A DNA stretch of 64,000 nt, from NCBI GenBank assembly GCA_009776725.1, contig WRNE01000006.1:1109-65108 (forward strand), given 5' to 3'. This document shows, piece after piece, positions 1 to 64,000 of the stretch. Each line of letters starts with the position of its first letter. The stretch's first letter is position 1. The stretch comes from Coriobacteriia bacterium. Lineage in GTDB: Bacteria > Actinomycetota > Coriobacteriia > Coriobacteriales > UBA8131. A program made the position numbers and the translations under genes. The notes under the pieces are model-generated. The model saw nothing but the letters and a program-made list of their open reading frames with translations, made no database searches and was not told where the DNA came from.

Positions 1-1
1 T

Positions 2-3000
2 GTGATCACCGGCCCGACGACCCTCTATGCGGTGTGGCGTCAACTTCCGCCTATCACCAACTTCGCCAAGACGGCCACGACCCAGACCTACATACCTGGT
101 CAAGCCGGCCAGACACTGACCTACAACTTCACCTTCACCATGCCTAGCAGTGTCGACGACTACCAGTCTTTGCGTGTGGTAGATAGGTATCCAGCTAGCA
201 GTATGAGTTTCGCTAGCGCTACCATTCAGATTGGCTATGCTGGAAGTACAGCAATAAATCCTGACTCCTCAACAACTGCAGGGCTGGTTAGCTTTAGCTT
301 TACTGGGTCTAACCTTTCGGCAATGGCTGGTCAGAGCGTTACTATCACTATGGTCTTTAATGTTTTGACAGCAGCGAACGGTCCTTTGGCTAACGATGGC
401 TATTACTACACCACTCCAAAGGGCGGCCAAGAGCCTGACGACCCGACAGGTGGGGACGAAGAGGTTGTTATTCCACGCGAGTTCAGCGTCACCTACAACG
501 CCAACAACGCGACCGGCGGAACAGTGCCTGTCGACCCCAACAGCCCATACGTGGCCAATGCCACTGTGAACGTGCTGGCCAACCCAGGCAGCCTGTCTCG
601 CTTCGAGTATGTGTTTATTGGTTGGGCAAGGACTTCGAGCGCTACCGTGCCAGAGTTCGCTGTCGATGGAACAACGGTTACGCCGTCAACGTTTACAATC
701 AATAGCAATGTTGTTTTGTATGCTGTTTGGCGCCCGATCCCGCAGCCAGTCAATTTCACAAAGACAGCTACTACTCAAACTTACGTACCTGGTATCTCTG
801 GCCAGACCCTGACCTATACCTTCACCTTTACGATGCCAACGGATGTAAGCGATTACGGTAGATTGCGTGTCGAGGATGTCTATCAGGCAGATTCAATGAT
901 CTTTACTGGTGCTACTTTCCAGGTTGGTAACGGTCAAGCTTCAGCTATTGCTCCTGACTCGGCAACGACTTACGGAATCGTCAGTTTCAGCTTCAGCGAT
1001 GCTGTCCTTGCATCTATGGCTGGACAAAACATAACCATTACTATGACCTTTGCTGTTTACAATTCAGCAAGCGGTATCCTTACTGACAACGGTTATTACT
1101 ACATCACCCCGAAGGGTGGCACTGAGCCTCCGAATCCATCTGGTGGCGACGATGCGCAAGTATTACCACGAGACTTTGGCGTAACATATAATGCCGAAGA
1201 TGCTACAGGAGGTACTGTCCCTTTTGATCCTAATAGCCCCTACATTGCCAATGCCACTGTGACTGTTCTCGCCAACACGGGTAACCTTACCCGTGTTGGC
1301 TACACCTTCGCGGGCTGGTCGACAACGCAGGGTGCTACGACCACCACGTTTGCTGTTAATGGCGCAACTGTCACACCTCCGACTTTTGTGATAACAGCAG
1401 ACACAGATCTATACGCGGTGTGGAGACCAGTTGGTGATCCTGAGAACTTTACCAAGACAGCCACAACGCAAACTTATATACCAGGCGAGTCTGGTCAGAT
1501 AGTGACCTATCACTTTGATTTCGATATGCCTTCAGATGTCAGTGACTACCAATCGATGCGTATTGTCGATCTCTTTCCAGACGGAGTGCTAAGCCTAATT
1601 GAAGCTAGCATCCAAATCGGGAACGGCACAGCCACAGAGCTGATTCCTTCAAGTATCGAATCAGACTCAGTCGAGTTCATATTTAGCGAGACTGATGTGA
1701 TTCCTATGGAGGGGCAGCATGTAACTATCACAATGACCTTCGTTATATCGGCAAGTGCAACTGGATTTATCACTAACGTGGGTAACTATTACGTTACTCC
1801 TAAGGGTGGAATCGAGCCTGATGAGCCTGGTGGAGACGAAGAAGTGATCAGGCCTCGCATGTATAGGGTCTATTACGTAGTCGATTATGATGGACCGCAG
1901 CCTGTTGATCCGAATGCTCCATATGAGTATGGTGATACGGTAATAGTGCTTGGTGATTTTGGAAACTTTAGCAGAGGCAGGTATATGTTCATTGGTTGGG
2001 CGTATTCAGCAACATCAGCAGTTCCTGATTTTGCTGTCGATGGCCCAGTAGTCACACCCCCAACCTTTGTTATTACACAAGATACGTATTTGTACCCAGT
2101 GTATAGAGAAGTAGGCCTTCCTCAGAACTTCGCTAAGACTGCTACTTCACAGACCTATATACCTGGCTTACCCAACCAGATACTTACCTATGAGTTTAGG
2201 TTTACGATGCCCAGTGACGTAAGCGATTACGAGAAACTGCGTATTGAAGACTTATACCCACAAGCCTCGATGTCCTATCTAGGTGCCACAATACGAATCG
2301 GTAATGGCAGTGAGGTAAGTATCACACCCGACAGTGGTGGATCCAACGGAGTAGTAAGCTTTAGTTTCACTAGTACCACCTTGTCTGCATTAGCAGGCCA
2401 AAGTGTTACTATCACCATGAGCTTCGAAGTATCGACATCGGCTTCAGGCGTCCTCACAAACAGTGGTAAGTACTATATAACCCCTAGAAACGGAACGGAA
2501 TTTGATCCTCCAGGTGACGACGAGGATGTATATCCGCGAGACAACACTGTCATCTACAATGCAAATGGTGCTACTGGCGGCACAGTGCCGATTGATCCAA
2601 ACAGCCCATATGTAGACGGTGAAACTGTGACTGTCAGTGCCAATACAGGAAATTTGGTACGTACTTATCATGCGTTCCTAGGTTGGGCTAGAACATCCAC
2701 AGCAACTGTGCCTGAATTTGCTGTCAATGGTTCAGCTGTCACCCCTTCGAGCTTTACTATCACAGAACCGACCACTCTTTATGCGGTCTGGAAACAAGTT
2801 GGCGATACCGAGAACTTCACCAAGACTTCCACGCAATCTGGCTATATTGCTGGACAGAGCGACAATACGATTACATACAAGCTTTCGTATGAGCTACCAG
2901 ATGCAGAGGGCTTGGCGGTTTGGGAAAGGTTACGGATAGCCGATGAATACCCAGCCAACCAGTTAAGCTTTGTAAGTGCGACATTCAGTGTTGGAAACGG

Positions 3001-4681
3001 TTCGGCAACACCGATTAGCCCAGATGCTTACTCTGGCTCCGGAATTGTTAGTTTCTCCTTCCCGGTTGCTAGTCTGACAGCCTATCAAGGTCAGACAATT
3101 AGCATTACGCTTGTTTTCAGTGTCGTTCCGGGTACCACAGGTACAATTAGCAATACTGGAAGCTATCACATTAAGCCAATAGGCGGAGACGAGCCCCCAG
3201 ATCCACCGGATGACGATGAAACCGTCTACCAGCTTGTTCCAGTCGATGACTTTTTAAAGACAGGCACATCATTTACAGGTAGAGGCTCAGTAGTGAACTT
3301 TGTAGTTTCATTCAAGCTCCCGGATGACTTAAGGGCTTATTCAGGTCTGCTTGTTACTGACAGGCTTCCCGATACTTTGACTTTCGGAAGTGCGAGTGTA
3401 AGGATAAATAACTCAGCTGTTACAAATGTATCGCCTACACAATCCAATGGCTTGATTAGTGCTTACTTCAGTAAGTCTGCATTGTCAGGGCTTGAAGAAG
3501 CTACAGTAGAGTTGTTGATTACCGCAACAGTCAATGACAATTGGGTTAGTGGCGGGATAATCAACAGGGCTGAGATTTATTACCAGACTGATAAAGACCG
3601 GACTCCTGATCCAAACACCGATGCTCCTGGTGAGAACGTTCAAATAACCATACCTCACAACCCGACGATGTACACCTTGACCTACAACGCCAATGGTGGC
3701 ACAAATGCCCCTGTTGACCCGAACAGCCCATATACTGCAGGCAGTGAAGTGGTTGTTTTAGGTATGGGTGGAATGTATAGGAACAATTACAATTTCTCAG
3801 GTTGGGCTACATCGAGCGGCGGGGGTGTTAGTTACGGCCCTGGTGCAAGGTTTACTATTAATAGTAATACGACACTGTATGCAGTCTGGTCACCAGTAAC
3901 ACCACAAGTGACTACCTATACTGTAATCTATGCTCCAGGCGAGCACGGTACTTTTGCCCTACAGTCCTCAAATGGCTTGACTTATGGAACCGCGACACCA
4001 GCTGCACCAAATGTAACTGGTGAAACCGGTTGGAGCTTTACTGGATGGTCACCTGCTGTTTCAGCAATTGTCACAGGAAATGTTACCTATACAGCACAGT
4101 GGGCTGCTTCAGCAACCCCGTCAGATGATAACTTTACTGTTACGTTCATTGATTGGGACAATACGGTGCTTAAGGTCGAGGTCGTTGCCCGTGGTGGCAA
4201 TGCCACTGCGCCGACAAACCCAGTTCGTGTGGGTTATGTGTTCTCTAGATGGGATACCTCATTTACCAACGTTCAATCTGATTTGACTGTGCGGGCAGTA
4301 TATGTTGCAGAAATCGTAGAGACTGAAACCCCTCTTGCTGGTACGTGGGCACTAATCAACTTGATCTTGACAATCGTTGGTGCTGTTATGGCTATTGGTA
4401 TGTTAATCACATTCTTTATAAACCGTAGAGAGACTGAGTATGGTTACGAAGACGACCCAGACACAATACGGCGGAAGAGGTTGATATTTAGGATAGTCAA
4501 TTTAGGCTTAGCCATTATCGCTGTGATATTGTTCTTAGTGACAGAGGATATCACCCAGCGCATGGTTCTCTTCGATTGGTGGACTATCGTGCACGCTATT
4601 ATCTTCATTATTCAAATAGCAGTCGCGGTGTTTGCCACCAATAAAAAGCTTGAAGAAGACGAGGAGACTAGTGCTGCGTGA
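2..4681 (+). CDS. Giant surface adhesin-like protein (5'-truncated) with alternating isopeptide/fimbrial-type Ig-like domains and Listeria-Bacteroides (InlB B) repeats, plus a 3-TM C-terminus
   Basis: ORF open from the window edge. Units of about 231 aa begin NF(A/T)KT at about nt 59, 752, 1445, 2126 and 2813. YNAN...Y.F.GW...LYAVW motifs are typical of InlB-B/Flg_new repeats. Three hydrophobic helices at the C-terminus; no LPXTG. Confidence 0.85.
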   Translation: MITGPTTLYAVWRQLPPITNFAKTATTQTYIPGQAGQTLTYNFTFTMPSSVDDYQSLRVVDRYPASSMSFASATIQIGYAGSTAINPDSSTTAGLVSFSFTGSNLSAMAGQSVTITMVFNVLTAANGPLANDGYYYTTPKGGQEPDDPTGGDEEVVIPREFSVTYNANNATGGTVPVDPNSPYVANATVNVLANPGSLSRFEYVFIGWARTSSATVPEFAVDGTTVTPSTFTINSNVVLYAVWRPIPQPVNFTKTATTQTYVPGISGQTLTYTFTFTMPTDVSDYGRLRVEDVYQADSMIFTGATFQVGNGQASAIAPDSATTYGIVSFSFSDAVLASMAGQNITITMTFAVYNSASGILTDNGYYYITPKGGTEPPNPSGGDDAQVLPRDFGVTYNAEDATGGTVPFDPNSPYIANATVTVLANTGNLTRVGYTFAGWSTTQGATTTTFAVNGATVTPPTFVITADTDLYAVWRPVGDPENFTKTATTQTYIPGESGQIVTYHFDFDMPSDVSDYQSMRIVDLFPDGVLSLIEASIQIGNGTATELIPSSIESDSVEFIFSETDVIPMEGQHVTITMTFVISASATGFITNVGNYYVTPKGGIEPDEPGGDEEVIRPRMYRVYYVVDYDGPQPVDPNAPYEYGDTVIVLGDFGNFSRGRYMFIGWAYSATSAVPDFAVDGPVVTPPTFVITQDTYLYPVYREVGLPQNFAKTATSQTYIPGLPNQILTYEFRFTMPSDVSDYEKLRIEDLYPQASMSYLGATIRIGNGSEVSITPDSGGSNGVVSFSFTSTTLSALAGQSVTITMSFEVSTSASGVLTNSGKYYITPRNGTEFDPPGDDEDVYPRDNTVIYNANGATGGTVPIDPNSPYVDGETVTVSANTGNLVRTYHAFLGWARTSTATVPEFAVNGSAVTPSSFTITEPTTLYAVWKQVGDTENFTKTSTQSGYIAGQSDNTITYKLSYELPDAEGLAVWERLRIADEYPANQLSFVSATFSVGNGSATPISPDAYSGSGIVSFSFPVASLTAYQGQTISITLVFSVVPGTTGTISNTGSYHIKPIGGDEPPDPPDDDETVYQLVPVDDFLKTGTSFTGRGSVVNFVVSFKLPDDLRAYSGLLVTDRLPDTLTFGSASVRINNSAVTNVSPTQSNGLISAYFSKSALSGLEEATVELLITATVNDNWVSGGIINRAEIYYQTDKDRTPDPNTDAPGENVQITIPHNPTMYTLTYNANGGTNAPVDPNSPYTAGSEVVVLGMGGMYRNNYNFSGWATSSGGGVSYGPGARFTINSNTTLYAVWSPVTPQVTTYTVIYAPGEHGTFALQSSNGLTYGTATPAAPNVTGETGWSFTGWSPAVSAIVTGNVTYTAQWAASATPSDDNFTVTFIDWDNTVLKVEVVARGGNATAPTNPVRVGYVFSRWDTSFTNVQSDLTVRAVYVAEIVETETPLAGTWALINLILTIVGAVMAIGMLITFFINRRETEYGYEDDPDTIRRKRLIFRIVNLGLAIIAVILFLVTEDITQRMVLFDWWTIVHAIIFIIQIAVAVFATNKKLEEDEETSAA

Positions 4682-4756
4682 CAGTATGGATGTTACCTGG
4701 TTCAATGAAATGATCGAGCTTTATTAAATGACCGAAGTTTATACTTAATACCCAAG

Positions 4757-4787
4757 AACAAACCCCCTCTGGCGAGGGGGTTTGTTT
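4757..4787 (+). terminator. Intrinsic terminator after the adhesin gene
   Basis: 13-bp stem AACAAACCCCCTC-tggc-GAGGGGGTTTGTT with a T-rich 3' arm. Confidence 0.8.
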
Positions 4788-4818
4788 AGGGATATGCTGT
4801 TATCAGTTTAGGAGGGAT

Positions 4819-5235
4819 ATGCTCGAAAACGATTATATAATGAGAATGGTGTTATTGTATGTGAGCTTCCTTCGAAAAGCCCTACAACAAGGACTAAAGC
4901 AATCCCATGAAACAGCTCGAGACCTTGAGCAGCAACTAGCCGATACTTTAAACTTTGACCCAAGCCTATTATTCTCGCTGGCGCCAGACTCTATGGTAGC
5001 TATGTTCCAGCTTGGAGGATTCGATCTTAGTCTGGCGGCTTATATTGTCCGAGCAATGGCACTAGATGCTGAATGCCTTGATGATGCAGGTTTCATACAG
5101 CAAGCAGACCTCAGGAGGTCACAGCTCCAAGCATTGATCAAAGCCTTTGAGCTTGACCTTGAGGCAGATGATTTAACAAGAGAGGCAATTGCTGCTTTTA
5201 TTGAATACCAAGCAGACGAGCCTGACCAGTGTTAA
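4819..5235 (+). CDS. Hypothetical helical protein (DUF6483-like N-terminus)
   Basis: 138-aa ORF with GGAGG RBS; the DYIMRM start motif is recalled from DUF6483-type proteins. Confidence 0.6.
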   Translation: MLENDYIMRMVLLYVSFLRKALQQGLKQSHETARDLEQQLADTLNFDPSLLFSLAPDSMVAMFQLGGFDLSLAAYIVRAMALDAECLDDAGFIQQADLRRSQLQALIKAFELDLEADDLTREAIAAFIEYQADEPDQC

Positions 5236-5244
5236 CTGTATTAG

Positions 5245-5577
5245 TCAGACATATATTCCAAAAATACCATGCAAGTTACAGAAGGCCTGTACTACAAGTG
5301 TGCCAGCTTCCTTTACTAAAAAGTCAAACTCTGGGGTTTGGTCTGCAGTAAAAAACACTTTCTCAATGATTACGCCATCGTTTTCGACTGCTAGCCACTC
5401 TACTAGATGCTCTTCTGTTTGAGGGTGGGTAAAACCATTCAATCCAACCGATATACTAAGTAGCTTTCCATCAGCTGTTTCGCTTACCACTACATTTGCG
5501 GTATGTTTTAGCTGGTATTCTGTGGCTGTCGCCATATCATCAATAAACTGTACTTCGAGGTCCTTTGTATCTGTCAC
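5245..5577 (-). CDS. Superoxide reductase, single-iron (neelaredoxin-type)
   Basis: KH...HPQTEEH..EW...FCNLHG iron-ligand motifs; no N-terminal desulforedoxin domain. Confidence 0.85.
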   Translation of the reverse strand: MTDTKDLEVQFIDDMATATEYQLKHTANVVVSETADGKLLSISVGLNGFTHPQTEEHLVEWLAVENDGVIIEKVFFTADQTPEFDFLVKEAGTLVVQAFCNLHGIFGIYV

Positions 5578-5935
5578 TGTTTGCCCCTTTCCATAAACCC
5601 TTACATATCTATCGGTATTCTAACAGATTGTAGCTTGCAGGTTTCCGTGCAAACAGATGAGAAAGACAATAAGCTTGCATTGCTTTAAAATGTATCAATA
5701 GGAGTGCCATATAAATATGAAAACCCTAACGCGGCACTGATTTTTATCAAAACATAGAAGCCTTTCATAAGATATGCCTCAAGCAGCTGTTTTATGAATA
5801 CCTTCTATTAGCATAGGTTTAGCTATAGCTAAAGAGTCGAAGAATTGTTAAACTTATAAGACACGCAGCATCAGTTAAACACGGTGCTGTTATGTCCACA
5901 TCAAATACAGCAGAGTGTCTTTGAAAGGATCCAGT

Positions 5936-6400
5936 ATGGATGAAACCGGAGTGAGCTTGCTCCTCGACGAGCTTTCTGATCTAATTGAGGATGGAAAACC
6001 GGCGATCGGAAACAAGGACAAACGACAAATAGACGCAGGTGTGGCACACGAGATTATCGATGAGATAAGACAACGTTTTCCTGAGGAGCTGGCTGAGGCA
6101 AGAAAGGTGCTTCGTGAAAGGGACGATCTCCTGGCAGATGCTGAGATGGAAGGCAACCGGGTGATCGAAGATGCACGTAACCAGGCCTTGGTCATTGCTT
6201 CAGAACAGGAAATTGTGCGCATTGCTCAAAGTCAAGCAGAGCAAATATTACGTGAAGCGCGTGAGGCGGAACGACAGGTTCGTTCGGGAGCTGAAGATTA
6301 TGCTGATAATGTGTTGAGTCATATCCAAAACACTCTAGAGACATTAACAGATAATGTTCATCGCTCGCGTGAGCGGCTGAATAACCGTGGTATCCGCTGA
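5936..6400 (+). CDS. Coiled-coil DivIVA/ATPase-subunit-H-like protein usually found upstream of DUF177
   Basis: RFPEELAEARKVL...A.QEIVR...GAEDYAD pattern; overlaps the DUF177 gene. ATG at 5936 chosen after AAAGGA. Confidence 0.75.
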   Translation: MDETGVSLLLDELSDLIEDGKPAIGNKDKRQIDAGVAHEIIDEIRQRFPEELAEARKVLRERDDLLADAEMEGNRVIEDARNQALVIASEQEIVRIAQSQAEQILREAREAERQVRSGAEDYADNVLSHIQNTLETLTDNVHRSRERLNNRGIR

Positions 6401-6989
6401 TAAAACAGACAGCAACGAGTTAAAAGCGCTGCCACAACTGATATTTCGTTTGCTACCTGAATTGGCAGACTTAGGTGACATGGTCACACTTTCGGGATCT
6501 CTGGAAGTCGGCCAGTTTGCGAAGGGAGCAATGAGTATTCGCCTGCCCGAAGGCGTTAATTACGATATTGAGTTATCCAATACTGGAGGCGCTGTTCTGA
6601 TGAGCGGTCTTGCTGAAGCGTTGGTGGTTACTGACTGCACGCGTTGTGCGGAGGAGACCAGCTTGTTTTTAAAAGCCGAGGCTGAGGCTTATTATCTACT
6701 CGATTCCCGGGACTTTGACATAACTGGGCAAGACGACGGTGTAATCATTGTTGGCAGTGACTCTAAGGTTGACCTCGCCGAACCGATTATTGCTGCCTTG
6801 ATCTATGAGCTTCCTTTTGTCGTCTTATGCAGCGAGGACTGTAAAGGCTTGTGTGACAAGTGTTATGCGAACTTGAATAACGAGGAGTGCACTTGTGTGG
6901 ACGAGCCTGACCCCGACCACCCATTTGCAGCCTTAAGGTCATTGCTTATGGGAACGGATCAAAGCAGTTATGAAAACGAAAAGACTTAG
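6387..6989 (+). CDS. yceD: DUF177/YceD family metal-binding protein
   Basis: CTRC and LCSEDCKGLCDKC...C.C...HPFAAL motifs. Confidence 0.85.
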   Translation: MVSADKTDSNELKALPQLIFRLLPELADLGDMVTLSGSLEVGQFAKGAMSIRLPEGVNYDIELSNTGGAVLMSGLAEALVVTDCTRCAEETSLFLKAEAEAYYLLDSRDFDITGQDDGVIIVGSDSKVDLAEPIIAALIYELPFVVLCSEDCKGLCDKCYANLNNEECTCVDEPDPDHPFAALRSLLMGTDQSSYENEKT

Positions 6990-7143
6990 TACTTGTCATA
7001 AGGACTATCTTTAACCACTTGCACTAACTTATGCTTCAAGTCGAAGTATCGCTTGGCATCAAGACGGGGTTTCGTACTTGTTTTTATCACAATTCAACAA
7101 TAAGCCCTACTCCTTAAGCATTATGAGCTGCCCATAGCTCAGT

Positions 7144-7265
7144 TGTGCTAACATGGTCGGGTTCATCTATTACACATGCTTGATGACTTCAGAGGCGCGT
7201 GGCCTGCACAGGTTGCTTCTTGGGGGATGATTCAAGCAGAGGGTGGTTTGTTAAAAAAACCACAG
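7144..7265 (+). promoter_or_regulatory. rpsB extended -10 promoter and structured S2-type leader
   Basis: TGTGCTAACAT at 7144-7154. Nested pairings TGCTTGA(7177-7183)/TCAAGCA(7232-7238) and AGAGGC/GCTTCT, plus a GTGGTTT/AAACCAC hairpin before the RBS. rpsB leaders are established autoregulatory elements. Confidence 0.6.
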
Positions 7266-7287
7266 ACAACGAAAAGGAGAATTTGAC

Positions 7288-8304
7288 ATGATAGAGCCTG
7301 TAACAATCAGGTCGCTACTAGATGCGGCTGTTCACTTCGGCCACCAGACTCGCCGCTGGAACCCAAAGATGAAGCCATATATATTCGGCGAGCGCAACGG
7401 AATCTATATCATCGATTTAAAACAAACAATGGTAAGCCTGGATCAAGCCTATACGTTCACACAGCAAATCGCCGCTAATGGCGGGACGGTGCTTTTTGTT
7501 GGAACGAAAAAGCAAGCCCAAGAACCCATCGCCACCAATGCAGAGCGTTGTGAGATGCCATATGTCAACCACCGCTGGCTTGGCGGCATGTTGACGAATT
7601 ACGTGACCATCCATAGCAGGGTCTCCTACATGGAAGAGCTTGAAAGCATGGAGGCAGACGGCCGAATGGCGGCACTGCCCAAAAAGGAGCAGATTCGTCT
7701 TAGAAAAGAGCTAAGCAAGCTACAGGCCAACCTCAACGGTATTCGCTACATGAAGGCTATTCCCCAGCTCATTTTCATCGTAGACACCATGCGTGAGACC
7801 ATAGCTATTCGCGAAGCCCGTCAACTAGGCATACCCGTAGTTGGCATCATTGACACTAACTCTGACCCCGACGACGTCGATTATGGGATCCCCGGAAACG
7901 ACGATGCCATCCGCTCGGTTAACTTGATTACCGAGGTGATAGCCGAGGCTGTTCTAACAGGAGCAAAACGAGGCTCTGTCAGCGAAGCCGAGATACTTGA
8001 AGCCAGTGGGCCCTTAAATCCCCCAATTGAGCCACCTGTCTCCTTCGAGCCTCCAGCCGAGCCTTCGCCTCCCATGGCTAGTGATCTAATTGAAGTGATA
8101 TCAGTGCCAGAAGCAGCAGATGTACCGGCAGCTGACGCCGAAATCGAAACTGCCGTTGTGCCTGAAGCACCTAAATCAGGCGGAGAAGAGCAAGCCGAGG
8201 TTGAGGCGCCAACAGAAACGCAAGGTGTTATTTCTGGTGAAGCCGCTAGTTCAGATGAGAATACTAGTAATATAGAAACAAACAGTGATGAAGAAGCAAT
8301 ATAG
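7288..8304 (+). CDS. rpsB: 30S ribosomal protein S2 with long acidic C-terminal tail
   Basis: HFGHQTRRWNPKM, RWLGGMLTN, IPGNDDAIRS motifs. Confidence 0.98.
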   Translation: MIEPVTIRSLLDAAVHFGHQTRRWNPKMKPYIFGERNGIYIIDLKQTMVSLDQAYTFTQQIAANGGTVLFVGTKKQAQEPIATNAERCEMPYVNHRWLGGMLTNYVTIHSRVSYMEELESMEADGRMAALPKKEQIRLRKELSKLQANLNGIRYMKAIPQLIFIVDTMRETIAIREARQLGIPVVGIIDTNSDPDDVDYGIPGNDDAIRSVNLITEVIAEAVLTGAKRGSVSEAEILEASGPLNPPIEPPVSFEPPAEPSPPMASDLIEVISVPEAADVPAADAEIETAVVPEAPKSGGEEQAEVEAPTETQGVISGEAASSDENTSNIETNSDEEAI

Positions 8305-8428
8305 ATAAAAAATCGATTTAGGAACGTAATATATAGCAGTGCAAGTTGTAACTGCAGAATTGGTACACTTAGTATTTGTTGATTACGCTTTTGACATAAA
8401 AGCCTCTGTTAGGAAGGAAACTAAAAAA

Positions 8429-9301
8429 ATGGCAGCTATTACCGCTCAATTGGTGAAAGAACTACGTGAGATGACTGGTGCAGGGATGATGGAATGCAAG
8501 AAGGCTTTAGAGGAAGCTGACGGTAGCATCGAGGCGGCTGTTGATGTCTTACGTACCCGTGGCCTTGCTGCTGCACAGAAAAAAGCAGGACGGGCCACCA
8601 ACGAAGGACTGATAGTAACAGCAATATCAGACGATGGCTTGGTAGCTGCAATTGCCGAAGTGAACTGTGAGACTGACTTTGTGTCTCGAAACGAGGTCTT
8701 TCAAGACTTTGCCCAAAAGGTAGTCGATGCCGTATTGGCACACAAGCCCCAAGACATCGGGGAGCTTTTATCAGCAGAAACGGCTGATGGGACTGTAAGC
8801 GAGATGGTTGCCGGGGCAATACATACCATAGGAGAAAACATCCAGATATCCCGTTGCCTGCTGATATCGGTGGAGACTGGCTACATAGCCTCGTATATCC
8901 ATGCAGGAGGCCGCTTAGGCGTTTTGCTCGCCTTGTCGACTGACGACCAAGCTGCAGCTGACAATGATGAAATCAAGATATTGGCAAAAGATATCGCTAT
9001 GCAAATCGCTGCGGCAAATCCGTCTGAAATTGCTATTGAAGACTTTGACCTTCAAGTAATCGAACGTGAGCTGTCAATATATAAGATCCAAGCTGAAGAA
9101 TCAGGCAGGCCTGAGAATATCCAAGAGATGATGGTTCAAGGCCGGCTGGACAAATTCTATAATGAGTTTGCCTTGCTAGAGCAAGATTTTATTAAAGAGC
9201 CAGATAAGACTATCAAGCAAGTGATTGAAGCAGTAGCGAAAAAGACCGGTAATACAATCAAGGTCGTAGACTTTGTCCGATACCTGCTGGGAGACAACTA
9301 G
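8429..9301 (+). CDS. tsf: Elongation factor Ts
   Basis: VKELREMTGAGMMECKKAL and EVNCETDFV; start moved to ATG 8429 after AGGAAGG. Confidence 0.98.
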   Translation: MAAITAQLVKELREMTGAGMMECKKALEEADGSIEAAVDVLRTRGLAAAQKKAGRATNEGLIVTAISDDGLVAAIAEVNCETDFVSRNEVFQDFAQKVVDAVLAHKPQDIGELLSAETADGTVSEMVAGAIHTIGENIQISRCLLISVETGYIASYIHAGGRLGVLLALSTDDQAAADNDEIKILAKDIAMQIAAANPSEIAIEDFDLQVIERELSIYKIQAEESGRPENIQEMMVQGRLDKFYNEFALLEQDFIKEPDKTIKQVIEAVAKKTGNTIKVVDFVRYLLGDN

Positions 9302-9362
9302 ACGTAGTCTTTAAAAAAATACAGATTGCACGAACTATCAAAGAACCTAAGTTAGTAGACAT

Positions 9363-11276
9363 ATGATCAGCGAAGAAGAGATCAGCCAAGTCCGGAATGC
9401 GACAGATATCGTAGCGTTGGTTGGAATGCGCACTGCTCTACAACAGCGTAGAAACGAATTCTGGGCTTGCTGCCCTTTTCATGATGAAAAGACTCCATCG
9501 TTTAAGGTCAACCCGGCTACGCAGTTCTACTACTGTTTTGGTTGTGGTGAGAGTGGCGATGTCTTCACCTTTACGATGAAAACGGAAAATGTCGATTTCC
9601 CCGAAGCGGTAAGGATCCTGGCTCAGATTGCAAACATCGAGTTGTCAGAGGATGCGACCACTGTACAGCGAGGGCGAAGGGAACGGCTGCTTGCCTTGCT
9701 TACCGCTGCCACTGCTTTTTATCACCAGCAGCTAATGCGGGTAAAAAGCCCCAAAAACGATTTAGCGAGAGATTATCTAAAATCCCGCTCGATGGGCGAA
9801 GATACAGCAAAACAGTGGCAGATCGGCTATGCACCCGGTAATTTCCAGCTTATCCGGCATCTCCGCGAGCTTGGCTTTGAGGCCCAGGAAATGGTCGATG
9901 CAGACGTTGCCCGGGTCAACAGCAAAAACCCGAACCAGCTAATTGACCGCTTCTACGATCGCATAATGTTCCCAATATCCGACCTGCAAGGACGGCCGAT
10001 TGCCTTTGGGGCCCGAGTGTTCTTGGCTGACGACCAAAGCCCAGCAAAGTACATGAACTCTGCGGAGACTATGCTTTTCAAGAAGCGCGACAACCTGTAT
10101 GCGATCGATAAGGCAAAATCGAGCATAGTAAGCCAAGGCTTTGCGATTGTCGTTGAAGGCTATACAGACACGATTGCCCTCCATAAAGCCGGGTTTGCCA
10201 ACACCGTCGCAACACTTGGGACTGCCCTGACTAGCGAGCACTTGAAAATACTTGCGCGTTTCACTGAACGGGTCATTCTGCTTTTTGACGGGGACGCAGC
10301 CGGCCAGCGGGCAGCCGACCGGGCTATCGAGCTAATTGGCTCTGCCTTGGCTCCAACAGCCTCCAACAACCGTCGTGTGGACATCTATGTAGCCATGTTG
10401 CCAAGCAACCAGGATCCAGCAGAGTACGTCGAAGCTGAGGGCGCTACAAGCCTGCAAACGGTGCTAGACGAAGCGATTCCCTTGATCCGATACGGACTAG
10501 ACCGGACCCTTGGCCGTTTTGCCCTCGATCAGCCCGAGCAACGCAGCCGTGCTGAGGCGCTTGCCATGCAAATATTGCTGCCCTTGAAGAATACTGCTTT
10601 GGCAAGTGACTATTTGAGCTATCTTGCTAATCGGTTTGGCTTCAACGAGATAGCAGAGACCGAGTTACGACAACGTTTTGACCGGCTCAAGCCGAATTAT
10701 TCACAAGCTGCATCAGTAAATGTGGATAAAACCATGCCTGCAGAAGTCCCAAACGTGGCACCTAAGCCAGTGAACAGCCCCACCAGCCAAAACCAAGACA
10801 GCAGCAGGCAGGCAGCTGCCGATAAAATCACAAGTTTGGAAAGGGACCTGCTCTATTTATTTATAGAGCAGGTCCAGTTGCGCCGACAACTGTCTTCAGC
10901 CTTAAAAGGCAATAAGTGGCGAAGTGAGGGACACCAGCAGATTGCTGAGGTATTGTTGGAGCTAAAAGACAAAGACGAGACAATGCCGGTCAACGAGTGC
11001 CTATCACAGCTAACTGCCCGCTTGCCAGAAGCTACAGCTTCACTGTCGGCTTCCAGGCTGAGGGATTACAGTGGCCTTGAGCCAATCAGGATTGCAGACC
11101 ACTTGGTATACAGCATTCGTGAGGCAAAGCTGCAAGAGGCTATAGATAAAATCAACGAAGAGAGGGCCTTGCTCGAGTCAAACGACCCCAACAACCAGGA
11201 ATTGTTTGTCCAGCTGGTGCCCCTGCAAAAAGAGCTGGCCGACCTCCGAAAAAACTTCAAGAGCGGGACCAGATAA
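9363..11276 (+). CDS. dnaG: DNA primase
   Basis: CPFHDEKTPSF...CFGC zinc finger; TOPRIM motifs VEGYTD and FDGDAAG. Confidence 0.97.
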   Translation: MISEEEISQVRNATDIVALVGMRTALQQRRNEFWACCPFHDEKTPSFKVNPATQFYYCFGCGESGDVFTFTMKTENVDFPEAVRILAQIANIELSEDATTVQRGRRERLLALLTAATAFYHQQLMRVKSPKNDLARDYLKSRSMGEDTAKQWQIGYAPGNFQLIRHLRELGFEAQEMVDADVARVNSKNPNQLIDRFYDRIMFPISDLQGRPIAFGARVFLADDQSPAKYMNSAETMLFKKRDNLYAIDKAKSSIVSQGFAIVVEGYTDTIALHKAGFANTVATLGTALTSEHLKILARFTERVILLFDGDAAGQRAADRAIELIGSALAPTASNNRRVDIYVAMLPSNQDPAEYVEAEGATSLQTVLDEAIPLIRYGLDRTLGRFALDQPEQRSRAEALAMQILLPLKNTALASDYLSYLANRFGFNEIAETELRQRFDRLKPNYSQAASVNVDKTMPAEVPNVAPKPVNSPTSQNQDSSRQAAADKITSLERDLLYLFIEQVQLRRQLSSALKGNKWRSEGHQQIAEVLLELKDKDETMPVNECLSQLTARLPEATASLSASRLRDYSGLEPIRIADHLVYSIREAKLQEAIDKINEERALLESNDPNNQELFVQLVPLQKELADLRKNFKSGTR

Positions 11277-11388
11277 TCGATTAATATCGACAGGCAAGGT
11301 TTTCTCCAGATAAAAATATGTAGAATAAGGCAACAAAAAGTTATGGGAGATACCCTTTTATATCGAAGACACAGTAGAAAGGGTTAAT

Positions 11389-12792
11389 GTGGCTGAGAAA
11401 AAAACAACATCAAGCAAAGAAAATGTGGAGACGGTGGCGATTCCGTCTGAGTTAGAGATGCTAGAAGGCGAATTGGCGTCGGTGGTCAAGCAGTTTGGCA
11501 AGGTTGGCGAGGTCAGTCTAGACGAGCTGAGCCAAGCGCTAAATGACTATACTTTGGACAAAACCCAGCTAAAAGCAGTGGAAGACTACTTAAAAAAGCA
11601 GCAAATATTGGTTATTACAGAAAGCGACGAGAGCGAGGACGGGCTGGGGTCTGAGCCTACGGTTTCGATTCTGGCCAGTGTCGATACCAGCCTGGACGAC
11701 TTGTCTGTTGACTTGGCCGGCGAGTTCGATGACACAGAGGATATTTTAGACAGTATCCCAGAAGACGAGCTAAAGAGTGCTGAGAGCGTAGAAATGGTTC
11801 TGACCACTCAGCCAGAACGGTCATCGAAGAGCTCTCGGCACCGTATAAGCACCGACAGCGGGACTGTCATGCTGACGGGCGATCCGGTGCGGATGTACCT
11901 AAAAGAGATCGGCAAGGTACGTTTGCTGACTGCAGCTGAGGAAATCGACTTGGCTATGAAAATAGAGGCAGGCCTTGAGGCTTCGACACAACTGGACAAC
12001 GCTGAGAACAAGGGCATCGAGCTGACTCGGTCCGAGCGGCGGCGCCTTAGCCGTGTCGAGCAGATGGGAATGGATGCCAAGCAGCAGCTAATCGAGGCGA
12101 ATCTACGTTTGGTAGTCTCGATTGCCAAGCGCTATGTCGGCCGGGGGATGCTCTTTTTGGACTTGATCCAAGAAGGCAACCTGGGTTTGATACGTGCTGT
12201 GGAGAAGTTCGATTACAAGAAGGGCTTCAAGTTCTCGACTTATGCGACCTGGTGGATCCGTCAAGCGATCACCAGGGCCATTGCTGACCAGGCCCGCACA
12301 ATCCGCATACCGGTGCATATGGTAGAGACCATAAACAAGATGGTTCGTATCCAAAGGCAGCTTCTACAACGCTTGGGACGCGAGCCTAGCGCAGAAGAGG
12401 TCGGCGAAGAAATGGGCATGACCGCAGAGAGGATCCGTGAAATACAAAAGATCTCACAAGAGCCAGTTTCTTTAGAGACACCGATCGGTGAGGAAGAAGA
12501 CAGCCAGCTTGGTGATTTTTTGGAAGACCGGACTGCAGAGCAGCCTCCCGAAGCTGCTTCTTTTACCATGCTGAAAGAGCAGCTGACCAAGGTGCTCGAC
12601 AGTTTGGCGGAACGTGAGCGAAAGGTGATTTCGCTTAGGTTCGGGCTCGATGACGGCCGCCCCCGCACACTTGAAGAGGTCGGTCATGAGTTCGGCGTGA
12701 CGCGAGAGCGGATCCGCCAGATCGAAAGCAAGACCTTGGCCAAGTTGCGCCATCCGGCAAGGTCGTCGAAGCTAAAGGACTTTGTGGAGTAA
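11389..12792 (+). CDS. rpoD: Primary RNA polymerase sigma factor
   Basis: [46 protein letters not shown]; follows dnaG. Confidence 0.98.
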
Positions 12793-12926
12793 AGCTTGAG
12801 CCAGCAAGGATTTGTTGGTTAGTAGATAAAGATAAATGCATATGACATATGTCGTCGCGTGCAGTAAGCAAGGGGCTTGCGCTATCATATACATTTGCAT
12901 AAGCTCTTAGAATAAGGAGTCCGACT

Positions 12927-13169
12927 TTGGCTGTAAAAATTAGGTTGGCGCGCCATGGCGCCAAGAAGAAACCATATTACCGTGTTGTTGTCGCAGATAG
13001 CCGCGCGCGTCGCGACGGACGTTTTATTGAACAGGTCGGTCGATACAACCCCTGTGTGGATCCTGCTTACATAGAATTGGATCTTGAAAAAATCGATGCC
13101 TGGATTAAGAATGGGGCACAGGCTACCGACCGTGTAGCTGTGCTGATCGAAAGAGCCCGAAAGGCTTAA
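12927..13169 (+). CDS. rpsP: 30S ribosomal protein S16
   Basis: [29 protein letters not shown]. Confidence 0.98.
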
Positions 13170-13430
13170 ATGCAAATGGATGACAAATCACGAGATGCTG
13201 TCTCGTTGGTGGAAAGCATTGTTACTTCGCTGGTTGACGAACCTGAGCAGGCCCTTATTAAGTCTTCCAATGACGGTAATGCCTTGCTGATCGAGATCAA
13301 TGTTGCCGCTGACGATATCAGTAAGATTATTGGCAGTAATGGACGTATTATCAAAGCTATCCGCACCTTGGCTCGCTCAGTCGCCTTTATCGATGGTGTC
13401 GACCGGGTCGATGTGGAGATTATCAGCTAG
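13170..13430 (+). CDS. khpA: KH-domain RNA-binding protein
   Basis: KIIGSNGRIIKAIRTL (GxxG loop); conserved position between rpsP and rimM. Confidence 0.9.
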   Translation: MQMDDKSRDAVSLVESIVTSLVDEPEQALIKSSNDGNALLIEINVAADDISKIIGSNGRIIKAIRTLARSVAFIDGVDRVDVEIIS

Positions 13431-13503
13431 ACTTTTTAAACAGTAGATAGTTAGGGGCATTAAACCAAGTCATTGAATCTATGTCCCATATCAGGGCAGG
13501 GAC

Positions 13504-14109
13504 ATGAAGCAATATCAATTGGTAGCATATATCGTCCGCTCGCGTGGAGTAAAAGGGGAGGTCGAGGTGCAAAGCATTGACGGCCTTCCATTGCGTTTGC
13601 GTCCCCAGGCGAGGCTATACATTGTCCCACCGAGCTTAAAAGGCGTTCGTTATACAAGCATTCTTTCACAAAGGGGCAATGACGAAAGCCCTTGGTTGAT
13701 ATTGGCCGACATTGACGACAGGACTGCTGCCAACCTCTTGATCGGACGCTATCTGCTTGCCGAGGCTAGCGATGTTTTAAACGGGATAAGCCAAGTCGAG
13801 GACAACTATGAAAGCCAGCTTGCCTTAAAAGGGCCAGCCAGCCTCTTGGAGCCACCAGGAGCCAGACAGCCGTTAGAGGACCAGGCTATTCCTCCCAACA
13901 ACCAGGGCAAAGAGGTAATTGATGAGAAATTCGGCTATCTGGGGATAATCACAGACGAGTCGAATGCTACAGCCCAAGTGCTCTGGACAGTCGAAGGCGG
14001 CTCATACGGACAGGTACTCATCCCAGCGGTTTTGGCGTTTGTGAGAAGCTGGGACGAGACAAGGGTCTTTGTCGATATCCCACAAGGCTTGCTGGAGCTA
14101 AACAAATGA
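13504..14109 (+). CDS. rimM: Ribosome maturation factor RimM
   Basis: RGVKGEV and VLIPAV..FV...DIPQGLL; located between khpA and trmD. Confidence 0.9.
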   Translation: MKQYQLVAYIVRSRGVKGEVEVQSIDGLPLRLRPQARLYIVPPSLKGVRYTSILSQRGNDESPWLILADIDDRTAANLLIGRYLLAEASDVLNGISQVEDNYESQLALKGPASLLEPPGARQPLEDQAIPPNNQGKEVIDEKFGYLGIITDESNATAQVLWTVEGGSYGQVLIPAVLAFVRSWDETRVFVDIPQGLLELNK

Positions 14110-14906
14110 AGATCCAAACGCTTTCAGTCTTTCCGCAAGTCTTTGAAGGGGCCAATAGCCCCCTTGGCGTCTCGATCATCGGGAGAGCAAGAAGCAGGGG
14201 CATTTTAGAGCTCGTCAACCATGATCTGCGCGATTGGACGCATGACCGTCATCGCACTACTGACGATCAGCCATTTGGAGGAGGACAGGGCCTGCTAATG
14301 AAAGTAGAGCCTGTCTTTGAGGCCCTAGACGAGCTGACATTAAGCAGTGGCCCATCGGAGCCTGACGATCCAACAAACTCGTCAGGCCTAGCTAAACCCC
14401 CAAAACCCCCGAAGCCTGAAATCATCTTTTTCGCTCCCTTTGGAGACCGTTTTGACCAAAAGGCCGCCCAGTCCTTGGCTGCGTCAAAGCATCTGATCAT
14501 GGTGTGTGGGCGTTATGAAGGATTTGACGAGCGTGTCTATCACCGGGCGGACAGGATCATATCCTTGGGCGATTTTATACTTACTGGCGCAGAGCTTGCA
14601 GCAATGTGTGTAATCGATGCAGTGTGCCGTTTACTGCCGGGGGCCTTACGCGACGAGCGGTCGTCAGTTGACGAAAGCTTTACCGATGGGCTGTTGGAGT
14701 ACCCACAGTACACCCGCCCAGCTGACTTCCAAGGGTGGAAAGTCCCCGATGTCCTCCTCAGTGGAAATCATGCTCTGATCGATAAATGGCGAAGAGAACA
14801 GTCTATAATCAGAACGGCGCAGTTACGTCCAGACTTGCTGGAGTCAGCTAAAATAAGCGAGGCCGAGCGAGTCTGGGTCGATGAATACTTGAAGAGAGGC
14901 TTATGA
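14106..14906 (+). CDS. trmD: tRNA (guanine37-N1)-methyltransferase
   Basis: DDQPFGGGQG, CGRYEGFDER, SLGDFILTG, LLEYPQYTRP. Confidence 0.97.
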   Translation: MKIQTLSVFPQVFEGANSPLGVSIIGRARSRGILELVNHDLRDWTHDRHRTTDDQPFGGGQGLLMKVEPVFEALDELTLSSGPSEPDDPTNSSGLAKPPKPPKPEIIFFAPFGDRFDQKAAQSLAASKHLIMVCGRYEGFDERVYHRADRIISLGDFILTGAELAAMCVIDAVCRLLPGALRDERSSVDESFTDGLLEYPQYTRPADFQGWKVPDVLLSGNHALIDKWRREQSIIRTAQLRPDLLESAKISEAERVWVDEYLKRGL

Positions 14907-15733
14907 ACGCAGATCAAAACAAAGCTAAAAAGAATTCCAATCGGCGTTTAGCATCAGCTGCTCACGCACGTACAACACGGTCTTTGCAGCCAGAGGCCCA
15001 GAATCGAAACGTCAAGCCTATCGGCAAGGCCCAGGCCAACAGGCCAAGTACTAGCAGGGTCGATAGAGGGCTTAGCGACGACAAGGCAAGCGCGCGTGCT
15101 GCTAATGAAAAGGCACAAATGCTGGCTTCGGCTCTCACCCAAGAGAAGGACAAGTCCAAACGTTGGCCCAAAGAGGCTCCCTGGAACCGTAAGAACACTG
15201 TTTTTCATGAGGTGGTCAGTTTTATTCTGACCATTGCCTTGGCCGTTTTTAGCATTTCGGCTTTCAAGGTTTTCGTAGCCGATGTCTATGCTGTGCCGAC
15301 AGGCTCGATGTCTCCAACCATTTCCGTCGATGACCGGATAATTGCAGAAAAGCTCAGCATGCGTTTCTCCACAATAAAGCAATTCGATATTGTGACGTTT
15401 ACTGACCCTGTGGGCAACGACCGGACTTTGGTCAAGCGGGTCATTGCTGTCGAAGGGCAGACCATAAACCTGATAAACGGTTTTGTCTATATCGACGGGA
15501 TTATCGTCGAGGAGCCATATACCTTAGGCCGCCCGTCTTATCCCTTGTCGCCTCGGGCAGGCCAAACCATCAATTATCCCTACACCGTGCCGCCTGGCTA
15601 TATCTGGGTAATGGGAGACAATCGAACGGACTCGGCAGACAGCCGGTATTTCGGGCCGGTGAGCCTTGAGCTGGTGACCGGGAGGGCTATCTTCATTACT
15701 TGGCCCCCTGATCATTTCAGCAGTCTAAAATAG
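14903..15733 (+). CDS. lepB: Signal peptidase I with basic N-terminal extension
   Basis: TM helix then VPTGSMSPT (Ser), LVKRVIA (Lys), MGDNR.DS.DSRYFG. Confidence 0.95.
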
Positions 15734-15761
15734 TCAGCAATACGAAAGAAGGAGAGCTCAG

Positions 15762-18700
15762 ATGACCTTTCAGGAGATTATTCTGGAACTGGAGCGATAT
15801 TGGGCAGCCTTGGGCTGTGTTATTTTGCAACCGTACGACTCTGAGGTTGGGGCAGGCACGTTCCACCCAGCCACAACGCTTAGGTCCCTTGGTCCTGGCA
15901 CTTGGAAGACCGCCTATGTACAGCCCTCGCGCCGGCCGACTGACGGCAGGTACGGCGAAAACCCCAACCGTTTACAGCACTACTACCAGTTCCAGGTTGT
16001 AGTCAAGCCTTCGCCGGCAGACGTCTTGGAACAATATCTTGACTCCTTGCGGGCAATTGGCATCGACCCGCGCCAGCATGACATTCGCTTTGTGGAAGAC
16101 GATTGGGAGTCTCCGACGCTAGGGGCTTGGGGCCTGGGTTGGGAAGTCTGGCTAAACGGCATGGAGGTCACGCAGTTCACATACTTCCAGCAAGTGGGCG
16201 GAATCGACTGCGATCCCGTGCCCGTGGAGATCACCTACGGGTTGGAGCGGCTGGCGATGTATATCCAGTCTGTGGATACGGTCTACGACCTGGTTTGGGC
16301 TGAGGACGCCGACGGCACGGTTTTTACCTATGGCGACGTCTTTTTGGAAAACGAGCGGCAGTTTTCGGCCTATAACTATGAGTATGCCGATGTCACGCAG
16401 CTATTTGGGCATTTCGACGATTGGGAAAAAGAATGCCAGGCCCTGCTCCAAGCCGGACTGGTCCTGCCAGCATATGACTGTGTCTTGAAATGCTCCCACC
16501 TCTTTAACCTCTTGGATGCCCGTGGAGCAGTCTCCGCCACGGAGCGCATGTCCTATATCCTAAGGGTCCGAACGCTGGCCACAGGCTGCTGTGAGGCCTA
16601 TGCCCAATTGCCTAGCGTGCAAGCAAAGGCCCATGCAGGCCAAAACGAGCAACTGAAGCGGGCGTCTTTGCCGGCTTCGACAAAGCCAGACGAGCCACAG
16701 GATCGTTTGGAGGAATCGGCAGCCATCGACCAAGCAGCGCCTTCATGTGGAGAAGGACAAGCGGCAGACGCCGGGCCTTTAAGTGCAACTACCGGTATCG
16801 GGCAAGACCAGGACGCCGCTGGAGCTAGCGAGCCTGAGCAGCCGGATTCTTTGGGCGTAGATGCTGATAGCGCCGCAAGCGCCACAGGCCAGACAGACAG
16901 CCCGCTGCCATTTGGCCGAGCGCCTAAGGAGCCTTCGACCTTGGTCTTTGAGATCGGGGTCGAGGAAGTCCCCTCCACGCCGCTTTACAGTGCGACCAAC
17001 CAGCTCAAACAGCTGGCAGAGGCCGCCCTGGACGAGGCGCGGCTGACGCATGGCGCGATCACGACCTTCTCCACACCAAGAAGAATCGTGCTCGAAGTTA
17101 AGCGCCTGTCCCCCGAGACAGTCGCCTTGGTGCAACGTTTCCGAGGGCCGGCTGTCAGCATCGCCTTTGACGAAGACGGCCAGCCTACGAGGGCTGCTGA
17201 GGGCTTTGCGCGCAGCAAGAACATCGATGTGCGCGACCTGACGCGTGCCTACGAGGGAGGCACCGAGTACATTTTTGCCACAGTCGAACAGCTTGCCCGT
17301 CCGACCGAGACAGTGCTGCCTGAGGTCTTGTCAGCAGTGATCGAGTCAATCGAGTGGGCAAAGTCGCAAAGATGGGGAGCCGGGCATGAGCGTTTTGTTC
17401 GGCCGGTGCGCTGGTTGTTTGCCTTATGGGGTGAATGTGTGATTCCGGTAAGCTTTGGCGGGCTCCAGGCTGACCGGATAACCTATGGGCACCGTTTGTT
17501 GGCCCCTGAGGCGATCAGGATCGCTAAGTCAGACGAATACGCAACCGCCCTCACCAAGGCCTGGGTTGTTAGCTCGGCTGAGATGCGGGCAGGGCATATA
17601 CGTGCGCAGATCAAGCACTTCGAAGAGGAGAGCGGACTTTTTGTCTATGCCCCAAAGGCGACTTTCGACGAAGTGGTCAATTTGGTGGAGTTCCCCACCA
17701 CTTTGACTGCTAGCTTCGATATGGAGTTCTTGGAAGTCCCTGAAGAGATCTTGATAGACACGCTGCTTACACACCAGCGTTATTTTCCGGTTTATGACAA
17801 TGAGCGGCATCTGACGAACAAGTTCCTAGTAGTCTCCAACGGGTCTCCCTCCTATAACTCTGACATCACTGTCGGGCACGAGCGGGTGGTTCGCCCCCGT
17901 CTGGCCGATGCTGTGTTCTTTTATCGGGAGGACTTAAAGACTCCCTTGGCCGACCGGGTCAGCCAGCTGGACCAAGTGGTCTTTCATGAGAAGCTGGGCT
18001 CCTTGATGAAGAAGACGGAGCGGATGGTCAGCCTGGCAGAGCGAATCACCGAGCAAGCAGTCAATGCGACAGAGGGAACAAGCCAGCCAATCGACAGCGA
18101 GCAGGTTGACCGGGCGCTGCGGGCTGCGCTTCTCGCGAAAGCCGACCTGGTGACCAACGCGGTCGTCGAGTACACGGCCCTACAAGGCATCATGGGCGAT
18201 TATTATGCCCGGGCCGCAGGCGAGCCCATTGAGGTAGCCGAGGCGATCCGCGAGCACTACCGCCCTCGGTTTGCGAACGACCAGCTACCGACGAATTTTG
18301 AAGGCATGGTCGTGGCTTTGGCCGACAAGGCAGACACGATCGCTGGCCTGTTTGCGGTTGGACAGTTGCCTACAGGCTCGTCAGACCCCTTTGCACTCCG
18401 GCGTAATGCTATCGGCATCATCTCGATTCTCTTGACCGGTTTCCCAGTCTCCTTGAACACCTTGATTGACGACGCTTTGAACAATCTGTCCAAGACGAAG
18501 ATAAAAGTGAGTAAAAAAGAGACGCGTAAGCTGATCATTGAGTTCTTTGCTGGACGCTTGGAGATTATTTGCCGTGAACGCGGGTTCGATGCCGATATCG
18601 TCGAAGCAGTGATGGCAGCTGGAAACATCGAGCCTTTGGACGTCTTTGCCCGGGCCGAGGCCTTGACTGCTGCCCGGAACTCGAACCCTGAGTTATTCTA

Positions 18701-19037
18701 TGACCTGGCTACTGCCTATACTCGGGCCAACAACCTGCGAGAGCCTGCTTTAGGCCTACGGGTCAACCAGAAGCTGTTGGGCGAGCCAGAGACTGTCCTC
18801 CTGGAGGCGATCGACAAAGTTGGTGAGGGCATTAACGATGCTTTGGCCATCAACCGTTATGACCGGGCAATCGAGTACCTGGCATCATTGCGTAATCCGA
18901 TAGACCGTTTCTTTGACGATGCCCTGATCATGGATCCTGACGAGAAAGTACGCAGCAACCGCTTGCGGCTGCTAAACCGTTTTGTTGAAGTGTTCTCGAA
19001 GGTGGCTGATATCGGAAAGCTGATGAAACAAGCCTGA
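15762..19037 (+). CDS. glyQS: Glycine--tRNA ligase, fused alpha and beta subunits
   Basis: Alpha motifs GAGTFHP and [16 protein letters not shown]; beta motifs [17 protein letters not shown] and [12 protein letters not shown]; one uninterrupted 1091-aa frame. Confidence 0.95.
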
Positions 19038-19051
19038 TAAGAAAGTAAAAA

Positions 19052-19927
19052 ATGAGTGGTATGTACACAAGCGCCATCAAATTGCATACGACAAAACGGA
19101 CAATGCTGGACGACCGGCCAGTAATCAATATAATATCCGACAGTATCGGTGACAGCGCAGCAACCATGGCAATTGCCGCTGCCAGCCAATTCTCGGACAA
19201 CCGATGCCTTATCAACCGTCTGCCAAAAGTCAGCTCATTGGCCCAGATGGTCCCCTTTATCGATGAGCATTTAAACGATACTAAGGATAATATGATCCTC
19301 TTTCATACAATCGCTGACGAACAGCTGCGTGCCGAGCTGGAAGACTACCTCATGGATAAAGAGGTCGTTGCCGTCGATCTGATAGGCCCAGCTATCGATG
19401 CCATAGCACTAGCCACAGGCAGGAATCCTCGCGGCGAGCCAGGACTGATCCGAGAGACAGACGAGGCTTATTACCGCCGAATAGACGCTATGGAGTTTGC
19501 GGTCGAGCATGACGACGGCCGCAATCCGGAGAATCTCACAGATGCCCAAATTGTCTTGATTGGGGTCTCCCGGTCGTCAAAGACCCCCTTGTCGATTTAC
19601 TTGGCAACACTTGGATACAATGTCGCAAACATACCCTTGACTTTAGAGAGCGAGCCGCCTAGGCAATTATTCGATGTCGACTTTCGTCGGGTCTTTGGCT
19701 TGACTACCGACCCAAATCTATTGTCCGCAATACGCCAGCGGCGACTAGGCAATGCCTCAGCGGTCGCCCAAAAATACGCAAATATCGACTCTGTGATCGA
19801 CGACTTGGAACAAGCGCAGAGGGTTATGCGAAAAATCGGATGCTTGATAGTGCGCACCGACAACCGGGCTATCGAGGAAGTCGCCCAAGAGATCCTTCGA
19901 TATTATCATGCAAGTTTTCCTGATTAG
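19052..19927 (+). CDS. ppsR: Pyruvate phosphate dikinase / PEP synthase regulatory kinase-pyrophosphorylase (DUF299)
   Basis: ISDS.G.SA, HDDG and LIGVSRSSKTPLS motifs; the true start may be 19103. Confidence 0.93.
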   Translation: MSGMYTSAIKLHTTKRTMLDDRPVINIISDSIGDSAATMAIAAASQFSDNRCLINRLPKVSSLAQMVPFIDEHLNDTKDNMILFHTIADEQLRAELEDYLMDKEVVAVDLIGPAIDAIALATGRNPRGEPGLIRETDEAYYRRIDAMEFAVEHDDGRNPENLTDAQIVLIGVSRSSKTPLSIYLATLGYNVANIPLTLESEPPRQLFDVDFRRVFGLTTDPNLLSAIRQRRLGNASAVAQKYANIDSVIDDLEQAQRVMRKIGCLIVRTDNRAIEEVAQEILRYYHASFPD

Positions 19928-19951
19928 CTGATGCATGCTGATCAGCTAATC
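19922..19951 (+). terminator. Hairpin over the ppsR stop codon, probable terminator
   Basis: Perfect 11-bp inverted repeat GATTAGCTGAT-N8-ATCAGCTAATC; weak U tract. Confidence 0.5.
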
Positions 19952-20144
19952 TGTTAAACCTGTCTGAAATATCGGCTCAAAATCAGCAAAACCAAGATAA
20001 ATGCATCCGAATAACAGCTCTATACCGTCCCTTGTTGATGTGACGACATAAAGCTGCCCGGACGTAATAAAATAGCCCTAGGAAGATAGCTGTGTCAAAA
20101 AACCGATACAGCTGGTGTTATGACTTTAAAGGTGGGAACCAAAG

Positions 20145-22244
20145 ATGGAAAACTATGTCTGGATCGGTCTAGCAGGGGCATTGCTTGCTTTGTTCTTTGC
20201 TTTTTTCCAAAGCCGCAGGGTGATGGCCTTCTCTGAGGGAAACGAGCTAATGCAAAAGATAGCGGGAGCTATCAGAATGGGGGCAAATGCTTATTTGAAG
20301 CGTCAGTACATAACCGTCTCGGTCTTTTATGCGGTGATGACTGTCATTTTGGTAATCATGGTTTTCCCGGGCTTCATCTCGCCCTTGATGCCGGTGGCTT
20401 TCTTGACAGGCGGCTTGTTCAGCATGCTTGCCGGCTATATAGGGATGCGGGTTGCGACAAACGCCAATGCCAGGACTGCCAATGCAGCCCATCAAAGCAT
20501 GAACCAAGGACTGCGGGTGGCTTTTGCCTCTGGCTCTGTCATGGGCTTTACCGTAGTGGGCTTGGGCATCCTTTATATCACTGCCTGGATCCTCGTGATG
20601 AAATGGTTTTTTCACTATGATGCAGTCATGGTCGGCCAGACCATGGTGATGTTTGGCATGGGTGCCTCGGTATTGGCTCTCTTTGCCCGTGTCGGTGGCG
20701 GCATCTTCACAAAAGCGGCTGATGTGGGTGCCGACCTGGTGGGGAAGCTGGAAGCTGAGATTCCCGAGGACGACCCGCGCAACCCGGCCGTGATAGCCGA
20801 TAATGTCGGTGACAATGTGGGCGACGTTGCCGGGATGGGCGCCGACCTATATGAAAGCTACGTGGGGGCATTGCTAGCTACTTTTGCGATCGGGGTTGCA
20901 GCAGGATATGGTTGGGAGGGTATTGTGTTGCCCATTACCATTGCTGTCTTTGGCATCTTAGCCAGCGTCTTTGGTTCGTTCTTGGTCCGCACAAAAGAAG
21001 GCGCCGACCAAAAGTCCCTGCTTCGCTCGCTGCGCACTGGGACTTATACAGCAACTATTATCTCGGCAATCGCAGCCGGCCCGATCACCTGGTGGGTCCT
21101 TCCAGAGAACTGGCTGGGGCTTTGGGTGTCTATACTTTCCGGTTTGATCGGTGGAAGCCTGATCGCCTTCTTTACTGAGTACTTCACATCATCGACATAC
21201 AAGCCCATCCAAAACCTGACAGTGGCAACCGACGCCGGCCCGGCTACAGTGATCATTGGCGGCTTGTCGCTAGGCATGCAGTCTACAGTTGCCCCGGTCC
21301 TGGTCGTTGCCGCCTCGATCCTGGTCAGCTTCTTGGCATCTGGCGGTACCTTGGAGACTAGCTCGGCGGTCTATGCGATCAGCTTTAGCAAGGGGCTGTA
21401 CGGGATCGGCTTGGCAGCTGTCGGCATGCTTTCCACCTTAGGCATTACTTTAGCCTGCGACGCTTATGGAGCGGTTGCTGACAACGCCGGCGGTATAGCT
21501 GAGATGGCTGGTCTGGGCGAAGAGGTACGCGAGCGCACAGACGCTCTAGATGCTTTAGGGAACACCACCGCCGCCACCGGCAAAGGCTTCGCTATCGGAT
21601 CGGCAGCACTGACTGCCTTGGCCTTGCTGGTGTCGTATGTCGATATTGCCTCTGCCAAGCTCGACCATGCCCCCGATTTCAGCCTGCTTAACCCCTCTGT
21701 GCTGATTGGTATATTTATTGGTAGCATGCTAGTCAATGTGTTTAGCGCCCTCACGATGAGCGCCGTGCAGCGGTCAGCCCAAAGCATCGTCAACGAAGTG
21801 CGCCGGCAGTTCTCCGAAATCACCGGCCTGCTGGAGGGCACTGCCGACCCGGACTACGAGACATGCGTCGACCTTTGCACAAAAAGCGCGCTGCGGGAGA
21901 TGGTCCTGCCCTCGCTCCTAGGCATTATCGTGCCCATACTGACCGGGCTGGTTGTCGGCGTCGAGGGAGTCGTTGGGCTTTTGGGCGGGGCGACAGTGGT
22001 TGGCTTTACAATGGCCAACTTCATGTCCAACGCCGGTGGCGCCTGGGACAACCTGAAAAAATACATTGCCGCCGGTAACCATGGAGGCAAGGGCAGCGAA
22101 AACCACAAGGCAGCTGTGATTGGCGACACTGTGGGGGATCCTTTTAAAGACACCTCCGGCCCCAGCTTGAATATCCTGATCAAGCTGGTCTCAACCGTGT
22201 CAATCGTCTTCTCGGGAGTCATCGTGAGCTTCTCCATATTTTAA
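20145..22244 (+). CDS. hppA: Membrane-integral ion-translocating pyrophosphatase, K+-dependent, Na+-pumping type
   Basis: [20 protein letters not shown] and [10 protein letters not shown]; GNTTAA (Ala marks K+ dependence); DLYESY (Glu placement of Na+-type enzymes). Confidence 0.96.
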
Positions 22245-22380
22245 TGTGGAGAAGGACGCGCTGTCTAAACCAAATAGAAAGCCGGTTTTTCCTGTCAGTC
22301 CAAACAAGCCTTGTCTTGCCCGATTGTCAGGCTATGTTGTATCATAGCGGTTCATGTTTTAACGTTTAAGGAGTTAGGCT

Positions 22381-22629
22381 TTGAGTCCTTTATTAATTAC
22401 AGTTTTAGTCATCTGGGCAATTTCCGGCGTCGGATTGATCATTTTCGTGCTTTTGCATTCCGGCAAGGGCACGGGGCTTTCTGACGTGATTGCCGGCCAA
22501 GTCTACAACAGCCCGGTGGGGTCTGGGATTATCGAGAAGAACCTGAACCGTATCACCATCACTTTAGCGATAATCTTCTTCATCACCTTGCTGGTTTTAA
22601 TGCTTCTTTATCCAAAGGGAACTATCTAG
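22381..22629 (+). CDS. secG: Preprotein translocase subunit SecG
   Basis: Two TM helices flanking LLHSGKGTGLS...EKNLNRIT; adjacent to tRNA-Leu(GAG). Confidence 0.93.
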   Translation: MSPLLITVLVIWAISGVGLIIFVLLHSGKGTGLSDVIAGQVYNSPVGSGIIEKNLNRITITLAIIFFITLLVLMLLYPKGTI

Positions 22630-22656
22630 TAGTTCGCAGGCTGCATCATTCGTCGT

Positions 22657-22744
22657 GTCGGAGTGGTGGAAATGGCAGACACGCTAGCTTGAGGTGCTAG
22701 TGCTCGTAACGGGTGTGCGGGTTCAAATCCCGCCTCCGACACCA
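22657..22744 (+). tRNA. tRNA-Leu(GAG)
   Basis: Acceptor stem GTCGGAG/CTCCGAC, anticodon arm CTAGC-TTGAGGT-GCTAG, long variable arm, GTTCAAATC T-loop, encoded CCA. Confidence 0.97.
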
Positions 22745-22761
22745 ACAAGAACGGTAATCGC

Positions 22762-23469
22762 ATGACTATCAAAGCGGTTTTTTTCGATGCCGGGCAGACT
22801 TTGGTACATCCCGTGCCAGATGGAGCCGGCTTTAGCGCGGTGGGCCGTGAGCTGGGCTTTGAGATCAGCTGGGAGGCGATCTCTGCGTCGAATTCCCAAA
22901 TGTATGCGCGTTACAACGAGTACTACGAAAACGATCCGAGCTTTTGGGACGACCAAAGCCGGGCGCGTGCTGTATGGGTAGACGCCTACACCCTGCTTTA
23001 CCAGTTGCTTGGGACTGGGGACAAGGCTCTGCAACTGGCGAATATGGCCTATGACTTCTATTTCAACCCTGGTGCCTGGTATGCCTATGAGGATGTGGAG
23101 AAGAACTTGGCTGACCTCTCTGCCCGAGGCTTGAAGCTAGGCTTGATCTCTAACTGGGACAAGTCGCTCGTTCCAGTGATGAGGGATCTAGGGCTAGATC
23201 AATATTTTACTATAATGATATCTTCTACCGACGTCGGCATGCACAAGCCAGACGCTGCCATATTCCACTATGCCTTAGGCCAGCTAGACGTTTTGCCACA
23301 AGAGGCCATACATGTCGGAGACCATCTGACAGCCGATGTCCAAGGCGCTTTAGACGCCGGCCTTCACGCTGTCTACATTGACCGCTATGAAAGCCATCCA
23401 GAATACGGCTTGGCACCGCGCATCGAGCTGCTTGACCCCTTGTTAGGCATCATCGAGCAGCTTGACTGA
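22762..23469 (+). CDS. HAD-IA family hydrolase
   Basis: FFDAGQTL, LISNWD, KPDAAIF, HVGDHLTADV.GA. Confidence 0.9.
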   Translation: MTIKAVFFDAGQTLVHPVPDGAGFSAVGRELGFEISWEAISASNSQMYARYNEYYENDPSFWDDQSRARAVWVDAYTLLYQLLGTGDKALQLANMAYDFYFNPGAWYAYEDVEKNLADLSARGLKLGLISNWDKSLVPVMRDLGLDQYFTIMISSTDVGMHKPDAAIFHYALGQLDVLPQEAIHVGDHLTADVQGALDAGLHAVYIDRYESHPEYGLAPRIELLDPLLGIIEQLD

Positions 23470-23517
23470 GCCAATAGAGCCTATAGCAGCCTTCGCCAAG
23501 CGACCAAATACCGTTTA

Positions 23518-24063
23518 TTAGTTGAACAAGACACAGCTCACATAGGCTAGAGTGGCTGGGCCGTGGTAGTAAGGGATCTGGGCGATGTCACAGACTTCTG
23601 ACACCATCAGGCCTAAGGCTTCCATGGAGGGGAAGATCTTGTCTGGGAAGCGGCACTCAGCATCTGGATATGTGCAGTTGGGACAAATCGAGCAAGAGCC
23701 AGAGCCGACAAGCAAGACGGTCTCCCGGTCTAAGCCGGTCTCACGCACCTTGTCGACTAAGCTGTTGAAGCGCTCGCGGTGAGTCATAGCCGTTTGCAAG
23801 GTGGTGTCGAAATCGAACTCGTCCTCCATCAGGGCGACAGTTTGGAAAACAATGCCAGAGGCATATTGTTTGAACTTCTCGTTCGAGTCCTCGATCTCTC
23901 CGCAGCCAGGAGGACATGCCCAGTTCTTATTATAGGAATGGCATTTGTCGGCCGCGCACATGTCTCGGACCTCGTCGCGCGCGACAAGCCGGAGGGGGTC
24001 AAAAGTCCCTTGGAACTCAAAGCCAGACTCAGTCACCATTTGTTGCATTTGCTCGATTTGCAT
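23518..24063 (-). CDS. DUF2284 family Cys-rich metal-binding protein
   Basis: C..DKC..Y..NWACPP and GSCSICPNC......CRFP....PSMEALG motifs. Confidence 0.85.
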   Translation of the reverse strand: MQIEQMQQMVTESGFEFQGTFDPLRLVARDEVRDMCAADKCHSYNKNWACPPGCGEIEDSNEKFKQYASGIVFQTVALMEDEFDFDTTLQTAMTHRERFNSLVDKVRETGLDRETVLLVGSGSCSICPNCTYPDAECRFPDKIFPSMEALGLMVSEVCDIAQIPYYHGPATLAYVSCVLFN

Positions 24064-24101
24064 TATGTGCCTTTCTGCAGAGATGCATTGACAGTCGGTT
24101 G

Positions 24102-25628
24102 TCAGTCTTCAGGAAACATCATGTTCTCAACGAAATACTCGTTGAATTTCGGGCTGAGCGACAATTCGATATACTCGGCCAAGTCATGGATGTTTTGGGT
24201 GTCGTTCCGGGCTGCTGAGCTAAGGAGCACGGCCGAAGCACCTTCGACGGAGCTGTTCCCTATCGAGTTGGTACGGTCAAGCCAGGCTTTCGGGAAGAGG
24301 CCAAGAATAGCAGCGCTCTCTTTATTGATGTACTTGCCAAAGCCGCCAGCGATGTCTAAGTGGTCAATATCGTCGATGCCAATGCCTGCAGTGTCTAATA
24401 AGACCATCAGCCCAGAGTAGACCGCGGAGATGCCTAGCTGGATGTTCCTGATGTCCTTTTGGGTGAGATAGAGGCTTTTATCCTCAGTCAGATAAAAAAC
24501 CGACACGCCGTCTTCCTCGCCCAAGCGGTCAGCATATTTGGGACATTCGTCAGCTGAGTACAAATAGCCTGTCTCGTCGAATATGCCGTTTTTATACAGA
24601 CAAGCCGCAATGTCGATGATTCCGGTCCCACAGAGCCCTTTGGGCTCTGCCCCGCCGATTGTGTCAAACTTTAAAACACCGTCTTCTTCCCAGGCCACCG
24701 AGATGGCTCCTGGCAAAGCGGCCATGCCAAAGTGGATGTTGGCCCCTTCGAACACGGGCCCGGCAGCGGTCGCGCAGGCGATGATGCCGTTCTTATCCCC
24801 CAAAGCCATTTCCCCATTGGTGCCCAGATCGATCAAGACCTGCTTCCTTTCAGCCTTGTGCATGTCGCTCGCGATTATCCCTGCGGTAATGTCGCCGCCG
24901 ACATAGGAGGCCAGGCAGGGGGTGAACCAGACCTGGCAAGGAATGTTTAGGAGGGGCAGGTCGTGGTAGTCTCCAAATAAACTAAGAGGGGTAAAGGGGT
25001 TGACGCCGATGCTGTCTGGGGCAAGCCCTGCCGCAATGTGCTGCATGACAGTGTTGGCTGCAATGGTGAAGTCACTTATGTCGCGGCGTCTTCTGCGAGC
25101 TGTCGAGAGCAGCTCGTCTACCATTTGGTTAATGGCGTCCAGCACTGCTTCTTGCATCGCCTCCAGCTTGCCGTCGACACTGGCGTCGATGCGGCTGATC
25201 ACGTCCGCTCCCCAGACTGCCTGGGGGTTGATCCTCGCAGCAGATGCCAGCAAGCTGCCGTCAGAACGGTCGAACAGACGACAGGCCAATGTAGTCGTAC
25301 CGATATCGAGCGCTATGCCCAGGCCAGTCAAGCCGGTATCGGGGACATAGCTAGACACCAAGGCGTCTTCTTCGATAATCATCGTCTGGGGGCCTGCTAG
25401 CTCTATGATCATTTGGTCGCTGACATGGGTGCGGCAAGCTAGCCGCAACCCGCTGATACCGCCTTCGTGCACATAGACCATGCACTTACCGCAGGTCCCG
25501 TTGCCCCCGCATGTCGCTGAGATCACCAACTTGGCTTCTTGGATAACCTCCAGGACGGTTTTTTCAGAGTCCGCCTCAACTAGCAGCTCGTCGTCTTCTG
25601 TTCTGATTGTGATTTGGTATGTGGACAT
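24102..25628 (-). CDS. ASKHA-type ATP-dependent corrinoid reductive activator (RACo/RamA-like) with N-terminal 2Fe-2S domain
   Basis: CGGNGTCGKC...RLAC, ALDIGTTT, GADVISRI, IDLGTNGE, AAGPVFEG, GLCGTG, AGGFG; start at 25628 after AAGGAG. Confidence 0.92.
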   Translation of the reverse strand: MSTYQITIRTEDDELLVEADSEKTVLEVIQEAKLVISATCGGNGTCGKCMVYVHEGGISGLRLACRTHVSDQMIIELAGPQTMIIEEDALVSSYVPDTGLTGLGIALDIGTTTLACRLFDRSDGSLLASAARINPQAVWGADVISRIDASVDGKLEAMQEAVLDAINQMVDELLSTARRRRRDISDFTIAANTVMQHIAAGLAPDSIGVNPFTPLSLFGDYHDLPLLNIPCQVWFTPCLASYVGGDITAGIIASDMHKAERKQVLIDLGTNGEMALGDKNGIIACATAAGPVFEGANIHFGMAALPGAISVAWEEDGVLKFDTIGGAEPKGLCGTGIIDIAACLYKNGIFDETGYLYSADECPKYADRLGEEDGVSVFYLTEDKSLYLTQKDIRNIQLGISAVYSGLMVLLDTAGIGIDDIDHLDIAGGFGKYINKESAAILGLFPKAWLDRTNSIGNSSVEGASAVLLSSAARNDTQNIHDLAEYIELSLSPKFNEYFVENMMFPED

Positions 25629-26049
25629 GATACTCCTTACATGCTTGTTATAACGAAAGCCATCTAGACCAATCCTCTTAGATAAAACCAATATATCAAT
25701 TATCCTCCCTCTCCGGTAGCGATATCAGGTATGATTTTGCCGTGCCAAAAAGACCTCGGCACAGGCTTGTTCTCAAGTCTTGGCCTAAGTGACGGCCGGG
25801 TATTCGTCGGGAAACAGGCAACGTGGGTCCTGCCTCGCTTGGTTTCAATGGTGAAAGTGCAAAAATCAAAGCTATTTGTCACCGTTACGTTAAAATACTT
25901 TAGCAGCATTGTTTATAGATTCAGGTATTCGTGTACAGATTGCACATTTAAAACCAGTCCCGATTTTATCGGCTTCTTTAAGGGATAAGATAACAGCACT
26001 GATAAACGGGGAGGTTTTCCCCATCTATGTATTTCCGAAGGGAGTGCAA

Positions 26050-26679
26050 ATGGCAATTTTAGATGACATTTCGGCGGCAGTCCAAGCTGGTAAGAGGAAG
26101 GACGTCGAGGAGCTGGTACAGAAGGCAATCGATGAGGGAACATCCGCACAGGATATTCTCAACGGTGGTCTTTTGGCAGCCATGGAGATCATTGGTCCGA
26201 AGTTCAAGAACAATGAGATCTTCGTACCTGAGGTTCTGGTTGCTGCTCGCGCCATGAACGCTGGTACTGCTCTGCTGAAGCCGCTCTTGGTTGAGAGTGG
26301 TGTCAAGCCGATCGGCAAGGCCGTCATCGGTACTGTTAAGGGCGACATGCATGATATTGGCAAGAACCTTGTCCGTATGATGATCGAGGGCGCGAACGTC
26401 GATATCACCGATCTCGGTGTTGACGTTGCCCCGGAAGTCTTCGCAGACTTCGTCAAGGACAATCCAGATCTTGACCTCGTATGCTTAAGCGCTCTGCTGA
26501 CCACCACCCTGCCGAGCATGGCTGACTGCGTCAAGGCAGTCAAGGAGACTGGTGCCCCAGTGAAGATCCTTATCGGTGGCGCTCCTGTCACCCAGGAACT
26601 CGCTGACGAGCTCGGTGTCCAGGGCTATGCTCCTGATGCTGGTTCAGCTGCCGCCAAGGCTGCTGAAATGCTTGCCTAA
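26050..26679 (+). CDS. Methyltransferase-cognate corrinoid (B12-binding) protein
   Basis: Cap domain FVPEVLVAARAM, DMHDIGKNLV (DxHxxG), LSALLTTT, IGGAPVT; start at 26050 after GGGAG. Confidence 0.95.
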   Translation: MAILDDISAAVQAGKRKDVEELVQKAIDEGTSAQDILNGGLLAAMEIIGPKFKNNEIFVPEVLVAARAMNAGTALLKPLLVESGVKPIGKAVIGTVKGDMHDIGKNLVRMMIEGANVDITDLGVDVAPEVFADFVKDNPDLDLVCLSALLTTTLPSMADCVKAVKETGAPVKILIGGAPVTQELADELGVQGYAPDAGSAAAKAAEMLA

Positions 26680-26713
26680 TCAAATAGGCATTGTCATTTT
26701 AAAGCGACAATAG

Positions 26714-26744
26714 AAAAAGGCCGGGTTTTATACCCGGCCTTTTT
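26714..26744. terminator. Bidirectional intrinsic terminator between the corrinoid gene and hypE
   Basis: AAAAAGGCCGGG-N7-CCCGGCCTTTTT between convergent genes. Confidence 0.88.
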
Positions 26745-26790
26745 AAGTTGCAAGAGTCTGCCAGTCAAGCAGCTCAGAACAGGGCCGTCG

Positions 26791-27819
26791 TCAACAAATC
26801 CGCGGAAGCTGCTCGCCAACCAAGACGTCTAAGACCCTAGTTGCCCCTAATGCTGTGCGTACCCAGGCAGCCGGCATGCCTGGGGCCGGCCTGGAGCAGA
26901 CCTCTCCAATGATGGCTGCGTCTTTTCCATAAGGATGGCTTCGCATTGCTGCTATCGCAGCATCAGCCTCGTCGGCAGGGACCACGGCTACCATCTTTCC
27001 TTCATTGGCAATTTGAAAAACATCGAAGCCGAGCATTTCTGCAGCTCCCCGGACAGCGTCTTTGACCGGCACCTCGGCTTCGTCAATGACCATCGAGGTC
27101 CGGCTTTGCTCCGCTAGCTCGTTGATCGTGGAAGCCAAGCCACCACGCGTCGGGTCGCGAAAGCACCGCGTATGCGGGGCTGCCTCTAGTACTGCTGCTA
27201 CCAGCTTGTTCAATGGCGCGACATCGCTTGTGATTCCTGTGGAGAAGCCCAAGCCCTCGCGCGCGCTAATGACTGCTATGCCATGGTCGCCAATGGTTCC
27301 AGAGAGCAGGATCTTATCCCCATAACGACAATTCCTGCCACTCAGGGCCTCTCGGTTGTCCAAGACCCCGATACCAGATGAGTTGATGTAGATGCCGTCC
27401 CCGTTTCCCCTGGGCACCACTTTTGTGTCGCCAGTGACGATCATCACCTGGGCCTCCATCGCTGTCAGAGCGATCGACCGGCAGATTTTTTCGAGGTCGG
27501 CCAGCGGCAGGCCCTCTTCTAAGATGAACGACATGGACAGCCATAAGGCGATCGCCCCGGATGTCGCCAGGTCGTTGACGGTGCCGCAGACCGACAGACG
27601 GCCGATGTCGCCGCCGGGGAAGAATAGAGGGGTAATCACGAAGCTGTCGGTGGTAAAAGCCAGGTTATCGATCGAGTCAGGAACGCGAAGTATCGCACTG
27701 TCGTCTCCTGACTGGAGCTCTGACGCCCCGTAGCTAGTCACGAAATACTCGGCTATCAGCTCGCGCATCATCACGCCGCCACTGCCATGAGCCATCACGA
27801 TTTGGTCTAAACTGTCCAT
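26791..27819 (-). CDS. hypE: Hydrogenase maturation carbamoyl dehydratase HypE
   Basis: HGSGG, TTDSFV.PLFFPGGDIG, RDPTRGG and C-terminal PRIC. Confidence 0.97.
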   Translation of the reverse strand: MDSLDQIVMAHGSGGVMMRELIAEYFVTSYGASELQSGDDSAILRVPDSIDNLAFTTDSFVITPLFFPGGDIGRLSVCGTVNDLATSGAIALWLSMSFILEEGLPLADLEKICRSIALTAMEAQVMIVTGDTKVVPRGNGDGIYINSSGIGVLDNREALSGRNCRYGDKILLSGTIGDHGIAVISAREGLGFSTGITSDVAPLNKLVAAVLEAAPHTRCFRDPTRGGLASTINELAEQSRTSMVIDEAEVPVKDAVRGAAEMLGFDVFQIANEGKMVAVVPADEADAAIAAMRSHPYGKDAAIIGEVCSRPAPGMPAAWVRTALGATRVLDVLVGEQLPRIC

Positions 27820-27885
27820 AGTCCTCCCTGGTTTTTTACTGGCCACAAGCCTGGTAAAAATGGGTTTTGTCTTTATTAAAGGCGC

Positions 27886-29055
27886 CTATTTGATTCCATA
27901 ACGATAATAGGCGGCGCAAGTCCCTTCACTGGAGACCATGCAAGGTCCCAGCGGCCTTACCGGAGTGCAGGTTTTGCCAAAATGCGGGCAATCAGGTGGA
28001 GAAATGATTCCGCGAAGTATATCCCCACAACGGCAACCGCGGGCTTCGACAGTCTCTTCAACTGTCAAGCTAAAGCGTTTTAGGGCATCGAAGGCTGCGT
28101 ACTGCGGCCTAAAGGAAAGGCCGGATGCTGGAATGTGCCCTAGGCCGCGCCAGTCAGCGCCGGTAGCCACAAAGACTTGGTCGAGGCTTTGTCGGGCTTC
28201 GGGGTTGCCTTTGGGCTGTACAGCCCGGTTGTAGGCATTGCCGATGCCAATCACTGTGCCTTGCTGTTTTGCCAGCTGCTGTTCAAGCAGCATGGCTATG
28301 CCGGCGAGGATGTCTACTGGCTCGAAGCCTGTGACGACTGCAGGCAATTGGTACTCGTCGGCGATAAACCGATAAGCCTCCAAGCCTAGGATGGTGCTGA
28401 CATGTCCTGGTAAAAGCAGGCCGTCAAGTGCCAAAGCCGGATCTTGCAACAAGGCCTCAAGTGCCGGTGGGACTAGTTTAAAGGCAGCGAACACAGTGAA
28501 ATTGGCCACGCCTAGGCTAGCTGCCCTAAGTATGGTCGCTGCTACGATTGGCGAGGTTGTCTCAAACCCCACACCGATAAAGACGACTTGCCTTGCCGGC
28601 TCGGCTATAGCCAGGCTCAGGGCGTCCAGTGGGGAGTAGACCACTTTGATGTCGGCAGCAGCGGCCCGCTGGCCCTCCAGCGAGCTTGACGAGCCAGGCA
28701 CCCGCAGCATGTCGCCAAAGGTGCAGACCGTGAGGCCATCCAGCCTGGTCAGGGCGATGGCGATGTCGATGTCTGAGTTGGCTGTCACACAAACCGGGCA
28801 CCCGGGGCCAGACAGCAGGCGGATATTTGAGGGCAGCAGGGACCGGATGCCGTTCTTTGCGATAGCCATGGTATGGGTCCCGCAGACCTCCATGAGTTGA
28901 AGCGGCCTCTGATCGTTCCAACCGTATTTAGCCAGGGCTGCAGCCCTTTGCCTGATGGAGCCGATCAGCCTAGCGGCAAGTTCTGGGTTTCGGAAGTTCT
29001 TAGGGTCTCGGGCATCGAGCAGCATGTCATAGGCCCGGTCGTCTACTTGGCCCAC
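27886..29055 (-). CDS. hypD: Hydrogenase maturation protein HypD
   Basis: MEVCGTHT, GPGCPVCV, GFETT, PGHVS, GPCMVSSEGTC; probable GTG start at 29055. Confidence 0.97.
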   Translation of the reverse strand: MGQVDDRAYDMLLDARDPKNFRNPELAARLIGSIRQRAAALAKYGWNDQRPLQLMEVCGTHTMAIAKNGIRSLLPSNIRLLSGPGCPVCVTANSDIDIAIALTRLDGLTVCTFGDMLRVPGSSSSLEGQRAAAADIKVVYSPLDALSLAIAEPARQVVFIGVGFETTSPIVAATILRAASLGVANFTVFAAFKLVPPALEALLQDPALALDGLLLPGHVSTILGLEAYRFIADEYQLPAVVTGFEPVDILAGIAMLLEQQLAKQQGTVIGIGNAYNRAVQPKGNPEARQSLDQVFVATGADWRGLGHIPASGLSFRPQYAAFDALKRFSLTVEETVEARGCRCGDILRGIISPPDCPHFGKTCTPVRPLGPCMVSSEGTCAAYYRYGIK

Positions 29056-29059
29056 AGTG

Positions 29060-29290
29060 CTAGATTCCCTCTGCCAACTCCGGGAACTCCAAGAAGAGCT
29101 CGATCGTGGCCAGCGCATCGGCCTCGCTGATGACCTCTATCGCAAAACCAGCATGGACCAAGACATAGTCATCGGCCTGTACGCTCGGCACAAGGTCTAT
29201 GGCAACAGTTTTTTGCACACCTAAAATATCAACAAGCGCAGTTCGATCGGCATTGATCGATATGATAGTGGCGGGGACGGCTAAGCACAC
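29060..29290 (-). CDS. hypC: Hydrogenase chaperone HypC
   Basis: MCLAVP and YVLVHAGFAI. Confidence 0.97.
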   Translation of the reverse strand: MCLAVPATIISINADRTALVDILGVQKTVAIDLVPSVQADDYVLVHAGFAIEVISEADALATIELFLEFPELAEGI

Positions 29291-29317
29291 GAAAAATCCT
29301 TTCTGCAGACTTCGGCT

Positions 29318-31714
29318 CTATACCAGGCTTTGAGCAAGCCTGGCCCTGACTATAGCAGCTTGACCGAAGGCAATACAAGCATCATTTGGCGGCAGCTCGT
29401 TGTTCAAGTAGACAATAAAACCTTGGTCGCTAAGCGCGTTTGGCAGCTTCTCTATCAGATAGCGGTTCATAAAAACGCCCCCAGACAAGGCGATATCGTT
29501 GATACCTGTTACATTTCGCTGGAAAAGCGCCTGAGATACCACCATGTCGACGACAGCCTGATGAAAGCGGCGGGAGATCGTCGGCAGGCTGGTTCCCCGT
29601 ACCAGGTCGTCTAGGATCGAGCGGATAACCGGGCCGGCCACGATGAGCTCGCCGTCAAAAGCAAACTCGTAGGGCAAAGCATCCAATGCAGCAGCCTCGA
29701 AACGCCCGCTTTGCTTGCCCTCGTGGTCGGCAGAGCCGAAGGCTATTGCTGCCTCAAGCTCGATTGCAGCCTCGCCTTCGTAGGTGGATTTTTGGCAAAG
29801 GCCCACCAAAGCGCTGACCGCATCGAAAAGCCTGCCCATCGAACTGGTCTTGGGGGAGTTGATCTGCCTTTCGATCATCAGTTCCAACTGGTTTTTTGTC
29901 TCGGGTGCTATTTTGCCCATGAAGCCATCAGCCCCAGGATGGCCCAAGAGGCTGTACTGTGCCAGATAGGCAAAGGCCATCCGCCAAACCTCTTTGACCG
30001 CCATACTGCCGCCAGGCATGGCGGTCGGCTGCAGGTAGGCCAAACGCTGGTACTTATCCATATTACAAAGCAAGACCTCTCCGCCCCAGATGCTGCCGTC
30101 GTCGCCTAGGCCGGTCCCGTCAAAGGCAAAGCCGATTAGCTCGTCAGGCGCATTTGCCGATGTCGACTGGGCCTCGGCCAGCACAGCGGCTATATGGGCA
30201 TGGTGGTGCTGCACGTAAACCAGCGGTTTGCTCGATTGTCTGGATTGGGAGACTGCCCATTTGGTCGAAAGGTACTCCGGATGCAAGTCGGCAGCATAGG
30301 TTTTAGCTTTGAGGCCAAACAGCCCTTGGTAGAGGTGACGGGTCTCATCCCAATTAGCCAGTGCCTGGGAACTGTCTAAGTCCCCTAGGTGCTGCGACAG
30401 GAAAGCCTCGTTGCCCCGAGTGAAACAAAAGGTGTTCTTCTGCTCCGGCCCGACGGCCAAGACCTCGGCTGTGCCCGAGCCTGCCAGCCGCAAGGGTAGC
30501 GGGGCATAGCCGCGCGCCCGCCTGATCATCTGCCGCCGGCCATTGACCACCCTAACGACACTGTCGTCATAACGGTTGCTGATAGGCCGGTTATTGTCCA
30601 GAAACATGTCGGCAATCCCGTCAAGCAGCTGGTGCGCCTGGTCGGTGTCAGCAATGATCGGCTCATCGCTTAAGTTCCCCGAGGTCATTACCAGGGGGCG
30701 GTCCAACTCATGGAAGAGCAGGTGCTGCACAGGGGTATAGGCAAGCATTACCCCGAGCTCGGGCAGGTTCCCCGCTACGTTATTAGATATAGGGAGAAAC
30801 CCATGTTGCCCTGCCCCGTCTTTTCTTTGGAGCAAGACGATCGGGCGCACGCTGCCCTCAAGCAGGCTAGCCTCGGTCTTATCCACATAACAATAGTTTT
30901 TTGCCCAGTTAAGCGATGCCATCATCAGGGCAAAGGGCTTGTTGCTGCGTTTTTTGCGCTCTCGGAGGCTCATCACCGCTTGGTCGTTGGTGGCGTCGCA
31001 GGCCAGGTGATAGCCGCCAAGGCTTTTGATAGCTACGATATTGCCGGCTTTTATAGCTTCCACGGTAAGCCTGAGCAAGGCTTGGCTAGACTGCAAGTCG
31101 GATGCTTCTTGGGTTTGTCCGTCGATGAAGACCGACAGTCTAGGCCCACAGGCAAAACAGGCGTCGGGCTGTGCATGAAAGCGCCGGTCGGCTGGGTCGT
31201 CATACTCTAAAGCGCAGTCCTTGCACATCGGAAAGCCGCGCATGGTAGTCAGGGGGCGGTCATAGGGCAGCCCCTGGATGATCGTAAAGCGGGGGCCACA
31301 GTCGGTGCAATTGATGAAGGGGTAGCCGAAGCGGCGGTTTGTCGGGTCGAACAACTCGCGTAGGCAGTTAGGGCAGGTAGCCAGGTCAGGCGAAATGTTA
31401 GTGGCCAAAAGGGCCTCAGGGGTGCTGGACATAGGGCTGGCGCTAGACATCCGAATGGAGAAGTCGTTTAGGTACAGGGGGCTCGTTGACTGTGAGCTGA
31501 ACCGGTCTATCCTGGCAATCTCAGGATGCTCGTTTTGAACTGCCTGCATGAAGCCGAGGATGGCCTCTTGGTCTCCCTCGACATGGATGCTGACTCCGTC
31601 TGAAGCGTTATAGACCCACCCAAAAAGCCCATAGCGCAGCGCTAGGCGGTACACAAAGGGCCGAAAGCCGACGCCTTGTACCAGACCACTGACATGGATG
31701 CTAAAAGCTTTCAT
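29318..31714 (-). CDS. hypF: Carbamoyltransferase HypF
   Basis: GLVQGVGFRP acylphosphatase domain, CxxC zinc fingers, VQHHHAH, TSSMGRLFD. Confidence 0.97.
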   Translation of the reverse strand: MKAFSIHVSGLVQGVGFRPFVYRLALRYGLFGWVYNASDGVSIHVEGDQEAILGFMQAVQNEHPEIARIDRFSSQSTSPLYLNDFSIRMSSASPMSSTPEALLATNISPDLATCPNCLRELFDPTNRRFGYPFINCTDCGPRFTIIQGLPYDRPLTTMRGFPMCKDCALEYDDPADRRFHAQPDACFACGPRLSVFIDGQTQEASDLQSSQALLRLTVEAIKAGNIVAIKSLGGYHLACDATNDQAVMSLRERKKRSNKPFALMMASLNWAKNYCYVDKTEASLLEGSVRPIVLLQRKDGAGQHGFLPISNNVAGNLPELGVMLAYTPVQHLLFHELDRPLVMTSGNLSDEPIIADTDQAHQLLDGIADMFLDNNRPISNRYDDSVVRVVNGRRQMIRRARGYAPLPLRLAGSGTAEVLAVGPEQKNTFCFTRGNEAFLSQHLGDLDSSQALANWDETRHLYQGLFGLKAKTYAADLHPEYLSTKWAVSQSRQSSKPLVYVQHHHAHIAAVLAEAQSTSANAPDELIGFAFDGTGLGDDGSIWGGEVLLCNMDKYQRLAYLQPTAMPGGSMAVKEVWRMAFAYLAQYSLLGHPGADGFMGKIAPETKNQLELMIERQINSPKTSSMGRLFDAVSALVGLCQKSTYEGEAAIELEAAIAFGSADHEGKQSGRFEAAALDALPYEFAFDGELIVAGPVIRSILDDLVRGTSLPTISRRFHQAVVDMVVSQALFQRNVTGINDIALSGGVFMNRYLIEKLPNALSDQGFIVYLNNELPPNDACIAFGQAAIVRARLAQSLV

Positions 31715-31718
31715 GGCT

Positions 31719-32135
31719 TTATAAATCGCCCGTGGTGGTTGCTGTCAGATTACCGTGCTTGACGCCCTTGATGCCTAAGAGGCTGTCTGCAATCTCGTTT
31801 ATCTCACTGGTACGGCCACGCATGGCGATGATTTCTAGACAATTATGGGCATCAAGATGAATGTGCATAGCCGAGATGATTCTTTCATGGGCGGAGTGTT
31901 GTATTTGGTCAAGCTTGTTCTGAAGGTCTGATGTATGGTGGTCGAACACTAAAGTCAAGGTACCGACGATAATAGCGTCCGGGTCATACCATTGGTCTTC
32001 GACCAAGGCCTCACGGACGAGGTCACGGATCACCTCGGAACGGTTCTTGGCTAGTCCGCGCTTAGCAACGTATTTGTCGAAAAGCATCAGCAAGCCTTCC
32101 GGCATTGCCACGCTAAAGCGTACAAGCTCGCTCAT
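31719..32135 (-). CDS. nikR: Nickel-responsive regulator NikR
   Basis: Ribbon-helix-helix VRFSVAM...NRSEVIRD; Ni ligands IQH and MHIHLDAHNCLE. Confidence 0.96.
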   Translation of the reverse strand: MSELVRFSVAMPEGLLMLFDKYVAKRGLAKNRSEVIRDLVREALVEDQWYDPDAIIVGTLTLVFDHHTSDLQNKLDQIQHSAHERIISAMHIHLDAHNCLEIIAMRGRTSEINEIADSLLGIKGVKHGNLTATTTGDL

Positions 32136-32249
32136 TTCGATCCTCTCACAGGTGCTTGCTTATTTGGCAGATCGCCCGCCACGCCGCAGCACCAAAAGGA
32201 CAGCCATGGCGTGCTTCTGGCAAAGCCAGGGGCCTTGAAAAGCACCCTC

Positions 32250-32498
32250 TTAGACCACTTGCACCGTAACATCGTCAGCTGACTCTTTTAACACTAGTTC
32301 CGAAGCCTCTTCAAGCAAGGCCCTTATATCGTCAAGCAGTGCCTGGGCATCGCGCATTTTAGCCGCGGTACGCAGCATATTGTCTTCTTCCACCTGATGA
32401 TAGACACGATGGGTCCAGCGTCGGCATAGGGCAACAGCCTCGTCGATTTGTTCGATTGTCGAATTCAGTTGTTCAGCGTTGATTCCGTCCTTGCACAC
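32250..32498 (-). CDS. Small helical hypothetical protein upstream of nikR
   Basis: 82-aa ORF with GTG start after AGGAG; two amphipathic helices; CRRWTH..YH. Confidence 0.7.
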   Translation of the reverse strand: MCKDGINAEQLNSTIEQIDEAVALCRRWTHRVYHQVEEDNMLRTAAKMRDAQALLDDIRALLEEASELVLKESADDVTVQVV

Positions 32499-32520
32499 GG
32501 TCTTCTCCTAATAATTAGAA

Positions 32521-32547
32521 TAGTTACAGTCTGTATTTGCGTGCTTT
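32521..32547. promoter_or_regulatory. Candidate NikR operator 2 (degenerate)
   Basis: Minus strand AAAGCAC-N13-GTAACTA just upstream of the orf-nikR-hyp RBS; same spacing as the 33048 site. Confidence 0.35.
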
Positions 32548-32607
32548 AAGCCTGCATCGGCTTTAAAAGCGGAAAAAAGGGCTTGCCAGCCGCCTCCGCG
32601 GCTTGGT

Positions 32608-32934
32608 CTAACTTGTCAGGTGCGGAGACAGCTGGCGCATCAGCTCGGCCTTGGGCATAGCGCCGCTGATCACCGCTGTGACCTGTCCTCCGACGAAGAG
32701 CATCAGGGTCGGGATAGAAACGATCTGGTAGGCATACGCCAGTTCTTCCTGCTCGTCGACGTTGAGCTTACCAACATACATGACGCCCTCGTTCTCTAGG
32801 GCGATCTGCTCGACGATTGGGGCGATTAGGTGACAAGGCCCGCACCAATCAGCCCAAAAATCAACCAGGAACGGCTTGTCGGATTCCAGGACTTGGGATT
32901 TGAAGTTCTCTTTGGTGATTTCGATAATACTCAT
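32608..32934 (-). CDS. trxA: Thioredoxin
   Basis: VDFWADWCGPC and SIPTL. Confidence 0.96.
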   Translation of the reverse strand: MSIIEITKENFKSQVLESDKPFLVDFWADWCGPCHLIAPIVEQIALENEGVMYVGKLNVDEQEELAYAYQIVSIPTLMLFVGGQVTAVISGAMPKAELMRQLSPHLTS

Positions 32935-33044
32935 ACATTTTGCCTTTCGAGTCTATAACCTTGCTTTTGAGGCGCTTATTGTTAAGCTTTAACCGTAAAG
33001 CCTTTGCTGCATTCAAGCATCGCTGTCATTAAGCAGACCTGGCC

Positions 33045-33074
33045 ATAGTAGCACGAAGCGCCGCTAAGTAACAC
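33045..33074 (-). promoter_or_regulatory. Extended -10 promoter overlapped by candidate NikR operator 1
   Basis: Minus strand GTGTTAC-N13-GTGCTAC (33074-33048) overlapping TGcTACTAT upstream of trxA. Confidence 0.5.
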
Positions 33075-33154
33075 GATCTAGCCAATTCGTAACCTTAAAA
33101 AAGTCGATGCACAGCAGTTCTTTCATGTAGGCAGTCTGCCCAAAAGGCAGGGGA

Positions 33155-33754
33155 GTGATGATGGCTGATAATAATATATACGAGCTAGCTAGCTTATATC
33201 AGAGGGGCCTGTCTGACCAGCTTGGGCCCTTTAGCGCTTACCTCGCTGGACAAGCGGCAAGTGACATCGTGCTGGTCAAGGGCATTTGCGGGCCGATCGA
33301 GCTTGCAGGAGGGCCTCCGTTCAGCGGGCCAGACAGCGCCGCCGTCTCGGCTGCGTTGGCTTCGCTGGGATGGGGGGAAGACAACTGGTGCGGAGTTCTA
33401 ACCCAGCCAAGCCACCAGGCCAAGCTGTCTGACGAAGAGCTGCGCCTGATCATTGAGGTTATCGATCCCCAACTGATAATCGGTATGGACCAAGCAGCAG
33501 GAATATCCATTGCAGCAGCCCTTAGCTACCAAGGCCCGGAAGGTCTTTATGCGGATAAGGGCGAAGGCCAGGCAAACAATCAGCAAGCCGAAATCAAGTT
33601 CGACGACAATAAGCCTCCGAGGGCTATAAATGCCGGTGAGCCTATTCAATATTTTAACAGGCAGATCCTGGTGCTAAGTGGTTTTGAGGCAGCCCTCTCA
33701 GATGACCTGGCCAAACAAAAGGTTTGGGCGCAACTAAAAACGATCAAGCGCTAA
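33155..33754 (+). CDS. Hypothetical protein (possibly a degenerate uracil-DNA-glycosylase-like fold)
   Basis: 199-aa ORF with RBS; IEVIDPQLII...KQKVWAQLK only loosely recalls UDG family 4. Confidence 0.55.
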   Translation: MMMADNNIYELASLYQRGLSDQLGPFSAYLAGQAASDIVLVKGICGPIELAGGPPFSGPDSAAVSAALASLGWGEDNWCGVLTQPSHQAKLSDEELRLIIEVIDPQLIIGMDQAAGISIAAALSYQGPEGLYADKGEGQANNQQAEIKFDDNKPPRAINAGEPIQYFNRQILVLSGFEAALSDDLAKQKVWAQLKTIKR

Positions 33755-33791
33755 TCATGTATGTTGTGTCTACGGCAGGTTATAAAAAGCG

Positions 33792-33818
33792 TAGTGCCGC
33801 TTTAGAAAAGCGGCACTA
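33792..33818. terminator. Hairpin between convergent genes
   Basis: TAGTGCCGCTTT-aga-AAAGCGGCACTA. Confidence 0.8.
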
Positions 33819-33833
33819 GCGACACTTTGATGA

Positions 33834-34022
33834 TCAATCTTCTTCAATTTCTATGATTGCAGCCATCGGACATTCTTCCATGCAATCGCCACAAGCGGTA
33901 CAAGAGTCTTCATTGATGACTGTAGCAATGTCTTGGACGATGTCCAAAACATCATTTGGGCAGGTATCAGTGCAGATTCCACAACCAGTGCATTCTTCTA
34001 CGTCGATAATCGGACGCGGCAT
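33834..34022 (-). CDS. 2x[4Fe-4S] ferredoxin
   Basis: Two CxxCxxCxxxCP motifs; acidic 62-aa protein. Confidence 0.95.
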   Translation of the reverse strand: MPRPIIDVEECTGCGICTDTCPNDVLDIVQDIATVINEDSCTACGDCMEECPMAAIIEIEED

Positions 34023-34433
34023 AACGCGCTCCTTTCATTTTCTACTGCTGCCAACTTGACAGTCGCTGAAAGATATCCGCGTGAATATATCTCAAACAGT
34101 CAAAGCTGGCAAGTAACAATCGAGCAAAAAAAACAAGAGATTGGATTTTGTAAGCTAGTTAAGATAACTGGTGTCGCCCTTAGGGTCTAGGTATCCAACA
34201 AGGCCTTGGATTATTAGCAGAAAAGCCTGGCGGCTGAGTACATGTAAAGGATAATAAGATCATATTAGTAACAATTCGATAAGTACAGGTAAATCAATGA
34301 TATTAGCGTTCATTTAAGAATATTCTCTACTTCATGATAGGCGTATCTCTAATAGATGCATAATAAATTTAATTTTAGCTGTCTAGCATACAACCATCTC
34401 AATGTCATCTATTGAAAGAGAGAATGCAAGACA

Positions 34434-35108
34434 ATGAACTCAAAACGCAAGCGAATCATGATATCGGTTATTTCTGGCCTACTGGCTGCTGCGATGATGG
34501 CTTACTATGCGTCATCGGTAAAAGGCTCCGCCGACCAGATCAGAAGACAGACCCTAGAGGCTTACGGAGGGGAGCAGGTCGAAGTCTATGTTGCTACTCG
34601 CAATATAGCTGCTGGCGAACGTCTGACATCGGCAAATACTGCAAAACGGAACTGGTTGGCTGACCTTTTGCCAGCAGGTGCGCTAACTGACGAGTCCGAT
34701 GTCATGGGACAGACTTTAGGCATGCCTCTTTTTGCCAACGAGCCTGTCGTATCGGCAAAGCTCAGCACTGAAATACCGCCGATCAGCGTCCCGGAAGGAT
34801 ATTGCGCGGTCAGTATCCCCACCAACGACGTGCTTGCTGTTGGTGGTGCGATAACAACAGGCTCTGTCGTAGCAATATATGCTGCCGATAAAGAGTCAGT
34901 TATCTTATTGGCAGCCGAGATACTTGTCCTGGACACTTCAAACAGCAGTAGTCAGCAAGTTGAGCCCAACAGCCTTTTCGGCTCTAGCCTATCTAGGCCC
35001 GCCTTGTCATGGGTGACCCTTTCTGTGCAGGAAGACATGGTCGCTGATTTGATCGTTGCTTCCCGGACCATGAACCTCTATTTGGTTTTACCGGGAGGAG
35101 AGATATAA
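34434..35108 (+). CDS. cpaB: Flp pilus assembly protein CpaB/RcpC
   Basis: N-terminal TM, SAF domain VYVATRNIAAGERL, VPEGYCAVSIP...VGGAI; first gene of the tad cluster. Confidence 0.88.
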   Translation: MNSKRKRIMISVISGLLAAAMMAYYASSVKGSADQIRRQTLEAYGGEQVEVYVATRNIAAGERLTSANTAKRNWLADLLPAGALTDESDVMGQTLGMPLFANEPVVSAKLSTEIPPISVPEGYCAVSIPTNDVLAVGGAITTGSVVAIYAADKESVILLAAEILVLDTSNSSSQQVEPNSLFGSSLSRPALSWVTLSVQEDMVADLIVASRTMNLYLVLPGGEI

Positions 35109-35109
35109 A

Positions 35110-36642
35110 ATGTCCACTCTGCGAGTTAAAACGCTTCAAGCCTATGGCCTGCCTGCTGATACCTTGGCAATCGCTGTGGACAGGCAGCTGCAAAGCTATA
35201 ACGATGCTGTGATTTGCAGAAGAATGGCCAGTGACCTGCACCCAAGCATCCCTATCGTAATTATTAACCGGGCCGAGCATATTACGGTTTCACCCATCAA
35301 CCTAGCAGCTGCCCTTTGCTTTGATTGTAGTGAACGCGACATATATCTCTGGGAAGACGACCCCACAGCCTCACTGGTCAGCCGGAGCAAGGCAGCAGGG
35401 CTCCGTGGTGTGATCAGCTGTACACAGTTGCTTCAATTACTAGCTTCTGCAAGTTATATGCTTGAACAGGATAGCAATAATGCCAATGCCCATACTGTCG
35501 AGTTGCTAGACGAAGCAGCTCCAAAAGATGACCCATCATTTATTGAGTCAAACACTCAAATGCCGGTTCCCACATCGGGCTTAGAGACTCGGCCGCAAGT
35601 CTCAAATGAGGTTTCTCAAGTAGGCGCTTGGGAGATGGAAAGCCTCGATTTGGACGAGCCAGTCGATAGCTTGCGTCCTTATCATAAAGAAACAGTATAT
35701 AGCCCGAGTATCGATGCTTTTGACTTGCCGCTGCCAAGCATCGGCCAAGGCGGTGATTTTACATATGACAAGGGCCCGGCATTGTTTTCCAGTGAAATGC
35801 TTGTCAGCCAAAATGCTGTCTCAAGGCTGAATGACAGCTCTAATATCATCGGGGTCTTTTCTGGCCGAGGTGGAGTAGGGAAGTCAACGGTTGCCCTGCT
35901 ACTAGCTGTCTTGGCATGCAAGCAAGGGCTGAGGGCAGCATTGATTGACGCAGACCTGCAGTTCGGAGACATTTCCTACATGCTTGGCCACTCAGCCAAG
36001 ACGATTGGCGAGGTAAGGCCGCTTTTAGCTGTGGCAGAGGGCCTTGTGGGCTTCTCCACATCTTCGCCATTGCTAGTATTGGCTGCCCCAGACCATGTCG
36101 AACAATCCGAATTGATAGCAGACAGTCTGCCTGAGATAGTTGCGCGTGTTGCCAGCGAGTTTGATCTAGTGCTCATCAACACATCAGCGTTTTGGTCGTC
36201 TACGCAGGCCGAGCTGGCTCGGGTATGCACAAGGCTGCTGTTCTTGATGGACCAGCGCACAACCTCGATAAAAGCCTGCCAACAAGTAGCCGAGCTATGT
36301 ATCAAGCTACACATCCCAGAGGCCCGTTTTTCCTATGCCATCAATGGCTGCCATCGTTTCGCCCCAATCAGCCCCCTGGATGCTTCTATGGCTTTGGGCG
36401 GATTGGAAGTGGTTGGCCTTGAAGACGGTGGAAACATCGTGGACGAACTGCTCTCGCTGGGCTGTCCCGAAGAATTGATCGAAAGCGGGAATGCCTTTAT
36501 TGAATCTTTAAGTAGCCTTCTTGCACATTTATTGCCACAGCTGGCACTAGGTTCTCCTGCCTTGGGCCAAGAGTCTAACGAGCCATATGCCATCAACCTC
36601 ATAAAGAGTCTTTTTAGGTGGAGAAACAATGAGATGGCTTAA
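35110..36642 (+). CDS. CpaE/TadZ-like MinD-family ATPase with degenerate receiver-like N-terminus
   Basis: SGRGGVGKST and LIDADLQFGD; located between cpaB and cpaF. Confidence 0.85.
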   Translation: MSTLRVKTLQAYGLPADTLAIAVDRQLQSYNDAVICRRMASDLHPSIPIVIINRAEHITVSPINLAAALCFDCSERDIYLWEDDPTASLVSRSKAAGLRGVISCTQLLQLLASASYMLEQDSNNANAHTVELLDEAAPKDDPSFIESNTQMPVPTSGLETRPQVSNEVSQVGAWEMESLDLDEPVDSLRPYHKETVYSPSIDAFDLPLPSIGQGGDFTYDKGPALFSSEMLVSQNAVSRLNDSSNIIGVFSGRGGVGKSTVALLLAVLACKQGLRAALIDADLQFGDISYMLGHSAKTIGEVRPLLAVAEGLVGFSTSSPLLVLAAPDHVEQSELIADSLPEIVARVASEFDLVLINTSAFWSSTQAELARVCTRLLFLMDQRTTSIKACQQVAELCIKLHIPEARFSYAINGCHRFAPISPLDASMALGGLEVVGLEDGGNIVDELLSLGCPEELIESGNAFIESLSSLLAHLLPQLALGSPALGQESNEPYAINLIKSLFRWRNNEMA

Positions 36643-36701
36643 ATGTAGTTCTGCTGATTGCCTGCTTATGCGTATTAATCACCAGATGAAGGAGCCAAGC
36701 T

Positions 36702-37946
36702 ATGTCTTTGCTGCAAATGCTTGACCAATTAGGCGGTACAAAAAGTGGGTCTTTAGACGATGAGATCACTGCTCAGATGCGATACGAGCTGCGCGACGGC
36801 TTGTATCGGCAGCTCCCTAGCTCGCGGATTGCAGAGTTGCTGCGGATCGACCCGGCCCGTGCCAAGCGTGAGGTAGTAGCCGTATTGGAACAAATACTTG
36901 GCAATGCCACTTATCAAGGATTAGGTACCGACAAACGCAATTTGTTGCTCCAAGACGTCACTGACCTTGTTGTCGGGCTAGGCCCGATCGAAGAGCTGCT
37001 GCGTGACGACAGCGTCACAGAGATCATGGTGAATGGGCCCCAAAAAGTATTCTTCGAGCGCGAGGGCCAGCTTTTCTCCACAGGCCTATGCTTTGCAGAC
37101 GAGGACCAGTTACGTTCAATCGTCGACAGGATCGTCGGCCCTTTAGGCAGGCGTGTCGACGAGTCAAACCCCATGGTCAGCGCCCGTTTGGCTTTAGGAC
37201 ATCGCGTCAACGTCGTGATTCCGCCACTAGCCCCCGACGGCACGGTACTGACTATCAGGAAGTTCCGTGACCAGGTCTTTACCCTCGACGAGCTAACAGA
37301 GATCGGGTCGATGGACGGCCAAATTGCCGAACTGCTGCGCCAAGCAGTTTATGACCGACAAAACATCGTTGTCAGCGGGGGCACCGGAAGCGGTAAAACG
37401 ACCCTGCTCAATGCCCTCTCGGTCGAAATACCGTCGGGTGAACGCATAATCACTATCGAAGACTCGGCTGAGCTGCGATTCACATCGCATCCACACGTGG
37501 TGAGGCTTGAGGCCCGAATGCGTAGCTCAGAGAACACCGGCGAAGTAACGATACGGGACTTAGTCACAAATGCCCTGAGAATGCGGCCAGACCGTATAGT
37601 GGTCGGCGAGTGTCGCGGGGCCGAGGCACTAGACATGTTGCAGGCAATGAACACTGGGCATGACGGGTCATTGACCACACTGCACGCGAACTCGCCTGCT
37701 GAAGTAATGACACGTTTGGTAATGATGTGCCGTTTCGGCATGGAGCTGCCAGTCTCTGTGTTAAACGAGCAAATAGCATCGGCATTTAACTTGATAGTCC
37801 ATTTAGAACGGCATGCCGATGGCAAGCGGCGAGTAACCCAAGTGTGTCGATACCGATCAGTAGCGGGGGAGAACAGTCTAGAGACACTAGTTGTCTGGTC
37901 AAAGGAACATATGGCATATATATGGGCTGATGGAGGCCTGTTATGA
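36702..37946 (+). CDS. cpaF: Tad pilus assembly ATPase CpaF/TadA
   Basis: VTEIMVNG, GGTGSGKTT, IEDSAEL, LRMRPDRIVVGECRG, MNTGHDGSLTTLHAN. Confidence 0.96.
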   Translation: MSLLQMLDQLGGTKSGSLDDEITAQMRYELRDGLYRQLPSSRIAELLRIDPARAKREVVAVLEQILGNATYQGLGTDKRNLLLQDVTDLVVGLGPIEELLRDDSVTEIMVNGPQKVFFEREGQLFSTGLCFADEDQLRSIVDRIVGPLGRRVDESNPMVSARLALGHRVNVVIPPLAPDGTVLTIRKFRDQVFTLDELTEIGSMDGQIAELLRQAVYDRQNIVVSGGTGSGKTTLLNALSVEIPSGERIITIEDSAELRFTSHPHVVRLEARMRSSENTGEVTIRDLVTNALRMRPDRIVVGECRGAEALDMLQAMNTGHDGSLTTLHANSPAEVMTRLVMMCRFGMELPVSVLNEQIASAFNLIVHLERHADGKRRVTQVCRYRSVAGENSLETLVVWSKEHMAYIWADGGLL

Positions 37947-38995
37947 CCAATGGTCCTTTATCTTGCTTGCTGCAGGTTCCTAATTCGGCATTTATGCTTC
38001 TAGCCGGTTTGGCTGATCCGACAAACATGGCTTTGGCCTCTGCAATCATACTTACTGTAATATGCGGGTCAATTGCCTTGCCTATGGCTTTTGAAGGCTT
38101 GCAGAGCCGGTACCGTCGCTTGGAGCGCAAGCAACGAGCGATTGACAACAGCAACAAGCCTTCTTTTATGTTCGACCTTTTACGTAACGGATTGCCTGCC
38201 CTAAGCCCTGTTTCAAACTTCATGCTCAAGTTCAGCTTTTGGCAGGAAAGAATTGAGAATACCACCGCCTATCTAAGTACCAGGGGCTTTAAGACAAATA
38301 CCCAAAGCATCTCAGAGCTGGCAATTGCCTTATGCCTGTCTACTAGCCTGTTGGTCTACCTCACAACAGACAACGGTTTTGTCTCGTGTGTCTCGATTGT
38401 CTCTGCTCCGATGCTAGTCAACAATCAAATCCTTAAATTAAGGGAAAGACGCAACCAGAAAATGAGAGGGCAACTGCCCGATGCCCTCCAGTGCATGGGG
38501 TTTTGTTTCCTTGCGGGTTGTTCGCTGGAACAGGCGATCGAGCAAACAGCGGCAGAGACACTCGAGCCGCTCAAGCACGAGCTGACACAGGTCAGTGACG
38601 ACATACGGTCAGGCTTAGGCTTGAAAGAGGCTTTGGCTGCCCTTGAAGAACGCAACAAGCTGCCAGAGCTGAGCTTTTTAGCCGCTGCCTTGGAGATACA
38701 GCACCAAACAGGAGGCAGCCTGGCTGATTTAATTGAGACTGCTGCTGAATCAATTAGGACATCCATAAGCTTGAAACGACAACTTCAATCACAAACCGCG
38801 CAAGCCCGTTTGTCGTATAAGGTAGTTGCCCTCATGCCAGTCCTTTTGGTGGTAGCACTGTCTTTGACTGTCGATGGCTATGCTGCAACATTCGTCAGTT
38901 CGACTATGGGCTTTGTCATGCTACTGGTTGCTGTGACGATGGAGCTTAGCGGAATACTGATAATCCGTAGGATCCTAGGAGTTGATCTAGGATGA
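37943..38995 (+). CDS. tadB: Tad inner-membrane platform protein TadB
   Basis: QLPDAL...AG.SL...TGGSL T2SSF-type domain with TM helices. Confidence 0.88.
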   Translation: MTNGPLSCLLQVPNSAFMLLAGLADPTNMALASAIILTVICGSIALPMAFEGLQSRYRRLERKQRAIDNSNKPSFMFDLLRNGLPALSPVSNFMLKFSFWQERIENTTAYLSTRGFKTNTQSISELAIALCLSTSLLVYLTTDNGFVSCVSIVSAPMLVNNQILKLRERRNQKMRGQLPDALQCMGFCFLAGCSLEQAIEQTAAETLEPLKHELTQVSDDIRSGLGLKEALAALEERNKLPELSFLAAALEIQHQTGGSLADLIETAAESIRTSISLKRQLQSQTAQARLSYKVVALMPVLLVVALSLTVDGYAATFVSSTMGFVMLLVAVTMELSGILIIRRILGVDLG

Positions 38996-39723
38996 GTACA
39001 CTTGCCCTGCTTGCCTTATCCTCATCAATGTCTTTAGGCCTATGCCTTGCCTTAGCGGTCTTTAACCATCTAGACGAATTCTCCAAACGAAGGATTACAG
39101 CCGAGTCGAAGGGCCGAATTGCTAGCTCCTTGACGCTTGGAAGCAATAGGCAGACGTTGGCTAAAGGCCAGCGCCTAAGTAAAAACCTAGAAAGGCTATA
39201 CGGGCTGCTAAAAAAAGCCCTTTCAAAGTCACAGCTTGGGCCAGCGGCATCAAGACTGCTTAGTTTTAAGAACCTACAGTCATACGACAACGAATTAGCC
39301 ATGATCATAGATATCACAGCTCTTGGGATACGTGCTGGTATGGCCTTTGACCAAGCGTTCGAGCTAGCCCTCCGCCGTCTACCTGGCCAATTGACAGGCT
39401 TGTGTCTTAGCAAACTTGATATTTGGCAAAAAGGGCTGATCTCACGTGAACAAGGCCTCCATGAACTTGAAGAGCAAATCCAAACTGTCTTATTCAGCCG
39501 TTTTTCGGCGTTGGTACTGCGGGCCCTGCATTACGGTGCGCCTATGGCCCAGCTTCTAACAGCACTATCTGTCGAAGCACGTCGGGAGATCCGGATAAGA
39601 CGCGAAGAAGAGGTGGCAAAGGCCCCAGTGAAAATGCTGATCCCAACTGGGGCTTTGATACTGCCAGCAATGCTATTGCTGGTATTAGGACCAATAATGA
39701 TCGATTTATTAGGAAACATGTAA
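38992..39723 (+). CDS. tadC: Tad inner-membrane platform protein TadC
   Basis: AGMAFDQA, YGAPMA, KAPVKMLIP...ILPA. Confidence 0.88.
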   Translation: MSTLALLALSSSMSLGLCLALAVFNHLDEFSKRRITAESKGRIASSLTLGSNRQTLAKGQRLSKNLERLYGLLKKALSKSQLGPAASRLLSFKNLQSYDNELAMIIDITALGIRAGMAFDQAFELALRRLPGQLTGLCLSKLDIWQKGLISREQGLHELEEQIQTVLFSRFSALVLRALHYGAPMAQLLTALSVEARREIRIRREEEVAKAPVKMLIPTGALILPAMLLLVLGPIMIDLLGNM

Positions 39724-39733
39724 GGAGAAAGCT

Positions 39734-39967
39734 ATGCAAATGACGAAAGAATGCTTAAAGAAGAGTTGGCTGATTGTCTGCCAAAGAATACTAGCCGTAA
39801 AGACAGGCTTGTATAGGCAGCTTAAAGACCAAAGAGGCCAAGGCACCACCGAATATGCCATTCTGGTCGGTGTGCTAGTCGTAATTGCTATATTGGCGAT
39901 TGTGGCCTTTAGACCGAAGCTGGAGCTTTTGTGGAGGTCGATAACAGATGCGATCGAGCAACTCTGA
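39734..39967 (+). CDS. flp: Flp-type major pilin
   Basis: DQRG|QGTTEYAIL class III signal with the Flp EY motif and a hydrophobic helix; 77 aa. Confidence 0.88.
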   Translation: MQMTKECLKKSWLIVCQRILAVKTGLYRQLKDQRGQGTTEYAILVGVLVVIAILAIVAFRPKLELLWRSITDAIEQL

Positions 39968-39972
39968 ATGAG

Positions 39973-40716
39973 ATGAAGAAAAGCCCACCGACAATGAAAA
40001 CCATACCCGGCCGCAAAAACCTGGTAAGGCAAGCCGATAGGGACAAGCAACAGCCAAACGAGTCCCAAGGATGGCATAGGCTAAGACTGCTCGTCATGAC
40101 TCTGATGTGCTTGATGCTGTTTGTGGCATCGATGCTCGCTTCGTTTGATTTATCGAGCCAAAAAGCACGGGCCGATGATGACGTCCGTACAGAAAACAAC
40201 GATGACGAAGCCTATTGGGGCCCCAACCAAGACATAGGCATAGACAGCAATAGCGGTGCATTGGGCAGCCCAGGCACGAACGGCCAAACAAGCCTAATGC
40301 CCAACGTTCAATTGTTGCCTGAGCTTGGGCTGCTTCCCCCTTTGGCAGATACCGACGAGAGCCATTGTCCCATCCCGATCCATGAGTACGGTACTGAGGC
40401 CAAGTTCGAGCAGGACGAGCACTTCCTCAGCTGGTCGGTGGTGTCGGAGAGGCCGCTGGCCAGCCTAGCCGAAGAAATCCTATCGTTCCTGCGTTTGGAT
40501 AGTTGGACGCTTGAAGAATATGGGTACATCGATTTGTTCAGCGAAGCCTGGTCATGCTTGGCCTCTCGCCAGATCGGCAGGCCACAATCAGATGAGACAG
40601 GAGGCGATGTTTTGATCATCACCATCTTACCGAGTAACAAGCATGAGATAGTTGGCGGCGTAAACCTAAATACCGTTCGTGTGGTTTATATGTCGTCTCG
40701 AAGTTTAGAGGAGTGA
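39973..40716 (+). CDS. Membrane-anchored hypothetical protein in the tad locus
   Basis: Basic N-terminus, one TM helix, acidic linker; start immediately after the flp stop. Confidence 0.65.
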   Translation: MKKSPPTMKTIPGRKNLVRQADRDKQQPNESQGWHRLRLLVMTLMCLMLFVASMLASFDLSSQKARADDDVRTENNDDEAYWGPNQDIGIDSNSGALGSPGTNGQTSLMPNVQLLPELGLLPPLADTDESHCPIPIHEYGTEAKFEQDEHFLSWSVVSERPLASLAEEILSFLRLDSWTLEEYGYIDLFSEAWSCLASRQIGRPQSDETGGDVLIITILPSNKHEIVGGVNLNTVRVVYMSSRSLEE

Positions 40717-40717
40717 C

Positions 40718-40954
40718 ATGAGATACCTGCAAGAACTATTTAAAAGGATAAGACGGGCTAACGCAAGTTGCAAAGGGCAGGCGACTTTTGAGTATGCTCT
40801 GGTCAGCTTGGTTTTTATAATAGTGGTTACCTGTTTTGCCGTGCTACAAAAAAGGCTAGGAGAAGGCCTGTTCGTCGATCATGCTATAAGGAGCATCTCA
40901 CATGGCGTCGGGCCAAATACAGCAGGAGTCATTGGTGATGTGCTCCTCTACTAA
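40718..40954 (+). CDS. Small Flp/TadE-like minor pilin
   Basis: KG|QATFEYAL followed by a hydrophobic helix. Confidence 0.75.
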   Translation: MRYLQELFKRIRRANASCKGQATFEYALVSLVFIIVVTCFAVLQKRLGEGLFVDHAIRSISHGVGPNTAGVIGDVLLY

Positions 40955-41588
40955 ATACAGGCACTTCCCAAAGCCTGTAAAAACAGACAGGGCATCCGTT
41001 TGTCGGCCGTATAAGGACCAAAAGCACAATTATCAGGCTAGCCCAAGCCCTCATCGTGGATGCTACTTGGCTTACAACAGCATAAGCAGGCAAGCCCAAG
41101 GCCAAAGCGGGCAGGGTACCGTTGAGGCAGCCTTGGTAATACCGGTCCTCTTCCTCTTGTTGTTGATGCTTATGCAGCCGGCAATTCTTTTCTATAACAG
41201 GATGGTCATGGAAAACGCTGCTGCTGAGACATGTCGGCTTTTAGCCACTAAGACAGATTTCAGCACTTATTCGACTGAAAAATACGAAGGCTATGTCAAA
41301 AGGCGGCTGTCGTCAATACCTCCCTTAGACATATTCCACGCATCAAGCAGCGGAAAGGCCTGGCTCATCGAGCTAAGCGGAGACGAGAACTCGTCCTATG
41401 TGACAGTCAGCATTACCAACTATTTGAAACCGCTTCCCCTGATAGGCGGAGGGGCTGCCTTGCTCGGCATGCTTGAGGACGGCTACTTGGTTCAGACTGT
41501 GGTAGTAACGATGCCGACTCAACCAAGCTGGGCAAGCCAGCCGGATGTAGGCCCACCTGGCTCTTGGCCTGGACAATGGGAGGACTAG
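40938..41588 (+). CDS. TadE-family pseudopilin
   Basis: SG|QGTVEAALVIPVLFLLLL...NAAAE..R; start uncertain. Confidence 0.85.
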   Translation: MCSSTKYRHFPKPVKTDRASVCRPYKDQKHNYQASPSPHRGCYLAYNSISRQAQGQSGQGTVEAALVIPVLFLLLLMLMQPAILFYNRMVMENAAAETCRLLATKTDFSTYSTEKYEGYVKRRLSSIPPLDIFHASSSGKAWLIELSGDENSSYVTVSITNYLKPLPLIGGGAALLGMLEDGYLVQTVVVTMPTQPSWASQPDVGPPGSWPGQWED

Positions 41589-41590
41589 GT

Positions 41591-43813
41591 ATGCATTTAT
41601 ATAGTATTGAAAACCATTGCCTAAAAAATGACAGGCATGTTGACGACGAACGGCAAAAAAAGAGCAGGTTCTTTTGGCTGGTCAACGACTCCGAAGGAGG
41701 TTATACCAGCATAGGCGTAGTTATTGCCCTAAGCTTGGTCATTACGCTGGTCTACACCTCCTCTCAGATTTATTGGTACAACTCAAGGGCAGGCGATATC
41801 CAATTTGCGGCTGATGCGGGGGTTTTAGCTGCTGAGAATATCGTAGCCGAGTTCTATGTCGTTGCCCGGGTAACAGATGCCGTGCTACTGTCTTTGACTC
41901 TTTTCGGTGTAACTGTCTTAGGGGTCTCGATAATTGTTAGCTTGATCCCATATTGCCAAGAAGCTGGTATCAAGCTAATGGAATTTGCCAAGAAAGTATT
42001 TGAGGCCCGCGACCGAATAGCTGACAACGCTATACCCGCCTTGACCAAGCTACAGAAAATACTGCCATTTGTAGCTATTGCCAATGCGGCAGTGACAGTC
42101 CAAGCGAATGCCCCCATCGGCTCGACTTATATTGGGCTGGCCTTGCTTATCCCCTTTACTGCAGATGATGTCGGAATCGAAGACGATGGCGACTTTGATT
42201 CCAAGTCTAACGAGATTGACAGTAGCAATCGAAAGGCACAAGACGAGATTCAAAAAGCAGAGGAGGCTGACCAAGACAGCAAGGAAGCATATCGGAAAGG
42301 CTGGCTTGCTGACTGTGGGGCAACAGCAGACAGCAAAAGCATGTACGAGCGCGCCCATAACCTGGCAAACCTGACAAATAATACCAGGTACGAATTAGCA
42401 GATTGGAATTTTTCATACGCGTTGGCTAGAGCAAAAAACTATTACAGTAATAGGCTGGCTAATGACACCCCAGCTAGTATGACTCCTGACGACATTACCC
42501 GGTCTGTAATGCGCAGGCTGTATTACCGGTATGCTTTGGATTTATTGGACAGTGCATATGTTTTTGACGATGGCTTAGGGAATGTGTCAATGTATTTTCC
42601 CGATCTGCCGCGAAACTCAAACGACTTCCGGAGCACAAGCATTTATCGGAATGCCCAATTTCCGCTGGATGGGTCAAATATCATACATGGCCATAACCAA
42701 TGTCCTGTCTATCTTGAAAATGGCGGAGCCGGCACTGACACCATTAGGAGCCTCGACCTAGAGCTGCATTCTGCTTGTACGACATGCAACATGACTTGGT
42801 TGGCGGTTAGCAATGTCTTTAGTCCGACGACTAACAACCAATCTGGTTTCGAATATTGGTATAGCGAGCTGGTCAAGGCTGCAAAGCAATACGAATCAGC
42901 CTCACAAGCATTGAAGACAGCCAATGAAGAGGGGCAGAGGCATGCTCAGGAGTCGATAGACGAATACGATAAAGCAATATCCATGGTAAAGGCAAAACGG
43001 GTCGACCTTCATCCCCCAGGGCGAAAGGGCTGCATTATTTTTGTTATCGCCCCTCAAAGCCTCGAGCTGCCAACGGGCTTAAGGACCCCTCTCGTCTCAC
43101 AAGGAGCCAGTCAGGCCCTGCCTCCCAGGATGGCAATATCAGCAGCAGCCCTAGCGAAAGACTGCGTAGAGGATGCCAATATATTGGCAAGCCTGCTAGA
43201 CTGCTTGAAGTCCAACAGCGAATCAGCCATCGGACAGACAGTACTAGGAGGCTTTGATTTCGTTTTAGAGGTCTGGTCGTATGCCCTGATGTTCTATGAA
43301 AAAGGGGTCGATGCCTTGACCAATGGCCTCAGACAAGCCGTTGCTAGCTCGTCCAGCAGCACTTTGACTTGGCTGGCTGACTGGGCAGCAGACGCTATCG
43401 AGGGCTCGTTGAAAAAACTGGGCATGACTCCAGTCGACCTTAGGTCACCAAAGCCATTGTTAGTTAACAGCTACCATGTGGCGATGCAGGCAGGCGACTC
43501 AAGCCTGGGCCGCACAATTGTAAATGCAAAGAACATCTATGCAGCAGTCCCTGGAAATGGATCCGGAACGCTCACGGACATGCTTTTCGATGGAATTGTT
43601 ATCGAAATTGAAACTTTTGGCTACAATCTTACAAATGACGGCTTAACGATTACGGTAATTCGGTTCGGAGAGCCAATATTCCCTGTCGAGATACCTGTCA
43701 CAGTGCAAATGCCAGAATCAATTGTCAGCTATGGCGTTGAATATGTGAGAAACACATTACGGGATATCCAAGACCATCTAGGAGGAGAAGGCCATGTCGA
43801 TATTTGGGAGTAG
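41591..43813 (+). CDS. Large TadG-like pilus-associated protein with a putative Zn-binding motif
   Basis: SEGG|YTS prepilin-like N-terminus, IQFAADAGVLAA Tad motif, coiled segments, HGHNQC...CTTC; ATG at 41591 after GGAGG. Confidence 0.75.
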   Translation: MHLYSIENHCLKNDRHVDDERQKKSRFFWLVNDSEGGYTSIGVVIALSLVITLVYTSSQIYWYNSRAGDIQFAADAGVLAAENIVAEFYVVARVTDAVLLSLTLFGVTVLGVSIIVSLIPYCQEAGIKLMEFAKKVFEARDRIADNAIPALTKLQKILPFVAIANAAVTVQANAPIGSTYIGLALLIPFTADDVGIEDDGDFDSKSNEIDSSNRKAQDEIQKAEEADQDSKEAYRKGWLADCGATADSKSMYERAHNLANLTNNTRYELADWNFSYALARAKNYYSNRLANDTPASMTPDDITRSVMRRLYYRYALDLLDSAYVFDDGLGNVSMYFPDLPRNSNDFRSTSIYRNAQFPLDGSNIIHGHNQCPVYLENGGAGTDTIRSLDLELHSACTTCNMTWLAVSNVFSPTTNNQSGFEYWYSELVKAAKQYESASQALKTANEEGQRHAQESIDEYDKAISMVKAKRVDLHPPGRKGCIIFVIAPQSLELPTGLRTPLVSQGASQALPPRMAISAAALAKDCVEDANILASLLDCLKSNSESAIGQTVLGGFDFVLEVWSYALMFYEKGVDALTNGLRQAVASSSSSTLTWLADWAADAIEGSLKKLGMTPVDLRSPKPLLVNSYHVAMQAGDSSLGRTIVNAKNIYAAVPGNGSGTLTDMLFDGIVIEIETFGYNLTNDGLTITVIRFGEPIFPVEIPVTVQMPESIVSYGVEYVRNTLRDIQDHLGGEGHVDIWE

Positions 43814-44303
43814 GCAAACTCTTAACAGGCAAGCCAAGCTGGACCAAAGAGGCCAATCCACAGTCGAGCTCGCTGTCTGCCTGCCAGTATTGCTGATCAT
43901 GATCCTATGTACCTTTAACTTTTGCTTGTACCTTTCTGCCTGTGCCCGTTTTGACCCTCTGGCAGCAGAGGCTGTTCGGACACAAGCCACTAGTCCTGGT
44001 GCTGGAGAGTTTGATATTGGCTCAAAGGAAAGCCTAGTCAGGTCCTGTTTGGTCTTAGGGATGGGCGATGACTATCACCTGTCAATTTCAGTAAGTGTCG
44101 AGACTGTCGGGTACGGAGGATTTAGCTCTTCTGAAGCAGATGGGATCTTATTGTCGTTACTACCAAGACAAGAGCGCATAACTTGTACTATGGAGTTTAT
44201 ACCTTGGGGCATACCAAGCTCGATTTTCGGAATCAGCCTTCCTAGGCTGACCCATTCGCGGGTATTCATCATTGATCCTTATCGGCCAGGTGGCTTGTTT
44301 TGA
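43794..44303 (+). CDS. TadE-family pseudopilin
   Basis: DQRG|QSTVELAVCLPVLL. Confidence 0.85.
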   Translation: MSIFGSRQTLNRQAKLDQRGQSTVELAVCLPVLLIMILCTFNFCLYLSACARFDPLAAEAVRTQATSPGAGEFDIGSKESLVRSCLVLGMGDDYHLSISVSVETVGYGGFSSSEADGILLSLLPRQERITCTMEFIPWGIPSSIFGISLPRLTHSRVFIIDPYRPGGLF

Positions 44304-44358
44304 ATAAAAGACAATCGAAAAAACATCCGACAAAAAGCCAGACAGGCCGGCAAGTAGG

Positions 44359-44934
44359 ATGAATACGAGAAAACCAGACAAGCGAAAGGACAGCATTGGC
44401 AAGCGAAACCTAACGATAGCTGTCAACTACCTTGTTATTCTGATCTTGATACTTGCCGGGCTAAAAAGCTATTCATTGGAGCCTGACCCAGAACCGGGCA
44501 TCTCGCTGGAGTCGATGCAGGATGATTACGGGCTAGCTAATAGTCAGCTTGACCCCTTGGCGATTAGTTACCCTGGCTCGGTCTTCCAGTTCTTAGCAGT
44601 AAACGACGAGAAATCAGTGATCGGTTACGCCAGCGACTTAAGCACAGGGCAAGCAGCAGCCCGTTTTATCGAGCTGCTGGAAGGCAGAGGCTGGCTTTGC
44701 TACAACATGCTTGAGGATAGCGAGGCGCTCGATCAAGCCTCAAAGATCCCAGACGACATGCCAATGCTCGACCAGTCTGAAGTCAGCAGCTCATTAGCAA
44801 GCATAAAACTGTTGACTGGCCCATTTGCTTTGATGCTGAGTTACAAGGCAGGCTCAGATGCAAATACTTGGCAGATGATGGCCCAGTTCTTCCCATCAGA
44901 TGCTTCATGCAGCTTAGTCGTTGCATTGTTCTAA
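44359..44934 (+). CDS. Membrane-anchored hypothetical protein in the tad locus
   Basis: Basic N-terminus with one TM helix; LEGRGW motif; co-oriented with the tad genes. Confidence 0.65.
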   Translation: MNTRKPDKRKDSIGKRNLTIAVNYLVILILILAGLKSYSLEPDPEPGISLESMQDDYGLANSQLDPLAISYPGSVFQFLAVNDEKSVIGYASDLSTGQAAARFIELLEGRGWLCYNMLEDSEALDQASKIPDDMPMLDQSEVSSSLASIKLLTGPFALMLSYKAGSDANTWQMMAQFFPSDASCSLVVALF

Positions 44935-44952
44935 TAATAGATTGGATAGATT

Positions 44953-45357
44953 ATGAGCAACCCAGATAGTTATAAATACTTTGATGTACGGATAGCAAAA
45001 AGACCCTTGAAACGTCTGATCGGTCTAATCAATGACGGCGCTTTGGACGGTGCTGATGCGTTGATGATAACGCACTGTAGCAGCATCCATAGCTTTGGCA
45101 TGCGCACAAGCATCGATGTGGCTTTCATAGATGCTGAAGGCAAAGTCCTACGAAGCATCCGAAGTCTGCCTCCTAGCCGCCTAGCCTCTTGTCGTGGGTC
45201 AAAAGCAGTACTGGAAAGGTACCAAGACGACAACAGCGCTTGGCTGGAGCCAGGCGACCAGCTTTTTTTATGGGAACCGACAGCCAATAGTCCGCAAAAC
45301 AAGGACGTAGATGAAAGGATACACAATGAAAATCTGTCCCCATTGCCAGAGCGTTAG
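44953..45357 (+). CDS. DUF192 family protein
   Basis: RLIGL...CSSIHSFGMRTSIDVAFID...VLE...PGD. Confidence 0.88.
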   Translation: MSNPDSYKYFDVRIAKRPLKRLIGLINDGALDGADALMITHCSSIHSFGMRTSIDVAFIDAEGKVLRSIRSLPPSRLASCRGSKAVLERYQDDNSAWLEPGDQLFLWEPTANSPQNKDVDERIHNENLSPLPER

Positions 45358-45712
45358 TTTTGACGATTTAAAAACCTGTTATGGGTGCCTAAAGCCTTTG
45401 GATATGCATTACGACGACGATCAAATACTGCTCGATACTGAAAGTGCGTCCACCTCGGCCCTTGCCATGCCAATGAAGGCAGCTGATACACACGAGCCGG
45501 CTGAAGCCTTGGCTTTGCCAGCAAACCATCCGCCAGTCGTCTCCGGAATGGCGCGCTTGCATGTCAAAATGCCCCAAGGCTACCATTACGATGTTTATCT
45601 GGAGAAGCCCGAAGGAGCAAGCATTCAAATCGGATGGGTCCCTGACTCGATGCCTGAGATAACCGATATGTCCGATTCAATTGTCGTTCCAGCAAGGCTT
45701 GTATCAGAATAA
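45326..45712 (+). CDS. Zinc-ribbon hypothetical protein
   Basis: MKICPHC...TCYGC; overlaps the end of the DUF192 gene. Confidence 0.7.
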   Translation: MKICPHCQSVSFDDLKTCYGCLKPLDMHYDDDQILLDTESASTSALAMPMKAADTHEPAEALALPANHPPVVSGMARLHVKMPQGYHYDVYLEKPEGASIQIGWVPDSMPEITDMSDSIVVPARLVSE

Positions 45713-45746
45713 TTATTGGTTTCGTTGTATACTATTCGCTCGGTGT

Positions 45747-45821
45747 GGGCGATTGGCGCAGTGGTAGCGCAGGTGCTTTACGCGCACAAGGCCAGCGGTT
45801 CGAATCCGTTATCGCCCACCA
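45747..45821 (+). tRNA. tRNA-Val(TAC)
   Basis: Acceptor stem GGGCGAT/ATCGCCC, D arm GCGC/GCGC, loop TTTACGC, GTTCGAATC, discriminator A plus CCA. Confidence 0.93.
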
Positions 45822-46114
45822 GAGACGTTTTCCACGAACCAACAAACACTTTTGACACATATAGGCCATGACTGGCAGGTAACACGGCCTAGTCTTGGCA
45901 GATAAGCCTGTTCTTGCCTGATGGGGCAGGCTTGCTTGTTCTGACAGTCCGTCTGTGTGTGCCGATCTTGCAGCAGCTGGCGTATGTGAAATAAAGATCA
46001 ATGATGTATCATATTAAATTGTGACAAGTATTACACAAAATAAAACATACTTTGGCTCGTCTAATTCATATTAAAGACGACTATATAAATACAGACATGA
46101 CTGAGGGAGCAAAT

Positions 46115-47470
46115 ATGAGAGGCTTGGCCAAGATTCTAATCTGTATCACTATGATCAATGTTTCTGCCTGTACTGTCCGTCCCAATACGAAGACGAATGG
46201 TGAGGGCAAGGACCCTGTAGAAGCCAACTTGCCCCAGTCAGACAAAGAACTATCGGAGAAATACCTTGTTAAATGCCAAGAGATAATGGGCCTGTATGGC
46301 AAGCCTGATCTCATCAGCGCAGAAGGATCAACCAATGAGATTACTGGATGCAGTTATATCAATGGTTTATGCATAGTCGATATACTTGACTTCAATGGAG
46401 ACGGAATAGAAGACCTGCTGCTCGTTTACAACAACAGCAAGCATTTTGACGAGAATATATATGGGCAATTGATACCCAGTGAATCGACCTATGAGATAGA
46501 GGTTTGGACGCTTTACGATGAAACTTTAGAACAGCTGCTGCATATACCCTTCGTGGGCAGGATAAACAGCTCCAACACTTTGTCGCAAAGCTCGGTCAAT
46601 TGTTTCATCACAGTTTTCGAGAACACTAAAGGCCTGCCAGTCGTCCAACTGTACAGTGAGGTCCCCTATCTCAGGACATACAGCTACTCTAATTACTACT
46701 ACTCCGACCAACGGTTAATAGAAGAACAGTTGGAATACCACGACCAGTCAATGTCTATTACCGACGTCGACATGAAAGACGATTCTTATATACCAGTCAC
46801 AGAAGATGCCTGGGACGAGCACAATAGCTCATACAACAAGATTTTACTGAGCGCTGTCTTGTCAAACGACGGCTTTACTTATACAGGCTTGATGAAAGTG
46901 CTCGGTATCGATATCAGACAGACAATCGAACAAACGTCGAAGGTGCTAGGCGCATTGGAAAACCAAGGGCTCGACTCGTTTGTGACTGTCGAAGAAGACT
47001 ATCTGTCCTCGTTTGTCCGCCAATTAGACAAGGCCAACAGAGAGCGTTTCACTGGCAATGAACATGCAAAACCAGCCATCACGTATTGTCTGTACGACAT
47101 CGACCGAAACGGTGTGCCAGAGCTGCTGATAAAATCCGGCGAAGCTGAAGCAGATTATTGGTATGACATTTTTGCGTTTGGCAATGGACAAACACACAGA
47201 GTCGAAAATGGCTTTTATGGAGGGCATTCGGTCTTATATGCAAACGGCGAGAGCGGCCTGCTCGTCTACGAAGCGAGCATGGGCACGTATATCGTCACTC
47301 AGTATTCTTTCTCAGACAACTCGCTGGCAGCGCAGGAACTGGCACGAGGCAATATCGGTTGGGACCAAGACTATCCTTCGCTAGACGATTTGGGCATGCC
47401 TGGTTATCAAAGGCTGAGCAATTATTATGTTCCAATAAGCGTTTTGCTTTACAACTTCAGCCTAGCTTAA
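46115..47470 (+). CDS. Lipoprotein with DxNxDG/DxDxNG calcium-binding-like motifs
   Basis: Lipobox-like VSAC after ATG 46115; DFNGDGIEDLL and DIDRNGVPELL. Confidence 0.7.
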   Translation: MRGLAKILICITMINVSACTVRPNTKTNGEGKDPVEANLPQSDKELSEKYLVKCQEIMGLYGKPDLISAEGSTNEITGCSYINGLCIVDILDFNGDGIEDLLLVYNNSKHFDENIYGQLIPSESTYEIEVWTLYDETLEQLLHIPFVGRINSSNTLSQSSVNCFITVFENTKGLPVVQLYSEVPYLRTYSYSNYYYSDQRLIEEQLEYHDQSMSITDVDMKDDSYIPVTEDAWDEHNSSYNKILLSAVLSNDGFTYTGLMKVLGIDIRQTIEQTSKVLGALENQGLDSFVTVEEDYLSSFVRQLDKANRERFTGNEHAKPAITYCLYDIDRNGVPELLIKSGEAEADYWYDIFAFGNGQTHRVENGFYGGHSVLYANGESGLLVYEASMGTYIVTQYSFSDNSLAAQELARGNIGWDQDYPSLDDLGMPGYQRLSNYYVPISVLLYNFSLA

Positions 47471-48113
47471 GCAGCATGCTTTCATCAAACTGCACTAAGG
47501 AATGTAGTTTGAGGTCTGCTATCCCATACTCAGGCCGGTCAAACATACTAGGGTCTGGAACAGCAATACACTTCATTCCGGCTGCTTTTGCAGACTGGAC
47601 CCCAGCGATCGAGTCTTCAAAAGCTAGACAGTCCAAAGCATCTACACCAAGCTTTTTGGCAGCACTTAAATAAACGTCAGGCGACGGCTTCCCGTGCATT
47701 TCGTGCATTGCCGATGCATAGACATTGATTCGTCCGCTTAAATTCAGCTTTTCCATGACCGCTTCGATCAGTACGGGATAAGAAGACGAAGCAATCGCCA
47801 GCATTAAGCCGGCCTGCTCACAAATCGAGACCGCAGCGAGGGCCCCCGACATCGCTTCTCCATATAAACCGACGTATTCGACTAGCTTGTCGTAGACTCT
47901 GTCGATCACATCCTCTCGGTCATATTCAATATGGGGATAAACCCTCGCCCAGTGTGCTGTTATATCGCGCATCATCATGCCCATGGTCGTTTTCGCCAAA
48001 TCAAGCGTCAGGGGGATGCCGACACTGTTAAAGACCTCGACCTCGGCCTGCCACCAATACTTTTCGGTATCGATCAACAGGCCGTCCATGTCAAAAATAG
48101 CTGCTTTAATCAT
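47457..48113 (-). CDS. HAD-IA phosphatase (hexitol phosphatase / beta-PGM-like)
   Basis: IFDMDGLLIDTE, ASSS, GKPSPDVY, FEDS..GV.SA. Confidence 0.9.
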   Translation of the reverse strand: MIKAAIFDMDGLLIDTEKYWWQAEVEVFNSVGIPLTLDLAKTTMGMMMRDITAHWARVYPHIEYDREDVIDRVYDKLVEYVGLYGEAMSGALAAVSICEQAGLMLAIASSSYPVLIEAVMEKLNLSGRINVYASAMHEMHGKPSPDVYLSAAKKLGVDALDCLAFEDSIAGVQSAKAAGMKCIAVPDPSMFDRPEYGIADLKLHSLVQFDESMLLKLG

Positions 48114-48201
48114 ATATACATCCTACCATGCCCTGCATACTAGACGGAGCTTGATCTTTCGTATATCATAACGACCGCTGACTATAGCAGTACTTATATG
48201 C

Positions 48202-48278
48202 GGGGTATTAGCTCAGTTGGTTAGAGTGCCGGCCTGTCAAGCCGGAGGTCGCGGGTTCAAGTCCCGTATATCCCGCCA
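48202..48278 (+). tRNA. tRNA-Asp(GTC)
   Basis: Acceptor stem GGGGTAT/ATATCCC, CCGGC-CTGTCAA-GCCGG, GTTCAAGTC, discriminator G plus CCA. Confidence 0.97.
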
Positions 48279-48287
48279 TAAAATACT

Positions 48288-48322
48288 CGCCCTGACCTGC
48301 AAATACAGTGTCAGGGCGTTTT
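48288..48322 (+). terminator. Terminator after tRNA-Asp
   Basis: CGCCCTGAC...GTCAGGGCG followed by TTTT. Confidence 0.8.
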
Positions 48323-48435
48323 AAATTAAAATACTAGTCGCAGTTTTTTGAAGTACCATAACACGAAGTATCCAGGTTTCAAATATACACTCGAATAGCT
48401 GGATCCGACTTGACAATAATGGAGGGATTTTTGAT

Positions 48436-49335
48436 ATGAAACGAATAATCAGCCTGTTTCTCGTAGCCTCGGCAGTCTTGTCTTTAATGGCTTGCACTCC
48501 CTCTGCGGGTCTTGACGAGCCTGATATGCAAGACCAGCCTGGCAACAGCCAAGACGAGGTAGATATTGCCGAGCAAGTCATATTGAACCAATATGACTTG
48601 CTGGTCACAGCAAAATCGCTTGACCTAGCAGGCGAGCTGGGCCCGGAGTTGAAGGTTACTATAGCCAACAACCGTGAAGACGACATAGCAGCCTATGTTT
48701 TAAGCCTGTCTGTCAACAACGCTATGATCCAAAGCAACTTTGAAGGCGCTGTGGGTGCTGGAAAAACCGAAGAGCACACCATCGTGATACCGCAAAGGCA
48801 GCTCGATATTGCAGGCATCGAGTTGATCAAGGATATAGAATTCGTCTTTCGTGTAGACAGTTATCCATCATACGAAGTCATCTTCTATTCGCCAGTGATC
48901 AAGATTGAGACCTCAGCCGACCCGTCCTACGAACAAGCCTTCGACGATAAAGGGCATGAGGTATATAACAACCAAGGGGTAAGGATAGTCATTAAAGCCT
49001 ATGAGGCTGGCACCTATGCGTATTCTAGCGAGCAGGGAATAAACATCTCGACTTTCATCGAAAACAGTAGTCAGCAAAACATCGTGATTACGATTCGGAG
49101 CTTCTCAATCAACGGCTATGCGGTAAACCCTGTCTACTACAACGAAATTGGGGCAGGCAAAGTAGCTTTTCAGCCTATTTTTATCTATCAGACTGATTTG
49201 GACAAAAACGGCATCGAAGGCATTGAGCAAATCGAGCTTGTATGTGATGTGGTGGACACGTCAGACTACCAGGTTTTATTCTCCACCGGAAAGATCACCA
49301 TTGACATGAGCCAAATAGTAGATCTGTCTGAGTAG
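48436..49335 (+). CDS. Lipoprotein with two homologous beta-sandwich domains
   Basis: MKRII...LMAC lipobox; internal duplication (IANN...LSVNN..I versus IENS...FSING..V). Confidence 0.75.
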   Translation: MKRIISLFLVASAVLSLMACTPSAGLDEPDMQDQPGNSQDEVDIAEQVILNQYDLLVTAKSLDLAGELGPELKVTIANNREDDIAAYVLSLSVNNAMIQSNFEGAVGAGKTEEHTIVIPQRQLDIAGIELIKDIEFVFRVDSYPSYEVIFYSPVIKIETSADPSYEQAFDDKGHEVYNNQGVRIVIKAYEAGTYAYSSEQGINISTFIENSSQQNIVITIRSFSINGYAVNPVYYNEIGAGKVAFQPIFIYQTDLDKNGIEGIEQIELVCDVVDTSDYQVLFSTGKITIDMSQIVDLSE

Positions 49336-49392
49336 CAGCCAAGCTTGATGCAGAGTTGAAAACAGGCGGGGCTGCCTATTTGTACCGGCTGC

Positions 49393-51105
49393 CTATTTTT
49401 TCGGTAAATAGCAGGTTATGGTCGTTCCTGTCTCCGGAGCACTGGCCAGCTCTATGTAGCCGCCGTGGTATTCAACGATATGCTTGACGATCGACAGGCC
49501 AAGGCCGGTTCCGCCAGTCTTCTTCGACCTTGAGCTGTCTACCCTGTAGAAACGCTCGAATACCCGGCTCTGTTGCTCGAGGGGGATCCCGACCCCAGTG
49601 TCGGTGACTGCGATCCGCTGGTGGGCCTCTGATTCGGATAAGGTCACCTTGACCGACCCTCCGGTCTTGTTGTACTTGATAGCGTTGTCAAGCAGGTTGT
49701 ATAAAAGCTCGTCGATCATCTGCCGGTCGGCAAAAGCCATGATATGCTGGCCAAACAACTCTACAGTCAAAGCCTTGGCATCAGCCTCCGCCCTTAGTGA
49801 GTCAAGCACTGACTGGGCCAGGCTGTATAAGTCGAAGTGCTCGAAGTCCCTTACGATTCGGTTCTCGTCAAATTCGGAGAGTTTGATGATATCGTCAATA
49901 ATATTCATCAAGCGTCTTGCCTGCTCGGCGATCTTTTCGGCAAAGCCTTGAACGTCCTCGTCTTTAGCCATTCCGTTGCTGATCATTTCGGAGAGGGCCG
50001 ATATTGAAGTGAGAGGCGTCTTCAGCTCATGGGAGACGTTCGCCGAGAACTCCTTGCGCAGCTGCTCGGCATTGATTCGGTCGCTGATGTCAAAGAAAAG
50101 GACGATACTCCCGATGATCTCGTCAGCACTGAGAACCGGACTGAAAAAGATGCTGTAATACTCTCCCGAGTTCTCCCAGACTATTTCAGCGTTTGACCCT
50201 GACAAGCTGGTCTTTACCCCGTTTTGAAAATCGATGTCGCGGCAAATATGCAGTATGTCCACATCCGAGATGTCGTCTTCGTTTTCTTGGAAGATATCAA
50301 GGGCGCTCTTATTGGCTGTGAGGATCTTGCCAGTATCGTCTAAGAGGATCAGGCCTTCCCGCATGTTGTTAGTGATGGCGAGGACCATGTCCGAACGGTT
50401 TTGCATAGCGGCCAGTTGGCTATTTATCTCCTGTTTTTGCTGGTTGATCCGCTTGGCATAAGGAACCAGCTCGTCATAGGCAATGATATTCTCGCTGTCA
50501 AAGTCGATGCTTTCGAAAGGATTGACGATATTCCTAGTCAGGCGTCGGGCAAAATAGTTCGCAATTACCATGATCCCGACAGTCACCAGAATAACGACTG
50601 GCAGGACCGACAAGAAGATGCTTGTAATTCCTTCGGTCGTCCGTGAAAGCCGCAACACGTTTCCATCATCTAGCAATATAGCATAGTAGTATGTTTCAGT
50701 CATCTGGCTCGTCGAATAACGAACGGCCTCGCCGCCGCCATTCTCCAAGGCGCTTCTAAACTCAAGCCGGTCACTGTGGTTCTCCAGCGAGTAGACAGGC
50801 AGCTCGTTGTCAAATATAACGCTGCCATCAGGGCTGATGACTGTGATCCGCAAAGCCTTGGTATTCTCCCCAATAAACTCCAAGTCCTCGACAAAAGAGC
50901 TTTCTGGGGATAAGGCCATGTCCGACCTGGCATAAGCGCTGTTTAAGACACTGGCTACCAACTGGGCGGACTCACGTACATCCAAGTAGACACGTGACTT
51001 GAAGGCATTGTAGAAAATCAAGCTGAGGATAGTCGACAATACGAAAGCACTGAGGAACACTAACCCGATGAAGTTACGGTAGATACGCTTTCTCAAACAG
51101 CTCAC
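49393..51105 (-). CDS. phoR: Phosphate regulon sensor histidine kinase
   Basis: Two TM helices, PAS domain, NVSHELKTPL, NLLDNAIKY, GGTGLGLSI; in the pst operon. Confidence 0.93.
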   Translation of the reverse strand: MSCLRKRIYRNFIGLVFLSAFVLSTILSLIFYNAFKSRVYLDVRESAQLVASVLNSAYARSDMALSPESSFVEDLEFIGENTKALRITVISPDGSVIFDNELPVYSLENHSDRLEFRSALENGGGEAVRYSTSQMTETYYYAILLDDGNVLRLSRTTEGITSIFLSVLPVVILVTVGIMVIANYFARRLTRNIVNPFESIDFDSENIIAYDELVPYAKRINQQKQEINSQLAAMQNRSDMVLAITNNMREGLILLDDTGKILTANKSALDIFQENEDDISDVDILHICRDIDFQNGVKTSLSGSNAEIVWENSGEYYSIFFSPVLSADEIIGSIVLFFDISDRINAEQLRKEFSANVSHELKTPLTSISALSEMISNGMAKDEDVQGFAEKIAEQARRLMNIIDDIIKLSEFDENRIVRDFEHFDLYSLAQSVLDSLRAEADAKALTVELFGQHIMAFADRQMIDELLYNLLDNAIKYNKTGGSVKVTLSESEAHQRIAVTDTGVGIPLEQQSRVFERFYRVDSSRSKKTGGTGLGLSIVKHIVEYHGGYIELASAPETGTTITCYLPKK

Positions 51106-51797
51106 TCCCCAAGCTTGTATCCTACGTTACGGACCGTCTTGATGTGCTCACCGGCTACTCCCAGCTTTTGCCGCAGTGTTTTTATGTGCATGTCCAGCGT
51201 GCGGGTCTCACCAGCGAAATCGTAGCCCCAGACTGCCTCCATAATGCGGTTTCGGGCCAAGACCAGGCCGGTGTTAAGTAAAAAGTGGTAAAGCAGCTCA
51301 AACTCTTTATAGGTCAGTTGGACGACTTTTCCGTCTGCCGTAACAGTACGCCGGGCAATGTCAAGGCTGATATTCTTGTATGTCAACTTCTCGTCAATCC
51401 GCAAAGACCTGCTACGACGCAGCACTGCATTGATCCGGGAAATCAACTCCATGACCCCGAAAGGCTTGACCAAATAGTCGTCAGCCCCCATGTCTAGGCC
51501 TGTTACCTTGTCGTACTCACTTCCTTTGGCAGTCAACATAATGACTGGCAGCGCCTTTGTTTGGGGAGAATTACGTAGTTTTTGCAAAATCGACAAACCG
51601 TCGTTACCTGGCAGCATGATGTCCAGCAGAACCAGCGACGGGAGGGTCGGGCTTCTCTCCAACTCAGCATAGAAACCTACGGCATTCTCAAAGCCTACTG
51701 ACTCAAAGCCCGTTGAACGCAGGGCATATAAGACAATTTCACGGATTTCCTCATCGTCTTCGACGAAGAATACCCTTTGGATTGCATTGGTGTCCAA
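51102..51797 (-). CDS. phoB: Phosphate regulon response regulator (OmpR/PhoB family)
   Basis: LLDIMLP, GADDYLVKPF and winged helix TRTLDMHIKTLR. Confidence 0.92.
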   Translation of the reverse strand: MDTNAIQRVFFVEDDEEIREIVLYALRSTGFESVGFENAVGFYAELERSPTLPSLVLLDIMLPGNDGLSILQKLRNSPQTKALPVIMLTAKGSEYDKVTGLDMGADDYLVKPFGVMELISRINAVLRRSRSLRIDEKLTYKNISLDIARRTVTADGKVVQLTYKEFELLYHFLLNTGLVLARNRIMEAVWGYDFAGETRTLDMHIKTLRQKLGVAGEHIKTVRNVGYKLGE

Positions 51798-51813
51798 GGA
51801 TTAGTCTGCCTTT

Positions 51814-52521
51814 CTATGAAATGACTTCTTCCCAAGGCCTTTTTCCTGCAAGCTCAGGGAAGAAGCGAACATGCTTCCCGGTGATTGAAAACGCTACCCA
51901 TTCGGCAATGTTTACAGCGTGGTCACCGATTCGTTCGAAGTATTTGGCAATCATGATCAGGTCGATCGCCAGTTCGCCGTTGATCTGGTAGTTCTGGATC
52001 AGTTCGATCAGCTCGTACTTGACTGTATCGAAAAGCCGGTCAACAACGTCATCGTGCTTTACAACGGTTTTGGCTAGTTCAATGTCCTTCTTTACAAAGG
52101 CATCGATACTCCAGGTAACCATCTTGATTGTCGCGTCTGCCATCTCTGGTATATGCTGCATGGTCGGCGAGGCGCCATTGGCCTGGTTGCCATTGGCAGC
52201 CATCATGATCGATATCTCAGAGATGTCCGATGCCTGGTCAGCGATCCGCTCCATGTCGGTGATCATTTTCAAGCAAGCCGAAATCAAACGCAGGTCGCTG
52301 GCTACTGGTTGTTGCTGCAAAAGCAGCTTCAAGCAGAAGGCCTCGATGTCTTTTTCTTTTTGGTCGACTTCCTCGTCAAGGTCGATGACTTGTATGGCGA
52401 TTTCACTATCCTGTTCGGTAAGGGCCTGGGTAGTCATTAATATCGCCCGCTCAATTAAGGCTCCCATTTCTATCAACATGTTGTTTAGCTGGGCTAATTG
52501 TTCGTCAAACCTGCTTCGCAT
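51814..52521 (-). CDS. phoU: Phosphate signalling protein PhoU
   Basis: QPVASDLR, DMERIAD, FERIGDHAVNIAEW. Confidence 0.96.
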   Translation of the reverse strand: MRSRFDEQLAQLNNMLIEMGALIERAILMTTQALTEQDSEIAIQVIDLDEEVDQKEKDIEAFCLKLLLQQQPVASDLRLISACLKMITDMERIADQASDISEISIMMAANGNQANGASPTMQHIPEMADATIKMVTWSIDAFVKKDIELAKTVVKHDDVVDRLFDTVKYELIELIQNYQINGELAIDLIMIAKYFERIGDHAVNIAEWVAFSITGKHVRFFPELAGKRPWEEVIS

Positions 52522-52595
52522 TTTTATCCGCCTCCTCGTTTTTTAGGCTTTGATGTAAAAAGTAAAAGTGGCAATGACTTGGTTTTTTATCCATT

Positions 52596-53363
52596 TCAAC
52601 CAAATCGTCCCGTGATGTAGTCTTCGCAGCGCCTGTCTTGAGGAAAAGAGAAAACTTGTTCGGTATCACCGTACTCGACCATCTCCCCAAGCAAAAAAAA
52701 CGCTGTTCTGTCAGAAACGCGAGTTGCTTGCTGCATGTTATGAGTAACAATAACCACTGTGTAGTCTTTTTTCAATATCGAAAGCAAATCTTCGATTTTT
52801 GCTGTCGAGATCGGGTCTAGGGCCGAAGTCGGCTCATCCATTAAAAGCACGTCAGGTTCAACAGACAAAGCCCGTGCGATACAAAGCCTTTGTTGTTGTC
52901 CGCCAGACAGCGAAAGGGCGTTTTTTTTCAAACGGTCCTTGACTTCGTCCCAAATCGCTGCATCCCGCAAAGACCGCTCGACTATCTCGTCAAGCTTTAG
53001 TTTTGTGGTGATCCCATGCGTTTTGGGGCCAAAGGCAATGTTGTCGTAAATGCTCATTGGAAAGGGGTTCGGTTTTTGAAAAACCATGCCTACACGCTTG
53101 CGTAAATGGTTCACATCGATGTTGCTATAGATGTCTTCATCGTCAAGCAAAAGGCTTCCCTCGATCCGACAGCCTTCAATCAAGTCGTTCATCCTGTTGA
53201 GGCTTTTAATCAAAGTCGACTTTCCGCAACCAGAAGGGCCGATCAAAGCTGTAATCAGGTTGGCATCGATATTAAATGTAATGTCCTTTAATGCCTGGAA
53301 CTCGCCATACCATAAATTGACGTGTTCTAGAGTGAATTTGTGCTGCACATCGAGCTTGTTCAT
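52596..53363 (-). CDS. pstB: Phosphate ABC transporter ATPase
   Basis: [32 protein letters not shown]. Confidence 0.97.
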
Positions 53364-53390
53364 GGTTTTATCCCTTTAATTAAATACTAT

Positions 53391-54224
53391 TTAATCAATG
53401 GAGTATAAACGTCGAGACATTGATTTAGTCAAATACGAAGAGAGCGCGTTGATGGCCACGACGACCAGCAGAAGAATCACTGCTGTCGCATAGGCTTGGC
53501 CGGTATAGAGCCCTTCGCTGGACAAGGCATACATGTGAATAGAAAGTGTCCTAGCCGAAGACATCGGGCTGGACGGTATCTGTGCGACGGTTCCAGCCGT
53601 GTAGATCAATGCCGCGGTCTCTCCGACGATCCGGCCGATAGCCAAAATCACGCCAGACAGGATACCCGGGGCGGCCGAGGGCAAAACGATACGGAACACT
53701 GTCCGCAGCTTGCCTGCACCCAAGCCGAACGATCCCTCACGGTAGCTGTCAGGCACTGCCATCAAGCTTTCTTCGGTGGTCCGCATGATCAGAGGCAAGA
53801 CCATAATGGCAAGGGTGAGGCTGCCAGCCAGCAGCGAATAGCCCCAACCGAGCCAGATGACGAAGAAAAGCGATCCGAACAACCCATAGATTATCGAGGG
53901 AATCCCCGACAAGGTCTCAGCCGTCATGCGTACCAGGCTGACGAGCTTTGACCCACGAGTCCCGTATTCTACGAGGTAGATAGCTGAAAACACCCCGAAG
54001 GGCACAGCGATCAGCAAAGCAAGGCCGACAGTCATCACCGTAGTTACCAAAGCTGGCATCAAGGAGACGTTGTTGGTGTTGTAGGCAAACTCAAAAAGCG
54101 AGGGCTTGATGAATGGGATTCCGCGGACCAGGATGTAACAAATGATCAATATCAGCATGGTAAACGTCAAGAATGCGGAGATCCAGGTGATATATTTAAG
54201 GAGAAGGCTGTAGTATTTCCTCAT
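53391..54224 (-). CDS. pstA: Phosphate ABC transporter permease PstA
   Basis: LSGIPSIIYGLFG and GRIVGETAAL. Confidence 0.96.
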   Translation of the reverse strand: MRKYYSLLLKYITWISAFLTFTMLILIICYILVRGIPFIKPSLFEFAYNTNNVSLMPALVTTVMTVGLALLIAVPFGVFSAIYLVEYGTRGSKLVSLVRMTAETLSGIPSIIYGLFGSLFFVIWLGWGYSLLAGSLTLAIMVLPLIMRTTEESLMAVPDSYREGSFGLGAGKLRTVFRIVLPSAAPGILSGVILAIGRIVGETAALIYTAGTVAQIPSSPMSSARTLSIHMYALSSEGLYTGQAYATAVILLLVVVAINALSSYLTKSMSRRLYSID

Positions 54225-55120
54225 GCCTCAGACCTCCTCATCAGTAATGAGAACAGCATGTTTATCAGCAAGACTAGGACAAACAGTACTAGACCGGTAG
54301 CAATCAATGCCTCTCGATGCAGGCCTTCGGCGTAGCCCATCTCAATCACAACGTTCGCTGTGAGCGTCCTTGTCCCTTTGAGGAACTCGTTAGGCATCCG
54401 TAGCAAGGCTTGGTTCCCAGCGACCATCTTGACGGCCATGGTCTCGCCGATGGCTCGGCCGACCCCTAAGACGACTGCTGCCATGATCCCAGACTTTGCA
54501 GCAGGGACCAAGACGCTAAACACTGCCCTTTCATGGCTGGCTCCAAGGGCAAGCGCTCCCTCGTAGAGCTCGTCGGGCACAGCCCTGATCGATGATTCGG
54601 AGATACCGATAACCGTTGGCAGGATCATAATGCCTAGTAACATGGCAGCCGACAGGATGCTTGAACCGTTACCACCGAAATTCTGCCTGACAAAGGGAAC
54701 CAGGACCACTATCCCGAAAAACCCATAGATCACCGAAGGGATGCCAGCCAACAGGTTCACAGCTGGTTTTAAGACCTTATATATCCGCGGTGGGCAGATT
54801 TTAGCCATAAAGACTGCCGTCAGGATGCCGATGGGGACCCCGAAGATGACTGCCCCGACCGTTATGTAGATACTGGCTATAATCATCGGGAAGATGCCAA
54901 AGGCGGGGGGATTATTAGTCGGGGCCCAGTCCATCCCGAACAAGAAGTCGACGACTCCGATCTTTTGGACAATGGCGGGCAGTCCATAAACGAAGAGGAA
55001 AAGACAAATCAGCCCAACAGCAAGGATTGCTGTTAGGGCTGACAAGGCAAATATCACACGCATAGATTGTTCTTTGAAGCGTACGAAACCACCAAGTGTC
55101 TTCACTTGATTTCGCTCCAA
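54221..55120 (-). CDS. pstC: Phosphate ABC transporter permease PstC
   Basis: LAGIPSVIYG and GRAIGETMAV; start uncertain. Confidence 0.96.
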   Translation of the reverse strand: MERNQVKTLGGFVRFKEQSMRVIFALSALTAILAVGLICLFLFVYGLPAIVQKIGVVDFLFGMDWAPTNNPPAFGIFPMIIASIYITVGAVIFGVPIGILTAVFMAKICPPRIYKVLKPAVNLLAGIPSVIYGFFGIVVLVPFVRQNFGGNGSSILSAAMLLGIMILPTVIGISESSIRAVPDELYEGALALGASHERAVFSVLVPAAKSGIMAAVVLGVGRAIGETMAVKMVAGNQALLRMPNEFLKGTRTLTANVVIEMGYAEGLHREALIATGLVLFVLVLLINMLFSLLMRRSEA

Positions 55121-56007
55121 GTAGTAATCTCGCCTGTGTAGATCCTCATGACATCCTCGGCACTTAAGTCGGTGACAGGGTTGTTGTTGTTGACTATCAC
55201 GGCGATGCCGTCAACAGCAATATCGATACCAGTCAACTCTGCTGCCTCGGTGTCTTTTAGCTCGCGGCTGGACATCCCGATATCATATGTACCGTTCATT
55301 GCACCGGTCATACCAGAAGACGAGTCGCTCATTTGGACCTCGATGGTAGCGTTCGTGTTCAGCTTCTTATACTCTTGGACTAAGTACTCCATGAGCGGGG
55401 TAACGGATGACGACCCACCGACAACGATCGATCCGGAAGGCTTGGTGCCGTTGTACTCAGGAGCGTTCTCGTCAGCGGCTAGGTAGCCTCTTTCCTCGAC
55501 GATGGCCTGTCCTTCTTTGGACATGATGAAGTCGATGAAGTCTTTAGCTAGGCCAGTCGGGTCAGGCTTGGTAGCAATGATGAAAGGCCTTTGAATCGCA
55601 TAGGTGCCGTTTTTGACGTTCGCGGTCGTAGCAGCGACGCCGTCGATGCTGACTGCCTTGACTGTGTTGTTCAGCGAGCCCAGTGATATATAACCAATCG
55701 CATACGGGTCGTTAGCAATATTGGTCATCATCACATCGGTCTTGTCAGCAATGACTGCCTCTTTGGTGGTGTTGTCGTTCTTGTTGGCATCCTGAACCTC
55801 GAAAAGCTCGATAAAAGCAGAGCGGGTCCCACTGCCGTCCTCGCGGGAGACTACCGTGATCGGCTTCGTGTTGTCAAATCCATGTGTGGACTCGTTCGAC
55901 TCGGTACTCTCGTTCTCTTCGTCCCCATTGCTGCTGGCCGGGGTACAAGCAGAGACCGCGGACGTGCCAAGCATCAGAACCAGTAAAATCGAAACGAATT
56001 TTTGCAT
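55102..56007 (-). CDS. pstS: Phosphate-binding lipoprotein PstS
   Basis: Lipobox VSAC; REDGSGTR, GSSSV and DGIAVIVN motifs. Confidence 0.94.
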   Translation of the reverse strand: MQKFVSILLVLMLGTSAVSACTPASSNGDEENESTESNESTHGFDNTKPITVVSREDGSGTRSAFIELFEVQDANKNDNTTKEAVIADKTDVMMTNIANDPYAIGYISLGSLNNTVKAVSIDGVAATTANVKNGTYAIQRPFIIATKPDPTGLAKDFIDFIMSKEGQAIVEERGYLAADENAPEYNGTKPSGSIVVGGSSSVTPLMEYLVQEYKKLNTNATIEVQMSDSSSGMTGAMNGTYDIGMSSRELKDTEAAELTGIDIAVDGIAVIVNNNNPVTDLSAEDVMRIYTGEITTWSEIK

Positions 56008-56051
56008 ACTTCCTCCTGGGGTTGTTGTTTAGATAATTCCCTTTTAGAGAT

Positions 56052-56106
56052 ACTATATATACGAGCTGTAAAAACCATACACCTGCGTATGTAAAATGAG
56101 TGTAAA
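56052..56106 (-). promoter_or_regulatory. pst promoter with Pho-box-like direct repeats
   Basis: Minus-strand TTTACA at 56106-56101, 56095-56090 (11-bp period) and 56072-56067; TATAGT -10 at 56057-56052. Confidence 0.7.
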
Positions 56107-56159
56107 GTTTTATATGGGGATAAGAACCCGCGCCCCTAGGCTCTCTTTTAGATAAGAAA

Positions 56160-56197
56160 GGCCCTGGTGACCGATTATGTGGACGGTCACCAGAGCC
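56160..56197 (-). terminator. Probable terminator of the PNPOx-like gene
   Basis: CTGGTGACCG-N10-CGGTCACCAG, followed by TTTCTT on the minus strand. Confidence 0.7.
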
Positions 56198-56273
56198 TGG
56201 TATAACTTGTTATCTGATGAAGCTGCTTCTTACATAAGACGTGCATTGTGCAAAATGCTAGGTCTTCTCCAGA

Positions 56274-56672
56274 TTAAAAATCAACGTACGAGGTGTCTCC
56301 GCCAAAGCTGTCGAAGCGGGCAGTTGCATCTTCGAAGCACAAAACCAGCATGTTGTCGTCGTCGACAGAATACATTCCCGCTAGATTCGGGTAGGCATCG
56401 AGCATTGACTGCTTTGCTTCGCGGCGTTCGTCAGCGATCAGCTTGGCGGAAATGCGGATCCAGGTCCCAGTCTCTGCGTCAAAGGCACAGACTTCGACAT
56501 TGGGGTTGGCAAAAATCTGCTTGGCCACGTCTTTGGACCGCCCGGTTTGAATGTACAGCTTGTTCTCAAAGACATTGATCGTGCCCATCGGCCTTACCCG
56601 GGCCTTGTCTGCATCAACGGTGGCCAAATAATAAGTGCCGACTTTCTTTAGTAGCTCATAAACTTCGTCCAT
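56274..56672 (-). CDS. Pyridoxamine 5'-phosphate oxidase family (split-barrel flavin-binding) protein
   Basis: YYLATVD..ARVRP...QI.ANPNVEVC...WIRI; ATG at 56672 after GGAGG. Confidence 0.88.
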   Translation of the reverse strand: MDEVYELLKKVGTYYLATVDADKARVRPMGTINVFENKLYIQTGRSKDVAKQIFANPNVEVCAFDAETGTWIRISAKLIADERREAKQSMLDAYPNLAGMYSVDDDNMLVLCFEDATARFDSFGGDTSYVDF

Positions 56673-57096
56673 GGTCCCTCCTTTGGGGTCTATGCTGGCA
56701 AACTGTGCTGCGTTTTGGCACAAGGGGCCTGGCAAGGTACTTGGCTCGCATCGCAACAAGCTGCCGTTTTATAACGTACATGGGTTTTTGCAGTAGCATT
56801 CGCCCATGTAAACGATATACATACTATACGATATGCGCTGTATCATTGGCGGACAGGCGGTATTTGATACAACGTCGGCTTTATCTTGGAGTAAAATCTA
56901 TTGCGACTGCGAATTTGCTGGCTCGCAGACGAGATGCCGGCAGTGTCCAAGGCCTGAGTGAAAACCCACGTTTGCAAACTGTATACAAAGCAAAGGCAAA
57001 GCGCATCCCATCAAGTTAATATCAAAACAATAAACATTTAAAATGCTAAACAACGAAAGAGCAGAGTAAGGGGTTTAAAAAAGATGGTATTTCATT

Positions 57097-58887
57097 ATGA
57101 GTGCTGATCATAAAAAAGAAGCAGACCAGCAAAAACCTAGTGGGGGCCGTAGGTTTAAAGACAGCGCTCCGATGATGTCAAGCAGTGTAGAGGTTTCCGA
57201 GCATGACCGCGGGACAGCATATGACAACGGGACAGCCTATGACAACGGGACAGCCTATGACAACGGGGTCTTGACAGCCCAGGACTCTCCAGCGGAAGCG
57301 CTTTCGATGGGGGAGCAAGTATTAAACGAGCAAGCCTTAGTCAGCCAAGAGATTCCTACAGACATAAGATCGATCAAAGCAGCCATCAGCGGGGTCCTGC
57401 CCACAGACGGTACAGAAGATGCTGCCGAAGCAAAAGACAAGGCTCCGCGAAAAACCGAGGATCTGTACCTGCTAGGCAAATCGCTGAAAAGGCCTGTCCA
57501 ATCCATTGCTGCCTTGTTGGTAGGCGTGGTTTTAGTCGTGTATCTGTATGGTGTGTTCTACTTTAACGACCATTTTGGGTTCAATACCACTATCGACAAG
57601 CGCAATATGACCTTCTTGTCAGTCGACGAGGCCGAGTCGAGGCTCTTCTTCAACGCAGAGTGCTTCACCATGACCATCACCGGCCGCGAAGACGTCCAAT
57701 ATACCCTTTACTCGGACGATGTCGGCCTGTACTACATTCCAGACGACCAGATCGAGACTATCCTCAAATCCCAAAACCCATGGCTTTGGCCGCTTAGGTT
57801 GATACCGCAAAACGAGTACCACACTGACCCATCGCTCAGATTTGAAGCCGACTTGCTGGAAAAATACCTTTACGACAGCGGCTTGCTAGACCCTGAGAAT
57901 ATGCGCTACCCAGTTGACGCTCGGCCAATATTTAGAAATGGGTCTTGGGTCATCGAAGACGAGGACTTAGGCACTGCTCTAGACGACGAGCTGGTCTTTC
58001 GGGTTATATCTGACCACTTGATCAACGCCATGAACCAGTGTGACTTGAATTCAACAGGCTGTTATCTGAACCCTACCGTCTATGCAGGCGACCAGGAACT
58101 GCTGACCCGTGTCGAGGACTTTAACACATATGCCCAGTTCCAAATCGTCTATGAGTTCGGCGATGAAACCGAGACGCTTGACGCCAATATTGCCATCGAC
58201 TGGTTCATCGAAAACGACGACGGCTCAAAAATGCTTGACTATGTGGCACTGGACGCTTGGCTGGATGACTTCTGCAAACGTCATAACACCTTAGGGATCG
58301 AGCGTGTTTTTCAAGCCCATCGAGGGGACATGATCACGGTCAGCGGCGGTACATACGGTTGGCAAATCGACCGTATGGCAGAGCGGAACGCAATCATCGC
58401 CGCAATCACCAACAAGTCCAGCGAGACCCGAGAGCCGTACTATGCCCAGCGTGGGGCAGAGCATCCCAGTGAAGCAAGCATGCCGGACTGGGGCGGCACC
58501 TATATCGAAATCGACCAAGGCATACAGAAGCTCTTTTACTTTGTTAACGGTGAGTTGGTGCTAGAGACCGATATCGTCACTGGCTTGCCGACCCCGATGT
58601 GGACGACTCCCTGTGGGGTCTATCGGGTCTTGACCCGGGTAAGCCCGGCGCGCTTGCAAGGGCCTATCCAAGAAGACGGCAACCCGATGTGGGACTCGGT
58701 TGTGCAGTTCTGGCTAGGCGTTACATATGGCGGAGTAGGCATTCATGACGCTTATTGGCAGCCTTGGTTCGGCGGCAACCGGTATCAGTACGGTGGCTCG
58801 CACGGTTGCATCAACCTGCCTTATAGCAGCGCCAGGGACTTATACGGGATGGTTGAGGTCGGCACACCAGTAATCATCCATTGGTAG
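57097..58887 (+). CDS. L,D-transpeptidase (YkuD domain) with PG-binding-type stalk and N-terminal TM
   Basis: TYIEID, DIVTG...TP.GVY, GIHDA.W and GSHGCINL (catalytic His/Cys); cytoplasmic disordered N-terminus. Confidence 0.93.
   Translation: MSADHKKEADQQKPSGGRRFKDSAPMMSSSVEVSEHDRGTAYDNGTAYDNGTAYDNGVLTAQDSPAEALSMGEQVLNEQALVSQEIPTDIRSIKAAISGVLPTDGTEDAAEAKDKAPRKTEDLYLLGKSLKRPVQSIAALLVGVVLVVYLYGVFYFNDHFGFNTTIDKRNMTFLSVDEAESRLFFNAECFTMTITGREDVQYTLYSDDVGLYYIPDDQIETILKSQNPWLWPLRLIPQNEYHTDPSLRFEADLLEKYLYDSGLLDPENMRYPVDARPIFRNGSWVIEDEDLGTALDDELVFRVISDHLINAMNQCDLNSTGCYLNPTVYAGDQELLTRVEDFNTYAQFQIVYEFGDETETLDANIAIDWFIENDDGSKMLDYVALDAWLDDFCKRHNTLGIERVFQAHRGDMITVSGGTYGWQIDRMAERNAIIAAITNKSSETREPYYAQRGAEHPSEASMPDWGGTYIEIDQGIQKLFYFVNGELVLETDIVTGLPTPMWTTPCGVYRVLTRVSPARLQGPIQEDGNPMWDSVVQFWLGVTYGGVGIHDAYWQPWFGGNRYQYGGSHGCINLPYSSARDLYGMVEVGTPVIIHW
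57211..57267 (+). repeat. In-frame 18-bp tandem repeat, three copies (GTAYDN)
   Basis: GGGACAGC(A/C)TATGACAAC at 57211, 57229 and 57247. Confidence 0.95.
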
Positions 58888-59088
58888 GCTTAAGTGGTTG
58901 TCTAAGCTGCATATCTGCACTCACATGCCAACTAGGGCAAGTTTGGCCTTGTGCGAGCCCGTTCGTAAGTGGTTTTAGGTTATTGAATTCTCATATCGCG
59001 AGATAGAAGGGGTGCGGTATAATTTCGCTAGTATAGTGTTAACAGGTGCTCAAAAAACGCAGTTAGCCCTCACGAAACGGGATTGAAT

Positions 59089-59805
59089 ATGGATGAAAGC
59101 ACGAATAATTCACTTAACGAAGAAAACGAGTTAGATACGCCAGTGTCTGACGGCCGAGTGGACGATTCATCCCAAACCGTACTCGATATTGACGACTCAG
59201 GGCAAGAAGACCCAAAAAACACTGGGGATATCGATATGTCTTTAATCGAGGAGGAGGATACATCCAAGGCTGCCCTCTCTTCAACGCTTGTCCCAAACTC
59301 GTCAGCTACCTCAACGAACGGCTTTAACGCAGAAGCTGGCAACAGCGAGACTGGCGAAAAGGGAATATCGATCATCGCCCGTGAGGCCACAGTGCTCGGA
59401 GACATCATAACCGAAGGCCATATTGACATTATCGGTAAGGTCCGAGGAAATATTGCAGCTCAGGGAGATGTTGCGATACATGGTCAGGTGAGAGGGAATA
59501 TCGATGGCGAAAAAATCGGGCTCTATAACAGCCGTGTCAAAGGCAACTTAAAAGCCGGACAGGGCGTTATAGTCAACGATACTTCGATTATCGATGGTGA
59601 CGTAACAACGAAGAATATAATTTTCGACGGAAAAGTCCGAGGTAATATTGCTGCAGATAATGTGGTAGTTTTTCGTAGTCACTCCTATTGTCTGGGCGAT
59701 GTTACTGCAGCTTCGATTGCTGTCGAGCCTGGTGCTGTGATCAATGGTACAGTTCGCACGATAATCGAAGGAGACCTTGAAGCACCCTTCGAAGAAATTA
59801 TCTGA
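59089..59805 (+). CDS. Bactofilin (polymer-forming cytoskeletal protein) with extended beta-helix and acidic N-terminal tail
   Basis: SIIA..ATVLGDI.TEG.I.I.GKV.GNI, repeated V.GN(I/L) windings, and a C-terminal GDV.AASIAVEPGA.ING. Confidence 0.9.
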   Translation: MDESTNNSLNEENELDTPVSDGRVDDSSQTVLDIDDSGQEDPKNTGDIDMSLIEEEDTSKAALSSTLVPNSSATSTNGFNAEAGNSETGEKGISIIAREATVLGDIITEGHIDIIGKVRGNIAAQGDVAIHGQVRGNIDGEKIGLYNSRVKGNLKAGQGVIVNDTSIIDGDVTTKNIIFDGKVRGNIAADNVVVFRSHSYCLGDVTAASIAVEPGAVINGTVRTIIEGDLEAPFEEII

Positions 59806-59830
59806 CTAAACTCTTAGGTAGGTGCCGATT

Positions 59831-62800
59831 GTGGAGGAGAGACAACTACCGAACGATTCTGACCCCAATGCCACAGACAACGAGCTGATTGATCAGGATG
59901 CGTTCAGTATAGGTGAAATAGATAAGCTTGACGAGCAGATCCATAGCAGCATCTCGAGCGTGTTGGAGGGGGTCTCCCCCCTGATCACGATTGACAGCTT
60001 TCCTACACAGACTGCTACGAGGCCTGCTGCCATACAGTCAGGCGCCCCCGGGCCAGAAGTGGGCCTAACAGGCCTAAACGATACCTCGCAAGCAAGTTTT
60101 CAAGCTTATGTGGAGAAGGACGAGCCGCTCTTGCCAATCGAGACAGAAGCGCTTAACGTACCTGGCCGGCTTGACGAGAACACCAGCCCCCTAGGCCAAG
60201 CCCCTGGCACTGTCAGCCTGACAAACGCGCCTATGCCGTCTGTCGATGTGCCTGACGTAGGCGTAAGCGACAGCGCACTACAGGCTGTAAGGCAAGTGCC
60301 CGCAGCCCAAGCGCCTGCAATGCAGGTGCCTGCCCCCGCGCCCGCAGCCCAAGCGTCTGCCCCCGCGCCATCTGCCCAAGCTGGCGGCTTGCAAGATGCC
60401 CCGACAGCACCAAACCAAACAACGCAATTCGGGCTTCAGTTTGACCCTGAAATAGGCGGAATGAGGTTGGTGTCGGTGAAACCGCCTGACACAACAGCCC
60501 TGGTAAACGAGCAGGCTGCTACGAGCGTAGCTTATCAGCAACCATATATAGAGCCGCAGGCCTCGGTTGCAGCGAGCACCTTGTCCAGCCGCTTGACTCA
60601 GATCTCTGACATGGTTGCAGCTGAGAAGCTGGCTGAAGAGAGGGCAGCTGCCGAAGCGGCAAGACGTGAGGCCGAACGCTTAGAAGCCGAACGCATCGCT
60701 GCTGAACGGGCAGCCGAAGAAGCTGCCAGGCAGGAAGCAATCAGAATAGAAGCCGAGCGAATTGTTGCCGAACGTGCAGCAGTGATGGAGGCAGCCCGTC
60801 TGGAAGCAGCCCGTCTGGAGGCTGAGCAGGCAGCAGCAGAAGCCGCTAGGCTGGAGGCTGCAAGGCTTGAGGAAGAACGAATCGCTGCCGAACGTGCAGC
60901 AGTGATGGAGGCTGCCCGCCTAGAAGCCGAGCGTATCGAGGCTGAGCAAGCGGCAGCAGTAGCCGCCTTACGGGAAGCAGAGCGTCTCGAAGCCGACCGC
61001 ATTGCTGCTGAACGAGCAGCTGCCGAGCGCGCCGCCAGGCTGGAAGCCGAGCGCATAGCCACCGAGCGCGCCGCAGCCGAAGAGCTTATCAAGCTTGAGT
61101 CAGACCGGATTGATGCTGAAAAAACCGCTGCCGAGGCAGCCAGGATGGAAGCCGAGCGCATCGCTGCTGAAAGAGATGCAGCAGAAGCAGCAGCCCAGCT
61201 TGAGGCTGAGCGGATGTCTGCTGCCCGCCTTACTGCCGAGACCGAAGCCAAGAGGCTGGTTGAAGAGCTGCAAGCAGCTGAGAATGCACGCTTAGAGGCC
61301 GAAAGAAGTGCTGCACAAGAAACTGAGAGGCTGGAAGCCGCTAGGCTTGAAGCCTTGCGCATAGCAAGTGAAAGAGCCCGGGCAGAAGAAGAGGCGAAAC
61401 AAGAGTTCGAGCGTGTAGCCAATGAAAGGGCTGCCATTGAGGCTGCCCGAGTAGAAGCAGAGCAGATAGAAGCCGAGAGGATAGCAGCCGAGAGGATAGC
61501 TGCTGAAAAAGCAGCGAGCATCGAGGCTGAGCTGATAGCTGCTGAGCAGGCTGCTGCCGAAGTACAAAGAATTGGGGCTGAACGCCAAGAAACCGAGCGC
61601 TTAGCAACGATTGAGGCAGCAAGGCTTACAGCCGAGCGTATCCAAGCAGAGAAAATCGTAGCTGAAGAAGCAGCCAAGCTTGCTGAGACAAAGCAAGAAG
61701 CAGAACGTCTGGCAGCAGAGAGGGCGGCAGCTGAAGAAGCCCGCTTAGCAGAAGCCGAGACACGAGCTACAGAAGAAGCAGCCAGGCTGGAGGCGATTCG
61801 ACTAGAAGCGGAGCAACTTGCCGCTGAAGAAGCTGCCAAGCTAGAGGAGATTCGAACAAAGGCAGAAGCCCTTGCTTTCGAGGAAGCAGAAAAAATCGAG
61901 ACCGCCCGCATAGCTGCCGAGGCTAAAGCCGCTGAAGAAGCAGCCAGGCTGGAAGCAGTCCGGCTGGAGGCTGAAAGGCTTGCCCAGGATGAAGCGAACA
62001 GGATTGAAAATGCAAGGCTTGCTGCCGAGGCGAAAGCCGCTGAAGAAGTAGCAAAGCTAGCAATAGAGAAAGACGCTGCTGAAAAAGCTGCAGCCGAAAG
62101 GGCCAGGCTTGAGTCAGAGAGGCTCGAAGCAGAGAGAATAGCTGAAGAAGAAGCCGTCTTGCTTGAAGCCGCAAAGCTTGAAGCAGACCGTATTGCCCAA
62201 GAACGGGCAGCTGCTGAAGAAGCAGCTAGGCTCAATGCTGTCGAGACTGCTAATCTAGAAGCAGAGAAAGAGGCTGCGGAGAAGGCCACGGCTGAAAGGG
62301 CCAGGCTTGAGGCAATTAGGCTTGAAGCAGAGCGTTTGGCTGAAGAGGAAAATGCCAAACTTGAAGAAATAAAGCTGGAGACGGAAAGAATCAATGCCGA
62401 GCGTTCAGCAGCTACGGAAGCAGCCAGGCTGGCAGCCGAACAAGCTGCTTATGAGGAAGCTGCAAGAATAGCTGCTGTAGAGGAAGCTGCCAGATTGGCG
62501 GCTGAACAAGCAGAAGCAGAGATGTCTGCAAGAATCGAGGCTGAACGAATAGCTGCCGAAGAAGCCTCCAGGCTCGAAACCCTAAGGGTAGAAGCTGAAA
62601 AGCGAGCTGCCGAAGAAGCCTCCAGGCTAGAGGCAGTCAGGGCCGAGGCGGAACGCACCGCCGCCGAAGAGGCTTCCAGGCTAGAGGCTGTCAGGGCCGA
62701 AGCAGAGCGCACTGCTGCAGAAGAGGCTTCCAGGCTAGAGGCTGTCAGGGCCGAGGCAGAGCGCACTGCTGCAGAAGAGGCGGCTAGGCTTGAAACAGTG

Positions 62801-64000
62801 CGGACAGAGGCAGAGCAAAGGGCAGCCGAAGAGGCTGCGCGTATTGAGGCCGTCCGGTTAGAGACCGAGGCCAGAGCTGCTGAAGAAATAGCCAGGCTAG
62901 AAACCCTTAGAACAGAAGCAGAGCAAAAAGCCGCCGAAGAGGCAGCCCGAATCGAAGCAGTCAGGATTGAAGCTGAAAGGGTAGCATTCGAGGAAGCAGC
63001 CAGGCTTGAGGCTGTAAGAATCGAGGCCGAAGAACGGGCGGCAGAAGAAAACGCTAGATTGCTTGCAGAAAAAGAGGCAGCCCAAAAAGCTGCACAAGAA
63101 AGAAGCCGGCTGGAAGCAGAGCGTTTAGAAGCTGAGCGGATAGCCGAGGAAGAAGCAATAAAACTCATTGCTGCTAAAACCGAAGCAGACCGTATTGCCT
63201 TGGAAAGGGCAGTTGCTGAAGAAACGGCACGTGTTGCTGCTGAGGAAAGAGCAGCTCAAGAAGCTAGCCGAATCGAGGCTGACCGGTTAGCGGCTGAAAA
63301 AGCAAACAATGAGGCCTTAAGGCTTGAGGCCATAAGGCTGGAGGCTGAAAAAGCCGCTGAGCTGGAGGCTAACAGGATCGCCGAGCAGAAAGCCGCTGCC
63401 GAGGCCGAGGCAAGAAGGCTGGAGGCTGAAAAAGCCGCTGCCGAAGCCGAGGTTAGGAAGCTTGAAGAAGAAAGAGCGCTTGCCCAAGCTGCTGAGACTT
63501 CAAGGATCGCTGCCGAGCTCGCTGCTGTCCGAGCGGCTGCCGAAGAGGCGGCACGTCTTGAGGCAGAACGCATAGAGACTGAGAGGATCGCCGCTGAAGA
63601 AGCAGCAAAGCTGGAAGCAGCACGGGAAGAAGCAGAAAGGATTGCTGCTGCCCGTATAGAAGCCGAGGAGGCTGCAAAGGCAGAGGCAAGCAAGAGGATA
63701 ACTGCTGAGGCTGCTAGAATCGAAGCAGAGAGAATAGCTGCAGAGCAGGCAGCCGAGGCTGAAACCAAAAGAGCAGACGAAGAAAAAGCTGCGAACGAGG
63801 CAGCAGAAACTGTCCGGATAGCAGCTGAATTGGCAGCTGCCAGAGCTGCTGCCCAAGAAGCCGAACGACTGGAAGCCGAAAGGTCGTTGGCTCCGGATAC
63901 GCTTAGAGTAGAAGCCGAGCGCCAGGCTGCCGAAGCCGCTGCTCTTGAAGCTGAGCGCCAGGCCGCCGAAGCCGCTGCTCTCGAAGCCGAACGCCAAGCA
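59831..64000 (+). CDS. Giant Ala/Glu/Arg-rich helical (coiled-coil/SAH-like) protein, at least 1390 aa, 3'-truncated
   Basis: GTG at 59831, 25 bp after the bactofilin stop. Segments translated by hand (start, 62552-63037 and end) are all in the same frame. The track reports no closed ORF in this frame, which is consistent with the ORF running off the window. Confidence 0.88.
62552..63037 (+). repeat. Nine tandem 54-bp (18-aa) coding repeats, consensus AAEEA(S/A)RLEAVRxEAExx
   Basis: Hand translation gives three identical [18 protein letters not shown] units flanked by six variant units. Confidence 0.92.
63911..64000 (+). repeat. 36-bp (12-aa [12 protein letters not shown]) coding repeat running off the window
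   Basis: Two and a half near-identical copies are visible. Confidence 0.85.

Follow-up and report, generated by a model that had tools for sequence, protein, structure and literature searches.

A bactofilin and a giant tail-anchored protein as a probable two-gene module in a Coriobacteriia bacterium

Bactofilins are widespread scaffolds for cell shape and positioning. Very long helical proteins such as Scy, FilP and crescentin have also been implicated in shape and polarity; these are soluble and have heptad-based or 51-residue coiled-coil periodicity. Long helices of another kind occur in the ER/K single alpha-helix domains and in the Ala/Lys/Glu-rich domain II of TolA, a membrane-anchored spacer protein. 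They form long, charged, stiff spacers with i+3/i+4 acid-base pairs.

The consensus membrane-targeting peptide of bactofilins is MFSKKKK, and BacA of Caulobacter crescentus has such a peptide of its own, according to the accessible part of PMC12448750. The same part describes a bitopic partner, PbpC, whose residues 1-13 bind BacA polymers. Over-produced PbpC(1-132) restores the localisation of BacA without the targeting peptide. In Helicobacter pylori, the bactofilin CcmA has the non-enzymatic transmembrane partners Csd5 and Csd7 in a Gram-negative helical-shape complex, as described in the available part of PMC9507126.

We analysed a window of 64,000 nucleotides from contig WRNE01000006.1 of a Coriobacteriia bacterium. 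A preliminary description of this window had listed three co-directional genes, for an L,D-transpeptidase, a bactofilin and a giant helical protein. ORF calling recovered all three on the plus strand, and the contig carries the giant ORF past the end of the window (G000:C6:60930-66032, 1,700 aa). The source genomes are all uncultured MAGs. The genes are arranged as follows.

57097..58887, plus strand: L,D-transpeptidase, 596 aa
58888..59088, plus strand: intergenic gap between transpeptidase and bactofilin, about 195-200 nt, with TATAAT at 59018-59023
59083..59805, plus strand: bactofilin, 240 aa; likely start ATG 59089, giving 238 aa
59822..64000, on to the equivalent of 64924, plus strand: giant tail-anchored partner, 1,697-1,700 aa

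The bactofilin is encoded at the single bactofilin locus of the genome (56.3 bits in the genome-wide search). Pfam model PF04519 matched it in two overlapping stretches with 71.6 bits against a cut-off of 27.9, and its profile (A4) matched the solved bactofilins 6RIA (E = 4.8e-8) and 2N3D (E = 1.8e-6). It is divided into three parts.

59083-59367, plus strand: acidic disordered N-terminal region, aa 1-95, net charge -19
59368-59766, plus strand: bactofilin domain (PF04519), about aa 96-228
59767-59802, plus strand: conserved C-terminal tail GDLEAPFEEII, aa 229-240

A 90-aa acidic tail had been reported for this protein. The acidic stretch is real and about 95 aa long, but it lies at the N-terminus and not at the C-terminus. 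Residues E233, A234, P235 and F236 of the short C-terminal tail are invariant in 13/13 sequences from both lineages in which this bactofilin is found. The N-terminus reads MDESTNN; no MFSKKKK-like membrane-targeting peptide is present there, and the protein has no TM segment. The MFSKKKK peptide is common among bactofilins and not obligatory. Bactofilins with an N-terminal extension reach up to 1,008 aa. The 11 longer bactofilins among the matches listed are all extended at the N-terminus and all end at the conserved tail, and none is fused to the partner.

The first in-frame start of the giant ORF is GTG 59822 (1,700 aa). GTG 59831 is the likelier start, as it is preceded by AGGTAGG and the Atlas record also begins there. 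This agrees with the 25 nt first reported between the bactofilin and giant genes. The partner contains the following elements.

59879..59977, plus strand: N-terminal motif, proposed to bind bactofilin, aa about 20-52 (alignments A3 and A6)
59984..60424, plus strand: Pro/Ala/Gln-rich disordered linker, aa 55-201 (composition; AF2 pLDDT <50 for aa 54-199)
60425..60478, plus strand: second conserved motif, 18 residues, before the helix, aa 202-219, predicted beta-hairpin
60548..64000, on to the equivalent of 64321, plus strand: Ala/Glu/Arg helix, aa 243 to about 1500, net charge -128
Beyond the window, plus strand: Ser/Thr/acidic linker, aa 1501-1649 (contig translation)

The composition agrees with the Pro/Ala/Gln-rich head and the more than 1,100 aa of Ala/Glu/Arg first described, and the lack of a signal peptide is borne out by the absence of an N-terminal hydrophobic segment. 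The only hydrophobic window is at aa 1644-1673 of 1,700. Here an Asp/Tyr/Glu run and Lys-Lys lead into a TM segment (about aa 1650-1670), after which some 30 residues remain outside the cell. With this single C-terminal TM helix the giant protein is therefore predicted to be tail-anchored. An exported domain at its end had been named as something that would speak against a scaffold role; the retrieved ORF ends in a bare membrane anchor.

AF2 modelled aa 30-51 as a helix (pLDDT about 62-67, from a shallow alignment). In alignments A3 (11 sequences) and A6 (42 sequences), the N-terminal motifs of Coriobacteriia-type and Clostridia-type partners share one register. The second motif is common to the giant partner, L067 and L070 (3/4 sequences in A5), and AF2 placed strands at 202-208 and 213-219 (pLDDT about 81, from only 4 sequences). 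The partner matched no known family in Pfam or NCBIfam. A profile of the partner motif gave 26 matches in 1.84 billion cluster representatives, and 3 of the 6 that were inspected are unrelated repeat proteins.

The preliminary description had linked the bactofilin to the giant protein, and the gene order is intact at every related locus that can be assessed. A strong bactofilin orthologue occurs in 8/33 genomes of the same family, with one more weak match (23% identity), and in 0/27 genomes from other families of the order. A partner start lies directly downstream in 8/8 of the related genomes, and the pair is present at 4/4 Clostridia genome loci. The metagenome set contained 65 loci, 54 of them with the bactofilin stop. 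L117 was left out because only 76 nt remained; in the other 53 a partner follows in every case (53/53), recognised by the profile in 50 and by eye in L067, L074 and L113. The two genes are separated by 15-42 nt in the Coriobacteriia type, and those of the Clostridia type overlap by 4 nt. That the two proteins are a real functional pair is thus supported at the level of sequence. No published description of the pair was found in the literature searched.

In 32/33 complete partner frames the TM segment ends within 45 residues of the C-terminus, and basic residues stand before it. The AF2 model from 29 partner sequences contains N-terminal helices at 7-13, 19-38 and 41-49; the middle is disordered, and the TM helix spans 180-208 (pLDDT >90). 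Partners elsewhere measure 129 to 871 aa, the one in L067 has no fewer than 1,013 aa and the present one 1,700 aa; this range of size arises because the linker is hypervariable. In orthologues the linker is Pro/Glu-rich, Ala/Val/Thr-rich or short and acidic in place of the helix. In two genomes of the same genus, G001 and G002, the C-terminal end of the partner is found at a contig edge. In G001, Ala/Glu repeats come before this end and the same DUF1015 gene comes after it.

We consider it probable, at roughly 60%, that a bactofilin without a targeting peptide and a tail-anchored partner acting as its membrane tether make up a two-gene module. The two genes are probably co-translated. The partner consists of three parts: a conserved helical peptide at the N-terminus (about 35 residues), a spacer of low complexity that is hypervariable, and one TM helix at the C-terminus. 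Basic residues flank this helix on its cytoplasmic side, and hardly any of the protein lies outside the cell. The peptide would bind the bactofilin polymer and the TM helix would fix that polymer to the cytoplasmic membrane, so that the partner would serve as a membrane anchor in trans, much as the PbpC tail can do for Caulobacter BacA. In the present genus, the spacer has been enlarged by imperfect repeats to an unbroken Ala/Glu/Arg helix of about 1,250 residues with a strongly acidic character, which looks like a stiff element of the single-alpha-helix type. Fully stretched out as one helix, such a spacer would span about 185 nm (0.15 nm per residue), a reach that sits uneasily with simple tethering near the membrane.

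The partner has the layout of PbpC, namely a conserved N-terminal cytoplasmic peptide, a linker and a TM segment (alignments A3, A6 and A7; AF2). As described in the accessible part of PMC12448750, PbpC too is bitopic, with a short conserved N-terminal peptide, an unstructured Pro-rich linker and basic residues beside the TM segment. Judged against that part, the two systems also differ. In PbpC the tail and TM segment are followed by a large periplasmic synthase, whereas the partner is tail-anchored, with at most about 30 residues outside and no enzyme. The partner gene, unlike that of PbpC, lies directly downstream of its bactofilin. The two peptides have no detectable similarity, and BacA has its own targeting peptide whereas the present bactofilin does not. 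The likeness to CcmA with Csd5 and Csd7 is that of a bactofilin with non-enzymatic transmembrane partners; as far as the available part of PMC9507126 goes, the proteins and their topology are different. No sequence relation of the partner to Csd5 or Csd7 was found, as the partner matches no family.

The Clostridia-type module is closer. Its bactofilin belongs to the same subfamily, with 59-61% identity in the domain, and its partner is also tail-anchored, with a homologous N-terminal motif that aligns in register. However, Clostridia-type partners are mostly about 170-240 aa long, compared with 1,700 aa here, and the upstream gene encodes an S26 peptidase homologue instead of an L,D-transpeptidase. 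These partners have additional conserved motifs besides the N-terminal one, and the bactofilins have a conserved N-terminus, VINLKDLL, at 4/4 genome loci. The tether may be superfluous in this type, because the VINLKDLL peptide could itself bind the membrane.

Ala accounts for 34%, Glu for 25% and Arg for 12.5% of residues 265-1500 of the giant protein (1,236 in all), and only one Pro and two Gly occur among them; the length of this region rests on one short-read-type assembly. Charged residues make up 42%, Leu, Ile, Val, Met and Phe together about 16%, and each 100 residues carry about 10 net negative charges. The region is built of imperfect repeats of 13, 18 and 36-40 residues, and at the DNA level of repeats with periods of 54, 108, 120 and 126 nt whose copies are 68-90% alike. 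The heptad signal (3.5) had a power of 0.01 over the whole region and 0.92 in 56-residue windows, against shuffle means of 1.06 and 1.04. The corresponding values for the hendecad signal (3.667) were 0.45 and 0.97. The signal at 3.6 residues was weak (3.34, with the shuffle 95th percentile at 3.39) and speaks neither for nor against an amphipathic stripe. E(i)-R(i+3) pairs numbered 138 where 50.2 +/- 5.8 were expected, and R(i)-E(i+4) pairs 140 where 50.4 +/- 5.4 were expected. Dense i+3/i+4 acid-base pairs without a hydrophobic seam are characteristic of single alpha helices, and the region fits a single-helix spacer better than a coiled coil of the Scy or crescentin type. As such it would be monomeric. 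Compared with the ER/K domains and TolA domain II it is much longer, at about 1,250 residues; it also lies in the cytoplasm, has a net acidic charge, uses Arg in place of Lys and is 34% Ala. The single alpha helices known to us are more highly charged. Because 34% of the helix is Ala and only 42% is charged, self-association through Ala/Leu/Ile faces is possible. Since orthologues carry other low-complexity linkers in its place, we regard the helix as a spacer that is free to vary rather than a domain conserved for polymerisation.

The L,D-transpeptidase gene upstream has the following features.

57097-57495, plus strand: cytoplasmic tail, aa 1 to about 133
57496-57567, plus strand: TM segment, about aa 134-157, within the hydrophobic window aa 130-158
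58234-58425, plus strand: PG_binding_4 domain, aa 380-443 (Pfam)
58498-58878, plus strand: YkuD domain (PF03734), aa 468-594 (Pfam 74.4 bits, cut-off 23.4)

Its translation reads IHDAYWQPWFGGNRYQYGGSHGCIN, that is His-x17-Ser-His-Gly-Cys-Ile-Asn, in which we take the His and the Ser-His-Gly-Cys to be the YkuD active-site motif. It thus looks like an ordinary wall enzyme of the active type with intact catalytic residues, and the hydrophobic window agrees with the membrane anchor and cytoplasmic tail of about 130 aa first described. Apart from this locus, only G001, L067, L068, L069 and L071 have the gene immediately upstream of the bactofilin (52-83% identity). In 5/5 other genera of the family the orthologous transpeptidase and the bactofilin are on separate contigs, both of them large in G007, and the upstream neighbours of the bactofilin are recR/dnaX or ribF. 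The tail is about 45 aa long in L067 and about 25 aa in G001; it is not conserved, because alignments to relatives start only at query residues 108-152. In sister lineages the upstream slot often contains the gene of an S26 signal peptidase, likewise bitopic and extended at its cytoplasmic N-terminus. About 30 Clostridia-type loci have this gene in the same direction as the bactofilin, and it is divergent in L019/L030/L081 (one contig), L077 and L079. The transpeptidase is therefore probably a neighbour of the pair and not a conserved part of it, and it would have become the upstream neighbour only in the present sub-clade.

The preliminary description had gone further and proposed a scaffold that positions 3-3 cross-linking: the giant protein would hold the bactofilin, which in turn would recruit the transpeptidase by way of the enzyme's cytoplasmic tail. 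We now find this unlikely. The enzyme has the right topology, with its N-terminus inside; no terminator was found in the 58888-59082 gap; and the S26 peptidase in the same slot hints at a general 'client' position. PbpC (PMC12448750) and LmdC (PMC10945521), in the parts of these reports available, are precedents. However, the adjacency is limited to the closest relatives, the variable tail gave no similarity to the partner head (BLASTP, best E = 7), and the gap of about 195 nt contains the -10-like TATAAT. This hexamer had been read as a promoter for the bactofilin pair; it is present, but the promoter scan of 58888-59082 found neither a matching -35 hexamer nor any two-hexamer promoter. Loss of linkage in related genomes had been named beforehand as grounds for rejecting the idea, and for the transpeptidase this is what was found. 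The earlier caveat that its link is weaker than that between bactofilin and giant protein was well placed, with separate contigs in 5/5 genera on one side and a pair that is always kept on the other. Also unlikely is that the partner is a regulator or effector, such as a nucleator, capper or length ruler, or that the bactofilin clusters the partner's acidic spacers as a sub-membrane brush. The hypervariable acidic low-complexity extensions on both proteins, the invariant extreme C-terminal tail of the bactofilin in both lineages, the conserved beta-hairpin motif ahead of the helix and the additional motifs of Clostridia-type partners would suit such roles. On the other hand, a protein in which a variable linker joins a conserved peptide to a TM helix is most simply read as an anchor.

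The giant protein had also been likened to Scy, FilP and crescentin, and a coiled-coil filament of this type co-polymerising with the bactofilin would explain more than 1,200 residues almost without Pro or Gly and rich in helix formers. Leu and Ile recur at 13- and 18-residue periods, and since an 18-residue repeat makes five turns, a straight hydrophobic stripe is possible in principle. Unlike those filaments, however, the giant protein is membrane-anchored, its power at 3.5 and 3.67 is at or under the shuffle mean, and its helix is replaced in orthologues by Pro/Glu repeats or short acidic linkers. With its low hydrophobic content and strong net charge, a filament is very improbable. Equally improbable is that the repeats misled the assembly and account for part of the extreme length, the true gene being much shorter or variable in size. 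The imperfect repeats with their periods, and the contigs that break inside the partner gene in G001, G002 and several metagenome loci, would fit this, but copies only 68-90% alike are within reach of short reads. Moreover, a single 5.1 kb frame is open from the conserved N-terminus to the conserved TM end, and at the independent locus L067 sequence of the same kind extends over at least 1,013 aa.

A bolder form of the tethered module, which we hold to be rather unlikely, is that the spacer is an evolvable molecular ruler that sets the distance of the bactofilin scaffold from the membrane, or the length of the scaffold. Its range would run from some 50 disordered residues up to about 1,250 residues in a single alpha-helix, and in the present genus it would put the scaffold deep in the cytoplasm or along much of the cell. 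The bitopic enzyme encoded next door (the L,D-transpeptidase here, the S26 peptidase homologue in sisters) might be positioned by such a scaffold as well. If this were true, we would know of no longer predicted single alpha-helix in a bacterium, and it would be a new way of coupling a cytoskeletal polymer to the envelope.

These results correct the idea of the locus as a machine for positioning 3-3 cross-links, which was attractive but weakly supported. The partner family is rare and new to the Pfam and NCBIfam models. To our knowledge, the 1,700-aa partner here contains one of the longest uninterrupted charged helices predicted in bacterial proteins, and because that helix is so long the protein may be useful for the study of single-helix spacers. 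A co-encoded, tail-anchored partner would address the question of how bactofilins without an N-terminal targeting peptide reach the membrane. If the tether reading is true, such a partner, in which a short conserved head is joined to a spacer that is free to vary, would be a simple answer.

Three co-directional open reading frames (ORFs) had been proposed, in the preliminary description, to form a module in which a bactofilin and a giant coiled-coil-like scaffold position 3-3 cross-linking by an L,D-transpeptidase. All three were present at the following positions of the window, which corresponds to G000:C6:1109-65108 of the source genome, within the surroundings listed with them.

57097-58887, plus strand: YkuD L,D-transpeptidase (ORF, Pfam)
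59083-59805, plus strand: bactofilin (ORF, Pfam)
59822 to past the window end, plus strand: giant partner (ORF; 1,700 aa on the contig)
53391-56007, minus strand: pstS-pstC-pstA phosphate transporter operon, divergently upstream of the transpeptidase
56274-56759: PNPOx-like gene, with the pst operon divergently upstream of the transpeptidase
G000:C6:66148-67866 (source genome contig, just past the window end): DUF1015 gene (231.9 bits) and WXG100 gene (54 bits), downstream of the giant gene

The likely start of the giant gene is the GTG at 59831, with AGGTAGG just before it; the Atlas record starts at the same residue. With this start, the claimed 25-nt gap after the bactofilin gene was obtained. 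The rest of the ORF was retrieved from the contig and brought the protein to 1,700 aa with a C-terminal transmembrane (TM) helix. The gap between the transpeptidase and bactofilin genes holds a TATAAT at 59018-59023, and a promoter and terminator scan of this gap returned no full promoter and no terminator. This is the sole bactofilin locus of the source genome, which has two YkuD genes. Genes for MreB (430 bits) and DivIVA were found in the same genome, as was a single S26 peptidase gene at a distance of about 44 kb. The pst-transpeptidase neighbourhood is retained in the same-genus genome G001.

The bactofilin scored 71.6 bits in Pfam against a cut-off of 27.9, and its subfamily profile matched the solved bactofilins 6RIA and 2N3D. 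An NCBIfam search gave no match. The acidic tail of 90 aa attributed to this protein exists as a stretch of 95 residues with a net charge of -19, located at the N-terminus. Since the N-terminus reads MDESTNN and is strongly acidic, the protein carries no MFSKKKK-type membrane-targeting peptide. The C-terminal 12 residues (GDLEAPFEEII; window 59767-59802) are near-invariant in both types of this bactofilin, which we call Coriobacteriia-type and Clostridia-type after the motifs of their partners. All 13 sequences compared share E233, A234, P235 and F236. Every homologue stops at this tail, long N-terminally extended forms included, and we regard the tail as a candidate peptide for docking or regulation.

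To follow the pairing of bactofilin and partner (the product of the gene directly downstream), we used a sample of 61 genomes, the source genome and 60 relatives, whose same-family members were mostly incomplete metagenome-assembled genomes (MAGs). A bactofilin orthologue was found in 8 of 33 same-family genomes, plus one weak match, and in none of the 27 sampled genomes that belong to other families of this order. The same partner motif opens the gene directly downstream in all eight. A species-genome scan gave 12 loci, eight titled as Coriobacteriia, Coriobacteriales, Eggerthellales or Actinomycetes MAGs and four as Clostridia or Eubacteriales. The latter four matched at 58-61% identity in the bactofilin domain, and their loci share the arrangement, with partners of 129, 133, 204 and 603 aa. 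In a metagenome scan of 65 loci, the bactofilin stop lay within 54. The partner motif followed in 50 of these by profile and in three more by eye; one locus had only 76 nt left. The partner motifs of the two types align in one register, and 32 of 33 complete partner frames carry a terminal TM helix. The motif profile gave 26 matches among 1.84 billion cluster representatives; three of the six inspected were unrelated repeat proteins. The pairing of bactofilin and giant protein was borne out in the eight same-family genomes, the Clostridia loci and the assessable metagenome loci.

The giant protein is organized as follows.

aa 20-52: conserved motif, helix predicted at aa 30-51
aa 55-201: Pro/Ala/Gln-rich stretch, pLDDT below 50
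aa 202-219: second conserved motif, predicted beta-hairpin (pLDDT about 81), tentative because the alignment held only 4 sequences
aa 243 to about 1500: helix
aa 1501-1649: Ser/Thr/acidic linker, ending in an Asp/Tyr/Glu run and Lys-Lys
aa about 1650-1670: single TM helix, followed by about 30 residues

Its net charge is -185. No N-terminal hydrophobic segment was found and basic residues precede the TM helix, which indicates a tail-anchored protein with the N-terminus inside and the C-terminus outside. Pfam and NCBIfam gave no family for it and the ESM Atlas no usable match. When Pfam was searched at E up to 1 with the full protein and three orthologues, just sub-threshold TM-like noise appeared; an NCBIfam search of the partners gave no match. 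An AF2 model built on 29 Clostridia-type partners predicted helices at the N-terminus, disorder in the middle and, with confidence, a TM helix, and no globular domain.

The region between motif and anchor is variable. The four complete orthologues from the genome sample measure 599, 737, 871 and 1,700 aa (the last being the giant protein), with one terminal TM helix each, and the linkers of the other three consist of Pro/Glu repeats or are Ala/Val/Thr-rich, with no Ala/Glu/Arg helix. Of the related loci, L067 encodes a partner of the same type with at least 1,013 aa, and L070 one with 730 aa. In G001 and G002, both of the same genus, the C-terminal end of the partner sits at contig edges. In G001, Ala/Glu repeats come before this end and the same DUF1015 gene comes after it, which extends the helical expansion to the whole genus at least. 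The DUF1015 gene holds the same position downstream of the partner in G002 as well. The 603-aa Clostridia partner (L032:7435-9243) has a near-perfect repeat linker (13 protein letters, not shown). This linker, from another phylum, closely resembles the helix here, and the likeness may stem from convergent expansion or from a shared seed.

The bactofilin side varies too. Many Coriobacteriia-type bactofilins (P0027-P0037, 426-1,008 aa) have Ala/Pro/Glu-rich N-terminal extensions, in which MDEN.DLTEG is conserved at the start and the motif [QD][SD]LW recurs. All 11 longer bactofilins listed are extended at the N-terminus and end exactly at GDLEAPF[DE]E; none of the 11 is fused to a partner. Hypervariable disordered arms therefore occur on both members of the pair.

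The giant protein had been likened to the coiled-coil filaments Scy, FilP and crescentin. Residues 265-1500 comprise 34% Ala, 25% Glu, 12.5% Arg, 7% Leu and 5% Ile, with one Pro and two Gly, and Tandem Repeats Finder detected imperfect DNA repeats of 54, 108, 120 and 126 nt in the region. Its hydrophobic periodicity contains harmonics of 18 residues. At the periods of 3.5 and 3.67, no signal was found over the whole region (power 0.01 and 0.45) or in windows (0.92 and 0.97; shuffle means about 1.0). Pairs of Glu(i)-Arg(i+3) numbered 138 and those of Arg(i)-Glu(i+4) 140, where about 50 +/- 6 of each were expected. This residue pattern is typical of a charged single helix with intrahelical salt bridges and not of a heptad coiled coil, which speaks against the filament analogy. 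At 0.15 nm per residue the predicted helix would span about 185 nm. Given its Ala content and moderate charged fraction (42%), the helix may be monomeric or self-associated.

The transpeptidase is membrane-anchored as described, with these features.

about aa 134-157: hydrophobic segment, leaving a cytoplasmic tail of about 130 aa
aa 380-443: PG_binding_4 (Pfam)
aa 468-594: YkuD (Pfam)

It contains His-x17-SHGCIN, which we take to be the YkuD catalytic motif. By tblastn it lies upstream of bactofilin only in the source genome, G001 (L021, L024), L067, L068, L069 and L071, which makes its link to the pair weak. In five relatives (G007, G009, G011, G012, G016) its orthologue and the bactofilin are on different contigs, and recR/dnaX or ribF precede the bactofilin. 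These orthologues are 37-47% identical from about residue 127 onward, and no conservation of the cytoplasmic tail was found among relatives. Three tandem AYDNGT copies occur in this tail (aa 43-58; window 57223-57270) and are absent from relatives' tails. A motif seen by eye in both the tail and the giant protein head was dropped (best BLASTP E = 7).

In most Clostridia-type loci, the gene directly upstream of bactofilin encodes a homologue of S26 signal peptidases whose N-terminus is extended on the cytoplasmic side (L033:5935-6588, L032:5904-6596, L035:5477-6070 and L019:13909-15534 hold S26 homologues). About 30 metagenome loci have one in this slot, and some Coriobacteriia-type loci have one divergently upstream. 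In two of four module-linked copies another residue takes the place of the catalytic Lys (L033 has Gly, L032 has Gln); L035 and G004 retain it. Since sister lineages so often carry this homologue in the upstream slot, a pattern in which a bitopic client is encoded upstream is conceivable, in favour of the transpeptidase link.

A class-wide search found bactofilins in 91 of 251 Coriobacteriia genomes, 49 over the cut-off. The subfamily profile matched just 2 of 29 fetched class-wide loci, weakly, and neither had a partner-like ORF (co-directional, at least 60 aa, starting -60 to +150 nt from the stop). A FastTree phylogeny of 60 bactofilin domains (domains under 140 aa and duplicates removed), with metagenome loci labelled by motif type, not taxonomy, recovered the two types as sister clades, separated from the class-wide outgroups by a long branch. 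Loci with a linked transpeptidase hold the bactofilins closest to that of the source genome. Other Coriobacteriia bactofilins are only distant relatives of the subfamily, which, together with the 58-61% identity between loci titled Coriobacteriia and Clostridia, suggests that the two-gene module moved between phyla.

Our search of the openly accessible literature found no paper on a bactofilin with a tail-anchored partner, in agreement with the novelty claimed for the pair. Overall, what had been observed was confirmed and could be extended: the preliminary description was right on the pair and its novelty, wrong on the coiled-coil analogy and weak on the transpeptidase.

According to PMC12448750, most bactofilins bear an N-terminal MFSKKKK-type membrane-targeting peptide; in Caulobacter, the first 13 residues of the bitopic enzyme PbpC bind polymers of the bactofilin BacA, and BacA without its targeting peptide regains its localisation when the PbpC tail plus TM is over-produced. 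Like the PbpC tail, the partner has a conserved peptide, a variable linker, basic residues and a TM helix; unlike PbpC, it carries no enzyme. Given this analogy and the missing targeting peptide of the bactofilin, we read the partner as a putative dedicated membrane tether. Its conserved peptide would bind the bactofilin, and its TM helix would hold the complex at the membrane.
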